Virus record (IMG/VR): IMGVR_UViG_3300020045_015401
Coordinates: 1-45,280 of that record
Length of the DNA stretch: 45,280 nt
Origin: a virus
Lineage: Duplodnaviria; Caudoviricetes
Direction: 5' to 3' (one strand)
Under the pieces are notes generated by a model. The model did no database searches, was not told the origin of the DNA, and was given only the letters and a program-made list of their open reading frames with translations. A program made the position numbers and the translations under genes. How positions within the stretch are numbered: position 1 is the first letter of the stretch; every line of letters begins with the position of its first letter. Positions 1 through 45,280 of this stretch are shown here, one piece after another.

Positions 1-101
1 CTGAAAAATCCTTGCGAAAAGAGAAAAGAAATAAGACTTTTTGGAAGGTAGTTTCGGGAGCAATACTCACAGGAGCAGGTTATTTATTGATTACGCAGTA
101 A
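1..101 (+). CDS. Partial CDS (3' end) with a C-terminal transmembrane helix, possibly a spanin/lysis-cassette component
   Basis: Frame 3 reads EKSLRKEKRNKTFWKVVSGAILTGAGYLLITQ* (stop ends at 101): basic coiled-coil end followed by a hydrophobic Gly-rich TM segment. Confidence 0.4.
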   Translation, partial: EKSLRKEKRNKTFWKVVSGAILTGAGYLLITQ

Positions 102-131
102 GCCCACATTACAAATCAAATTAAATCAAAT

Positions 132-1427
132 ATGTCAAATTCACGAAAAAGTTCACAATGGAATTGTTATGATAATGAAATCAAGAGAATACTAGAAGAA
201 AATGAAGGGATTGAAGCAATAGAAGTAGTAAATAAATTAGAAATACCATTAGAAAGATTAGAAAAGGGGCAGTTTTCAAGGTACATCAGGAGGAATATAA
301 GTAGGTTGTTAGATAGTGAGATTAAGAAGTTTGAAGCATATCAAGATTTTGAAAATGAAACTACAACTGAAACAAATCAGTATGATTCTCGCAAAGGATT
401 TACAGCAATTTCTTCTTCGGGAGGAATAATGGATATTAAAAAGTATTGTGAGTTTTACAAGTTTGATTATGATACTGTAAAGAGTTGGAAATTAGTTTCA
501 CATACAGGAGTTCCGTTTTATAATATCGCTTTTTACAGCCCTGAAGAACAAGACGAAAAAAGTTATTTAGAGATAAAAGAAATCCTAACAAGGGAATTTG
601 ATAAGGTAATTAAGCATACTTCTACTTTCGTTAAAGGTAGTGAAATAGCAAATATTATTATTGGCGACCCACATTTAGGAGCGTACATCGACGGATTAGT
701 AAATACAAAAGATTTTTCAATCCCAATTCTAATAGATTATTTAGAAGAAATTGTAGCAAAAGTAAATAAGAGAGGGTTCAAGGAAGTCAACGTAATGTTC
801 CTTGGAGATATGATTGAGAGTTTTACCGGATTAAACCACAAAAACTCTTGGAAAGGATTGCAAAAAGGAATGATTGGGGCAGAAGTAATTAAGTTTTCAG
901 TTAAGATTTGGCACGAAAAATTTCTTTCTAAATTAAACAATTTAAGAAAAGTGAAACTTGTTGCAGGAAATCACGATAGGCTTACTTCGGATAAAGACGA
1001 AGACGTTGACGGAGGTGCTGCTGATTTAATCTCTTTTGGACTAGAATTATTAGGATATGATATTGAGTTCCACCCAACTGTAATATCTTGCGAAATAGAC
1101 GGAATAAACTATATTCTACTTCACGGACATAAAGGAATAAGCAGGAAACCCACAAAGGATATTTGTTGGGATTTTGGTAAAAAAGGAATATTTAATGTAA
1201 TACTTGAAGGGCATTTACATTCTATCATACAGAATTTAAGTGTAAATATGAGAGGAAAGTTCAATATTCTGAAAGACGATTCTGTTGACCATATAAGAAT
1301 GCACGCCAGGAGTTTGTTTACAGGAAATGGATATAGTGAGGATTTAGGGTTTACATCAAATGCAGGGTTCTCGATAATTACAAATAATGGAAAAGGACTT
1401 CCTGATATTGATAATAAATTATTATGA
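132..1427 (+). CDS. Calcineurin-like metallophosphoesterase with N-terminal extension
   Basis: All five metallophosphoesterase motifs in order: GDPH, GDMIE, AGNHD, LLHGH, EGHLH. Confidence 0.85.
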   Translation: MSNSRKSSQWNCYDNEIKRILEENEGIEAIEVVNKLEIPLERLEKGQFSRYIRRNISRLLDSEIKKFEAYQDFENETTTETNQYDSRKGFTAISSSGGIMDIKKYCEFYKFDYDTVKSWKLVSHTGVPFYNIAFYSPEEQDEKSYLEIKEILTREFDKVIKHTSTFVKGSEIANIIIGDPHLGAYIDGLVNTKDFSIPILIDYLEEIVAKVNKRGFKEVNVMFLGDMIESFTGLNHKNSWKGLQKGMIGAEVIKFSVKIWHEKFLSKLNNLRKVKLVAGNHDRLTSDKDEDVDGGAADLISFGLELLGYDIEFHPTVISCEIDGINYILLHGHKGISRKPTKDICWDFGKKGIFNVILEGHLHSIIQNLSVNMRGKFNILKDDSVDHIRMHARSLFTGNGYSEDLGFTSNAGFSIITNNGKGLPDIDNKLL

Positions 1428-1636
1428 GCGATATAACAAAATGCACGGGCAAAGAGTGTCCTGTAAAAAATAAGTGCTACAGATTCACAGCAAAATCAAG
1501 TGATTATATGCAATCATTTTTTACTATTCCTCCAATAAAAGAGGGTAAATGTGACATGTATTGGGGTGAAAAATCAGAAAGTATATTTAATCAGTTAAAA
1601 GACATTACAAATGGCAAAAGCAAAGATAACATTTGA
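1424..1636 (+). CDS. Small Cys-rich phage protein
   Basis: 70 aa, ATGA overlap with the upstream stop, pattern DITKC-x4-CP-x4-CYRF common in small phage proteins. Confidence 0.65.
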   Translation: MSDITKCTGKECPVKNKCYRFTAKSSDYMQSFFTIPPIKEGKCDMYWGEKSESIFNQLKDITNGKSKDNI

Positions 1637-1853
1637 CCTAAGCAATCAGGATGATGTTCGAGAATATAACCTTTATAACAATGCAGAAGGAATGTTTGGC
1701 GCTTTATTTGAGATTTCCTGTAACCTAAAAAAGAAAATGAGATTTGCCGCCGAAGAAGGGAAACTAAAATCAGGAGATACTTTAGATATGGTTTTTGAAG
1801 CCATCGCTGAAATACTCGAAGAAAATAATGTACTAATCGATAAACTATCATAA
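1611..1853 (+). CDS. Hypothetical phage protein
   Basis: 80-aa ORF tightly packed in the operon, A-rich upstream region. Confidence 0.7.
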   Translation: MAKAKITFDLSNQDDVREYNLYNNAEGMFGALFEISCNLKKKMRFAAEEGKLKSGDTLDMVFEAIAEILEENNVLIDKLS

Positions 1854-1854
1854 T

Positions 1855-2094
1855 ATGTCCGATACAAAAAGAATACGAGTGCTTACAGTGATATACTCGC
1901 TAAGAGAAGATATTCACGTCGCTGATAAACCAAGAGATATAACTATTAATGGAGTTAAAGAGCGTAGAGTAATTACTAATATTGAGTTGGTTGGTAAAGT
2001 TTACCAATTATACATTTCTGTTGGTGAAGAGAGTAAACATTGGAAAGACGTGCCGCAAAGCGATAGGGTAATCGCAGAATATTACATCGAATAA
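1855..2094 (+). CDS. Hypothetical phage protein (beta-rich)
   Basis: 79-aa ORF, 1 bp after the previous stop and 2 bp before the next start. Confidence 0.7.
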   Translation: MSDTKRIRVLTVIYSLREDIHVADKPRDITINGVKERRVITNIELVGKVYQLYISVGEESKHWKDVPQSDRVIAEYYIE

Positions 2095-2096
2095 TT

Positions 2097-2657
2097 ATGA
2101 GGATGCCTGATAGATTTATCGTAACTCCTTTCAATGGGGAGAAATTCATCACCACAAAAAAAGTAGGTGATAAAACGCTTATTATAAACACCTCTATTGA
2201 AAACGCCAAGGATGTAAATCGTATTGGGGTGGTAGTTTCGCTACCATTAAACTATGAAGGAAACATACAAATTGGCGACCAAGTAGTAATCCAACACAAT
2301 ATATTCCGAACCTACTTCGACGGACAGGGAAAAACAAGAGAATCGGACTCCTACATCAAGGATAAATTATTTCAGGTGTTGCCGGAACAGATATTCTTAA
2401 TTTTCCGTGGCGAAGAAACCATATCCGTTGATAATTTTGTTTTTATCGAACCCATTATCGAAGAAAAAAAATGGATTGGAACTACCGAATTAGAACACGT
2501 TGGAATAGTAAAATATTCCAATAGAATACTTGAAGCACAAGGAGTTTTTGTAGGCGACAAAATAGCCTTCAAATCAGATTCGGAGTATAGTTTTGATATA
2601 AAAGGGATAAAACTATACCGCATCAGGACACGAAATATTTTGGCAATTCTATATTAA
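2097..2657 (+). CDS. GroES-like co-chaperonin, two tandem GroES-like domains
   Basis: Two repeats of the GroES pattern: DRFIVTP...GVVVSLP...IQIGDQVV and NFVFIEP...GIVKY...VFVGDKIAF...ILAIL. Confidence 0.6.
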   Translation: MRMPDRFIVTPFNGEKFITTKKVGDKTLIINTSIENAKDVNRIGVVVSLPLNYEGNIQIGDQVVIQHNIFRTYFDGQGKTRESDSYIKDKLFQVLPEQIFLIFRGEETISVDNFVFIEPIIEEKKWIGTTELEHVGIVKYSNRILEAQGVFVGDKIAFKSDSEYSFDIKGIKLYRIRTRNILAILY

Positions 2658-3247
2658 ACATGCTTCCAAGATTTTCTTAGTATTATTTGGCTAATTGTAG
2701 AGCTCGGAACGTTATATAGTTTTCGTAATTCACCATAGCTTAAATTACTATTTCTAATATACAAAATATCTTTTTCAGTAAATTTTGAATTATATCTATT
2801 TTCTCCTTTAGAGTGATTTATCCTCCCTCTTTCTACTGCATGTCTATTATTATCAGAATAAGTACTCCACATTAGATTAATTGGTCTATTATCAGTTGAA
2901 ATATCATTTAAATGCTCAACAATAGGTAGATTTAATGGATTAGGTATATGTATTAATGCTACTAAAATATGTATGCCCCAACGTTTATATTTTCCGTCTT
3001 TACACAAGCTAATTCCTAAATGTCTTGTTCTAGGTTGATGAGTCTGACTTAATATTTTAACTTTACTCATAAATGGGTATTTACCTGCCCTTAGTATAAT
3101 ACGGCTTAAACTTTTTACTCTAAATAAACTGCTTAACTGATAACAGCCTTCAAAGTTTGGTATATCATACCATTGTTCAATTTGTGGTATTCCGTCGATG
3201 TCGATGTACTTAATATCTTCTAAACTTAAATTTTTGTAGTATTCCAT
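2654..3247 (-). CDS. NUMOD4-HNH homing endonuclease with C-terminal HTH
   Basis: NUMOD4 motif EQWYDIPNFEGCYQLSSLFRVKS; HNH core IHILVA...VEHLNDISTDNRPINLMWSTYSDN; C-terminal SYGELRKLYNVPSSTISQI. Confidence 0.85.
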   Translation of the reverse strand: MEYYKNLSLEDIKYIDIDGIPQIEQWYDIPNFEGCYQLSSLFRVKSLSRIILRAGKYPFMSKVKILSQTHQPRTRHLGISLCKDGKYKRWGIHILVALIHIPNPLNLPIVEHLNDISTDNRPINLMWSTYSDNNRHAVERGRINHSKGENRYNSKFTEKDILYIRNSNLSYGELRKLYNVPSSTISQIILRKSWKHV

Positions 3248-3248
3248 A

Positions 3249-3878
3249 TTAAAATAATTTTTGTTGTGCTACGTGGTTATTAATACGCTCCATTGCTTTA
3301 TCGTAATGTACTTCATCTAATTCACAAGCTGTCAAATCATATTTATAGTCGTGACAAGCTATAGCAATACTTCCGCTACCTAAATGTGTATCTAAAATTT
3401 TATCGTTTGGTTTAGCGTATTTATCTAAAATAAATTTATATAAATCAATAGGCTTTTGTGTAGGGTGTATTTTATCTGTATGGTTGTGTTTATGTATTCC
3501 GTAATCAAAAATTTTTGCAGGAGTTTTTAAACCCATACTTACCCAAGCGTACTCTGCCGTGGCGAAATTATCTACTGTTTGCTTTTTGTTCCAAATCAAA
3601 AAATATTCGCTTGGAGGCATTATAAAATTATTAGCACCCCAAACAATTTGATTTTTAGAAACTCTAAACAATTCTTTCCAATATTCTGGCTTTGGTTTAA
3701 CATCCCACTCAATACCTTTTTTAGCAGTTCTTTTATCCATTTTAAACCTTGTTGTTCCAAATCCTTTTTTAAATCTTTCAATTCCATAAGGAGGGTCAAC
3801 TATCGCAAGGTCAAAGTAATTGTCAGGATAACGGCTCATTAACTCCATATTATCCTCATTCGTAATTGTTAAACTCAT
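3249..3878 (-). CDS. DNA N6-adenine/N4-cytosine methyltransferase, beta class
   Basis: Catalytic DPPY precedes HPTQKP and the SAM-binding ILDTHLGSGS motif. Confidence 0.92.
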   Translation of the reverse strand: MSLTITNEDNMELMSRYPDNYFDLAIVDPPYGIERFKKGFGTTRFKMDKRTAKKGIEWDVKPKPEYWKELFRVSKNQIVWGANNFIMPPSEYFLIWNKKQTVDNFATAEYAWVSMGLKTPAKIFDYGIHKHNHTDKIHPTQKPIDLYKFILDKYAKPNDKILDTHLGSGSIAIACHDYKYDLTACELDEVHYDKAMERINNHVAQQKLF

Positions 3879-3893
3879 ACTTTTTTAAAACAT

Positions 3894-3979
3894 AAAACCC
3901 CATAATTCAAACAGGCTTCGACATCTGTTATCCTTATGAGGCTTTTGTTATTTTTTAATTTTAGTTACTCTGTCGAAGC
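3894..3979 (-). promoter_or_regulatory. Structured 5' leader (putative attenuator) of the MTase-HNH cassette
   Basis: Hairpin arms 3894-3905/3934-3946 with inner stem 3910-3914/3925-3929; loop 3915-3923 is perfectly complementary to 3971-3979 (9 bp). Confidence 0.6.
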
Positions 3980-3987
3980 ATAACTTA

Positions 3988-4032
3988 GGCAAAGATAAGG
4001 AAACTATTTCACATAATTGGAAACTATTTCCA
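3988..4032 (-). promoter_or_regulatory. 45-bp promoter/operator element, copy 1 (identical to 17681-17725)
   Basis: Minus strand TGGAAATAGTTTCCAATTATGTGAAATAGTTTCCTTATCTTTGCC: two GAAA-TAG-TTTC palindromes and a TATCTTTG -7 box. Confidence 0.8.
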
Positions 4033-4058
4033 TTTTTATTCAGCAATTTCTATATTTT

Positions 4059-4100
4059 AAACGACACTAAATATTTGTTGTCGTTAAATTTATACCTTTG
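4059..4100 (+). promoter_or_regulatory. Late-type promoter 1: 28-bp palindromic operator plus -7 box
   Basis: AAACGACACTAAA-TA-TTTGTTGTCGTTA (4059-4086), 6 bp spacer, TACCTTTG (4093-4100). Confidence 0.75.
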
Positions 4101-4183
4101 TTGAATATGAATTTGTAATAAACGACCAAAGACTATACCGAATGAGAACCCGAAATATATTAGCAAAACTAAATTCATAAAAA

Positions 4184-6169
4184 ATGACAAAGATAAGCAA
4201 CCAAGACGTTTATATTATCGATACTGATGTTTCTGATTTAGACTCTATAATTGGAACAGATGGGAATACAACTGCAAAGAAGACTAAGAATTTCCTTTTA
4301 GGTAAGCTAAAACAATATTTTGTAAGCGGATTATCACCTTTGGAGGGTGGAACGTTACGATATACTGAAATTATTTATAATGGTGAATTATATGCTACAA
4401 ATGCGGATGTATTAAATAATTTAGATCCTGTATTTGTGGTTGAGCAATATCACGTTGTAGTGGTAAATTTGAACGGGGTAAAATCGATATTGAAACTACA
4501 AAACCAAAGTGTAGGGATAGATTTACCCGATGTATTGACTACTGATTTTATTGAGATTACACCTACAGCTTCAAATTTAGGAGCGACAGGTGCAAGATTG
4601 TTTAAAGAATTATCAAACAACGACTATAAGTTTAGAAGAATTGTTGCTACAAATTCGGGAGGAGGGGCTACTCTTCTAAAAACCCAAGAAGAAAACGCAG
4701 AATTTATTTCTATTATAGCGAAAACTTTAATAGCCGAAAGTCAGGGTTCTGGAACATCAATAATTAAAGACTTGCAAGTAAATACCAATGACAATAAACT
4801 AAGATTAAAATCTTTAATTTCTTCGTCTTTGAATATAACTGCTACAGAAACAGATGAAGTATCTATAGAATTACCCGTAGTTTCAGACATTCCATCGTTA
4901 ATTGTAAATTCAGCTTATTCAGGAGATGAAGAAACAGGAACAGCCTCAAAACCATTTAAAACAATTCAGGCGGCATTAGACGCTTATAAAGGAACAGGAG
5001 GAAGAGGCACGATACTAGACCCTGCAAATCCAGAGTTAATAAATTCTATAATAGAGATTGAAAAAGGCAGTGGAGCTTATAATTTCACAGGAGATTTTAA
5101 CTATAAGGATTTACAAATAACACTTAAAGAAGGAGTTAGAATCAACAGCACCCCAATAAGTGGATGGCTTATGGATTTTAATTTATTTAGCACTATTTTG
5201 TCCCATAAGCCGATATTGGTTTTTGCAGAAAACGCTTATATAAATTGTAATACAAATGGTTTTAAACTTATAGGAGTTAATTTACCATCTACAGGGAATT
5301 CAATTTTCAAAATGCTTACTTTGAGAGGTGTAGGAGGTGGTGTCGTATTAATCGGAACTACAGAAGCAGATATATTATTTGAAGTAGATGGTGCTAATTT
5401 ACAATATGAAAATTCAGGGTATAGCACCCTAGAAATAAGCTCTAGAGTTTCAATAAATAGAGGTAGAATGTTTGTTATTAAAGGAAAAGGACAAGTAGAT
5501 AATAAAGGAAATTTTTTAAATATCCTCAACAATATAAACGATACAATTACAAACACATACCCAACCGTTGAAATAGCAAATAGCGGGAATTTGTCATTAA
5601 GTGGTTCTGAATTTTGGATAGGAGCTACCCCAACCGTAACGTACACTCAATTTTTACATTTAACTAACTCTGCTACTTTTACAGCTATAGACACTATATT
5701 TAGAGGGAATACTGAATATTTTGCCTATAACAATACAGCGGCAGATACCGCAGGAGTAGTTTTAGATTCTTGTAAAATGTACATACTTACAGACACTTCT
5801 TTTGGAGGAATTGTTAGCGGTGTTTGGGGCAATATAAACTTGACGTATAACAATATGCCAAACACAAGCATTAACCCTACAACGACTACGCTAATAGCTT
5901 CTTCAGTTAATACAATTGGAGGTAAAATTATTGAAACACTATCTACTTATGGCAGTAAAGCATTAGCTGTAGCAGCAGGAATAGGCAAGGGAGGTGCTTT
6001 TATAAAAGCTACTAATGTGAATGCTGTAGATTTAGTTGCGGGAGTAGAGTATAAAGTAACAACATTTGGCGATGGAGCATTAGGCGCTTTAAACACTTAT
6101 TTTACCGCCACAGGTTCAGAAACAGGAACAGGAGTTGGAACATTATACGAAAGAGATATTGTAATGTAA
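4184..6169 (+). CDS. Tail fibre/spike-like virion protein with probable beta-helix
   Basis: 661 aa; shaft-like repeats (SNLGATGARLFK, NSGGGATLLK, SQGSGTSIIK); GDEETGTASKPFKTIQAAL motif that typically precedes pectin-lyase-like beta-helices; N/S/T/G-rich C-terminal half. Confidence 0.65.
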   Translation: MTKISNQDVYIIDTDVSDLDSIIGTDGNTTAKKTKNFLLGKLKQYFVSGLSPLEGGTLRYTEIIYNGELYATNADVLNNLDPVFVVEQYHVVVVNLNGVKSILKLQNQSVGIDLPDVLTTDFIEITPTASNLGATGARLFKELSNNDYKFRRIVATNSGGGATLLKTQEENAEFISIIAKTLIAESQGSGTSIIKDLQVNTNDNKLRLKSLISSSLNITATETDEVSIELPVVSDIPSLIVNSAYSGDEETGTASKPFKTIQAALDAYKGTGGRGTILDPANPELINSIIEIEKGSGAYNFTGDFNYKDLQITLKEGVRINSTPISGWLMDFNLFSTILSHKPILVFAENAYINCNTNGFKLIGVNLPSTGNSIFKMLTLRGVGGGVVLIGTTEADILFEVDGANLQYENSGYSTLEISSRVSINRGRMFVIKGKGQVDNKGNFLNILNNINDTITNTYPTVEIANSGNLSLSGSEFWIGATPTVTYTQFLHLTNSATFTAIDTIFRGNTEYFAYNNTAADTAGVVLDSCKMYILTDTSFGGIVSGVWGNINLTYNNMPNTSINPTTTTLIASSVNTIGGKIIETLSTYGSKALAVAAGIGKGGAFIKATNVNAVDLVAGVEYKVTTFGDGALGALNTYFTATGSETGTGVGTLYERDIVM

Positions 6170-6199
6170 AGCAAGTGATTTTTTTGATTTGCCAAATTT

Positions 6200-6241
6200 A
6201 AACGACAACAAACATTTGCAAACGTTAAATTAATACCTTTG
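6200..6241 (+). promoter_or_regulatory. Late-type promoter 2 (terminase-portal operon)
   Basis: AAACGACAACAAA-CA-TTTGCAAACGTTA (6200-6227), 6 bp spacer, TACCTTTG (6234-6241). Confidence 0.75.
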
Positions 6242-6247
6242 TTACCA

Positions 6248-8896
6248 ATGAAAGGCTTAAGTGAAGACATAGAATTTGCCATTAAGGATTCCCTACAAGG
6301 GATGGAGCTTAACGTTGATATATCAAAGGTCAACGATGAGAAATTGTCTGCGCTTGTGAAATCCAGAATTGAATCTTTCATTGCGATAAAAGAACTTTTA
6401 GTTACTTGGCAAAACTCACCGAACGCACCAAGTCACGAAAAACTAAGAAATTATATCATTGAACTTGTATCAATAGGGAATAACTCGATTGATGTATTAC
6501 GTAAAGCATTAAAAAAAGAGATAAATTTTGAAGATTTAGATGCCGAGAAATACGGAACAGCTATCCGTTCAAAACCTCTTTTACTTAAAGCGATTACCGA
6601 CATTAATGCGGGAAACATCGAGTTGCAAAACCAAATTGACGCCGATAAGTTCGACCTCCAAGAACGGGAATTCAAAAGAGGTTATCCTGAAAAGTTTGCC
6701 AACCAAGAGTTTTTACCCTTAAAAAAATATCACAAAGAATGGTATGATGCTGAAACCGATAGCGTAATGATTTGTCCATTAGGAACAAAAGGCGAAATTA
6801 TTACCCTTGACGGGCTGAATATAATGCTTCCTAAAAAGCCAAAACGTACCGAGATACTTTTCGAAAAATACGCTCCTGCCGAACAATATTGGAGAAGACA
6901 GGAAATGCCGAAAGGTTTGACTCCCGATACAGAAGAAGCTTTTGCATATTACATAGTAAAGGAATACAAACGCCGTAGAGAAGGCGTTTGGTTTATGAAT
7001 AACGGACAGGCAGTTTACATTACTCCCGAACATTATATGGGGTTACAATGGAACCAAATGGCTGATACAGGAGGTTATAAAGACTTTCGTATGGCGCAAG
7101 CGAATATGTATTATTTCGCTAAGGCTTGCCTTATTGATAAAAGAAGTATTGGAATGTTCTTCACTAAAGGTCGTCGTACAGGATTTACGGAAATGGCATT
7201 AGACCACTTGGTAGAATTATCAACTACAACCAAAAATCAAAAGATAGGTATTACTTCGAAATCCGATGCGGATGCGATGGTAGCCTTCCAAAAATATTCG
7301 TATGTAATTCAGAATTTACCTTTCTTTTTCCAACCCGTTGTGAAGGGAAAAATTGACGATGTAAAGAAAATGGTATTTGGTAAACCTTCAGATAATTCAA
7401 GGGCGGCCAAAAAGAACAAAGATACTTCTACGGCTGATTATTTAAACACTACAGTTGATTACAGAGCCACAGCGATACTTTCTTATGACTCCGTGAAACT
7501 GAATATGTATTTAGGTGATGAAGCCTCAAAATGGGAGCATTTAAGCTATTTAGCACATTGGATGAATATTAAACCTACAATGATTCAAGGGGGTAGAGTA
7601 GTAGGGAAATCATTTATTGGTTCCACTTTAAATCCATTAGCAAAAGGGGGAAGTGATTTTAAATTAATGGATGTAGGTTCAAATGTATTGAAACGAAACG
7701 ACAACGGACGAACTACCACAGGATTGTATGCTTATTTCTTACCCGCACATCATAACGCAGAGGATTACACCGATAAATATGGGGTTTGCCACGCCGTAGT
7801 AGAAAAAGGAAAAAGTTTTGTAAATGCACAAGGGGAATTAAAACTATACGGTTCATTACAGTATTTAGAAAATGAATTTAAGTCAGCCCGAATGATGGGT
7901 GAAAAAAACTATTGGAATGCAAGACGTTTAGACCCAATTACCAAGGCAGATGCTTTTCGTGACGAGTCTGTTTCTACCATATTTGACCAACAGAAAATAA
8001 ACGACCAATTAGACTATAACGAAACCTACGAAATAAATAAAACTCTAGTTAGAGGCAATTTTGAATGGGAAGATAATATTCCTGATTCAAGAGTTCTTTG
8101 GAAACCAATGGCTAAAGGAAGGTTTTTAGTGAGTTGGATTCCTCCTGTAGAAATGAGGAACAAATGGGAAATCAAAAGAAACGAGTTCGGCCACGTTTCA
8201 AAGCATCCTGGCAATGATGATTTAGGAGCGTTTGGAGTCGATACCTATGACCAAGATTCTACGCAGGGAAGTCAACTTCAAGAAACAGAAAACGGATCGG
8301 AACACAGCGAAGGTTCGAAAGGTGCATTTATAGGGCTTACCCGTACTACAATGAAAGATGCTCCAAGCAATTCATTTATTGTAGAATACATTACAAGACC
8401 ACAAACCGCAGAGATATTCTTCGAGGATTGCTTAATGGCGGCGGTGTTTTACGGAATGCCTTGTTTGATTGAGAATAACAAAACTCGATTCTTGCTACAC
8501 TTTAGAAACCGTGGTTATAGAGGATATTCCATACATCGTTTTGATAAACCGATGAATAAACTTTCGCAAACTGAAAAAGATTTGGGAGGCGTACCGAGTT
8601 CAGGAGTAGATATTATCACACAGCATTGGACAGGAATAGAAACCTACATCGATAAATACGTTGGAAACTATACCCAAGGACAAAACTTGCACCCTGTAAG
8701 AGTTGAGGGCGAAATGGGAAGTATGCCTTTTGACAGAACGCTTCGAGATTGGGCGAGATTTAATGTAGCCAAAAGAACAGAATTTGATGCTACAATCGCT
8801 TCGGGATATGCGATAATGGCCGTAAACAGAAAACCATATTTAGCTCCGTCGGGGCCAAAAAAACCAGTACAAATAAAATTTCAAACATACTCATAA
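6248..8896 (+). CDS. terL: Terminase large subunit with a long helical N-terminal extension
   Basis: Terminase Walker A KGRRTGFT, Walker B YLGDEASKW, motif III GST, RNase H-type FGVDTYD and C-terminal FDATIASG; directly upstream of the portal. ATG 6248 is preferred over TTG 6239, which lies inside the -7 box. Confidence 0.88.
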   Translation: MKGLSEDIEFAIKDSLQGMELNVDISKVNDEKLSALVKSRIESFIAIKELLVTWQNSPNAPSHEKLRNYIIELVSIGNNSIDVLRKALKKEINFEDLDAEKYGTAIRSKPLLLKAITDINAGNIELQNQIDADKFDLQEREFKRGYPEKFANQEFLPLKKYHKEWYDAETDSVMICPLGTKGEIITLDGLNIMLPKKPKRTEILFEKYAPAEQYWRRQEMPKGLTPDTEEAFAYYIVKEYKRRREGVWFMNNGQAVYITPEHYMGLQWNQMADTGGYKDFRMAQANMYYFAKACLIDKRSIGMFFTKGRRTGFTEMALDHLVELSTTTKNQKIGITSKSDADAMVAFQKYSYVIQNLPFFFQPVVKGKIDDVKKMVFGKPSDNSRAAKKNKDTSTADYLNTTVDYRATAILSYDSVKLNMYLGDEASKWEHLSYLAHWMNIKPTMIQGGRVVGKSFIGSTLNPLAKGGSDFKLMDVGSNVLKRNDNGRTTTGLYAYFLPAHHNAEDYTDKYGVCHAVVEKGKSFVNAQGELKLYGSLQYLENEFKSARMMGEKNYWNARRLDPITKADAFRDESVSTIFDQQKINDQLDYNETYEINKTLVRGNFEWEDNIPDSRVLWKPMAKGRFLVSWIPPVEMRNKWEIKRNEFGHVSKHPGNDDLGAFGVDTYDQDSTQGSQLQETENGSEHSEGSKGAFIGLTRTTMKDAPSNSFIVEYITRPQTAEIFFEDCLMAAVFYGMPCLIENNKTRFLLHFRNRGYRGYSIHRFDKPMNKLSQTEKDLGGVPSSGVDIITQHWTGIETYIDKYVGNYTQGQNLHPVRVEGEMGSMPFDRTLRDWARFNVAKRTEFDATIASGYAIMAVNRKPYLAPSGPKKPVQIKFQTYS

Positions 8897-8899
8897 GTT

Positions 8900-11338
8900 A
8901 TGGAAGACGATAAAGGATTCAGAATATCACAGACTATCTCTCCGCCAAGTCAAACAGATAGTTTCGCTACAAAACAAAGCCGTGCTTATGGAAAAGCCGT
9001 TGGGGATATGATATATTCCGAATGGTTTTATAGAGGTAATGGAGGGTCTTGTAGATTCTACACAGGTAGGGCAGAATTTTACGAAAGAAGGATTTATGCT
9101 AATGGCTTGGTAAATATGGCTAAATACTATCCAATGTTGGGTACGAATGGCGATGTTTCTTTGTTGAATTTAAGCAAAAAGCCACTTTCGAGAATGCCTA
9201 AAATTGTGGATTTAGTGGTTAACGGAATGGTAAACAGACCTTATTCTATTAAAGCAAAAGCGATTGACCCTGCTTCGGATGAAGAAAAAAGAGCCTACCG
9301 AAAAAAAATAGAGGATGAAAGAAACTCGTTGCCGTTTACTCAAAAAGCACTTACTGAAACAGGTATTGATGTTGGCGCTATGCCCGCCGATGAAATCCCA
9401 CAAAGCAAAGAGGAAATGGATATTCACATGCAGATGGAATGGAAACCTTCGAATTGTTTATCCAACCAAATTGCTATCGCTACGGTGATGGAGGAAAACG
9501 AGTATAATTTAGTACTCGATAAAAAAGTTAAAAGAGCCTTAGTTGTAGATGGAGCCGCCGCAACACGCACCCGATTAAACCCTTCAAAGGGAATTTTAAT
9601 CGAGCATATTGACTTTGCAGATATGGTTTATTCGCCTACAAAAGACCCTTATTTTAATGATTGTTTTTATAAAGGACACGTAGCACAAGTATTGCTTTCC
9701 GATATTTTCGTGGAATATCCTGAATTGTTGAGTACTGATAATTCCGATGTAAAAAAAGACATTGAAATCGCCGCAGGAAATTGGTCAAAACTACACGGAT
9801 TAGATTCTTCAAGTACGCTAAAAGGACATACGAACCTACTTTACTTTACCTATAAAACTTTCCGTGAGAGAGCAAAAAAAGTAAAAAAACTATCCAATGG
9901 AGAAACTGTAATCGAAGATGCCAATGAGTTTTTTGACGCTTCAAAACCAAAAGATAAAAAAGACAGATACATTAGAAACTCTATTGTAGAAGAAGTTTTA
10001 TTTGAGGGATGCTTGGTTTTAGGAACCAATATTTTATTGAAATGGGAATTGGCCAAATCTATGACCCGCCCAAAATCAAACAACAAAAAAGTTTGCGAAC
10101 AATATCGAATGATTGCTCCTAATATGGAGAATGGTATTATTCCAAGTTTAGTTTCGAGAATGATTCCTGTTGAAGATGATTTGAATGTTATCGAATTAAA
10201 AGCACAACAAATACGACAAGGGATTACCCCTGATGGTATCGCTATTGACCTTGACGCTTTGGCTGATGTTGATATGGGTGACGGTAAAATGCAAACCGTC
10301 CAACAAACATTAGATATGTATCTACAAAAAGGAAGTTACCTATACAGGTCTTCTTTGATTGGTGGAGAGTATAGTAATGCTCAAAAACCATTTCAAGAAG
10401 TTCAAACGGGTGACAGCATCAATAAATTGGTTGCCTTACGAAACGAAAGAGATTCAAAGATTATAGAATTAACCGATTTAGTAGGGCTAAACAAAGCGAG
10501 TGACGCATCAACTCCCGATAGAGATAGTTTAGTTGGTATTCAAAAAATCGCTGCTTACAACTCAAATTTAGCCACAAGACATATTTTGGATGGGGCAGGA
10601 TATTTGGTTTTAAAAACTGCTGAAACTATCAGTTATTCAATTTCAGATATTTTAAAATACTACCCAAGTTTAAGAGAAGATTTGATTCAGAAAATTGGAG
10701 CGTCCGCCGTTGCCGATTTAGACATTGTTCGTGATTTACATTTAAGCGATTTCGCTATCTATTTTGAATTAGAAATGGACGATGAAGAAAGAGCTGAACT
10801 AAACCAAGATTTATCAATTTCAGTAGAAAAAGGCTATCTAGGATTAGAGGATAAATACAAAATACGCAACATCAAAATCCTTGATTTAGCTATCCAATAC
10901 TTGACAGTTTTAGTGAAAAAACGTGCTAAAGTAATGCAAGAACAAGAAGCACAAAAATTCAAAATCCAATCAGACGAAAATATTCGTGCTGCACAAGAAT
11001 CCGAAAAAGCAAGACAGGAAACCGCTAAAATGCAAAATCAGTTTGATATAGAAAAACAAAATGCTATTTCGCAGGGAGAAATATCAAAAGAACAAGCGAG
11101 AGGTGAGCAAGATAGACTTACCGAAGTGGATAAAGCGAAAAACAAACTTGAACTGCAATATGTAATCAATGCGGGAGCTACAGAAAAACTTGAAAAACTA
11201 AAACAAGACAAATCGGTAGCGCAAGCCGAAGCAGCTACTCATACATCAAGAATCGCTGACCAAAAAGCAAAAGGGAAAGACCCGATAGATTTTGAGTCCG
11301 AAAAAGCCGAAATGGAAATGTTCGATATAAACCAATAA
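8900..11338 (+). CDS. Portal protein
   Basis: 812 aa, directly after terL; PKIVDLVVNGM...IKAKAIDP N-terminal motif and long C-terminal coiled coil (P22/crAss-like barrel). Confidence 0.8.
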   Translation: MEDDKGFRISQTISPPSQTDSFATKQSRAYGKAVGDMIYSEWFYRGNGGSCRFYTGRAEFYERRIYANGLVNMAKYYPMLGTNGDVSLLNLSKKPLSRMPKIVDLVVNGMVNRPYSIKAKAIDPASDEEKRAYRKKIEDERNSLPFTQKALTETGIDVGAMPADEIPQSKEEMDIHMQMEWKPSNCLSNQIAIATVMEENEYNLVLDKKVKRALVVDGAAATRTRLNPSKGILIEHIDFADMVYSPTKDPYFNDCFYKGHVAQVLLSDIFVEYPELLSTDNSDVKKDIEIAAGNWSKLHGLDSSSTLKGHTNLLYFTYKTFRERAKKVKKLSNGETVIEDANEFFDASKPKDKKDRYIRNSIVEEVLFEGCLVLGTNILLKWELAKSMTRPKSNNKKVCEQYRMIAPNMENGIIPSLVSRMIPVEDDLNVIELKAQQIRQGITPDGIAIDLDALADVDMGDGKMQTVQQTLDMYLQKGSYLYRSSLIGGEYSNAQKPFQEVQTGDSINKLVALRNERDSKIIELTDLVGLNKASDASTPDRDSLVGIQKIAAYNSNLATRHILDGAGYLVLKTAETISYSISDILKYYPSLREDLIQKIGASAVADLDIVRDLHLSDFAIYFELEMDDEERAELNQDLSISVEKGYLGLEDKYKIRNIKILDLAIQYLTVLVKKRAKVMQEQEAQKFKIQSDENIRAAQESEKARQETAKMQNQFDIEKQNAISQGEISKEQARGEQDRLTEVDKAKNKLELQYVINAGATEKLEKLKQDKSVAQAEAATHTSRIADQKAKGKDPIDFESEKAEMEMFDINQ

Positions 11339-11350
11339 AAAATAGAAATT

Positions 11351-11842
11351 ATGCCAGACCCAAAGAAAAAAATTATGGTTAAAATCCCTAAAAGGGGAAA
11401 TGTAGAAGCCGAAGAAGCTAAAAAAGGAATTTACGACAAAGAAACTGCTGCTGATGCAAAAGAAGAAGGGTACGTACCGAAAGGACTATCAAAACAGATT
11501 ATTAAAGAAATAGACGATACTACTAATTTCAACAAAAGAAAAAATGAGGTAGAGTCTATGGCTAAAAGTGACAGTATTGTAGGTGCAAAAAAAGCCAAGT
11601 TTGAAGGCAAAGATATTGTTGACCAACGACGAGCAGGAAATGCAGCCGCTAATAAAACAAGGGTACAAGAAGGAAACCCACAAGTAGTTAGAGGTAGAAG
11701 TATGGAGAAAGAAAATAGTTTTGATGGGGATAAATACTCAAGTATTAACGACCCTTTTAAATCAGATCACTACAGCAGATTAAAACCTCTTGAAAAGGAT
11801 ATGCCGGCGATTAAAAAAACCATCGTAAAGGTTAAAAAGTAA
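11351..11842 (+). CDS. Hypothetical basic, low-complexity protein
   Basis: 163-aa Lys-rich ORF in the operon with an A-rich start context. Confidence 0.65.
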   Translation: MPDPKKKIMVKIPKRGNVEAEEAKKGIYDKETAADAKEEGYVPKGLSKQIIKEIDDTTNFNKRKNEVESMAKSDSIVGAKKAKFEGKDIVDQRRAGNAAANKTRVQEGNPQVVRGRSMEKENSFDGDKYSSINDPFKSDHYSRLKPLEKDMPAIKKTIVKVKK

Positions 11843-11873
11843 TAGAAATGTAGCCAATTTTAATAACAAAATT

Positions 11874-13961
11874 ATGAAATATACGATATCATCATTATCA
11901 CAAAAACTAATAGTATCACTAGATATAGAGGGGGGTATATACAATGAGTATATATTAGAGTTTGACCAACCAAGTGTTGTTCTTCAAAATGACAAGGTAG
12001 AAATACTAGAAGTAGGTGAGGTTATGATTTCAATTCCTTTTCACCATTTTGGATTAATAAACGGAGAAGTTCCTATAGATATTGAGAACGCTTTTTATAA
12101 GTTGCAAGCGTTTATAAATACGCTAGACATTACAATTCCTAGTGATGGATTTTCAAATAATGCTCAAAAATCTAATTTACCTGAAATAGCATTAAATCGT
12201 TATCGCTCTATTTCAAATAGTTTAAATAGAAAAGTTGCTTGGGTAGGTGATTCAGTTACTATGCACACTGGATTTTATATGATTGATTCAAGAGATTCAG
12301 CGACTATAACACTAGATACTCCTGAAACGTTTGTAATTAATACTATTTCAGCTAGTGGAGTGTGTACTTCGGTTACTACACATAATCTATTAGTAAATTC
12401 TGTAATTTATTCTACAACAACCGCCAATGGTTTTGTAAATAATACTTTCTATTATGTTTCAGAAGTTATTTCAACAACAGAATTTAAAATAGTAAGTAAT
12501 GCTTTTGCGCCTATAACTTTAACGTCAGGAACAGGATTAGCTATAACTATATCTTTTGCTTCAATTTATGACAATAGAGTTTCAAGATATGCGGGCGCTC
12601 CAATGTATAAAGTTACTAATGGAGCTTTTGGTTCTAATGGGAATACAGCAGCTAATTTTTTAGCTTCTGTAGGAAATACAGCGATTAATTTAGGGTTTGA
12701 ACAAGTAGTAAGTTTTGCGCCTAACTTAATAATTTATTCTTATGGAATTAACGATGTTCGTTTAGGAGCAACAACACAAGCACAATTAGAAGCTATAATT
12801 AGTAGCACAGTTGAGGCATTTCAAACTAGATTACCAAATACTGATATAATTTTAAGAATGCCTAATCATTTATGTTATGATTCGGTAACATTAACTTTAT
12901 ACTTAGGAGCAGGAACAACGTATGCGCAAACACAATCACGTTCAGATGCTTTAAGACTTGCTTATCGTGCTATGATTGCAAAATACCCTAATGTTTATGT
13001 GTTAGATACTCAATCGGGAGAAGGTGCTATTTTTAGTGAAAAAGTACCAACTGCTACGAATATTTATATGTCAGATTGTTTGCATCCTAATATTATTGAT
13101 GGTCAGGGGGCGATTTTTAGAGAAGTTTTGTTATCAATTGGTAATTTTGGTAAAACTAGAATCCCTTTAAATGTTGAACCTCCTAAATTCTATCCAGCTC
13201 TACCAACGGTAGAGTTAGCAAATGCAACGGCTCAATCATCTACTACTGACTATTTAATTTATCCTAGAATATTAGAAGATAATACAAAGTATAATTTTTT
13301 ATTCAAAGGCAAAAGGGCCGCAAGCGTAAAAGGCTCTTATTGGGATGTAGGAAAATATAAAACAGAAAGTATTGAAGCTAAAAACTATACCAACGTAATT
13401 AAATCTAATGACATTGCTATTGTTTACGGTACTTTAGAATATACAGCAGGAAGTCAAGGCGAGTATTTCGATAATGGTGTAGCTGCTTTTAAACTAACAA
13501 CAGGTAATGTAGGGGCGCAAGGAAATAACTTTAGAATTACATCATTGCCAGCAGGTTATCCAATGGCTAATGGAACTTTGCAAGAAGTAGCTTTTTATAG
13601 AGCAAGACCAACGGCACAAAAAAGACCTGCTAATAATGATTTTGACACAACTATTTCTTTAATTGATTTTACATCAGGAACAACACATAAAACTATCGAA
13701 CAATTTAGTGTTTGTTCTGTGATTACAGGAATATCAAATACAGCTCCATCAACAGGCGGAACAGTTACTATCAATAAAAATGGGGTAACGTTTGCCACAT
13801 TGACTTGGGCTAATGCAGCAACAACAGCAACGGGTTCAGGTACATTTTTTACAGATGCGACTAGAGGGATTGTTTTCGATGAAGGGGATATTGTTACTGT
13901 AATTGTAAATGTTGGTTTTGTCGGCGGGACTATTCCTAAAATTAGATTATCTAATAAATAA
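11874..13961 (+). CDS. Virion-associated SGNH/GDSL hydrolase-domain protein (fibre/spike-like)
   Basis: SGNH blocks VAWVGDSVT, GSNG, YGINDV and DCLHPN; beta-rich C-terminal domains. Confidence 0.75.
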   Translation: MKYTISSLSQKLIVSLDIEGGIYNEYILEFDQPSVVLQNDKVEILEVGEVMISIPFHHFGLINGEVPIDIENAFYKLQAFINTLDITIPSDGFSNNAQKSNLPEIALNRYRSISNSLNRKVAWVGDSVTMHTGFYMIDSRDSATITLDTPETFVINTISASGVCTSVTTHNLLVNSVIYSTTTANGFVNNTFYYVSEVISTTEFKIVSNAFAPITLTSGTGLAITISFASIYDNRVSRYAGAPMYKVTNGAFGSNGNTAANFLASVGNTAINLGFEQVVSFAPNLIIYSYGINDVRLGATTQAQLEAIISSTVEAFQTRLPNTDIILRMPNHLCYDSVTLTLYLGAGTTYAQTQSRSDALRLAYRAMIAKYPNVYVLDTQSGEGAIFSEKVPTATNIYMSDCLHPNIIDGQGAIFREVLLSIGNFGKTRIPLNVEPPKFYPALPTVELANATAQSSTTDYLIYPRILEDNTKYNFLFKGKRAASVKGSYWDVGKYKTESIEAKNYTNVIKSNDIAIVYGTLEYTAGSQGEYFDNGVAAFKLTTGNVGAQGNNFRITSLPAGYPMANGTLQEVAFYRARPTAQKRPANNDFDTTISLIDFTSGTTHKTIEQFSVCSVITGISNTAPSTGGTVTINKNGVTFATLTWANAATTATGSGTFFTDATRGIVFDEGDIVTVIVNVGFVGGTIPKIRLSNK

Positions 13962-14001
13962 AAAGTATGAGAAGTTTAGTAACACAATAGATTTTAAAAG
14001 C

Positions 14002-14031
14002 AAAACCCGATAATTTCAGTTATCGGGTTTT
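14002..14031. terminator. Bidirectional intrinsic terminator
   Basis: AAAACCCGATAA-tttcag-TTATCGGGTTTT with a T-tract on both strands. Confidence 0.85.
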
Positions 14032-14077
14032 TTTTGGTTGACACAATTTTTTGAAAAGATGTTTAATGTAAGACCTC
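14002..14077 (-). ncRNA. Candidate small RNA (about 75 nt)
   Basis: Minus-strand -7 box TATATTTG at 14082-14089, TTTG at 14112-14115, no ORF, ends in the hairpin at 14002-14031. Confidence 0.4.
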
Positions 14078-14112
14078 GATGCAAATATAGTGAATTAATT
14101 AATACTTAAAGC

Positions 14113-14145
14113 AAAAAGCGGATAACTTCAAGGCTATCCGCTTTT
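14113..14145 (-). terminator. Intrinsic terminator of the tRNA transcript
   Basis: Minus strand GCGGATAGC...GTTATCCGC-TTTTT; the G.U pair works only on the minus strand. Confidence 0.8.
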
Positions 14146-14221
14146 AGATTTGTTTTCTCCGAATGGAAGAATCAACTCGTTTACTTGCCGACTAGGTGAT
14201 ACCCTAATCCTTTTGCAACAG
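14113..14221 (-). ncRNA. tRNA 3'-trailer RNA, candidate antisense regulator of leader 17594-17673
   Basis: Lies between the tRNA 3' end and a terminator; blocks 14201-14210, 14193-14199 and 14182-14188 are reverse complements of 17632-17641, 17645-17651 and 17663-17669. Confidence 0.55.
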
Positions 14222-14295
14222 TAGCACTAGCAGGACTCGAACCTGCGACCTCAAGGATATGAGCCTTGCGAGATACCAACTTCTACCATAGTGCG
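14222..14295 (-). tRNA. tRNA-Met(CAT), initiator (fMet)-type
   Basis: CGCACTA...TAGTGCT-A acceptor with unpaired C1/U72; anticodon arm CAAGG-CTCATAT-CCTTG; T arm GCAGG-TTCGAGT-CCTGC; CCA not encoded. Confidence 0.88.
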
Positions 14296-14298
14296 AAG

Positions 14299-14329
14299 CA
14301 AAGATATAAAAAAAATAAACGACAACAAA
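14299..14329 (-). promoter_or_regulatory. Bacteroidota sigma-A-type promoter of the tRNA/trailer transcript
   Basis: Minus strand TTTG (14326-14329), 19 bp spacer, TATCTTTG (14299-14306). Confidence 0.75.
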
Positions 14330-14358
14330 CGTTTGTAAACGAATAAAATCTACTTTTG
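14317..14358 (+). promoter_or_regulatory. Late-type promoter 3 (scaffold-capsid operon)
   Basis: AAACGACAACAAA-CG-TTTGTAAACGAAT (14317-14344), 6 bp spacer, TACTTTTG (14351-14358). Confidence 0.75.
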
Positions 14359-14388
14359 TACTAATAAATCAAATCAAATCAAAATATT

Positions 14389-15501
14389 ATGCCACAAGAC
14401 GAGAATATAATTCCCGAAGCGGAAGTAGTTGCGGTAGAAAATCAGGAGCCTACAATATCATTTGCACCGGTTACAGAAGAAGATAATATCATTATTCCTG
14501 CTGCCGAAACTGAAATTCCTATACAGGAAGAAGTTGTAGAGCAAGTAGCCGAGCAAGTTACCGAGCAAGTAGAAGAAGAATATGAAGCAGTAGAGCTTGA
14601 CGAGGATTTAGCCATAAAATATTTGGCAGAATCGAAAGGAATGACGGTTGAGGAATTTCAGGATTCATTAACCCCAAAAGAGCAAAAAAAATACGCTCCT
14701 GCAATGGAGAAATTCAACGAGTTCATTGAAAAAACAGGAAATACAAATTACAACGACTTCTTAGAAACACAGAAGGATTGGGGTGCAGAAAGTGAAGAAA
14801 GTAGATTAAGAAGCTACATCAAACTTTCAAATCCTAATTATTCTGATAAACAAGTAAATAGGTATTATGATAAAAATTATAGTACCGAAGGACTTGATGA
14901 AGATATTGACGAAGACGAAATCCTCGATAGAGGAATGAATCGAACAGACGATTTGAAGAAAGCCGATGCGTTTTTCGACAAACGAAAAGAAGAATTTAAT
15001 GCCGTTGGAGGGTCTGACGAGCATATTCCGATTGAGTATCGAGAAGCAAAAAAAGCGATTGACAATCAAGAGAAACAAGAAGAAGAGTTTTTTGCAAAAT
15101 TAAACGGTCAAAGAAATGATTTTGTTTCAAGAACCGAATCTTTTTTTTCCAACAATTTTGAAGGGTTCAAAGTTCAATTGGGAGACAAAGAAACAGGGTT
15201 TGAAGATTTTACTATTAAACCAGAAAATCTTAATGAAATAAAAGAATTTCAACTTAGCTCTAACAATAGAGAGAATGAGTTGATAGACAAGGAAACGGGA
15301 CTAATAAAAAATATAGAAGAATACCATATATCAAAATATATGGAGAGAAACTATAAAACTGAACTGAATAAAGCCTACCAAAGAGGACGAGCAAAAGAAC
15401 TCGAAATCCAAGACAAGGTTTCAAAAAATATTCAACCGGACAATATTAGAACCATACCAAGTATTGGCGCATCTGGAGTTTCGTTTACGAAGGAAAACTA
15501 A
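14389..15501 (+). CDS. Capsid scaffolding protein
   Basis: 370 aa, very acidic N-terminus, helical, directly upstream of the major capsid gene. Confidence 0.7.
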   Translation: MPQDENIIPEAEVVAVENQEPTISFAPVTEEDNIIIPAAETEIPIQEEVVEQVAEQVTEQVEEEYEAVELDEDLAIKYLAESKGMTVEEFQDSLTPKEQKKYAPAMEKFNEFIEKTGNTNYNDFLETQKDWGAESEESRLRSYIKLSNPNYSDKQVNRYYDKNYSTEGLDEDIDEDEILDRGMNRTDDLKKADAFFDKRKEEFNAVGGSDEHIPIEYREAKKAIDNQEKQEEEFFAKLNGQRNDFVSRTESFFSNNFEGFKVQLGDKETGFEDFTIKPENLNEIKEFQLSSNNRENELIDKETGLIKNIEEYHISKYMERNYKTELNKAYQRGRAKELEIQDKVSKNIQPDNIRTIPSIGASGVSFTKEN

Positions 15502-15551
15502 AATTTCTTGTTTTAAAAACAATTACTAATTTTTAAAACAAACACCACAAA

Positions 15552-16892
15552 ATGGGAGCAATAGCAGGAACACCCGCAGTAAGATACACGCCAAGTGCGA
15601 CTAAAGTACCTACAGCAGCGAATTATTTAGATTTGACCGACTTGGATTATTTTGACCACCAATTGCCTGATTTAGACAAAACGCTAAACAGACGATACGG
15701 GACTCAAATGATTGACGGTTTCTTCGAAAAAACAGGACGTAAAATTCCTTATGCAAGTGACGTTATCACTTGGACGGAAGAAGACAGATTAACTCAACTT
15801 GCCACAGGAGTAGCACGTGTAGGAGATGTATTTACATTGGCCGACCATACTTTTAGAGTAGGTGAAGTTATCCAAGCCTTCTTACCTGATGGAACAATTT
15901 CAAGAAAAGGTAGAATCTCCGCTACAACTTCAACTACTTTCACCGCATCTTGTGGTCAAGCAGCAGGTTGGACAGCATTGGGAGCTACAGGAATTTCTTG
16001 TTTCGCCGATACTTCTGAATTCTTGAAAGGTTCAGCAGGGATGCAAGAATCATTGAATACCAAATACCAACAATACACAACTCGTGGTACTATCACAAAA
16101 GAGATGGTTAGCGAGAACCGTACAAATATGACTCAAATTTCTTGGTTGAAAGCCACTGATAATACTTCAGGAAATACATTAGGTTATATTTGGTATGACG
16201 TAAACAAAGACAATACCGAAAGACGTTTCAGAAACAAAGTAGAGTCTGCTCACTTTAATTCAGAAACTTGGGCGGGTGATTTACTTGCCGCAGGGTACAA
16301 AGGTCGTCAAGGTTTGCTTTCTGCAATGGGAGAAGGAAACATCTTCGCAGGAACAATCGCTGACTTTGCATCTGCCGAAAGTTTGATTGACCGTTTGGAA
16401 AAACAAGGCCAATTAAGAGACAACATCATCTACGGAACAACTGCTTTCTGTTTCGCTATTGATAAGTTCTTAGCTTCTACCAATGTAACAACTGGTTCTG
16501 CTTACGGACAATTCAACAACGATAAGAAAATGGCGCTTGACCTATCTTTCCAAGGATATTGCTTAGGTGGATATGATTTCACATATTCTCCCCTACAATA
16601 CCTAAAAGAAGCAACTGCTCAAGGGGCTATCACAGGAGTTTCTAAAGTAAATGGTTTCTTGATTCCGTCTGCTTCTCAATCAGTGGTAGATCCAATGCAA
16701 GGTACTCCATCTGTGAAACCGATGATTCACGTGAGAAATAGAGCCTATGGTGCTATGAATCGTGATTACGAATTAGTATGCAGAGATTGGCTACAAGGGA
16801 CTAGCTTAACCGATACTATCACTACAGAGTTCCAAAATGAATCGGCGACTGTTTTGATAGGGCGTAACAACACTGTTAAATTTCAGGGCTAA
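15552..16892 (+). CDS. Major capsid protein
   Basis: 446 aa after the scaffold, followed by a strong terminator; ITWTEEDRL and GRQGLLSAM motifs typical of HK97-fold capsids of Bacteroidota podoviruses; distinct codon bias. Confidence 0.82.
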   Translation: MGAIAGTPAVRYTPSATKVPTAANYLDLTDLDYFDHQLPDLDKTLNRRYGTQMIDGFFEKTGRKIPYASDVITWTEEDRLTQLATGVARVGDVFTLADHTFRVGEVIQAFLPDGTISRKGRISATTSTTFTASCGQAAGWTALGATGISCFADTSEFLKGSAGMQESLNTKYQQYTTRGTITKEMVSENRTNMTQISWLKATDNTSGNTLGYIWYDVNKDNTERRFRNKVESAHFNSETWAGDLLAAGYKGRQGLLSAMGEGNIFAGTIADFASAESLIDRLEKQGQLRDNIIYGTTAFCFAIDKFLASTNVTTGSAYGQFNNDKKMALDLSFQGYCLGGYDFTYSPLQYLKEATAQGAITGVSKVNGFLIPSASQSVVDPMQGTPSVKPMIHVRNRAYGAMNRDYELVCRDWLQGTSLTDTITTEFQNESATVLIGRNNTVKFQG

Positions 16893-16909
16893 AGGATAGT
16901 TTTTAGATT

Positions 16910-16937
16910 AAAACCCACTCAATCGAGTGGGTTTTTT
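16910..16937. terminator. Intrinsic terminator after the capsid gene
   Basis: AAAACCCACTC-aatc-GAGTGGGTTTTTT. Confidence 0.85.
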
Positions 16938-17575
16938 GTTTTAATACTTTCAATATGCTTTTCATGAGCTAATAAATAAGCATTATAGGCATCAATTTCA
17001 CTTACAAAAGTACCTAAATGAATAGTTTTTCTTTCTATAACGATAAAAGCCCTCCATTTCATTGAACTTTTATGCCAACTAACGCCTTTGTATTGTGAGG
17101 AATAAGTACTTTTAATAACTTCTATTTCTAAATTGTTTTCAATGCTATAAAGAGCCTTTTCATATTGATTTGATGCTTCTATTTCAGAATCAAAAAAACC
17201 TAATAATATTGTTTTCCCGTTATAACTTATTGCAGACCTCCATTTATTTAATTTTTTATCCCAAGAAACTCCAGTGTATAAAGATGAAGATTTTATATGT
17301 TTTTTATTACTATTAACTCTATTAGTTACAATCCTAAAATTGTCAAATCTATTATTCATTTTATTTAAGTCAATATGGTCTACGACTAATTCGTGTCCAC
17401 AAGGAGTATGATCTAAAAAATTAATAGCAACGAGTACGTGTACTCCCCAATATTCTATTTTACCATTTTTAGATAATGTAGCACGTTTATATTTATTATT
17501 TACGGATGTTTTTAATAAATGTGTAGTTCCGGTATTCATTCCGTTAAATAATGAAATTACATTTATTGGTCTCAT
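16919..17575 (-). CDS. HNH endonuclease with two AP2 domains; N-terminus resembles C5-methyltransferase motif I
   Basis: HNH core VHVLVA...VVDHIDLNKMNNRFDNFRIVTNRVN; AP2 repeats SSLYTGVSWDKKLNKWRSAI and SSQYKGVSWHKSSMKWRAFI; N-terminal MRPINVISLFNGMNTG. Confidence 0.85.
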   Translation of the reverse strand: MRPINVISLFNGMNTGTTHLLKTSVNNKYKRATLSKNGKIEYWGVHVLVAINFLDHTPCGHELVVDHIDLNKMNNRFDNFRIVTNRVNSNKKHIKSSSLYTGVSWDKKLNKWRSAISYNGKTILLGFFDSEIEASNQYEKALYSIENNLEIEVIKSTYSSQYKGVSWHKSSMKWRAFIVIERKTIHLGTFVSEIDAYNAYLLAHEKHIESIKTKNPLD

Positions 17576-17593
17576 AAATATTATTTAAAAAGA

Positions 17594-17673
17594 AAACCCC
17601 TAAAGAGCCACTACGCATCTTTAAGGGTTTCGGATTAGGGTGTTTCACCTATTTATCTTACCGCAAGTAGTGG
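17594..17673 (-). promoter_or_regulatory. Structured 5' leader (putative attenuator) of the HNH-AP2 cassette
   Basis: Hairpin 17594-17606/17618-17630 followed on the minus strand by a T-tract; loop 17608-17614 is complementary to 17667-17673. Confidence 0.6.
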
Positions 17674-17680
17674 ATTGCTT

Positions 17681-17725
17681 GGCAAAGATAAGGAAACTAT
17701 TTCACATAATTGGAAACTATTTCCA
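17681..17725 (-). promoter_or_regulatory. 45-bp promoter/operator element, copy 2 (identical to 3988-4032)
   Basis: Exact 45/45 direct repeat containing the -7 box TATCTTTG on the minus strand. Confidence 0.8.
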
Positions 17726-17749
17726 AAAACTGCAAAGGTTTCACGTTTT

Positions 17750-17791
17750 AAACGACAACAAACATTTGTAAATGAATAAGATTTACCTTTG
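17750..17791 (+). promoter_or_regulatory. Late-type promoter 4
   Basis: AAACGACAACAAA-CA-TTTGTAAATGAAT (17750-17777), 6 bp spacer, TACCTTTG (17784-17791). Confidence 0.75.
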
Positions 17792-17826
17792 TTGTTCAAT
17801 AAATAATCAATTAAATCAAAACAAAA

Positions 17827-18888
17827 ATGGAAACACAAGAAGTTAAATTGCCATCACACTTGTCTAAAATTTACAAGAATATGGTAGCAGAAGGGTTAAT
17901 AGTAGATAAAAAATATGTAGGCGAGATTCCGTTGGGCGAGTATTTGAAGTCCGTCAAAAGTTCAGATTCTACGGTAGAAACACCACCTACAATTACGGAA
18001 GAAAAAGAGCCTACAATTCCACTATCACAAGTAAGTGAAATGCTTGATAAATTGGTAGCGGAAAAACTAAAAGGAATGAGTTTTGCTCAACCACAGCAAC
18101 CCCAATACCAACCCCAACAAGTAAAAGAAGAATACGACATCGAAGATTTGCCCGAATTTAAGAATTGGGAAGTTCGCGATAGAGAGTATGAATATTTGGA
18201 CGGAAAACCAATTTCGGCTTCAATCCCGTCAAAACATACAGATTTAGTGCCTTTGCAGTACTTTAATAAAGTTAAAAACAAGGTACACATGCTTCGTTAT
18301 TCGAGCAATCAACCCTCGTTTTTTGCTGAAAATCAGAGTAAAGAGCCTGGTTCCGTTTTATTGCCTGAAATTATATTCAAGTATGGCCGACTAAAAGTCC
18401 CTGCAAATGAGATTAATTTGCAGAAGTTTTTACATATTCACCCGTATAAAGATAAAATATTTACAGAATACGATCCAAAAGCTAAATCAAGAGAGATTGT
18501 AGCGAAAGAGAAATTAAACTTGAAAGCAATGGGATTGGTGTTTAGCGTAGGTGAAATAACAAACAGAGCCATTGCATCGGTAGAGTGTCCTCATTACGTT
18601 GATTCTTGGAGCGAAGAATTGCTAGAGGAAGAAATAGTTTCAGTCGCTAAAAAAGACCCTGCAAAATACATCGCATACACCGAAGACCCAACTATAAAAA
18701 TAAAAGGAGTAGTCAAAGGAGCTATGTCTTCAGGGGAATTGATTTACAGTACCTATCGTTGGATGAATAAAAACCGAGAAGTCATTCTTGAGGTAGCGAA
18801 AAATCACGACGAGATGGAAGAAATCGTGAAATACTTTGAGTCAGGAGTAGGAAGAACATTCTATGAGTTCTTGTTGCATTCGAAATAA
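17827..18888 (+). CDS. Conserved post-capsid morphogenesis protein (hypothetical)
   Basis: 353 aa with its own late promoter; LRYSSNQPSFF and LQKFLHIHP motifs; position after the capsid gene as in crAss-like gene order. Confidence 0.6.
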   Translation: METQEVKLPSHLSKIYKNMVAEGLIVDKKYVGEIPLGEYLKSVKSSDSTVETPPTITEEKEPTIPLSQVSEMLDKLVAEKLKGMSFAQPQQPQYQPQQVKEEYDIEDLPEFKNWEVRDREYEYLDGKPISASIPSKHTDLVPLQYFNKVKNKVHMLRYSSNQPSFFAENQSKEPGSVLLPEIIFKYGRLKVPANEINLQKFLHIHPYKDKIFTEYDPKAKSREIVAKEKLNLKAMGLVFSVGEITNRAIASVECPHYVDSWSEELLEEEIVSVAKKDPAKYIAYTEDPTIKIKGVVKGAMSSGELIYSTYRWMNKNREVILEVAKNHDEMEEIVKYFESGVGRTFYEFLLHSK

Positions 18889-18905
18889 AATATTAAAATA
18901 GAACT

Positions 18906-18933
18906 AAAAACCCTACTGATTGGTAGGGTTTTT
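18906..18933. terminator. Bidirectional intrinsic terminator
   Basis: AAAAACCCTAC-tgattg-GTAGGGTTTTT between convergent genes. Confidence 0.85.
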
Positions 18934-18969
18934 TAATGATGTAATACATTTTATGGGTGTAACGGATAG

Positions 18970-19158
18970 TTAGCGGTCAGTTGTACCGACATGCTCCGAA
19001 TTAACATTTTTATTCTGAACTATTTTACCATAAAATGCTTTCAACTTATCACCTCTCTCATAGGCTTCTTGGTGCTCTTTACACATCTGCTTTCCTTTTC
19101 CAACATTCAGTTTGTAGCAGCCATCAACTGCACAGTCGTTTACAAATAATACATTCAT
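18970..19158 (-). CDS. Small putative Zn-binding protein
   Basis: CAVDGC-x11-CKEH pattern; the ATG at 19158 avoids overlap with the upstream ORF. Confidence 0.55.
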   Translation of the reverse strand: MNVLFVNDCAVDGCYKLNVGKGKQMCKEHQEAYERGDKLKAFYGKIVQNKNVNSEHVGTTDR

Positions 19159-19171
19159 TTTTATTTTGGTT

Positions 19172-19351
19172 TTAAGTTTCTGGAAACTCTTTAATGTCAT
19201 TCACGATATTAGAAATACTACCTAATAAATAACCTAAATCATCTTTTGTTTTTTCTGATAACTTATCAAATCCTTTTAAATCAGAAACAGTAAATTTTTC
19301 AATTTTACGCATCAAGGAAATATATCCTCTAATTGTTGTTGGCTTTTTCAT
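19172..19351 (-). CDS. Hypothetical 59-aa protein (not in ORF track)
   Basis: MKKPTTIRGYISLMRKIEKF...KEFPET*; ATGA overlap with the stop of 19348..19599. Confidence 0.55.
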   Translation of the reverse strand: MKKPTTIRGYISLMRKIEKFTVSDLKGFDKLSEKTKDDLGYLLGSISNIVNDIKEFPET

Positions 19352-19599
19352 AATAATATATTTTCAATTTCGTCAGCGTATGAATCAAAGAAATTATATT
19401 GTGATAGAATAAAACTCAAAGCATCATTTATTTCTTCTTCTTTAGAATTTTCATTTACATTAAATGGCTTAATTTCCCAATATTCTTCGCATTTTCTTAA
19501 CAATTTTAATTTTTTAGTTATCGTATCGTCTTCGGGAACAACCGAACCGATAACACTCGTTTGGTTCAATGCCTTATTTTCTTTGTTGTTGTTTTTCAT
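19348..19599 (-). CDS. Hypothetical protein
   Basis: 83-aa ORF downstream of the minus-strand -7 box at 19629-19636. Confidence 0.6.
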   Translation of the reverse strand: MKNNNKENKALNQTSVIGSVVPEDDTITKKLKLLRKCEEYWEIKPFNVNENSKEEEINDALSFILSQYNFFDSYADEIENILL

Positions 19600-19628
19600 T
19601 ACGTTTATTTTTAAGTGAAATTAAAACC

Positions 19629-19679
19629 CAAATGTATGAAATAATTTTACTTAAACAGGACGAATTGGAAATAATTTCC
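19629..19679 (-). promoter_or_regulatory. Promoter of the third antisense cassette, with related GAAA-N3-TTTC operators
   Basis: Minus strand TACATTTG (19629-19636); GAAATAATTTTAC (19638-19650) and GGAAATAATTTCC (19667-19679). Confidence 0.55.
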
Positions 19680-19717
19680 GATAGTAAATGTTTGTTGTCG
19701 TTTATTTTTTATCTTTG
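19676..19717 (+). promoter_or_regulatory. Late-type promoter 5 (tail operon)
   Basis: TTCCGATAGTAAA-TG-TTTGTTGTCGTTT (19676-19703), 6 bp spacer, TATCTTTG (19710-19717). Confidence 0.72.
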
Positions 19718-19734
19718 TTGAAAATACTCGAAGT

Positions 19735-20469
19735 ATGATTTCCATAAACAAGTGCCGAAATACCGTATTGTTATTGTTGGACAAAAACAACAGGGCGTTT
19801 ATTTCTCCTATGGAGTTTGATGCTTTTTGTCATTTGGCTCAATTAGAGCTGTTTGAAAACCTATTTTTTCAGTATAACAAGTGGTTAAATAACCAACACA
19901 GACACATAGCAAACAATGGATTTGCAGATATTCCGAAGAATATTCAGGAGCAAATTGATGCTTTTTCGGAGTTTACTACACCGTCGAATTTCACTTATAA
20001 TGCACCTAATGATGTTTGGTCTTATGATGGTACGGATTTGTACCGTACAAGTGAATTATCATTGGTAAATGCGGCAGGGAAAAAAGCAAGTTGTGAACTA
20101 ACGCCCAAAGGCGACCCGTGGAATAATGCTGTAAATTCAAAAACAAATGCTCCTACACTTACCTTTCCTATTTATACTAAAATTGGGGAAGGATATAGAA
20201 CTTTTCCGATAGCACCTTCAGGATATAAAGCAGAATTACTCTACATCAGGACTCCTAAAACCCCAAAATGGAGCTACATATTAGACGGAAAAGGAAATCC
20301 AACTTTTAATGCGGGAGCATTGGACAGACAAGACATTGAATTGGATGAATCTTTATTCTACCCACTTGTAATGAAAATTATGTCGTTTTGTGGGTTGTCT
20401 ATTCAAGAAGAACAAGTTGTTGCGGCTGCTGCAAATTCAGAGGTAGTAACTGAACAAAAACAATCTTAA
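19735..20469 (+). CDS. Tail ring / head-tail adaptor protein
   Basis: 244 aa; LLLDKNNRAFISPMEFD...AQLELF N-terminus and YIRTPKTP motif resembling crAss-like ring proteins; position. Confidence 0.6.
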   Translation: MISINKCRNTVLLLLDKNNRAFISPMEFDAFCHLAQLELFENLFFQYNKWLNNQHRHIANNGFADIPKNIQEQIDAFSEFTTPSNFTYNAPNDVWSYDGTDLYRTSELSLVNAAGKKASCELTPKGDPWNNAVNSKTNAPTLTFPIYTKIGEGYRTFPIAPSGYKAELLYIRTPKTPKWSYILDGKGNPTFNAGALDRQDIELDESLFYPLVMKIMSFCGLSIQEEQVVAAAANSEVVTEQKQS

Positions 20470-20471
20470 TT

Positions 20472-21341
20472 ATGGCTTCAATGAATCCCCAAGAATACTA
20501 CGAATCGGAAGAAAATCACGGGTCGTATATTTATGTTTCGCTAGAAGAAATGGTGATTAATTTTATTTCGAACTTCACAGGTGATGGAACGATTTTAAAT
20601 AAAGTGCCACGGTCAAAAATACTATACCAATTCAAACAGGGAATCAAAAAATTCTCGATGAATGCTTTGCGGGAAGTAAAAAAAGTGGAATTAGAGTTGG
20701 GCGATACACTCGATATTACATTACCACCAGACTATGTGAATTACGCTAGAATATCATACGTAAACCCCGAAAGCGGCGAATTGATGGTATTGTCCCGTAA
20801 TGAAAAAATAGCGATGGCTACGGCTTATTTACAAGACCACGATGCCGAGATATTATTTGATGAAAACGGATATATTTTAGAGGGTACAACTTATTATTCT
20901 GAACTAAACGATACGGTAAATAAACGGGTTTTTGAGGGCGGTTGCGGATGTGTTCACCCTGATTTCGTAGGTGGTTCTACTAACTTTAGATTAGACCCTA
21001 CACAAAACGCCAATGGTTATTTCAATATTGATACCCGAAGCGGTAAAATACATTTCAGTTCGGATAATGCAAGCAGAGTGATTATGCTCGAATACATTTC
21101 AGATGGATTGGAATACAGCAACGAAAGCGATATTAAGGTTAGTAAACTTGCCGAACAAGCACTCTACAACTACGTGAACTATGAATTAATGAAAACGATA
21201 TTCACGGTTCCAATGTACGAGAAAAATGAGGCTAAAAAAATGTGGTTTGCCGAATATAAAAATGCAAAAATAGCAATGATGGATATTAAGATTTCCGACA
21301 TAATGCTATTCCTTAATGCAAAAAGACAATACTTAAAGTAA
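20472..21341 (+). CDS. Tail tubular/ring protein
   Basis: 289 aa; LPPDYVNYARIS motif typical of P22 gp4/T7 gp11-like adaptors; precedes the tail stabilisation gene. Confidence 0.65.
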   Translation: MASMNPQEYYESEENHGSYIYVSLEEMVINFISNFTGDGTILNKVPRSKILYQFKQGIKKFSMNALREVKKVELELGDTLDITLPPDYVNYARISYVNPESGELMVLSRNEKIAMATAYLQDHDAEILFDENGYILEGTTYYSELNDTVNKRVFEGGCGCVHPDFVGGSTNFRLDPTQNANGYFNIDTRSGKIHFSSDNASRVIMLEYISDGLEYSNESDIKVSKLAEQALYNYVNYELMKTIFTVPMYEKNEAKKMWFAEYKNAKIAMMDIKISDIMLFLNAKRQYLK

Positions 21342-21342
21342 G

Positions 21343-24300
21343 ATGGTAAAATTCCCAAACACGTTTAGTAAAGGTACAGTTAACAAGGATTTGGACGCTC
21401 GATTTATCGGGCCTGATGAATTGATAGATGCCGAGAATTTCTTTGTTGCTACATTGGAAGCGTCAAGCGGCGGGATTGGAAAAAATGCTTTAGGAAATGC
21501 CTTGAAAACCGCTTATAATGTTACAGGAGGACATACTAATGGTCACGGAGTAAATACAAGCAATGGTATGGTTTACAACTTTATGAAAGGAACAAATCAC
21601 GATTATATCTTTGAGTATAACAGTGAAACTTATGTTTCTTCGATTGTAGCGCAATCTACCACAGGAACACGATTAAACTTTAGAACAGGCGAAAGAATTA
21701 CTAATGTAGAAGTTTTAGTTGGAAATACGGATGCTGATACCTTACTGAAATTTTCAGGGGATAGCAACCCTCCACGAATATTAAATATTGCCCGTGCTAA
21801 AACTTGGGGAGTTGACGGATTTACAGCAGAGGAAATAATGCTTATTAAAGCGCCTCCATTGTACCCGCCAACGGTTCAAATGATAAACACATCGGATTTA
21901 AAAGAAAACTTTATTGCCGATAAATATCTTTCATTTGCCACAAGATATAAATACAAAGACAATTATTATTCACCTATTTCTACGTGGCAGGAATACGCTT
22001 TTACTCCTGATAGATTTCAATTGGATTTTTCTTCCTGCGAAAACAAAGGAATGATTAATATCTATAATGGCTGTGATATTACTTTTGCTACGGGGACAAG
22101 AGAAGTAATTGCAGTAGATTTATTGTTTAAATACAGTAATTCAGATGTAGTTTATAAAGTGGATCAATTTGTAAAAACGGAAGAATCTTGGGGGGATAAT
22201 ATCAATATTCCTGCCCCAATACGATTTACAAATAGCAAAGTATTTTCTATCTTGCCCGAAGACCAATATTACAGGTCGTATGATAATGTTCCTGAAAGTG
22301 TAGTTGCATCAACTATGGCAGGTAATAGAGCGATGTTTGCCAACTACAAAGAGAATAAAGATTTAATTGATAAAAATGGTAATCCGGTTGTGATGGATTA
22401 TTCCGTGGGAGTTTCATCAGTAGCGCCACAATCTACTGAATTAATTATTTCAAAATTATCTGCAACTTCAATATTTGATGCTTCGACAATTGTAGATGGA
22501 AAAATACGATTGAATTTTGCGGGAACGAGTTTAGTAAAAAACGGTGCTATTTCTATTTTATTCAACATAAAATCTATTGACATTTCAGGAACGGTTCCAG
22601 GAAGACCAATTTCTACTTTTGATAAATCCTACGCTACAATCTTAGATAAAGATTATGCTAATATACAAGCCGTAATTACGGATGATGCTATCAATGGATT
22701 CAAGTCGGGAATTGAAGGCTATATGAGTGATTTGTTTAAAAACTCATTGGTTTTACCTTCGGGTTCGTTAGCATTTCCGCCATCGTTATTTAACGGATTT
22801 ACAGTTTCAGTTGTAAGCTCGAATGTTATTGATATTATTTTGCCTTCGATGAAATACGAAATAGAAGTATTACCATCGGGCCCTAATACATTTGTAAAAG
22901 AATATTATCAGGAAAGTGCTTCGCTTGTTTCTGTAGATTCTATTGGGAGCAAAAAATCAATGAAAAGCTATCGTAGTTATGAATTAGTAGCGATTTATAA
23001 AGACGCACAAGGCAGAAAAACTACAGGTCTTTCAAGTACTAATAATACGGTTTTTATTCCATTAGAAAAGTCGGCATCGAAGAATATGCTTACTGTAGAT
23101 ATGGGGACAACAAAACCTCCTGCTTGGGCGACAACCTATAAATTTGCCATAAAAGAAAACATCAAAACCTACGAAGAAATTTATGTAGTAGATTATTATG
23201 TAGATGGAAATTTCAGATGGGTTCGATTAGAAGGAGTGAGTAAAAATAAAGTAAACGAGGGCGATATTTTATTGATAAAAAGGGATGCAAATGGTATTTT
23301 AACCAAACCTATAACTGTAAAAGTATTAGAGATAAAAAATCAAGATGCTGACTTTATTTCGGGAGGTGTTACGGAATTAGCAGGAATGTATATGAAAATC
23401 AAACCCGAAGGATTTGGTATGGATTATAATCCTGATGCTTATAAAGAGTATTTAGGGTTTAAAGGCTCAAAATCATCCTATCCTATTGTTAGTCTTACTA
23501 TTCCGCCGTCAACTATTACGGGAAATATCCCTGAAGGTTCTGTACTGACTTTTACATTCAAGAGTAATTTCAGCAATGAAGATGAATTTAACGAATATGT
23601 AGATAAACCATTTATCGCATCAAGCGATTATCCAAATATAAAAGCATTTTATGATGCACAATTAGCATCAGTAGTTTTTCAAGGCACAAATACAGGAGTT
23701 GCTTTTGGAGGGATTTATCCGGTGACTTCTCCTTCCTCAAATGTATTAGAAATAGTTGGAACATCAAATGGTAATGGTTGGAATAAAAGTGGTTTTTTAG
23801 ATGTAAAAGTTTCGCTACGTACTACCGCAGGATTTATGATATTCGAAAATCCTTCCAAAGAAATTGAAACAGGAATTTTCAATGAAACTCCAGACGTATT
23901 CAATATCGTAAATGGAGAACACGAATTTTCGACCAATATTTTATCCAAAACATTCAATTGCTATTCACAAGGAAATGGCGCTGAAAGTTACCAAATAAGA
24001 GATTCATTTAACGAAAAGTATTTGTCTATTGACTTTCCGGTTACGGCAGTTAGTAGCGATAAATACAAGCAAGTAAATCGAAGTACGGACATTTGCTATT
24101 CGGGGGTTTACAATGCAAATACGAATATCAATAAACTGAATGAGTTCAATTTGTATTTGGCTAATTTTAAAGAAGATATTGATAAGAGTTATGGCCCAAT
24201 TGTAAAAATAAAAGGTACAGATTCTAACCTTGAAGTTTGGCAGGAGGATAAAAATAGTACTGTATTTTACGGTAAAGATTTGCTTTATAATGCCGACGGT

Positions 24301-25308
24301 GATTCGAATATGACCAAAGTAGAATATGTTTTGGGCGAACAAAAAATGACTGGTGGTGAATATGGGATTTCCTATCACGCTGAAAGTTGTGATGATTATG
24401 GGGCGAATTCTTATTTTAGCGATACAAAAAGAGGAGTTGTACTAAAGAACAACTTCAACAACGGATTATTCGAGATTTCAAGTCAGGGAATGAATTCGTA
24501 TTTCAAGAAATTATTTCGGAATAATGTGATAAACAACGTCATTGGAGAATACGACCAATACCACGATGTTTATGTGTTGAACGTGAAATACAATACCAAT
24601 CAATATGTAACTTGGATTTATTCTGATAAAGACAATGGATGGTTGGGTAGAATAACTTTCAATCCCGAAGATATGTGTAGGGTAAATGGTAAATTCCTAT
24701 CGTTCTATAACGGTGAAATTTACGAACACAATCAGGCTACAGGAAGAAATACTTTTTATGGGGTAGAATATTTAAGCAAGTTTGTATTTAATTTTTCACA
24801 AGCACCGAGCGAACGAAAAATCTACAAAAACATCGAAATCGAAGGAACAGACGCTTGGGATGTAACGGTAGTTACTGATTTAGATGCAGGGCAAATTGAT
24901 AAAACCGACTTCGCTAATCAAGAAGGTGTAAAACGAGCCTACATAAGAACTTCTAACAGTGTTTTAGACAGTTCTAATCTTTCAGTTCAGGGTATTGGAA
25001 ATTGTACGTTATCTGGGCTTGTTTTAACTTTTGCGTTCCGATTGGAAGATGAAATATCCATTGGAGATACAGTATTGAATCAGGCTAATTTAGTTGTAGG
25101 GAAAATAGTTTCAAAAACCGCCAAAACTTTAACATTAGATGCCGTGGCAAATCTTGTTTCGGGAGATTACGTGATGATTTCTAAATCACAAAGCGCAGAA
25201 TCGAGAGGACTTTTGGGCTACCATTTGCAAGTTTCCGCCCAATTAATGAAAAATACCAAGACCGAAGTGTATGCGGTAAATACCAATGCTACGAAAAGTT
25301 ATGTGTAA
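21343..25308 (+). CDS. Tail stabilisation (nozzle/muzzle, P22 gp10-like) protein
   Basis: 1321 aa; NTFSKGTVNKDLDARFI...DAEN start, FATRYKYKDN, GNRAMFANY and YGISYHAES beta-propeller motifs. Confidence 0.75.
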   Translation: MVKFPNTFSKGTVNKDLDARFIGPDELIDAENFFVATLEASSGGIGKNALGNALKTAYNVTGGHTNGHGVNTSNGMVYNFMKGTNHDYIFEYNSETYVSSIVAQSTTGTRLNFRTGERITNVEVLVGNTDADTLLKFSGDSNPPRILNIARAKTWGVDGFTAEEIMLIKAPPLYPPTVQMINTSDLKENFIADKYLSFATRYKYKDNYYSPISTWQEYAFTPDRFQLDFSSCENKGMINIYNGCDITFATGTREVIAVDLLFKYSNSDVVYKVDQFVKTEESWGDNINIPAPIRFTNSKVFSILPEDQYYRSYDNVPESVVASTMAGNRAMFANYKENKDLIDKNGNPVVMDYSVGVSSVAPQSTELIISKLSATSIFDASTIVDGKIRLNFAGTSLVKNGAISILFNIKSIDISGTVPGRPISTFDKSYATILDKDYANIQAVITDDAINGFKSGIEGYMSDLFKNSLVLPSGSLAFPPSLFNGFTVSVVSSNVIDIILPSMKYEIEVLPSGPNTFVKEYYQESASLVSVDSIGSKKSMKSYRSYELVAIYKDAQGRKTTGLSSTNNTVFIPLEKSASKNMLTVDMGTTKPPAWATTYKFAIKENIKTYEEIYVVDYYVDGNFRWVRLEGVSKNKVNEGDILLIKRDANGILTKPITVKVLEIKNQDADFISGGVTELAGMYMKIKPEGFGMDYNPDAYKEYLGFKGSKSSYPIVSLTIPPSTITGNIPEGSVLTFTFKSNFSNEDEFNEYVDKPFIASSDYPNIKAFYDAQLASVVFQGTNTGVAFGGIYPVTSPSSNVLEIVGTSNGNGWNKSGFLDVKVSLRTTAGFMIFENPSKEIETGIFNETPDVFNIVNGEHEFSTNILSKTFNCYSQGNGAESYQIRDSFNEKYLSIDFPVTAVSSDKYKQVNRSTDICYSGVYNANTNINKLNEFNLYLANFKEDIDKSYGPIVKIKGTDSNLEVWQEDKNSTVFYGKDLLYNADGDSNMTKVEYVLGEQKMTGGEYGISYHAESCDDYGANSYFSDTKRGVVLKNNFNNGLFEISSQGMNSYFKKLFRNNVINNVIGEYDQYHDVYVLNVKYNTNQYVTWIYSDKDNGWLGRITFNPEDMCRVNGKFLSFYNGEIYEHNQATGRNTFYGVEYLSKFVFNFSQAPSERKIYKNIEIEGTDAWDVTVVTDLDAGQIDKTDFANQEGVKRAYIRTSNSVLDSSNLSVQGIGNCTLSGLVLTFAFRLEDEISIGDTVLNQANLVVGKIVSKTAKTLTLDAVANLVSGDYVMISKSQSAESRGLLGYHLQVSAQLMKNTKTEVYAVNTNATKSYV

Positions 25309-25311
25309 AAC

Positions 25312-25353
25312 AAACGATAACAATTATTTGTAAACGGTTATTCAATACCTTTG
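25312..25353 (+). promoter_or_regulatory. Late-type promoter 6 (ejection-protein operon)
   Basis: AAACGATAACAAT-TA-TTTGTAAACGGTT (25312-25339), 6 bp spacer, TACCTTTG (25346-25353). Confidence 0.72.
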
Positions 25354-25367
25354 TTTAAATTAATTTT

Positions 25368-25820
25368 ATGGACAACGCCATTTCAAAGAATGTTCTTAGT
25401 CATAGCATAGACGAATTAGAAGCTGTAATGGTAGATAATTTTCCTCTTATGAGTTTTCCTGTAAAAGAGTATTTTACGGATGGAATTTACACAAGAGAGG
25501 TATTCTTACCTAAAGATTCATTTGTTACCTCTAAGATACATAAAACAAGGCATCAGTTCTTTATTATGCAGGGAAAATGCGTTATTTGGGTAGATGGAAA
25601 AGAGCAAATTGTTGAAGCACCATATATTGGAGTTACCGAAGCGGGAACACGACGAGTAGTTTACGTATTAGAAGATATGGTTTGGGCGACTACCCACGCC
25701 AATCCCGACAATGAAAACTCGGAACAAATAGAAGAAAGAATTATTGAAAAACACGACAACCCTTTGTTGTCATTAGAAATAAAAGAAAGAGTAATTAACC
25801 TTTTAAACGAAAAGCAATGA
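25368..25820 (+). CDS. Cupin-fold protein
   Basis: YTREVFLPKDSFVTSKIHKTRHQFFIMQG...AGTRR...WATTH: double-stranded beta-helix pattern with three His residues. Confidence 0.65.
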   Translation: MDNAISKNVLSHSIDELEAVMVDNFPLMSFPVKEYFTDGIYTREVFLPKDSFVTSKIHKTRHQFFIMQGKCVIWVDGKEQIVEAPYIGVTEAGTRRVVYVLEDMVWATTHANPDNENSEQIEERIIEKHDNPLLSLEIKERVINLLNEKQ

Positions 25821-26407
25821 GTTACATAGCAATAGGAACGGCAGGATTATCAATGATAAGCGGTGGCGTAAAGGCGTTTAGTGCTAATAAGCAAAAAAAG
25901 AAATTAGCTAAGGAAGCCGCTAATATGAAAGAAGTTCCATTGACGAATATCGCCGACGAATTAAAAGTTTCTACGGTGGGCGCAAAAGCAAGACAGGAGG
26001 GGCAATCATCACTCGAAGCAACCCAAATGGCATCATTACAAGAAGCGGGAACACGAGCGATTGGAGTTGGGGCAGGAAGAGTCGCCGCAGGAAGCCAAGC
26101 CGTAAATAAAGATATTGCTGTAAACTTAAACGAGCAACAACAAAATATCGACCAAGTAAGAGCGCAAGATAGTCAACGTATTCAAATGACAAAAGAGCAA
26201 CGACAACAAGCGAAACTAGATGCTTTATCAAGTCAATACAATGCGGCTGCCGACGCAGAACAACAAGGTTATGGAAATATGATTCAAGGAGCAGCTATGG
26301 CGGGAAGTGCATTCGGAGGAACAAGTGCTAAATTAGGAAAAAACACAGGACAATTTAGTTCAAGTAAATACAAAGTCGCTTCCTCGATTAATGACTACAA
26401 AAAATAA
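25817..26407 (+). CDS. Internal virion / DNA ejection protein (small)
   Basis: Gly/Ala-rich hydrophobic N-terminus, Gln/Ala-rich coiled coil; position like P22 gp7/T7 gp14. Confidence 0.65.
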   Translation: MSYIAIGTAGLSMISGGVKAFSANKQKKKLAKEAANMKEVPLTNIADELKVSTVGAKARQEGQSSLEATQMASLQEAGTRAIGVGAGRVAAGSQAVNKDIAVNLNEQQQNIDQVRAQDSQRIQMTKEQRQQAKLDALSSQYNAAADAEQQGYGNMIQGAAMAGSAFGGTSAKLGKNTGQFSSSKYKVASSINDYKK

Positions 26408-26413
26408 ATAATT

Positions 26414-27670
26414 ATGGCTATAGGTGGAGCATCAGGATATTTAACAGTAAACCCTACGCAAGATTATGTAGGTCAAGCATTGCAAGGAGCAAGTGATTCC
26501 TTTGCGAGAGTTCGTGCTGAAAAAATTGCACAGGAAAGAGATAGAATGATTAATGAGCAAAACATTCAGGAACAGCGAAGACGTGATTTTAAAGATGCTG
26601 AAGAGTTTAGTGCCAAATATCCATTTGTAGCGATGGGAAATACCGATATTGACTCTAAAAATAGGCAAGATTTAGAAACCGGAAAACAAAGATATTCTGA
26701 AGCAATGAATAAATTTATCGAAACAGGAGATGATAAATACAAAGCAATTGCTAATTCCGTAAAAGCATCGATTAACGAAGCTACCGAAATGCCAAAAGCA
26801 CTTGAATTTACCGTGCAAGGGTGGTTAAAAAACGAAGCCGACCTAAATCCTTCAAGTTTAGAAAAAGCCAAAAACATTCTGCAAAAACTAAAAACCGATA
26901 CCGTTCGTGATTATGATGAAAATGGACGTGCAGTTTATACCATTGTAGAACGTGATGCGGCGGGAAATCCAACTAAAATCCTCCATAATAGAATATCAGG
27001 TGAGCAAGTAAAAGAATTGTTGAACGTGGAACCGAAATTTGATGTTACGGGAGATAAAGGATTTATTGACCAATTCCAAAAAAGCATTGGTAAACCTTTG
27101 CCTGTAAAAAAAATAGTGGGTAATAAAGAAGTTACTACAACCTATACTCCAGGAGCAGAGGAAATAGCGAAATCAATGGCTAAAGACGCTACACAAAATC
27201 ATAGTGCAGTTTATACGGCACTAGAATATTTAGGATATGACCCAAATGATAAAGATAATTATTCTGATCCTGATATTTTAGAGGTTGTACAAGTTCATTA
27301 CGAAAGTATATTAAACAGCACAGCACCGAAAGTGGAATCTGAAGAACTAAATCTGAAACAAGCTGAGTTTGACTATAAAAAATCGCAAGATGCTATAAGC
27401 AACAGAAACGAAGCAACACGTATTTCAATAGCTAAAGAAGTAGCAGGTAAAGAGAAAAAAGGTATCAGGTTTACAATTAAAAACGGAATGTACGGCAAAG
27501 AAACCTCTGCCACAATGAATATGACCGACCAAGAATACGCTGACTACCTTATGAATAATGGGGTTAAAGACGTTAAAACAATGGAGGAAGTTTGGAACAA
27601 TCCTATTAATGCGGGGTATGTAAAAGCAGTTGAAAACAGTAAAGCTAAAAAAGAAATTAAAGGATTTTAA
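26414..27670 (+). CDS. Internal virion / DNA ejection protein (medium)
   Basis: 418-aa helical protein between the small and giant ejection-type genes. Confidence 0.55.
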   Translation: MAIGGASGYLTVNPTQDYVGQALQGASDSFARVRAEKIAQERDRMINEQNIQEQRRRDFKDAEEFSAKYPFVAMGNTDIDSKNRQDLETGKQRYSEAMNKFIETGDDKYKAIANSVKASINEATEMPKALEFTVQGWLKNEADLNPSSLEKAKNILQKLKTDTVRDYDENGRAVYTIVERDAAGNPTKILHNRISGEQVKELLNVEPKFDVTGDKGFIDQFQKSIGKPLPVKKIVGNKEVTTTYTPGAEEIAKSMAKDATQNHSAVYTALEYLGYDPNDKDNYSDPDILEVVQVHYESILNSTAPKVESEELNLKQAEFDYKKSQDAISNRNEATRISIAKEVAGKEKKGIRFTIKNGMYGKETSATMNMTDQEYADYLMNNGVKDVKTMEEVWNNPINAGYVKAVENSKAKKEIKGF

Positions 27671-27672
27671 TT

Positions 27673-30600
27673 ATGCTACAACCATCACAAGATAAGTCAA
27701 AAGTATTATACGATGCAGTTTCTAAAGATTATAACGTAGGAACGTATGATGAGTTTAAAACCAAGTTACAATCTCCTGAAAAACGCAAGGCTTTTTACGA
27801 AGGTGTTGGAAGTGAATATTCATTAGGAACTTATGAAGAGTTTGATGCAAAAATAGCAACTCCAAAAAAAAAAGACAATTTACAACCTACTGCAATTCCT
27901 CCAAAATCGGGTTCGGGAACGAGTACTGGTTCTTCGGGTGGGAAAAACTCTAGTGGATTTCCTGAAATAGATATGAATAGCGTGGCTCCTGGCAATGGAG
28001 TTCAGCCTGATTATAACGCAATAAACTTAGCAAAATCTAAAAGAGTAAAGGAGTTAGAAACTTCATTCTATGCCTCTACTAAAGACGATAACGACGATGC
28101 TGTAGTGGAACAAAGACTTCAAGACCGTAAAGCGAACAAAGGCTTTTGGAATACAGCAGAAGACTTAACAAAATCTGCCTACAATATGGTTGTTGATGCT
28201 GTTTATACATCAAACCCACTTTTTGCAGGATTACAAGGTGCTAAAATAAGTGAAGACCCTTTAGAAGAAGAAAAGAAACAAGCATTACAAGAAGCTAAGA
28301 GAAACAAAATAACTCTTTCTGAAGACCAAAAAAACGCAAGAGCAGAAGAAATATTCAAGAAAAAAGAAAAAGATAATCTATTTATCGATAGAGTAAATTC
28401 CTATTTAGATAATTTAGATGTAGAAGATAAAAATATACTTCAACAAGACCGTTTAGAAAAAGGAGTTCACTTACAACTTGAAAATGAAAAAAAATTAAAA
28501 GTAGTTTCTGCTATGGAAATAGTTGGAAATGAAAAAATTAAAGAATATCAAGACGTAGAAAAACAACTATTAGAATTAAAGAAAAACGGACAAGAATTCC
28601 CTAAAGATTTATTTGACAAATATTCTAGTTTAGGTGTAGAAATAAATCAAATTAGTGGAAATATACAAAAATACAGTGACCAAATCCAAAAAAACAAATC
28701 TGATTTAGGAACGGTTGAGCAAGAATTTGACTTATTTAAAAGAACTTATAGTGATAACGATAACTTTATCGGAAATGCTATTGCTACCACAGGAGAATTA
28801 GCTAACGGAATCTTTGGGGCAGTAAATTATTTAGCAAGTTTAAGTCCTGACCCTATTACTCGATTAAACTCTATGAGAGGTCAACAAATTGCTAATAAAA
28901 TTGCAGGTAGTTTAGAAGAATATCGTGGAGCATTACGTAAACCTGTAGAGAGTGTTGAAAGCGCAGAAGGGTTTGTAAATTACGCTTCGGACTTAGTAGC
29001 AAATCAATTACCTATTTTAGCGGTTACATCAACAGGGGCAGGTGGATTAGCAGCATTTGGAGCTTCTACTACAGGACAAACTTTTACTAAAATAAATCAA
29101 GAAGTTTTAAGCGGTAAAGCGAATTATTCTCCTTTACAAATGGCAGCTATTCCATTGCTACAAGGTGGATTTGAGGTGATTTCTGAAATTCCTACTTTAT
29201 CTATATTGAAAAAAGGAAGTCGAGTTATATCGGCGGCGGCGAATGGTGAAATTGATTTAATCAAAAAAAGCGGTGGGGAATTATTCAAAGGTTACGCTAA
29301 AGATTTTGGAAAAGAATTTGGAGGGGAACACGTAACAAATTTGGGGCAAAACTTTAATGCTCGATACGTGCAAGGAAAAGAAGATGTAGGGTTGCTTGAT
29401 AATACAGGTAGAGTAAGTAAAGATACTGCTTTCCTAACTACTTTGTTGCAGGGAAGCCCTCACGTATTAGGAGCCGTGGTAAAAGTATTTCAGTCAAATA
29501 ATGATTTAGGAACGCTTGATGAAAATTCAAGAAAGATAATTGAGTTTTCTAAACAGCTAAATACCGAAGGATTAACTGCAACTGAAAAAACGGTAATCCA
29601 AAAGCAAATTGATAAAGTATCTGCCGAAAGTTCAAGAATAGTAGCAAGTACTATTGGAAAAATAGGAGATATGCCTAATGTGGTTTATGACGAAATTGTT
29701 TCGTTAAACTCACAAGCGGGCAAAATAAAAGCACAAGCAAAGGAAATTAACGACGGTAAATTGCCTAATAAAAAAGAATTACTTACTTCATTAGGGCAAG
29801 ATTATAAAGAATTACAAATCAAAAGAAGTGGTCTTATTGACGGATCAACAACTGCATTTGATTTACTTTCAGGAAATGAGCAAGCAAAACGATTAACACA
29901 AGCGAGTCGTGAAATAACAAAACGAGATAATCCCGACGGCACAAAAGAAAAATTTGAGGTTAAACCCGAAGACGCTAAAGAACTTGCAAGTGAAAACTAT
30001 TTAAAAGAAATTAAAGAAAAAGAAAATGAGAAAAACTCTCCTGCCCCAAGTCCCGAAGCCCAACCACAAGCCGAAGTACAAAAACCGTCCGAAGCCGAGA
30101 AGGTAGCAGAATTTCATCTACTTGAAGGGGAAACTTTAGTTGAAAGTAAACAAGACGATAAAGGAAGAACATTTAATACTGTAGCTATCACTACTGAAAA
30201 AGAAGGGTTAAAAAAGACTAAATTTTTATTTAATAGAAGTGATAAGCCGTCTGACCAAAGAAATTTATCAAGTATTAGCCCTGAAAAACTTTCAAGTGAT
30301 TTTGGATTTGAAATACCTAAAGAAAGTGTTCCTGAAGGTTTTGAAGTAGCAAGAATTAAAGAAATAAGAGAGGGCGAAAAAAGTAGCGCTGCAACTATTG
30401 TATTAAAAGAGATTAATGGTGATGAATCTTGGGATGCTGATATAGTTATCACAAAAGCAAAAAAAACGCCTAAACCCCAAGAAGTATCTCCAGTAGAAGA
30501 TGTAGTGGGTGAGAAAGTTGCTGATATTGAAAAAAGAAGAAAAGATGAATTAGGAGAATTATCGATTGTGCCAACTTCTTTTGATAGTAACGGAAATGTA

Positions 30601-33600
30601 TCTAAAACTACTTTAAAAAGGCGTGAAGAAAACAATGTTCTAGAAAATGAAATCAACGCTAAATACGATGCCGAATTAGAAAATCTTAAAAATGAAGCAA
30701 CACCGCCAACAAATCCTCCTGCTAATGGAAACATTCGACCTACAACTCCAAATGTGGGAGAAGTACGAGCTACCGAGCAAGAAATCCCTGCAAAAGAAAG
30801 TGTACCGAGTTCCGTTGACGGTGGAGAAGTTAAGGGAGATGCTTCGGTAGAATATAAATTTTCAAAAACTCCTTCTTTAAAGAATGCTAAAGCTGTTAGT
30901 GATAATGACTTACCTATTCCCCCAAAAGCAGTTGAAAATATATTAAAGAATGAAGATAGTTGGGATAAAGCATTAGTTGGTGGGGTGAAAAATTTAGGTA
31001 ACGGATGGTTTGAAGTTGGAAAGACAGAAAAAGGAGAAAGTATTTTACATTCGCCAATAACAAATAAAACAGTAACCATAATTGACGCAGAAAACAAAGG
31101 TGGAAGAAATTCTATTTACGTTGCTGACTTTGTGGAAAACAACACCGAAACTCCCCAACCTAAATCAAAAGGAGATGTTGAAGTAAGTGATTTAGACCAC
31201 GCAAAAGACCAAATAGCAAAAGGAGTTTTGTTTTGGAGTGGTGATTCGGGAGCCGAAAGAGTAAATTTAGGTATTTCTTGGGCGGATATTCGCAAAGGAG
31301 AAGCAGATATTAAGAAAGGAAATGTTAATACTGTTCCCGCAAAACGACTAATTGAAGCCTTAAAAACTGCCAAAGAAAAAGGTGGTTACGAATATGTTCA
31401 AGGAAGAGGAGGTGAAACTAATAAACAATTCGTAACTTTAGACGAAATTCAACGTTCTACAAATGAATATGAATTGACAGATTTGGAGCAAAAAGAAGTT
31501 GATGCAAATGAAGCGGAATTAGTAAAAAGACACGAAGAATATTTTGATTCTCTTGACGAAAAAACACAAACTGATATTTTAGAAAACTATGAAAACAGAG
31601 CGCAAGAAATTGACAATAAAGGAGAGGTACAATCAGATTCCAAAATCGGAGAGGGCAAAAATGATGTTCCTGATGGACAAATCCGAGAAAAACCCACAAC
31701 CAAAGAAAAAATAGCTGAAAGGATAAAACTATCCGATGCTAAAGTAGATAACATTCGTGATGCTGTAAAAGGCATTGACTCTATCTTTGGAATTAAGATA
31801 AAAGTTGATGATATTGAGGGATTAAACAAAAACGGAGTTGACATAGTTGATGTAATCGCTAATATCGTAAAACAAGCGATGGCAGCAGGAATACATATCG
31901 ACGAAGCAATCTCAAAAACTATCGAACACCTTAAAAAAACATTGGATTTCGACGTAAATATCGATGAAATTAAGGAGAGGATTAGTCCGAAGAAAGAAGC
32001 CGAGAAAAACTCAAAAGATTTATTATCGAAAATGACGGATGTTCCTAATTCGGGAGAAATAGGAAAATATATAAGTCGTGAGAATATTGAAGAAGGTGAT
32101 TCAGAAGAAGAATTTACTACAAATCAGGATTACGACAAACTAAAATTGATAGATTCGTTGCTTTACGGGAAATCTATCGTGGAGGAGGCTAAAGTTAATT
32201 TTGGCGATAATTATATTGAGGAATTAATCAAAAACATTAATGCAATCAAGAATGTAGATTCTAAAACATTGCATATTATTTCGTTGGAAAACGACCTACG
32301 ACAACGTAGAAAAGAATCTACAGATGTTCAGGAAAAAGAGTTTTTGACCGAACAAATCAACCGTTTACAACCGATAAGCCAAAAACTTGCCAATACAGTT
32401 TCGAGAGCGTTGAACTTAAATAAACTTAGACAATTATCCGCAACAGGTGTTAATCCAAATGATAAGTCAAATAGTATTTATACTAAAGATGAATTAGAAA
32501 CAAAACACGAGATAGGAAAGTCTTTCGGGAAGGATATTGACGAATTACAAAAACAGTATGAAGAAAATATTGAAGATTTCTTTAACGAGGATGATTTTGT
32601 AAGTGAAGATTTTGAATTAAACGTACCTAAAAAGAGAAGAAACAATGCAGATGTAAAAAAAGACATTTCCAATACTTTAAAGGAAATGAGAAAAGCATTG
32701 CTTGATGTGGCAAAAGGTAATTCTGCAATGTCTTCAATTCCTTATGCGAAACAATTAGCGGTAGCAACTCCGTATATCGTCAAACTAACTTCTTTTGTGG
32801 CGGAACTAGGGATAATAAATGGTAAAAAAGCTGTTGACTATGTTTACAAAGAAATAAACAAAGTATTTCCTGGAATAAAAAAAGAAGATGTTGCAGAAAT
32901 AATCAAAAAAAGCAATACAGTAAATAAAAGTAACTTAAGCGAAGAAGAAATTTTTCAAAAGAAACTATCTCAAAAAATTGCACAAACTGAAAAAGCACTA
33001 GAAAATCATAGAGCTAAAAAACCAAAATTTGCTATTGGGGCTAATAGTGTTTGGAGCGAAGAACTTTCTGCTATTAAAACTGAATTAAGTAATCTAAGAA
33101 ACGAAAACAGCGACGATAAGAAGAAAGCTCGTAAATTAAAAGAAAAAGCTACTGAATTACTTATTAATTCAGGTTACGGAAAAGAAATAAATGTAACCAA
33201 AAAAGAAGTCGACTCCGACGGAAATGTAACAAAAGTAAAATCTACTAAAAAGATTTTAGATTGGAAAAGACTTGCGGGAGAATCAGGTTCGGTTGCGAAT
33301 ATTTCTAAAGCAATAAAAACAGCATTATCAGGTCAAAACCTAAGTGAAAATGAAATTTCAGAAATGGTTGACGAAATGAAAACTGCCATTGAAGAAATAA
33401 AAACAAGTATTACTGAAAAATCACTTTCTGATTTGCAAAACAGAAACAAAATTCCAAAAACGGTAAATGTAAAAACAGAAGCTAAAAATCTTTCTGAACT
33501 TTACAATCAGGGGATATTTGACGATAATATGGATGAATATGATATTGCTTTAAATAGAATATTAGGATTTAACAAATTTAGAGAAGACCAATATCAAGAT

Positions 33601-35700
33601 TTAAAAGACTATTCAAAATTACTTGCGGGTTTATTTGCTAATAAAAAAATCTTTGGAGATACTAATGAATTTATGTCAGAGGATGCGCTAAAAACACAAG
33701 TAGCACATATCAACAAGCAAATAAATGAGATAGTTAATAAAGCATCTATGGGGAATGGTCGTAAAGGACTCAAAGGAGTTACCCCGCAAAAAGTAGTTTC
33801 TGTTATTAGAGATTACTCGGATATGGCTTTATTGTCAAAACTATTGTCCTTAAAGCAAGCCGTACAGAATCCTATATCGGGATATACTGAAAGATTATAT
33901 CAAAAAATAGGATCTATATTTGACCAAATAAAATTAACTCCTGAATTAAAAAAACAGCTCGATAAAGGTGCTTGGAATGTTTTTAAAGACATTACAGTAT
34001 CAGGCTCTCCCGATTTAGGTGATAGTTCATTTTCTGACATTAGAAGTCGAAAAATTGACGATAAAATCAGGGGAATTAAAATGGGTAAAAAATCAGGTAA
34101 AGTAAGAGATGCTGTAGCTCCAATAGTTTCAGGAACAGCATACTTAAACGGTGCTGATGCGTATAATAAAGTAAAAATATTGGAAGCTGTATTTGCAAAA
34201 GCGATGATAGATATTCTATCAAATAAAAATTACGGAAGGAATAACACAATGACGGTTAAAGAAGCTACTGTATTTGTTTCAGAAACACTTACAGGGGAAA
34301 GTTTTAATCAAGCACTAATAAAAGCAGACCAAATTATAAAAGACACCAATAACGAAGCTGGAAAAGAAATTCTTCCTCCTACCTACGCAAATATTTACAG
34401 GCTCGCTATGGATGTTGTAAGAGATAATTTAACATCTACAGGTATTGTTGATGCGGAAACGGTAAAAGCGGTATTTGCGGGTTCATTTAAAGCAGCAGGA
34501 AGTTCTTTAGGTCACGAGTCAAATAATCCTATTTCTACGATTTACAAAAACTCTTCTCAATTTCTCGATAGAAAAATAAAGGAATCTGTAAAGGAAAAGA
34601 ATTGGGGTAGTTTTGCATTGTATGTATCTGTAAATCTTGCAAAAAATATAACGATGCCTTTTGTTTCGGGTAGATTCAATTGGGCTGTTTTAGGAGCGCA
34701 AATAACAGGTGCTAATTTAGGACTTTCGACATTAGTTACTGCATATCAAAAAAACCAAAATAAAATTGATTTTAGTACAGAAGAAGGGCGAAGTTTAAAA
34801 AACCTAACAGAAGCCGTCCATAGAAAAATTAGACACGACCAAACTGTAAAAAGGTCTGTAGTTGGATTATCGCTAAACGTATTAGTTATTTCGGCGTTGG
34901 CGGCATCAGGAGGTGATGATGAACTTGAAAAATTGTTAAAGAACTCACCTACTCTTAATAAGGTTTTTAAATGGATATTCCCGATGATAAACTTGTTCTT
35001 TACTTATCAAAAAGACGGAAAAGAAGCGGCTTTTGATGGCTTGCTTGATTTTTATAGCATAACAGGTGATTACGATAGAAGTAGCGCTCGTGACGCAATA
35101 AAAACTCTTTTAGAAGATAAAGCAACAGATGAAGAAATATCAAAAGCGCAAGGGGTTATTGGAAAAAAAGTAGGAAAAGCATTTGACACTCCTATTCCTT
35201 GGAGGTTAGGAAAAGATATTAAGAATGTACAAAATGAAATTACAGGAAAAGAGCAATACAAAGCTAATTACAACGCCACTAGCTTTTTTAGCGGTGCATT
35301 TCAAGGAGGTTTTTTCGAACTTATTGGAATGAGAGAAGTAATGTCATTTGGTCACGAAGAAGAAAGACAAGTATCTAAAGAAGAAAGAGAATCTACTGGT
35401 TATAAATTCGGTGAATCCCAAGCTAAAATCAAAGAATACAACGACCTACCAAAAAGCGAAAAGGAAAAAGTAGATGCTAATAACAGAGTAGTTAGTTTAC
35501 GACAAAAAGTAGCGGAACTAGAAAACTTCAAACGAGCAAAACTAACCAATACACCATATCTTGTAAAAGGGGCAGAACAACCCGCAGATTTGAGTAATTT
35601 TGATGTAGATGCAGCGAATGAAGCGATTGCAAAATTAAACGCTCTAATCGAAGAGTTTAAATCGAAAGCGGGAGATAAATACAAAGCTCCGAAGGAATAA
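27673..35700 (+). CDS. Giant internal virion (ejection/polyvalent) protein
   Basis: 2675 aa, last gene of the late operon; Gly/Ala-rich hydrophobic segments, low-complexity linkers, ADIEKRRKDEL...EINAKYDAEL motif. Confidence 0.7.
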   Translation: MLQPSQDKSKVLYDAVSKDYNVGTYDEFKTKLQSPEKRKAFYEGVGSEYSLGTYEEFDAKIATPKKKDNLQPTAIPPKSGSGTSTGSSGGKNSSGFPEIDMNSVAPGNGVQPDYNAINLAKSKRVKELETSFYASTKDDNDDAVVEQRLQDRKANKGFWNTAEDLTKSAYNMVVDAVYTSNPLFAGLQGAKISEDPLEEEKKQALQEAKRNKITLSEDQKNARAEEIFKKKEKDNLFIDRVNSYLDNLDVEDKNILQQDRLEKGVHLQLENEKKLKVVSAMEIVGNEKIKEYQDVEKQLLELKKNGQEFPKDLFDKYSSLGVEINQISGNIQKYSDQIQKNKSDLGTVEQEFDLFKRTYSDNDNFIGNAIATTGELANGIFGAVNYLASLSPDPITRLNSMRGQQIANKIAGSLEEYRGALRKPVESVESAEGFVNYASDLVANQLPILAVTSTGAGGLAAFGASTTGQTFTKINQEVLSGKANYSPLQMAAIPLLQGGFEVISEIPTLSILKKGSRVISAAANGEIDLIKKSGGELFKGYAKDFGKEFGGEHVTNLGQNFNARYVQGKEDVGLLDNTGRVSKDTAFLTTLLQGSPHVLGAVVKVFQSNNDLGTLDENSRKIIEFSKQLNTEGLTATEKTVIQKQIDKVSAESSRIVASTIGKIGDMPNVVYDEIVSLNSQAGKIKAQAKEINDGKLPNKKELLTSLGQDYKELQIKRSGLIDGSTTAFDLLSGNEQAKRLTQASREITKRDNPDGTKEKFEVKPEDAKELASENYLKEIKEKENEKNSPAPSPEAQPQAEVQKPSEAEKVAEFHLLEGETLVESKQDDKGRTFNTVAITTEKEGLKKTKFLFNRSDKPSDQRNLSSISPEKLSSDFGFEIPKESVPEGFEVARIKEIREGEKSSAATIVLKEINGDESWDADIVITKAKKTPKPQEVSPVEDVVGEKVADIEKRRKDELGELSIVPTSFDSNGNVSKTTLKRREENNVLENEINAKYDAELENLKNEATPPTNPPANGNIRPTTPNVGEVRATEQEIPAKESVPSSVDGGEVKGDASVEYKFSKTPSLKNAKAVSDNDLPIPPKAVENILKNEDSWDKALVGGVKNLGNGWFEVGKTEKGESILHSPITNKTVTIIDAENKGGRNSIYVADFVENNTETPQPKSKGDVEVSDLDHAKDQIAKGVLFWSGDSGAERVNLGISWADIRKGEADIKKGNVNTVPAKRLIEALKTAKEKGGYEYVQGRGGETNKQFVTLDEIQRSTNEYELTDLEQKEVDANEAELVKRHEEYFDSLDEKTQTDILENYENRAQEIDNKGEVQSDSKIGEGKNDVPDGQIREKPTTKEKIAERIKLSDAKVDNIRDAVKGIDSIFGIKIKVDDIEGLNKNGVDIVDVIANIVKQAMAAGIHIDEAISKTIEHLKKTLDFDVNIDEIKERISPKKEAEKNSKDLLSKMTDVPNSGEIGKYISRENIEEGDSEEEFTTNQDYDKLKLIDSLLYGKSIVEEAKVNFGDNYIEELIKNINAIKNVDSKTLHIISLENDLRQRRKESTDVQEKEFLTEQINRLQPISQKLANTVSRALNLNKLRQLSATGVNPNDKSNSIYTKDELETKHEIGKSFGKDIDELQKQYEENIEDFFNEDDFVSEDFELNVPKKRRNNADVKKDISNTLKEMRKALLDVAKGNSAMSSIPYAKQLAVATPYIVKLTSFVAELGIINGKKAVDYVYKEINKVFPGIKKEDVAEIIKKSNTVNKSNLSEEEIFQKKLSQKIAQTEKALENHRAKKPKFAIGANSVWSEELSAIKTELSNLRNENSDDKKKARKLKEKATELLINSGYGKEINVTKKEVDSDGNVTKVKSTKKILDWKRLAGESGSVANISKAIKTALSGQNLSENEISEMVDEMKTAIEEIKTSITEKSLSDLQNRNKIPKTVNVKTEAKNLSELYNQGIFDDNMDEYDIALNRILGFNKFREDQYQDLKDYSKLLAGLFANKKIFGDTNEFMSEDALKTQVAHINKQINEIVNKASMGNGRKGLKGVTPQKVVSVIRDYSDMALLSKLLSLKQAVQNPISGYTERLYQKIGSIFDQIKLTPELKKQLDKGAWNVFKDITVSGSPDLGDSSFSDIRSRKIDDKIRGIKMGKKSGKVRDAVAPIVSGTAYLNGADAYNKVKILEAVFAKAMIDILSNKNYGRNNTMTVKEATVFVSETLTGESFNQALIKADQIIKDTNNEAGKEILPPTYANIYRLAMDVVRDNLTSTGIVDAETVKAVFAGSFKAAGSSLGHESNNPISTIYKNSSQFLDRKIKESVKEKNWGSFALYVSVNLAKNITMPFVSGRFNWAVLGAQITGANLGLSTLVTAYQKNQNKIDFSTEEGRSLKNLTEAVHRKIRHDQTVKRSVVGLSLNVLVISALAASGGDDELEKLLKNSPTLNKVFKWIFPMINLFFTYQKDGKEAAFDGLLDFYSITGDYDRSSARDAIKTLLEDKATDEEISKAQGVIGKKVGKAFDTPIPWRLGKDIKNVQNEITGKEQYKANYNATSFFSGAFQGGFFELIGMREVMSFGHEEERQVSKEERESTGYKFGESQAKIKEYNDLPKSEKEKVDANNRVVSLRQKVAELENFKRAKLTNTPYLVKGAEQPADLSNFDVDAANEAIAKLNALIEEFKSKAGDKYKAPKE

Positions 35701-35703
35701 AAT

Positions 35704-35732
35704 AAAAGCCTCTCATTACGGGAGGCTTTTTT
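35704..35732. terminator. Bidirectional terminator between late and early arms
   Basis: AAAAGCCTCT-cattac-GGGAGGCTTTTTT. Confidence 0.85.
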
Positions 35733-35736
35733 AATT

Positions 35737-36165
35737 TCACTTGATTCCGAGTTGAATCATTAGTTTTTGTAGTTCGGATTTGTTTTTAATTTTACCTCTA
35801 AAGCAAAATTCATCGGCGCCTTTATCTTCATAAATAGTGAAGTAATTGTCGCCTAAAATAGCTAAATCAAATCCGTTTAAACTCCAATATTCCGAGTGAA
35901 CATTAGAATATATAAAACCTTCTCTTTCTATATCTTCTCTATCAAGTAGTTTTACCCGTATTCCACAAAGTCCGTTTTTTGCATTCCTACCTTGCAAAGC
36001 TCTTTCGATATACATTATTCCTGAATCACAAACTCTACTTTCCCATTTCGCTTTATCGAAATTTTCTTGTGTTTTTACGGTTCCGTCCGTAAATCCCTCT
36101 TTCATTTCATATTCAAATCCTACGTGAAATTCTTCAATTGTTGGGGTATAATATTTACTTTCCAT
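35737..36165 (-). CDS. Hypothetical phage protein
   Basis: 142 aa; YYTPTIEEFHVGFEYE and IKNKSELQKLM motifs seen in Bacteroidota phage small genes. Confidence 0.7.
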   Translation of the reverse strand: MESKYYTPTIEEFHVGFEYEMKEGFTDGTVKTQENFDKAKWESRVCDSGIMYIERALQGRNAKNGLCGIRVKLLDREDIEREGFIYSNVHSEYWSLNGFDLAILGDNYFTIYEDKGADEFCFRGKIKNKSELQKLMIQLGIK

Positions 36166-36401
36166 ATTCTTCTTTATTAGAAATTTTAAATTGTTTTTTG
36201 ATTTGCTTTTTAGTCTTGATGGAATCGATTGTTTTCAGGAATTTTTTTTGTGATTTGTTTAATTTAGACATAATTTGGGGTTTTTTGTTATAAAAATATT
36301 TGAGTAAAGGTAGGAGGTTAATACGTGTGAAATATGATAAATATCAGGAAATCAATAATAATTACCATCTTTACGGGAAACCTCATTTTGGTAAATTTTT
36401 C

Positions 36402-36599
36402 CTAAACTTTAACACTATTTGCTATTATTAGAAATTCTTCAACGGCTTCGTCGGGGATTGTGCCTACATTGATGCTAAAGCCAAATGGGGATAATTCTTT
36501 CCATTCTATGCAGGGATGCCTTCGAAGAAATTTGCGTAAATTAACTTGACGCTCTTTTAGTTCGGGTGTGTAGGGAGTTTTTTCGATTGATCTTCGCAT
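36402..36599 (-). CDS. Hypothetical protein
   Basis: 65 aa, TAATG coupling to the upstream gene. Confidence 0.55.
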   Translation of the reverse strand: MRRSIEKTPYTPELKERQVNLRKFLRRHPCIEWKELSPFGFSINVGTIPDEAVEEFLIIANSVKV

Positions 36600-36991
36600 T
36601 ACAAAGTATTTATATCAATTGCTAAACCGTTTTCAATTAGTCCGTAAATGTCGAAGTGCCATTCGAGTAGTTTTTCAACAATAGTATAAGGGTATCTTGT
36701 AGGGTCTGTTTTAATTTCCCCTAAATTAAGATATGAAAAATTATGATATTTCCATAATTCGTCAATTGGTCTATACTTTTCTCCATTAACTTTAATCTCT
36801 TTTGTAAGGTCTGAAAGTGGGCGAAGGATTGGTTTATTTCCTTTGTTTCCTATTTGTCCATAAGTTCCTTCTGAAAATATTAATAAAGACCCTTGCGAAC
36901 CTGATAATTCTAAAATAGTTTTGTTATCAGGACGCATAACTTTCAACCCATAAGGCAAATACCCTGCTAAATGTTTTAATTGTAATTTCAT
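36599..36991 (-). CDS. Hypothetical Bacteroidota phage protein
   Basis: MKLQLKHLAGYLPYGL...KPILRPLSDL...WHFDIYGLI pattern. Confidence 0.75.
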   Translation of the reverse strand: MKLQLKHLAGYLPYGLKVMRPDNKTILELSGSQGSLLIFSEGTYGQIGNKGNKPILRPLSDLTKEIKVNGEKYRPIDELWKYHNFSYLNLGEIKTDPTRYPYTIVEKLLEWHFDIYGLIENGLAIDINTL

Positions 36992-36996
36992 AGTTT

Positions 36997-37230
36997 CTAT
37001 TTATTAATTATTTCTTCAATCATTTTTACATCATTTGAGTAGATATTTGGGTTTTGTTTCAAATATGGAACACCCCAACGGCAAGCCTGCAAATAGTAAT
37101 CATAAAGACGTTCGATGTTTTTGTGGGCGACTACAATTCCTTTTTTAAATTTAGGAAATCCTGCGAAAGTTTCTGTTTCTTTGATTGCAGTGTCGAAATC
37201 TGATTTGTTAAGCGTGGTGTGTTTTATCAT
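36997..37230 (-). CDS. Hypothetical protein
   Basis: 77-aa ORF packed in the early operon. Confidence 0.6.
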   Translation of the reverse strand: MIKHTTLNKSDFDTAIKETETFAGFPKFKKGIVVAHKNIERLYDYYLQACRWGVPYLKQNPNIYSNDVKMIEEIINK

Positions 37231-37242
37231 TTTGTGTTTTTT

Positions 37243-37875
37243 TTAGTTGTACAATCCTATTTTTTGGTTAAATTCTTTTCTAAGCGATATTCTTTCGGCG
37301 ACGGTGAACTTTCGTTCCTGCAACTTCAACCATTTAAGAATACCTCTTGCTATTGGTATTTTTTCTTTAACATCTGAAATGGATAGTTTTATAGGTTTTA
37401 TTTGTTGCAAACTATTCATATACTCTAAATATTCTTTTCCGAATGTGGCTACGATTCCATTTTGATAACGAATTGTATCTCCAGACTTCCAAGAATTGCT
37501 ATGTTCAGATTGAATCCAAATATTCTCTAAATGAAATCTTAATGTATCATTTGCGCCTACACCAATGTAATGTCCTGCGTTCATTTTACCATTAGTTGTA
37601 TTTGTAGCGATACAGGGATAATCTTTGTCGATACTTCTTGCGATTGAGTTTATTTCAGTTTGAAACTCTTTCTTCCAATCCGAAAGAGTTTTGAGTTTTT
37701 CCTTCAAAACTTGCTTTTCGTGTGCAGATTCCTTTTTGGCTTTTTTTACATTAGCCTCCTTTTGTTTTGCCACAACTGACATTGCATATTTCACTTTACA
37801 ATCTACTTTATCACAATATTTTTGGAGGAAGAATTTTGCCTCAAACTTGTCTTGGCAGTTTTTGCATCTTGGCAT
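37243..37875 (-). CDS. ninG: NinG/Rap-like recombination endonuclease
   Basis: N-terminal CKNC...YCDKVDC, then IARSIDKDYPCI...NAGHYIGVGA...LRFHLENIWIQ..N..KSGD, the NinG signature. Confidence 0.8.
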   Translation of the reverse strand: MPRCKNCQDKFEAKFFLQKYCDKVDCKVKYAMSVVAKQKEANVKKAKKESAHEKQVLKEKLKTLSDWKKEFQTEINSIARSIDKDYPCIATNTTNGKMNAGHYIGVGANDTLRFHLENIWIQSEHSNSWKSGDTIRYQNGIVATFGKEYLEYMNSLQQIKPIKLSISDVKEKIPIARGILKWLKLQERKFTVAERISLRKEFNQKIGLYN

Positions 37876-38007
37876 AATTTCAGTTTTCGTTTAAATAAGC
37901 ATCTCTACATTCTTTCGAGCAGAATTCGCCGTCGCATTCCTCCCCACAAAAATTACAGGTATTTTCCTTTTCTTCGGGGGGAGATTGTTGCTTGTATTCG
38001 TCGTAGG

Positions 38008-38385
38008 TCATTTGGTTAGGAGTTCAGGGTTTTCGTAAATGTTTCCAATTATTTCAATTTGGTGATTACAATGATGTAAAAATCTTTCATCTGTATCGTC
38101 TTTGATATTATGAACTGTGTATGCGCCTCCTAAAAGTTTGTATTTAAGGATGTAGTTTACGCCGTTACAATGAAATATTGAATCCTCGTAAATATCAATT
38201 CCGTTTTTATCTTTTAATCCAGTAAATTGCATTAAAATACCATTAGGAGTTGAATTATCATCTAAGTAAATTAACTCCCCAAGCCCATCAATTACAAAGT
38301 TTTTACCATCATCAAAATAACCGTTCCCGTCAGGATATAACATTTCGTTAATTTCATTCCAAACTCTAAATTTAATTTCTCTCAT
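38008..38385 (-). CDS. yopX: YopX family protein
   Basis: MREIKFRVW...LMQFTGLKDKNGIDIYE...IIGNIYENPELL. Confidence 0.9.
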   Translation of the reverse strand: MREIKFRVWNEINEMLYPDGNGYFDDGKNFVIDGLGELIYLDDNSTPNGILMQFTGLKDKNGIDIYEDSIFHCNGVNYILKYKLLGGAYTVHNIKDDTDERFLHHCNHQIEIIGNIYENPELLTK

Positions 38386-38506
38386 TTTTACTTATTTAAG
38401 TGGTTAATTACAATCGCTAAAACCCCAAATATGACTAAAACTTTAATCACTAAAAGCCATCCGTATTTTTTGTAGTTTCGTTCTTGGCGGTGGTATTCTT
38501 CTCTAG

Positions 38507-38737
38507 TCATAGCTTTTGTATTTCGAGTTTTACAGTTTCCCAATATTTTATTTCATCGGTGAATTTGTTTGGCAAACCGTCTTTTTCTAATTCAACAAAA
38601 AAATAATCTACATTCTCTAAAATTTCATCAACTGCTATAAATGCACCCTCTTTATGACTTTCAATATCGTCTGTATCATAATTAATCAGCTTATATTTTT
38701 CTACTAATTCTTTTGCTTTTTCTTTTGGTGTTTTCAT
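38507..38737 (-). CDS. Hypothetical phage protein
   Basis: TPKEKAKELVEKY...IAVDEIL...YWETVKLEIQKL pattern. Confidence 0.7.
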   Translation of the reverse strand: MKTPKEKAKELVEKYKLINYDTDDIESHKEGAFIAVDEILENVDYFFVELEKDGLPNKFTDEIKYWETVKLEIQKL

Positions 38738-38740
38738 CGC

Positions 38741-39115
38741 TTAGTTTTTTAATAAATAACGAATAGGTTTTATATCTTTATGTTCACTTGCAAGTTGTAA
38801 AGCTCTGTTACGGCTGTCTTTCGGTTCGTCGAAGATTACGTGTTGTCTTTCCGGCGGGTTGCGTTTTTGGTTTCTCATATCTGTTGGTGTTTCTATGGTT
38901 TGAATGTTTATTTTTGATGGTTTATGTTCGATTGTAAAATCTATTTGCCTTTTTTGAATAGGATATGGCATCATATCTATTAGCTTTATTTTTTCAGATA
39001 ATTTTGCTATTTCGGCAGATAGTTTTATAGACTTCGAACGTGTTGTCGTTTTTTGATACTCGATATAACTTGATATTTGAGCGTCAATTTTATTTTTAAG
39101 GTTTATGTGATTCAT
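38741..39115 (-). CDS. Hypothetical protein
   Basis: 124 aa, ATGA-coupled. Confidence 0.6.
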   Translation of the reverse strand: MNHINLKNKIDAQISSYIEYQKTTTRSKSIKLSAEIAKLSEKIKLIDMMPYPIQKRQIDFTIEHKPSKINIQTIETPTDMRNQKRNPPERQHVIFDEPKDSRNRALQLASEHKDIKPIRYLLKN

Positions 39116-39312
39116 TTTTTGGTTTTTGTTCTGTCAAAGTGAATGTCTAATATTCTATTTACTTGATGATTGCTTACTCCAAAATGCCCTGCTACTACGG
39201 ATGTTCTATTGTCTTTTTGGGTTTTGAAATATGTTAAAATCTCCTTTTCCTTATCCGCCGAAATAGAAACACATCTGTTTATTCTATTTAATTGTGCTGT
39301 GGTTTTTCTCAT
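39112..39312 (-). CDS. Small HTH DNA-binding protein
   Basis: TSVVAGHFGVSNHQVNRIL helix-turn-helix pattern. Confidence 0.65.
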   Translation of the reverse strand: MRKTTAQLNRINRCVSISADKEKEILTYFKTQKDNRTSVVAGHFGVSNHQVNRILDIHFDRTKTKK

Positions 39313-40109
39313 AGTTTTGATTGGGCTAATTTTTCAAAACTCTTAAATAAAGGAGCCGTTTTGTAACGTTCAGGATTATAAGGAAAACCCGCCGAAACTC
39401 CCCATACAGAAAGTAAATCATTAAGACTTAGTAGTGGTTTGTTTAGGAGTATGTATTCTTCTGATTTTTCTTTGGTGGAGAAAGTAGCTAACGCTCCATT
39501 CATTGTTCCTAAAGCATATTTTGTAGTTCCTAATGTAAATTGTGGGAAAACGAAATAATAAGTATCTCCTTCAAAAATATCTTTTCCGTCCGCCGTAGTG
39601 AATAAAGGATTTTTATATTCAATGATTTCAGCCCATTTTCCTTTATTGAAAATACAAATTCCAACACCTTCTGTATCGTGTATGTATAAAGTAGAATCTG
39701 AATAATATCTATATTTATCACAATTAATTTTTTGCGTTCCGACATTAACCCCTTTTACATACCCTCTTTTTTTTGCCTCAAAAATTAAAGCGTTTGCAAT
39801 TTCTTCCTCACAAGCTAAAACATCATCTTCTTGGTATTTTTTTATAGGGAATGATTCATTTTCCGCCCATCTTTCTCTGCAAAAACCATAAGCGAAAACT
39901 GTATCATTTTTAACTTTAGTTACGTGAAATAACCCAACTGAATTTCTATACCATTTTCCTACTTCGTATTTTACTTCCTCTACTTTTTGCCAATCATTTG
40001 AGTTTTCTATGAATCTTTTAGGAATACAAGTTGCGTTTGAACATATGTAATAATTTTCATTAATTTGTTTTACTATGTCTCCTGTTGTATTGTGTTTATA
40101 CTGTGTCAT
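39309..40109 (-). CDS. Hypothetical phage protein
   Basis: 266 aa; PLFTTADGKDIFEGD motif. Confidence 0.7.
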   Translation of the reverse strand: MTQYKHNTTGDIVKQINENYYICSNATCIPKRFIENSNDWQKVEEVKYEVGKWYRNSVGLFHVTKVKNDTVFAYGFCRERWAENESFPIKKYQEDDVLACEEEIANALIFEAKKRGYVKGVNVGTQKINCDKYRYYSDSTLYIHDTEGVGICIFNKGKWAEIIEYKNPLFTTADGKDIFEGDTYYFVFPQFTLGTTKYALGTMNGALATFSTKEKSEEYILLNKPLLSLNDLLSVWGVSAGFPYNPERYKTAPLFKSFEKLAQSKL

Positions 40110-40131
40110 TTTATTTGTTTTTAGTTGTTAT

Positions 40132-41016
40132 TTATTTGCGAAAACTTTTCCCTTTAAACTCGATTACGTTAAACATTTCGAATAATCTGTCGTAAACTCG
40201 ACCTCCATATTTCTCCCCAAATTCCTCTAATGCTACTTCTACATTTCCTTCAAATCCTTCTTTGTAATTACAAGTGATGTAGGTTTTTTCAATTATTTTT
40301 TTTTCTTCAATTTTGTCAAACATTTTATTGTACCGAGTTTCTAAAATATCTTTGAAGATGTTTACCTTTCCATAATTTGAAGCGATACGTTCTGTTTTGA
40401 TGTCGTCGAAATAGCGTTGTCCGAGATTTACTTTTTTATTGAAATCTTCTTTCGAAAGTTCATCATTGCATTTCTCGAACATTGTAACCACCTCATTTGC
40501 GGTATATCCCTTGAATGACATTCCTTTTACCGTCCGAAAGATTTTCTCAAAAACTCGCATTGCAGCCGTTTTACCATTTCCAAAAGTCCCTACAATTAAA
40601 ATTCCTTTATCGAAACTTGGATTAGATGATTTTGAAAGATTCTCACATTTAAAAAATCGTGGGTCTTTTGAAAAATAATATACCAAAGGGAGGATGTTAT
40701 TTGTCGTAAACTCGTCTTTTACGAATTCTTTGCCGTGTACCTCAAAGAAATTAGCCTTAAATACGTTCCCTAAAAGCAATGCAGTCGTTTTAAAAGGCTT
40801 TTCTTCTTTTTGCGATAACATATTCGCAATATAATTTTTAGACCATTCTCGTTGCTCTGTTGAGGGTAAATGCTTTTGCTTAAATTCCTCCATCTGACTT
40901 TTTTCTAAATCCGTCAATGTCGAAAAAGGAAGGTTTTTTAAGTTTTGATATTTATTATATCCAATCCCCGTTTTCGGTTCATCGATTTTTTGCGAAAGTT
41001 GTTTTAGTATTTCCAT
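40132..41016 (-). CDS. DnaC/IstB-like AAA+ ATPase (helicase loader)
   Basis: Walker A GTFGNGKT, Walker B-like YFDDIKTE, ITCN, YGGRVYDRLFEMFNVIEFKGKSFR; follows the initiator gene. Confidence 0.85.
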   Translation of the reverse strand: MEILKQLSQKIDEPKTGIGYNKYQNLKNLPFSTLTDLEKSQMEEFKQKHLPSTEQREWSKNYIANMLSQKEEKPFKTTALLLGNVFKANFFEVHGKEFVKDEFTTNNILPLVYYFSKDPRFFKCENLSKSSNPSFDKGILIVGTFGNGKTAAMRVFEKIFRTVKGMSFKGYTANEVVTMFEKCNDELSKEDFNKKVNLGQRYFDDIKTERIASNYGKVNIFKDILETRYNKMFDKIEEKKIIEKTYITCNYKEGFEGNVEVALEEFGEKYGGRVYDRLFEMFNVIEFKGKSFRK

Positions 41017-41677
41017 TTTTAGTTTTGTTTACAGGAATCCAATTTTTAAAGTGTTTTGCAAATTCATTCATCGTAGGATGATATTTTAGCTCGGTGCTTA
41101 AATGGCTAAAAAACATTTCAAGTTTCAAATCGACTTCCGACGGCGGAATTTTAAAACTTGTTGAAATTTCTTTTTTCCAATTTTCGTTTTTTAGTAATGT
41201 ATTTTTAAATAGAAGGTTATTATTATTAATATCATTTTCATTTTCATCTTCAGAGTTTGCTTGGAATTTTGCTTGAGCAAAACCGTCGTCCTTTCCTAAT
41301 GATTTTTTACCTCCTTTTGAACCCGCTAAAGCTCTCTTATCACTAATGTTTCCGTCCTTTACCATCCTTTTTTGAGATAGTAAATCACCATCAAGATTAA
41401 GCACTTCCTCCGTTACTAATTCGACCAACGACGATTCTATCACTTCCAAAGTGTAAGGCAAAAACTTAGCAAGTTTGCAAGCAAAATTTATAATGTTGCT
41501 TTCGTTTTGCTTGTCATTTTGCTTGAGCAAAAAAGTTCCGTAGTTTTTAGATTTGTGCATCATACACAATATCCGAATGTAAACTCCAGTAGCTTTTGCC
41601 GAACACTCCATTAGCTTCTCATCAGTCATAAAATCCTGAACGTATAATGGTAGATATGGTTGATTTCGTAATGCCAT
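40979..41677 (-). CDS. Phage replication initiation protein (DUF1376/YdaU-like)
   Basis: N-terminal PYLPLYVQDFMTD...GVYIRIL, RALAGSKGG linker, C-terminal HFKNW; paired with the loader gene. Confidence 0.75.
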   Translation of the reverse strand: MALRNQPYLPLYVQDFMTDEKLMECSAKATGVYIRILCMMHKSKNYGTFLLKQNDKQNESNIINFACKLAKFLPYTLEVIESSLVELVTEEVLNLDGDLLSQKRMVKDGNISDKRALAGSKGGKKSLGKDDGFAQAKFQANSEDENENDINNNNLLFKNTLLKNENWKKEISTSFKIPPSEVDLKLEMFFSHLSTELKYHPTMNEFAKHFKNWIPVNKTKNGNTKTTFAKNR

Positions 41678-41682
41678 ATTTT

Positions 41683-42564
41683 TTAATTATTACCATTTAG
41701 CGTGATAGTTTTGTAGTAATCCCTTGCTAATTTTACTTTTTCAGCCATCAACTTCATTTTTTCTTTATCACGTTGGAAAGTGAAAGTTTTAACTCTTTCC
41801 TCTTTGGTAAATCTATCTCCAGTAGAGTAGATAAGATTTCGTTCGATTTGAGCATAAATTGGCTCCATCATAGTTTCAAGTTCCGCTTCTTCTTCGGTGG
41901 TCATAGTGTTGGAATAATACTTTCTCCAAGCGAATTCTTTTTCTTTTTGAAGTAAATGATCAGGACAATCTACAAGGCAGTATCTTAGTTGGAATTCGTC
42001 TGCATCCCAAAGCTCCATATAAATTCTACCTTGCCATTCGTAGTCGATTGATGGTTTTGAAGTCATAAAAGTTTCAGCATCCCACGAACATTTTACATCG
42101 TGAACAATTCGTTTTCCATCAACTTCTTTTACTACATCACATTCTCCACTATGGTCTTTGTTTTCTTTTCTTTCGTCGTTTTTAGAATACATAATTCCGT
42201 CAACATCAGAAATCAATGTAATTGCATCTTCTTCGTTAAAAGTGCCTTTGTCGAGGTATTTTGACTTAATATCTTTTACGATTCCTTTTTCGTTTTTGAG
42301 CCAAACTTTCCGAACAAATGCTTTGGCCGTATCTGAAAGTTCAGGAGGTGCATCACGTTTAGCGATTAGTTCAGCTAATTCATCAGGTTTTTTGGTTCCT
42401 TCCCATTTTACTTTATTTCCGTTTGCATTAAGTCCTGTAAGTTTCTCTTTTAATAATTCTTGAATTCTATCTAATTGAGTTTCGGTTATTCCTGTTCCTT
42501 GCTTTGTAGTCATTAAAGCTCCTGAACCGGAACTTCTAAATAATATTTCTTCTGTTGGGGTCAT
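41683..42564 (-). CDS. YqaJ/lambda-exonuclease-like recombination nuclease
   Basis: FRSS, KG..EEDA, SGECD...DVKCSW, YEWQGRIYM: PD-(D/E)xK pattern. Confidence 0.8.
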   Translation of the reverse strand: MTPTEEILFRSSGSGALMTTKQGTGITETQLDRIQELLKEKLTGLNANGNKVKWEGTKKPDELAELIAKRDAPPELSDTAKAFVRKVWLKNEKGIVKDIKSKYLDKGTFNEEDAITLISDVDGIMYSKNDERKENKDHSGECDVVKEVDGKRIVHDVKCSWDAETFMTSKPSIDYEWQGRIYMELWDADEFQLRYCLVDCPDHLLQKEKEFAWRKYYSNTMTTEEEAELETMMEPIYAQIERNLIYSTGDRFTKEERVKTFTFQRDKEKMKLMAEKVKLARDYYKTITLNGNN

Positions 42565-43316
42565 ACTTCTGGGATTTTAATTTTTTCTAAATAATCTTTG
42601 ATTCTCGAATATGCTTTGACTTGTTTTTTATCGATTACAGATTTTACATCGTCGAAGTCATTTGCAGGAATGAAGTCTTTTTTCAATTCGAATAAATCCG
42701 ACATTGCTTTGTGATTATCCTGTGTTTTTTCCATAACTCCTTTATTGAAAACTACTACGCTATCAATTTCTTCGTCACGGTTAAGGTTAGCGCCAAACAT
42801 TTTTCCGAGTTTTTTCGCTGCATTTTTTACGGCACGACTATAAGCAATACCTACTCCAAGTTCAAGAGCATTTGCTTTCATCGTGAAGTTGAATTGGTCA
42901 ATTTTAGACCCCGAATCTTGCTGTAATGCTTTGGCTCCAATTCCGTCAATTTTTCTCATTTCCTGTGAAATAGGACATTTGTACGATAAGGTGGTTATGA
43001 CAATGAAACTGTTCAAGTCCCTAAAAGAATTTTTTATTTCGAAGTCGATTTGGCGAAAGAAAATCTGACGTAATGCCTCTTCGACTACTTCGATTGGCAC
43101 GTATTCAAAGTCTTGTGCATTTCCTGCATTAAGTCCTTTTTTCTGCATTTCGTCCTTCATATTCTTAACCTTGATAGGTTCTTGACGAAGGGCTAAATTT
43201 AAAATTTGAACTTTTTTAGAAAGAGTTTCAGCATTTTCTATTTTTGATAAGAAAGCTAATCCATCGAAAACGGCTACTTCACTTGTGTTTTGTATTACTG
43301 CTATTTCTTCTGACAT
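42561..43316 (-). CDS. Sak/Rad52-like single-strand annealing protein
   Basis: FEYVPIEVVEEALRQIF and AYSRAVKNAAKKLGKMFGANLNR motifs; adjacent to the exonuclease. Confidence 0.7.
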   Translation of the reverse strand: MSEEIAVIQNTSEVAVFDGLAFLSKIENAETLSKKVQILNLALRQEPIKVKNMKDEMQKKGLNAGNAQDFEYVPIEVVEEALRQIFFRQIDFEIKNSFRDLNSFIVITTLSYKCPISQEMRKIDGIGAKALQQDSGSKIDQFNFTMKANALELGVGIAYSRAVKNAAKKLGKMFGANLNRDEEIDSVVVFNKGVMEKTQDNHKAMSDLFELKKDFIPANDFDDVKSVIDKKQVKAYSRIKDYLEKIKIPEV

Positions 43317-43346
43317 AGTTAAAGTTTTGTTGGAGGGTTATAGATT

Positions 43347-43374
43347 ATACGACTACAAATATTTACTGTCGGTA
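43347..43374. promoter_or_regulatory. Seventh copy of the 28-bp palindromic operator
   Basis: ATACGACTACAAA-TA-TTTACTGTCGGTA, intergenic, upstream of the recombination/replication genes. Confidence 0.6.
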
Positions 43375-43392
43375 AATCAGATTGTGAGTTTT

Positions 43393-43611
43393 TCATTGTG
43401 GTAGTTTAAATGAGTTATTGTAATAGTTTTGAAGTTTTGATTTTGCTTTTTTTAGGGATTCGATTTTTTGTGCTTGCCATTTTTTCCACCCCAAAAAATC
43501 ATTTTCACCATATAAATGTAAATCTGCTTCTTTTCTTAGAATTCTATTTGTAGCTAAATCAATTGCTTCTAATACTCTAATCGCTTTTTCGTGTTTTTCT
43601 ATTTGTGTCAT
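43393..43611 (-). CDS. Hypothetical protein
   Basis: 72 aa helical, ATGA-coupled. Confidence 0.6.
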   Translation of the reverse strand: MTQIEKHEKAIRVLEAIDLATNRILRKEADLHLYGENDFLGWKKWQAQKIESLKKAKSKLQNYYNNSFKLPQ

Positions 43612-43880
43612 TTCGATTTATTGATTAGATTATAAACTTCAATAGCGTTTTGCTTTTCATCTGCGGGTAAAAAATGAACTTTATAGGTATAAGAATTACC
43701 GTGTTTATTTACATCCGTTTCCGCTTTGTGAAATAGTTTCACATTGTGTTCGAGAGATAATTCACTTATTCTGGTTCGAAATCCGGCTAAGTATGGGAAA
43801 TCTTTCAAAGAAGTACATCCTTTTGCGATAAGTGCATAAAGCACCTCTGCCCTGTTGTTAATTGGCGTTGTTAATTCCAT
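43608..43880 (-). CDS. Winged-helix DNA-binding protein
   Basis: AEVLYALI...FRTRISELS..H followed by a beta-hairpin (NKHGNSYTYKVHFL). Confidence 0.65.
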   Translation of the reverse strand: MELTTPINNRAEVLYALIAKGCTSLKDFPYLAGFRTRISELSLEHNVKLFHKAETDVNKHGNSYTYKVHFLPADEKQNAIEVYNLINKSK

Positions 43881-43891
43881 AAAATGTGTGA

Positions 43892-44068
43892 TTAATTTTT
43901 ACGTTTTTTATTCGCTAGATACTCGTTAAGAGCATTCAATCCCAATTCAGTTTTTGTTTTCTTTATGGGGGTTTTTGTCGGGGCCACAATAATTGTAGAA
44001 TCTACTTTTGAAACTATTTTCTTCAAAACTTGCATTTCATCGTCGGTTAATACAACTGTATGGTACAT
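43892..44068 (-). CDS. Hypothetical 58-aa protein (not in ORF track)
   Basis: MYHTVVLTDDEMQVLKKIV...ANKKRKN* fills the gap in the minus-strand operon. Confidence 0.55.
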   Translation of the reverse strand: MYHTVVLTDDEMQVLKKIVSKVDSTIIVAPTKTPIKKTKTELGLNALNEYLANKKRKN

Positions 44069-44074
44069 AGGCTG

Positions 44075-44272
44075 TTATTTTAAAATCCAGTTGTTACCGT
44101 CGATATGTCCACAGTTATTTGCCTTGCAAAAAAGTGTTTTGTTTTCGTCGTTTTTAATTTGGAAATTTGAATCGCTAAAAACATTGTAGATAGTGTATTC
44201 TTTGTCTTTAGTCAATGATTCTGAACTGATTGGACATATAGCTATGTCGCCTTTTTTTATTGAACTCTCCAT
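44075..44272 (-). CDS. Hypothetical protein (SH3-like beta pattern)
   Basis: IKKGD...LTKDKEYTI...IKNDE pattern, 65 aa. Confidence 0.6.
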   Translation of the reverse strand: MESSIKKGDIAICPISSESLTKDKEYTIYNVFSDSNFQIKNDENKTLFCKANNCGHIDGNNWILK

Positions 44273-44274
44273 AT

Positions 44275-44484
44275 TTAAACCAATTGTTTTTCAAAAATTT
44301 GCTCTTCACTTAAACCTGTAATTCGAACAAGGTCGGGAAGGTATTTTGGTTTTGTAAGTTCGTCTGCGGATGGTTTCTCTAACCAATCACAAATTGTGAA
44401 ATAAGATACGTCAAATGCGACTGCAAATTGGCATCGTAAATTACTGTTTTTTGTTTTTTTTGTAAATTCTTTTGTAAATTTCAT
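44275..44484 (-). CDS. Cro-like HTH regulator
   Basis: FAVAFDVSYFTICDWL HTH; first gene of the early operon, divergent from the repressor. Confidence 0.7.
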   Translation of the reverse strand: MKFTKEFTKKTKNSNLRCQFAVAFDVSYFTICDWLEKPSADELTKPKYLPDLVRITGLSEEQIFEKQLV

Positions 44485-44505
44485 AGTTTATTGATTTTTA
44501 TTAAT

Positions 44506-44600
44506 TATATTTGGTTAACCATTCTGAAATGGTGTGTAATAATAGACCAAATGTAATGTGTAATATTCTATTATCCAAACTTTATGTCCATTATTTCACA
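44506..44600. promoter_or_regulatory. Lysis-lysogeny switch: face-to-face promoters and TGTG(T/A)AATA operator half-sites
   Basis: Plus strand TATATTTG 44506-44513; minus strand TTTG 44576-44579, 20 bp spacer, TACATTTG 44548-44555; TGTGTAATA at 44533 and 44557; inverted TATTTCACA 44592-44600. Confidence 0.65.
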
Positions 44601-44633
44601 CAAAAACTAAAATTAATTTTTAAATCATTTATT

Positions 44634-45002
44634 ATGAATAACTTAGATATAATTAAAATCAGAGAAGAATTAGGTTTGAGTCAGCTAAAATTTGCAGAAT
44701 TGATAGGTGTTGACCGTAGAACGGTAATTAATTACGAGCAAGGAAAGATAATACCAGAGTCTAAAAAGAAGTTATTAAATCTATTGCTTCAAGAAAAAAG
44801 AAGTGTTTCAGAGCCATTACTTGAAAATAACTATAAAGAACAGTTAGAGAATATGACTAGGGAAATTTTAGATTTAAAAGACCATATTAAAACTCTAAAA
44901 GAATTAGTTGAAGAAAAAACGACGTTAGTTGTAATTTACAAATCTGAAAATGTTTTACTGAAACAAAAGATTGATGAATTAGAGAGAAATGCGGGAGGTT
45001 AG
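44634..45002 (+). CDS. XRE-family (CI-like) repressor
   Basis: IIKIREELGLSQLKFAELIGVDRRTVINYEQGKIIP HTH_3 plus C-terminal coiled coil; ATG 44634 preferred. Confidence 0.85.
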   Translation: MNNLDIIKIREELGLSQLKFAELIGVDRRTVINYEQGKIIPESKKKLLNLLLQEKRSVSEPLLENNYKEQLENMTREILDLKDHIKTLKELVEEKTTLVVIYKSENVLLKQKIDELERNAGG

Positions 45003-45126
45003 ATAAAATATTTCGCTGTTTTACGCACACAAACTGCACACAAAACAGCACAAAAACGACTATTTTGCATTACACACTACCCTTGCTATCAAAGGGAAAA
45101 ATTACAAAAAATTAACCTTCGGGGTT

Positions 45127-45142
45127 TCCCTCTTTCTCCGCA
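45127..45142 (+). mobile_element. Putative attP core resembling the 3' end of a tRNA-Ser
   Basis: TCCCTCTTTCTCCGCA resembles the T-stem 3' side plus acceptor (TCTCC-G) of Ser tRNAs; no 5' tRNA half upstream; followed by a terminator and the integrase start. Confidence 0.6.
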
Positions 45143-45144
45143 CA

Positions 45145-45184
45145 AAAACGGGAAGCCCCATAAATAAAGGCTTCCCGTTTTTTT
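45145..45184 (+). terminator. Intrinsic terminator after the att core
   Basis: AAAACGGGAAGCC-N11-GGCTTCCCGTTTTTTT. Confidence 0.8.
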
Positions 45185-45215
45185 ATACCCATTTCGCACA
45201 CAAAACGCACACAAA

Positions 45216-45280
45216 ATGAAAAATCGATATTCTACCCCAAAAATTGTAAAAGCAGAAAAAGGATGGTACGTTTATTTCAG
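45216..45280 (+). CDS. Probable tyrosine integrase, N-terminus only (truncated by window end)
   Basis: MKNRYSTPKIVKAEKGWYVYF; WYVYF arm-binding-domain pattern of Bacteroidota integrases; adjacent to attP-like site. Confidence 0.55.
   Translation, partial: MKNRYSTPKIVKAEKGWYVYF

Follow-up and report, generated by a model that had tools for sequence, protein, structure and literature searches.

A ~41-nt insert in the 3′ trailer of a phage tRNA-Met gene is complementary to a conserved attenuator-like leader RNA encoded 3.4 kb away, upstream of an accessory HNH-AP2 gene. The complementarity, the covarying structure of the leader and the modular make-up of the small-RNA cassette stand as observations. 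From folding models, the insert may act in trans as an antisense brake on the HNH-AP2 gene, with the tRNA merely a neighbour in the cassette; we put this reading forward tentatively, as plausible rather than probable.

Genomic setting

The window, that is, the whole stretch of DNA analysed, is a whole linear virus record of 45,280 nt with a completeness estimate of 60%. We infer a host among the Flavobacteriia from the capsid-type protein, which is 34% identical to a structural protein of Flavobacterium phage Elemo, and from the GenBank matches (n = 85), nearly all of which are Flavobacterium and Cellulophaga phages. A search of three Bacteroidota genomes with the leader model described below gave no match, and the capsid profile found one weak match among 301 genomes of the class, so that neither a host nor a prophage was pinned down. 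A temperate lifestyle is suggested because an HTH repressor-like gene lies close to the right end of the record. The record end itself (45217-45280) cuts the start of an ORF that we take to resemble the N-terminus of a Bacteroidota integrase.

Both partner RNAs are encoded on the minus strand, inside a plus-strand morphogenesis region. Between them lie a putative scaffold gene, labelled from its position (14389-15501, plus strand), and the major capsid-type gene (15552-16892, plus strand). The trailer cassette and the leader cassette each stand back-to-back with one copy of a conserved element found before late genes (14316-14382, plus strand; repeat family D2), which may serve as a late promoter and whose copies in the window lie at 4059, 6200, 14317, 17750, 19684 and 25312. 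Insertion back-to-back with this element was observed for accessory cassettes in this phage group.

A conserved attenuator-like leader precedes the HNH-AP2 gene

The HNH-AP2 gene (16919-17575, minus strand) encodes a protein of 218 aa with an HNH_3 domain and two AP2 domains (Pfam) and forms a cassette after the major capsid gene. The cassette is accessory, because it is missing from the close relatives L001 and L012 and because one sequencing-run contig joins its flanks (16922 to 17747). The promoter region of the leader (17683-17726, minus strand) contains a -7-type element at 17683-17690 and, upstream of it, two operator-like palindromes that may function as operators. With the spacing given for such promoters in the part of PMC6847099 used here, transcription is predicted to start at the first base of hairpin 1. 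This hairpin (17663-17678, minus strand) holds the element X (17667-17673) in its loop, on a 4-bp stem that is invariant in nine aligned leaders. Hairpin 2 (17636-17651, minus strand), in place of which L107, L200 and L203 have other hairpins, is followed by a 13-bp terminator hairpin (17594-17630, minus strand) with a U-rich tail, and the terminator loop carries X′ (17608-17614), which is complementary to X.

In the nine-sequence alignment of the leader, 97.6% of cells pair. The X:X′ helix is 100% paired, with three of its seven pairs changed on both sides, and the terminator is 97% paired, with eight of 13 pairs changed in this way. The pair-change counts of both helices were reached by none of 500 shuffles, a figure that is not to be taken as a probability, as the sequences are related. 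A model built from the nine copies gave 12 matches at E <0.001 in 100 sources; beyond the window, these comprised 11 copies in 10 other records, one copy being truncated. Rfam contained no above-threshold match at the trailer or the leader, and the search of GenBank phages for the leader returned nothing but two irrelevant Staphylococcus hits. The leader combines two of the features by which an attenuator is recognised, namely an intrinsic terminator between promoter and start codon and a conserved alternative helix (X:X′) that competes with the terminator. X:X′ may instead coexist with the terminator as a loop-loop pseudoknot. The leader is a conserved attenuator-like two-state structure, and this result is solid regardless of the fate of the trailer.

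At six of the eight other loci examined, the cargo after the leader is a NUMOD4 protein, an HNH protein or both, with a small unknown gene intervening in L003; the exceptions are a helicase in L028 and a protein without assignment in L107. A remnant was also seen at L114:9782-9972, where this leader (family A) is fused directly to the 3′ remnant of an HNH gene and the terminator and most of the gene are deleted. The window itself has a second leader of the same architecture with another X/X′ family (3879-3997, minus strand), located before a DNA methyltransferase gene and a NUMOD4-HNH gene. The two leaders, although of different families, share an identical 45-nt promoter block (3988-4032 and 17681-17725) that carries both operator-like palindromes, and the palindrome recurs a third time within an early gene (43727-43741). 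The design of X in a hairpin loop and X′ in the terminator loop recurs with about ten other X/X′ sequences, mostly before HNH-like genes; the leader detector yielded 34 candidates, including some duplicates, of which two were dropped as false. Further leader families were noted, for example, in L165, L166, L183, L207, L211, L213, L214 and L216, as well as three in G019. Before large tRNA clusters in L012, L145, L163, L169, L183 and L204, short leaders recur that have a terminator and a start resembling a tiny ORF.

The tRNA-Met cassette and its trailer

A sequence-only reading of this DNA had described a minus-strand cassette ordered as promoter, tRNA, trailer and terminator, and this order was recovered in full, coordinates included. 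The promoter has a -7-type element of the Bacteroidota kind (14299-14306, minus strand), recognised by sequence and kept in position in six aligned relatives. The spacing between element and start for Bacteroidota -7-type promoters, as far as PMC6847099 was drawn on, places the predicted start of transcription 1-2 nt or less from the 5′ end of the tRNA. The tRNA-Met(CAT) gene (14221-14295, minus strand; ARAGORN; Rfam RF00005, 48.2 bits) has no encoded CCA. Initiator tRNAs are distinguished by a CAT anticodon, an unpaired 1:72 position and three G-C pairs in the anticodon stem; the phage tRNA is initiator-like, having the CAT anticodon, the unpaired 1:72 position and two of the three G-C pairs. 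Position 38 of its anticodon loop is U in the window and A in the six aligned relatives. Changes in the anticodon loops of phage tRNAs have been proposed as evasion of host nucleases in the portion of PMC10264068 considered here.

Three parts make up the trailer, namely the ~41-nt insert, a hairpin (S) that is constant among cassettes and a terminator that hardly varies. The insert (module C; 14178-14218, minus strand), which is the candidate antisense guide, is variable and is predicted to fold into a hairpin of 7 bp at 14190-14209. Hairpin S (14146-14177, minus strand) is 100% paired in seven sequences, with three of six pairs changed on both sides. The intrinsic terminator (14113-14145, minus strand), recognised by folding, is nearly invariant among seven aligned cassettes. 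Duplex prediction points to a possible fourth, imperfect block between the first 11 nt of hairpin S and the 5′ end of the leader; in the cofold, these 11 nt are predicted to remain folded. The idea that the constant hairpin serves as a general guide for leader family A was dropped, as the binding comparison did not support it.

Eleven further cassettes (L114 and L139 counted once) have hairpin S and the terminator at this genomic site. The site is highly variable: across the 11 cassettes, it is occupied by tRNAs and by no fewer than four other types of module. Six of them start with tRNA-Met or a degenerate form of it; five of these run straight into S without an insert, and the sixth, L134, has a different insert at the same place. 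The remaining five carry other structured modules and no tRNA.

Several further elements were noted in these phages. Hairpin S and the terminator also occur near position 10001 of L141, in a different context, at the end of a protein gene. The small-RNA cassette upstream of the scaffold gene in L181 contains a permuted tmRNA (Rfam RF04321, 52.8 bits; 8470-8692, minus strand), and a stretch that looks similar by eye is present in L186 (about 1330-1570, plus strand). The tRNA-like RNAs at L117:6035-6148, L186:1581-1695, L181:8326-8433 and L188:5997-6092 have long variable inserts replacing the anticodon arm and are classed as tRNA by Rfam and not by ARAGORN.

The insert is complementary to the leader in three blocks

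The three perfect colinear blocks of 10, 7 and 7 nt noticed earlier by eye, with both partners on the minus strand, were confirmed at their positions. Block 1 (14201-14210) pairs with leader positions 17632-17641 over 10 nt and block 2 (14193-14199) with 17645-17651 over 7 nt, both being directed at hairpin 2. Block 3 (14182-14188) pairs over 7 nt with 17663-17669, which covers the 3′ end of X and the 3′ arm of hairpin 1. Block 3 shares 3 nt with X, and a single nucleotide separates block 1 from the stem of the leader terminator, in agreement with the first description of both contacts.

Ranked by duplex energy, the leader comes first among 4,508 windows as a non-self target of the trailer (-36.1; next -32.9). 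Net binding after self-folding was -16.8 kcal/mol and the mean of shuffled controls was -5.3, none of 200 shuffles being as strong; the pairing thus passed the comparison with shuffles that the sequence-only reading had made its first check. In a scan of 1.84 Mb of related phage DNA by block count, 24 nt in three blocks was reached by three of 96,079 windows, two of which are the trailer itself, and 23 nt by 21 of 96,079. Gapped alignment ranked the trailer-leader pair first among 840 comparisons of cassette, leader and orientation (z 6.85; next 5.0), and the raw alignment score was tied by one of 18 other records. In an accessibility-aware genome scan of 3,344 windows, the trailer came second and third, behind a window antisense to a coding gene. 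When 203 mostly non-coding windows were compared, the top three binders were all trailer (-17.7, -17.3 and -14.5; next -12.2).

As a blind genome-wide hit the match is borderline, and given its position in a non-coding RNA on the right strand it is strong. Small hairpins that share a stem, in AT-rich DNA and spotted by eye among many comparisons, could match by chance: one background window equals the match in each of three genome-scale scans, and hairpin symmetry supplies part of it, since four of the 24 paired bases come free where both RNAs are hairpins with the same 4-bp stem. However, non-coding transcribed segments are very few, and the match falls in one of them and on the right strand; it spans the regulatory 5′ half of the conserved leader exactly, its per-window frequency is about 1 in 100,000, and coincidence is in our judgement quite improbable.

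Among nine members of the leader family, the trailer bound its own leader best (-16.8 versus -5.5 to -12.7), and the mean z was -3.65 for leader family A (11 members) versus -0.07 for 19 other leaders. Net binding to leaders of other phages reached -12.7 for L036 and -10.7 for L003. When partners of 16 leaders were sought in their own records by alignment, only the pair in the window stood out; the best hits for the other leaders were AT-rich stretches.

Predicted effect on termination and the place of the tRNA

When the growing leader transcript was folded, X:X′ with a short extension had the lowest energy at lengths of 76-80 nt, and from 84 nt onwards the terminator did. In the cofold with bound trailer, the X:X′ helix was lost and the terminator was untouched. 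In the favoured reading, both RNAs would be made from -7-type promoters at overlapping times. X would pair with X′ in the nascent leader before the 3′ arm of the terminator exists, which is predicted to allow some read-through. On the nascent leader, the insert would open hairpin 2 together with the 3′ side of hairpin 1, and once bound it would prevent X:X′ and leave the terminator intact and free to close. Termination would be favoured and HNH-AP2 expression would be lowered, with the tRNA as a neighbour in a modular small-RNA cassette and not a needed processing handle. The original proposal that the trailer blocks the anti-terminator and silences the gene is supported by folding in its predicted direction; a fixed system is not supported by the records examined.

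That proposal had also made the tRNA a processing handle, and in the strict version tRNA 3′ processing would be required to release the active trailer RNA. A tRNA without an encoded CCA must undergo 3′ trimming, which would in any case free the trailer. L134 has its different insert at the same place behind tRNA-Met, and a regulatory tRNA 3′ spacer is known from E. coli, according to the part of PMC8166272 used. Against the strict version, the uncut precursor is predicted to bind as well as the trailer (-18.4 versus -18.6, with a 56-nt nascent leader), no RNase P processing being needed for the predicted binding; the insert homolog in L006 has no tRNA, and five of the six related tRNA-Met cassettes have no insert. 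On these three points the handle lacks support, and we consider required processing improbable.

Once terminated, the full-length leader is predicted to bind the trailer no less well than it does in nascent form (-19.3). This would also suit the reverse polarity, with regulation by the short RNA that termination in the leader leaves and the trailer as the sponge or target of that RNA, and a tRNA 3′ spacer that acts as a sponge for sRNAs is reported in the consulted part of PMC8166272. The leader, however, always lies shortly before a protein gene and covaries internally, as would fit a role in cis, and the reversed arrangement is very improbable.

The insert is rare and was not found together with the leader in other records

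Among the 11 other cassettes, a homolog of the insert was found only in L006, with no tRNA in front of it. It is diverged, and its hairpin is kept through changed pairs. Because of this diverged, tRNA-less homolog, the insert is older than the genome in the window and independent of the tRNA. The duplex of the L006 homolog with the leader of the window (-35.6, z -4.4) has the same pairing register as the window's own insert. Its net binding (-7.6, with 47 of 200 shuffles as strong) is no better than that of shuffles, because the homolog folds tightly on itself.

Exact-pattern scans found no second trailer of this type in viral contigs, where 51 stretches were leaders, a coding motif or chance, or in GTDB, where all 13 stretches look like chance; of nine stretches matching a looser pattern, only that in the L006 record was real. 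A BLAST-type search for the trailer in five records gave no match and was insensitive, since one of them, G005, holds the homolog, which also escaped blastn of the insert over 1.84 Mb. Contigs from four DNA sequencing runs cover parts of the stretch and none extends over the insert, a result that is uninformative either way. Among the sequencing runs listed for this DNA there was no RNA run.

The expectation that trailer and leader would occur together and covary in relatives was not borne out, as no second record with both partners was found. The insert was absent from five leader-bearing records in which the site is in view (L005, L045, L107, L114 and G011). In G011, which is complete and has two leader copies, non-coding windows bound these copies with at best -11.5 and -12.7 (648 windows for each), which is not comparable to the trailer, in a test that could miss short loop-loop contacts. 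Conversely, the L006 record (41.6 kb, 55% complete) has the insert and no leader-A match, and the second leader of the window (3879-3997) has no evident partner RNA. Since most leader-bearing relatives are without the insert, we infer that the brake would be an optional add-on.

The same distribution brings in a serious rival to the antisense brake, namely that the insert is a functionless relic, an inverted, loop-shortened piece of leader captured at a recombination-prone cassette site and kept as a harmless hairpin. The cassette site is highly variable, the partners were not found together elsewhere, and the window trailer, the L006 trailer and the antisense strand of the leader align over four blocks, as if by descent; the changes in L006 can also be explained by the keeping of its own hairpin. 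On the other hand, the insert best matches the leader variant of its own genome, including 4 nt that differ in other family members, the deletions fall between the paired blocks and never inside them, and the L006 homolog is diverged yet still complementary. We rate the relic as somewhat unlikely.

A second, unrelated type of trailer occupies the same genomic site behind tRNA-like RNA in the distant relatives L117, L120, L186 and L188. These near-identical trailers have a 10-nt match to hairpin 1 of the leader (net -12.4, 0 of 200 shuffles as strong) and a mean z of about -2.2, which we count in favour of the antisense brake; among 17 cassette 3′ segments, 11 had no preference for leader family A. 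Two further best pairings were those of L006 module B with a copy of leader A (-12.2, best of 180) and of the L134 insert with another leader family, found in another genome (-13.1, best of 120; mean -4.9, sd 2.5). All three are single comparisons among many. At L134:4500-4535, pairing of 19 of 21 nt with hairpin 1 near L214 1950-1975 was noted, without a shuffle control. A covariation between module A and leader family B that had been seen by eye was absent among the top binders.

Such matches might mean that the inserts mainly target leaders of co-infecting relatives and silence their accessory nucleases. Leader-complementary segments do occur in records without a visible leader (L006, L117, L120, L186 and L188), the trailer of the window also binds the leaders of L036 and L003, and the L134 insert prefers a leader family from elsewhere. 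These five records are fragments, though, and may simply lack their own targets for that reason; the L134 match comes from many comparisons and has no shuffle control, and a z of -4.4 was also obtained between L181 and an unrelated leader. We give this heteroimmunity only a small chance. A broader version of the antisense brake, which we regard as doubtful, would have swappable cassette guides antisense to the whole class of loop-loop attenuator leaders before HNH and other accessory genes, the modular cassette comprising a promoter, guide modules often behind a tRNA or tRNA-like RNA, the constant hairpin and the terminator. It rests on single comparisons. What it would amount to, an RNA-only, reprogrammable policing of selfish nuclease cassettes in the phage's own genome and in co-infecting relatives, is a speculative suggestion.

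Comparison with known systems

If the brake works, it would be a case of trans-encoded antisense attenuation in Bacteroidota phages, of which the open-access literature, judged by titles and the openings of abstracts, yielded no description; the sequence-only reading, too, was aware of no described tRNA-trailer antisense or attenuator system in these phages. It would also provide a trans factor for a widespread and unexplained class of leader RNAs before mobile HNH genes, and, for Flavobacterium, a small pair of parts made up of a 41-nt guide and a ~105-nt leader.

The predicted mechanism resembles the RNAIII-type attenuation of plasmids pT181 and pIP501, in which an antisense RNA prevents an anti-terminator helix and the terminator forms. 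The plasmid RNAs are cis-encoded and fully complementary to their targets, whereas the trailer is trans-encoded and offers 24 to about 33 paired bases in blocks.

In phage P4, the small CI RNA base-pairs in several separate blocks with a leader that is still being made and brings about premature termination, as described in the part of PMC4825925 consulted. The trailer is likewise complementary to a leader in blocks, with termination here being predicted by cofolding only. According to the same account, CI (seqA/seqC) is cut from the very leader that it controls and governs essential replication genes, whereas the trailer lies in a separate cassette 3.4 kb away and its target is an accessory HNH gene. 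Unlike CI, the insert is absent from most of the leader-bearing relatives examined.

C4 RNA of P1/P7 (RF01695), in the portions of PMC5320573 and PMC2864571 used, is a multi-block antisense RNA to a phage leader with a tRNA-processing context and a variable specificity region; the trailer resembles it in its putative block pairing, its tRNA context and its variable insert. C4 itself, as characterised there, is a three-stem RNase P substrate, whereas the guide of the trailer lies 3′ of a real tRNA; C4 partly occludes the ribosome-binding site, whereas the blocks of the trailer end 57 nt before the start codon; and C4 targets the leader upstream of an antirepressor operon, whereas the trailer targets that of HNH-AP2. 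C4 pairs through guide loops, whereas blocks 1 and 2 of the trailer are largely guide hairpin stem. The taxa listed for C4 in these sources are Proteobacteria and their phages. At E up to 1, Rfam matched the window four times, once with the tRNA and three times with unrelated families below threshold; RF01695 was not among them. Membership in the C4 or P4 CI families was rejected, as the trailer has no Rfam match, lies outside the leader and off the ribosome-binding site and is not conserved with its target; related motifs could exist among the supplementary motifs of PMC2864571 that have no Rfam entries.

In E. coli, the leuZ 3′ external transcribed spacer, encoded on the chromosome, acts as a sponge for sRNAs and depends on Hfq, as presented in the part of PMC8166272 used. 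The phage trailer is like it in being the 3′ trailer of a tRNA with a (here putative) base-pairing regulatory role, and differs from it in carrying a phage insert that is complementary to an mRNA leader.
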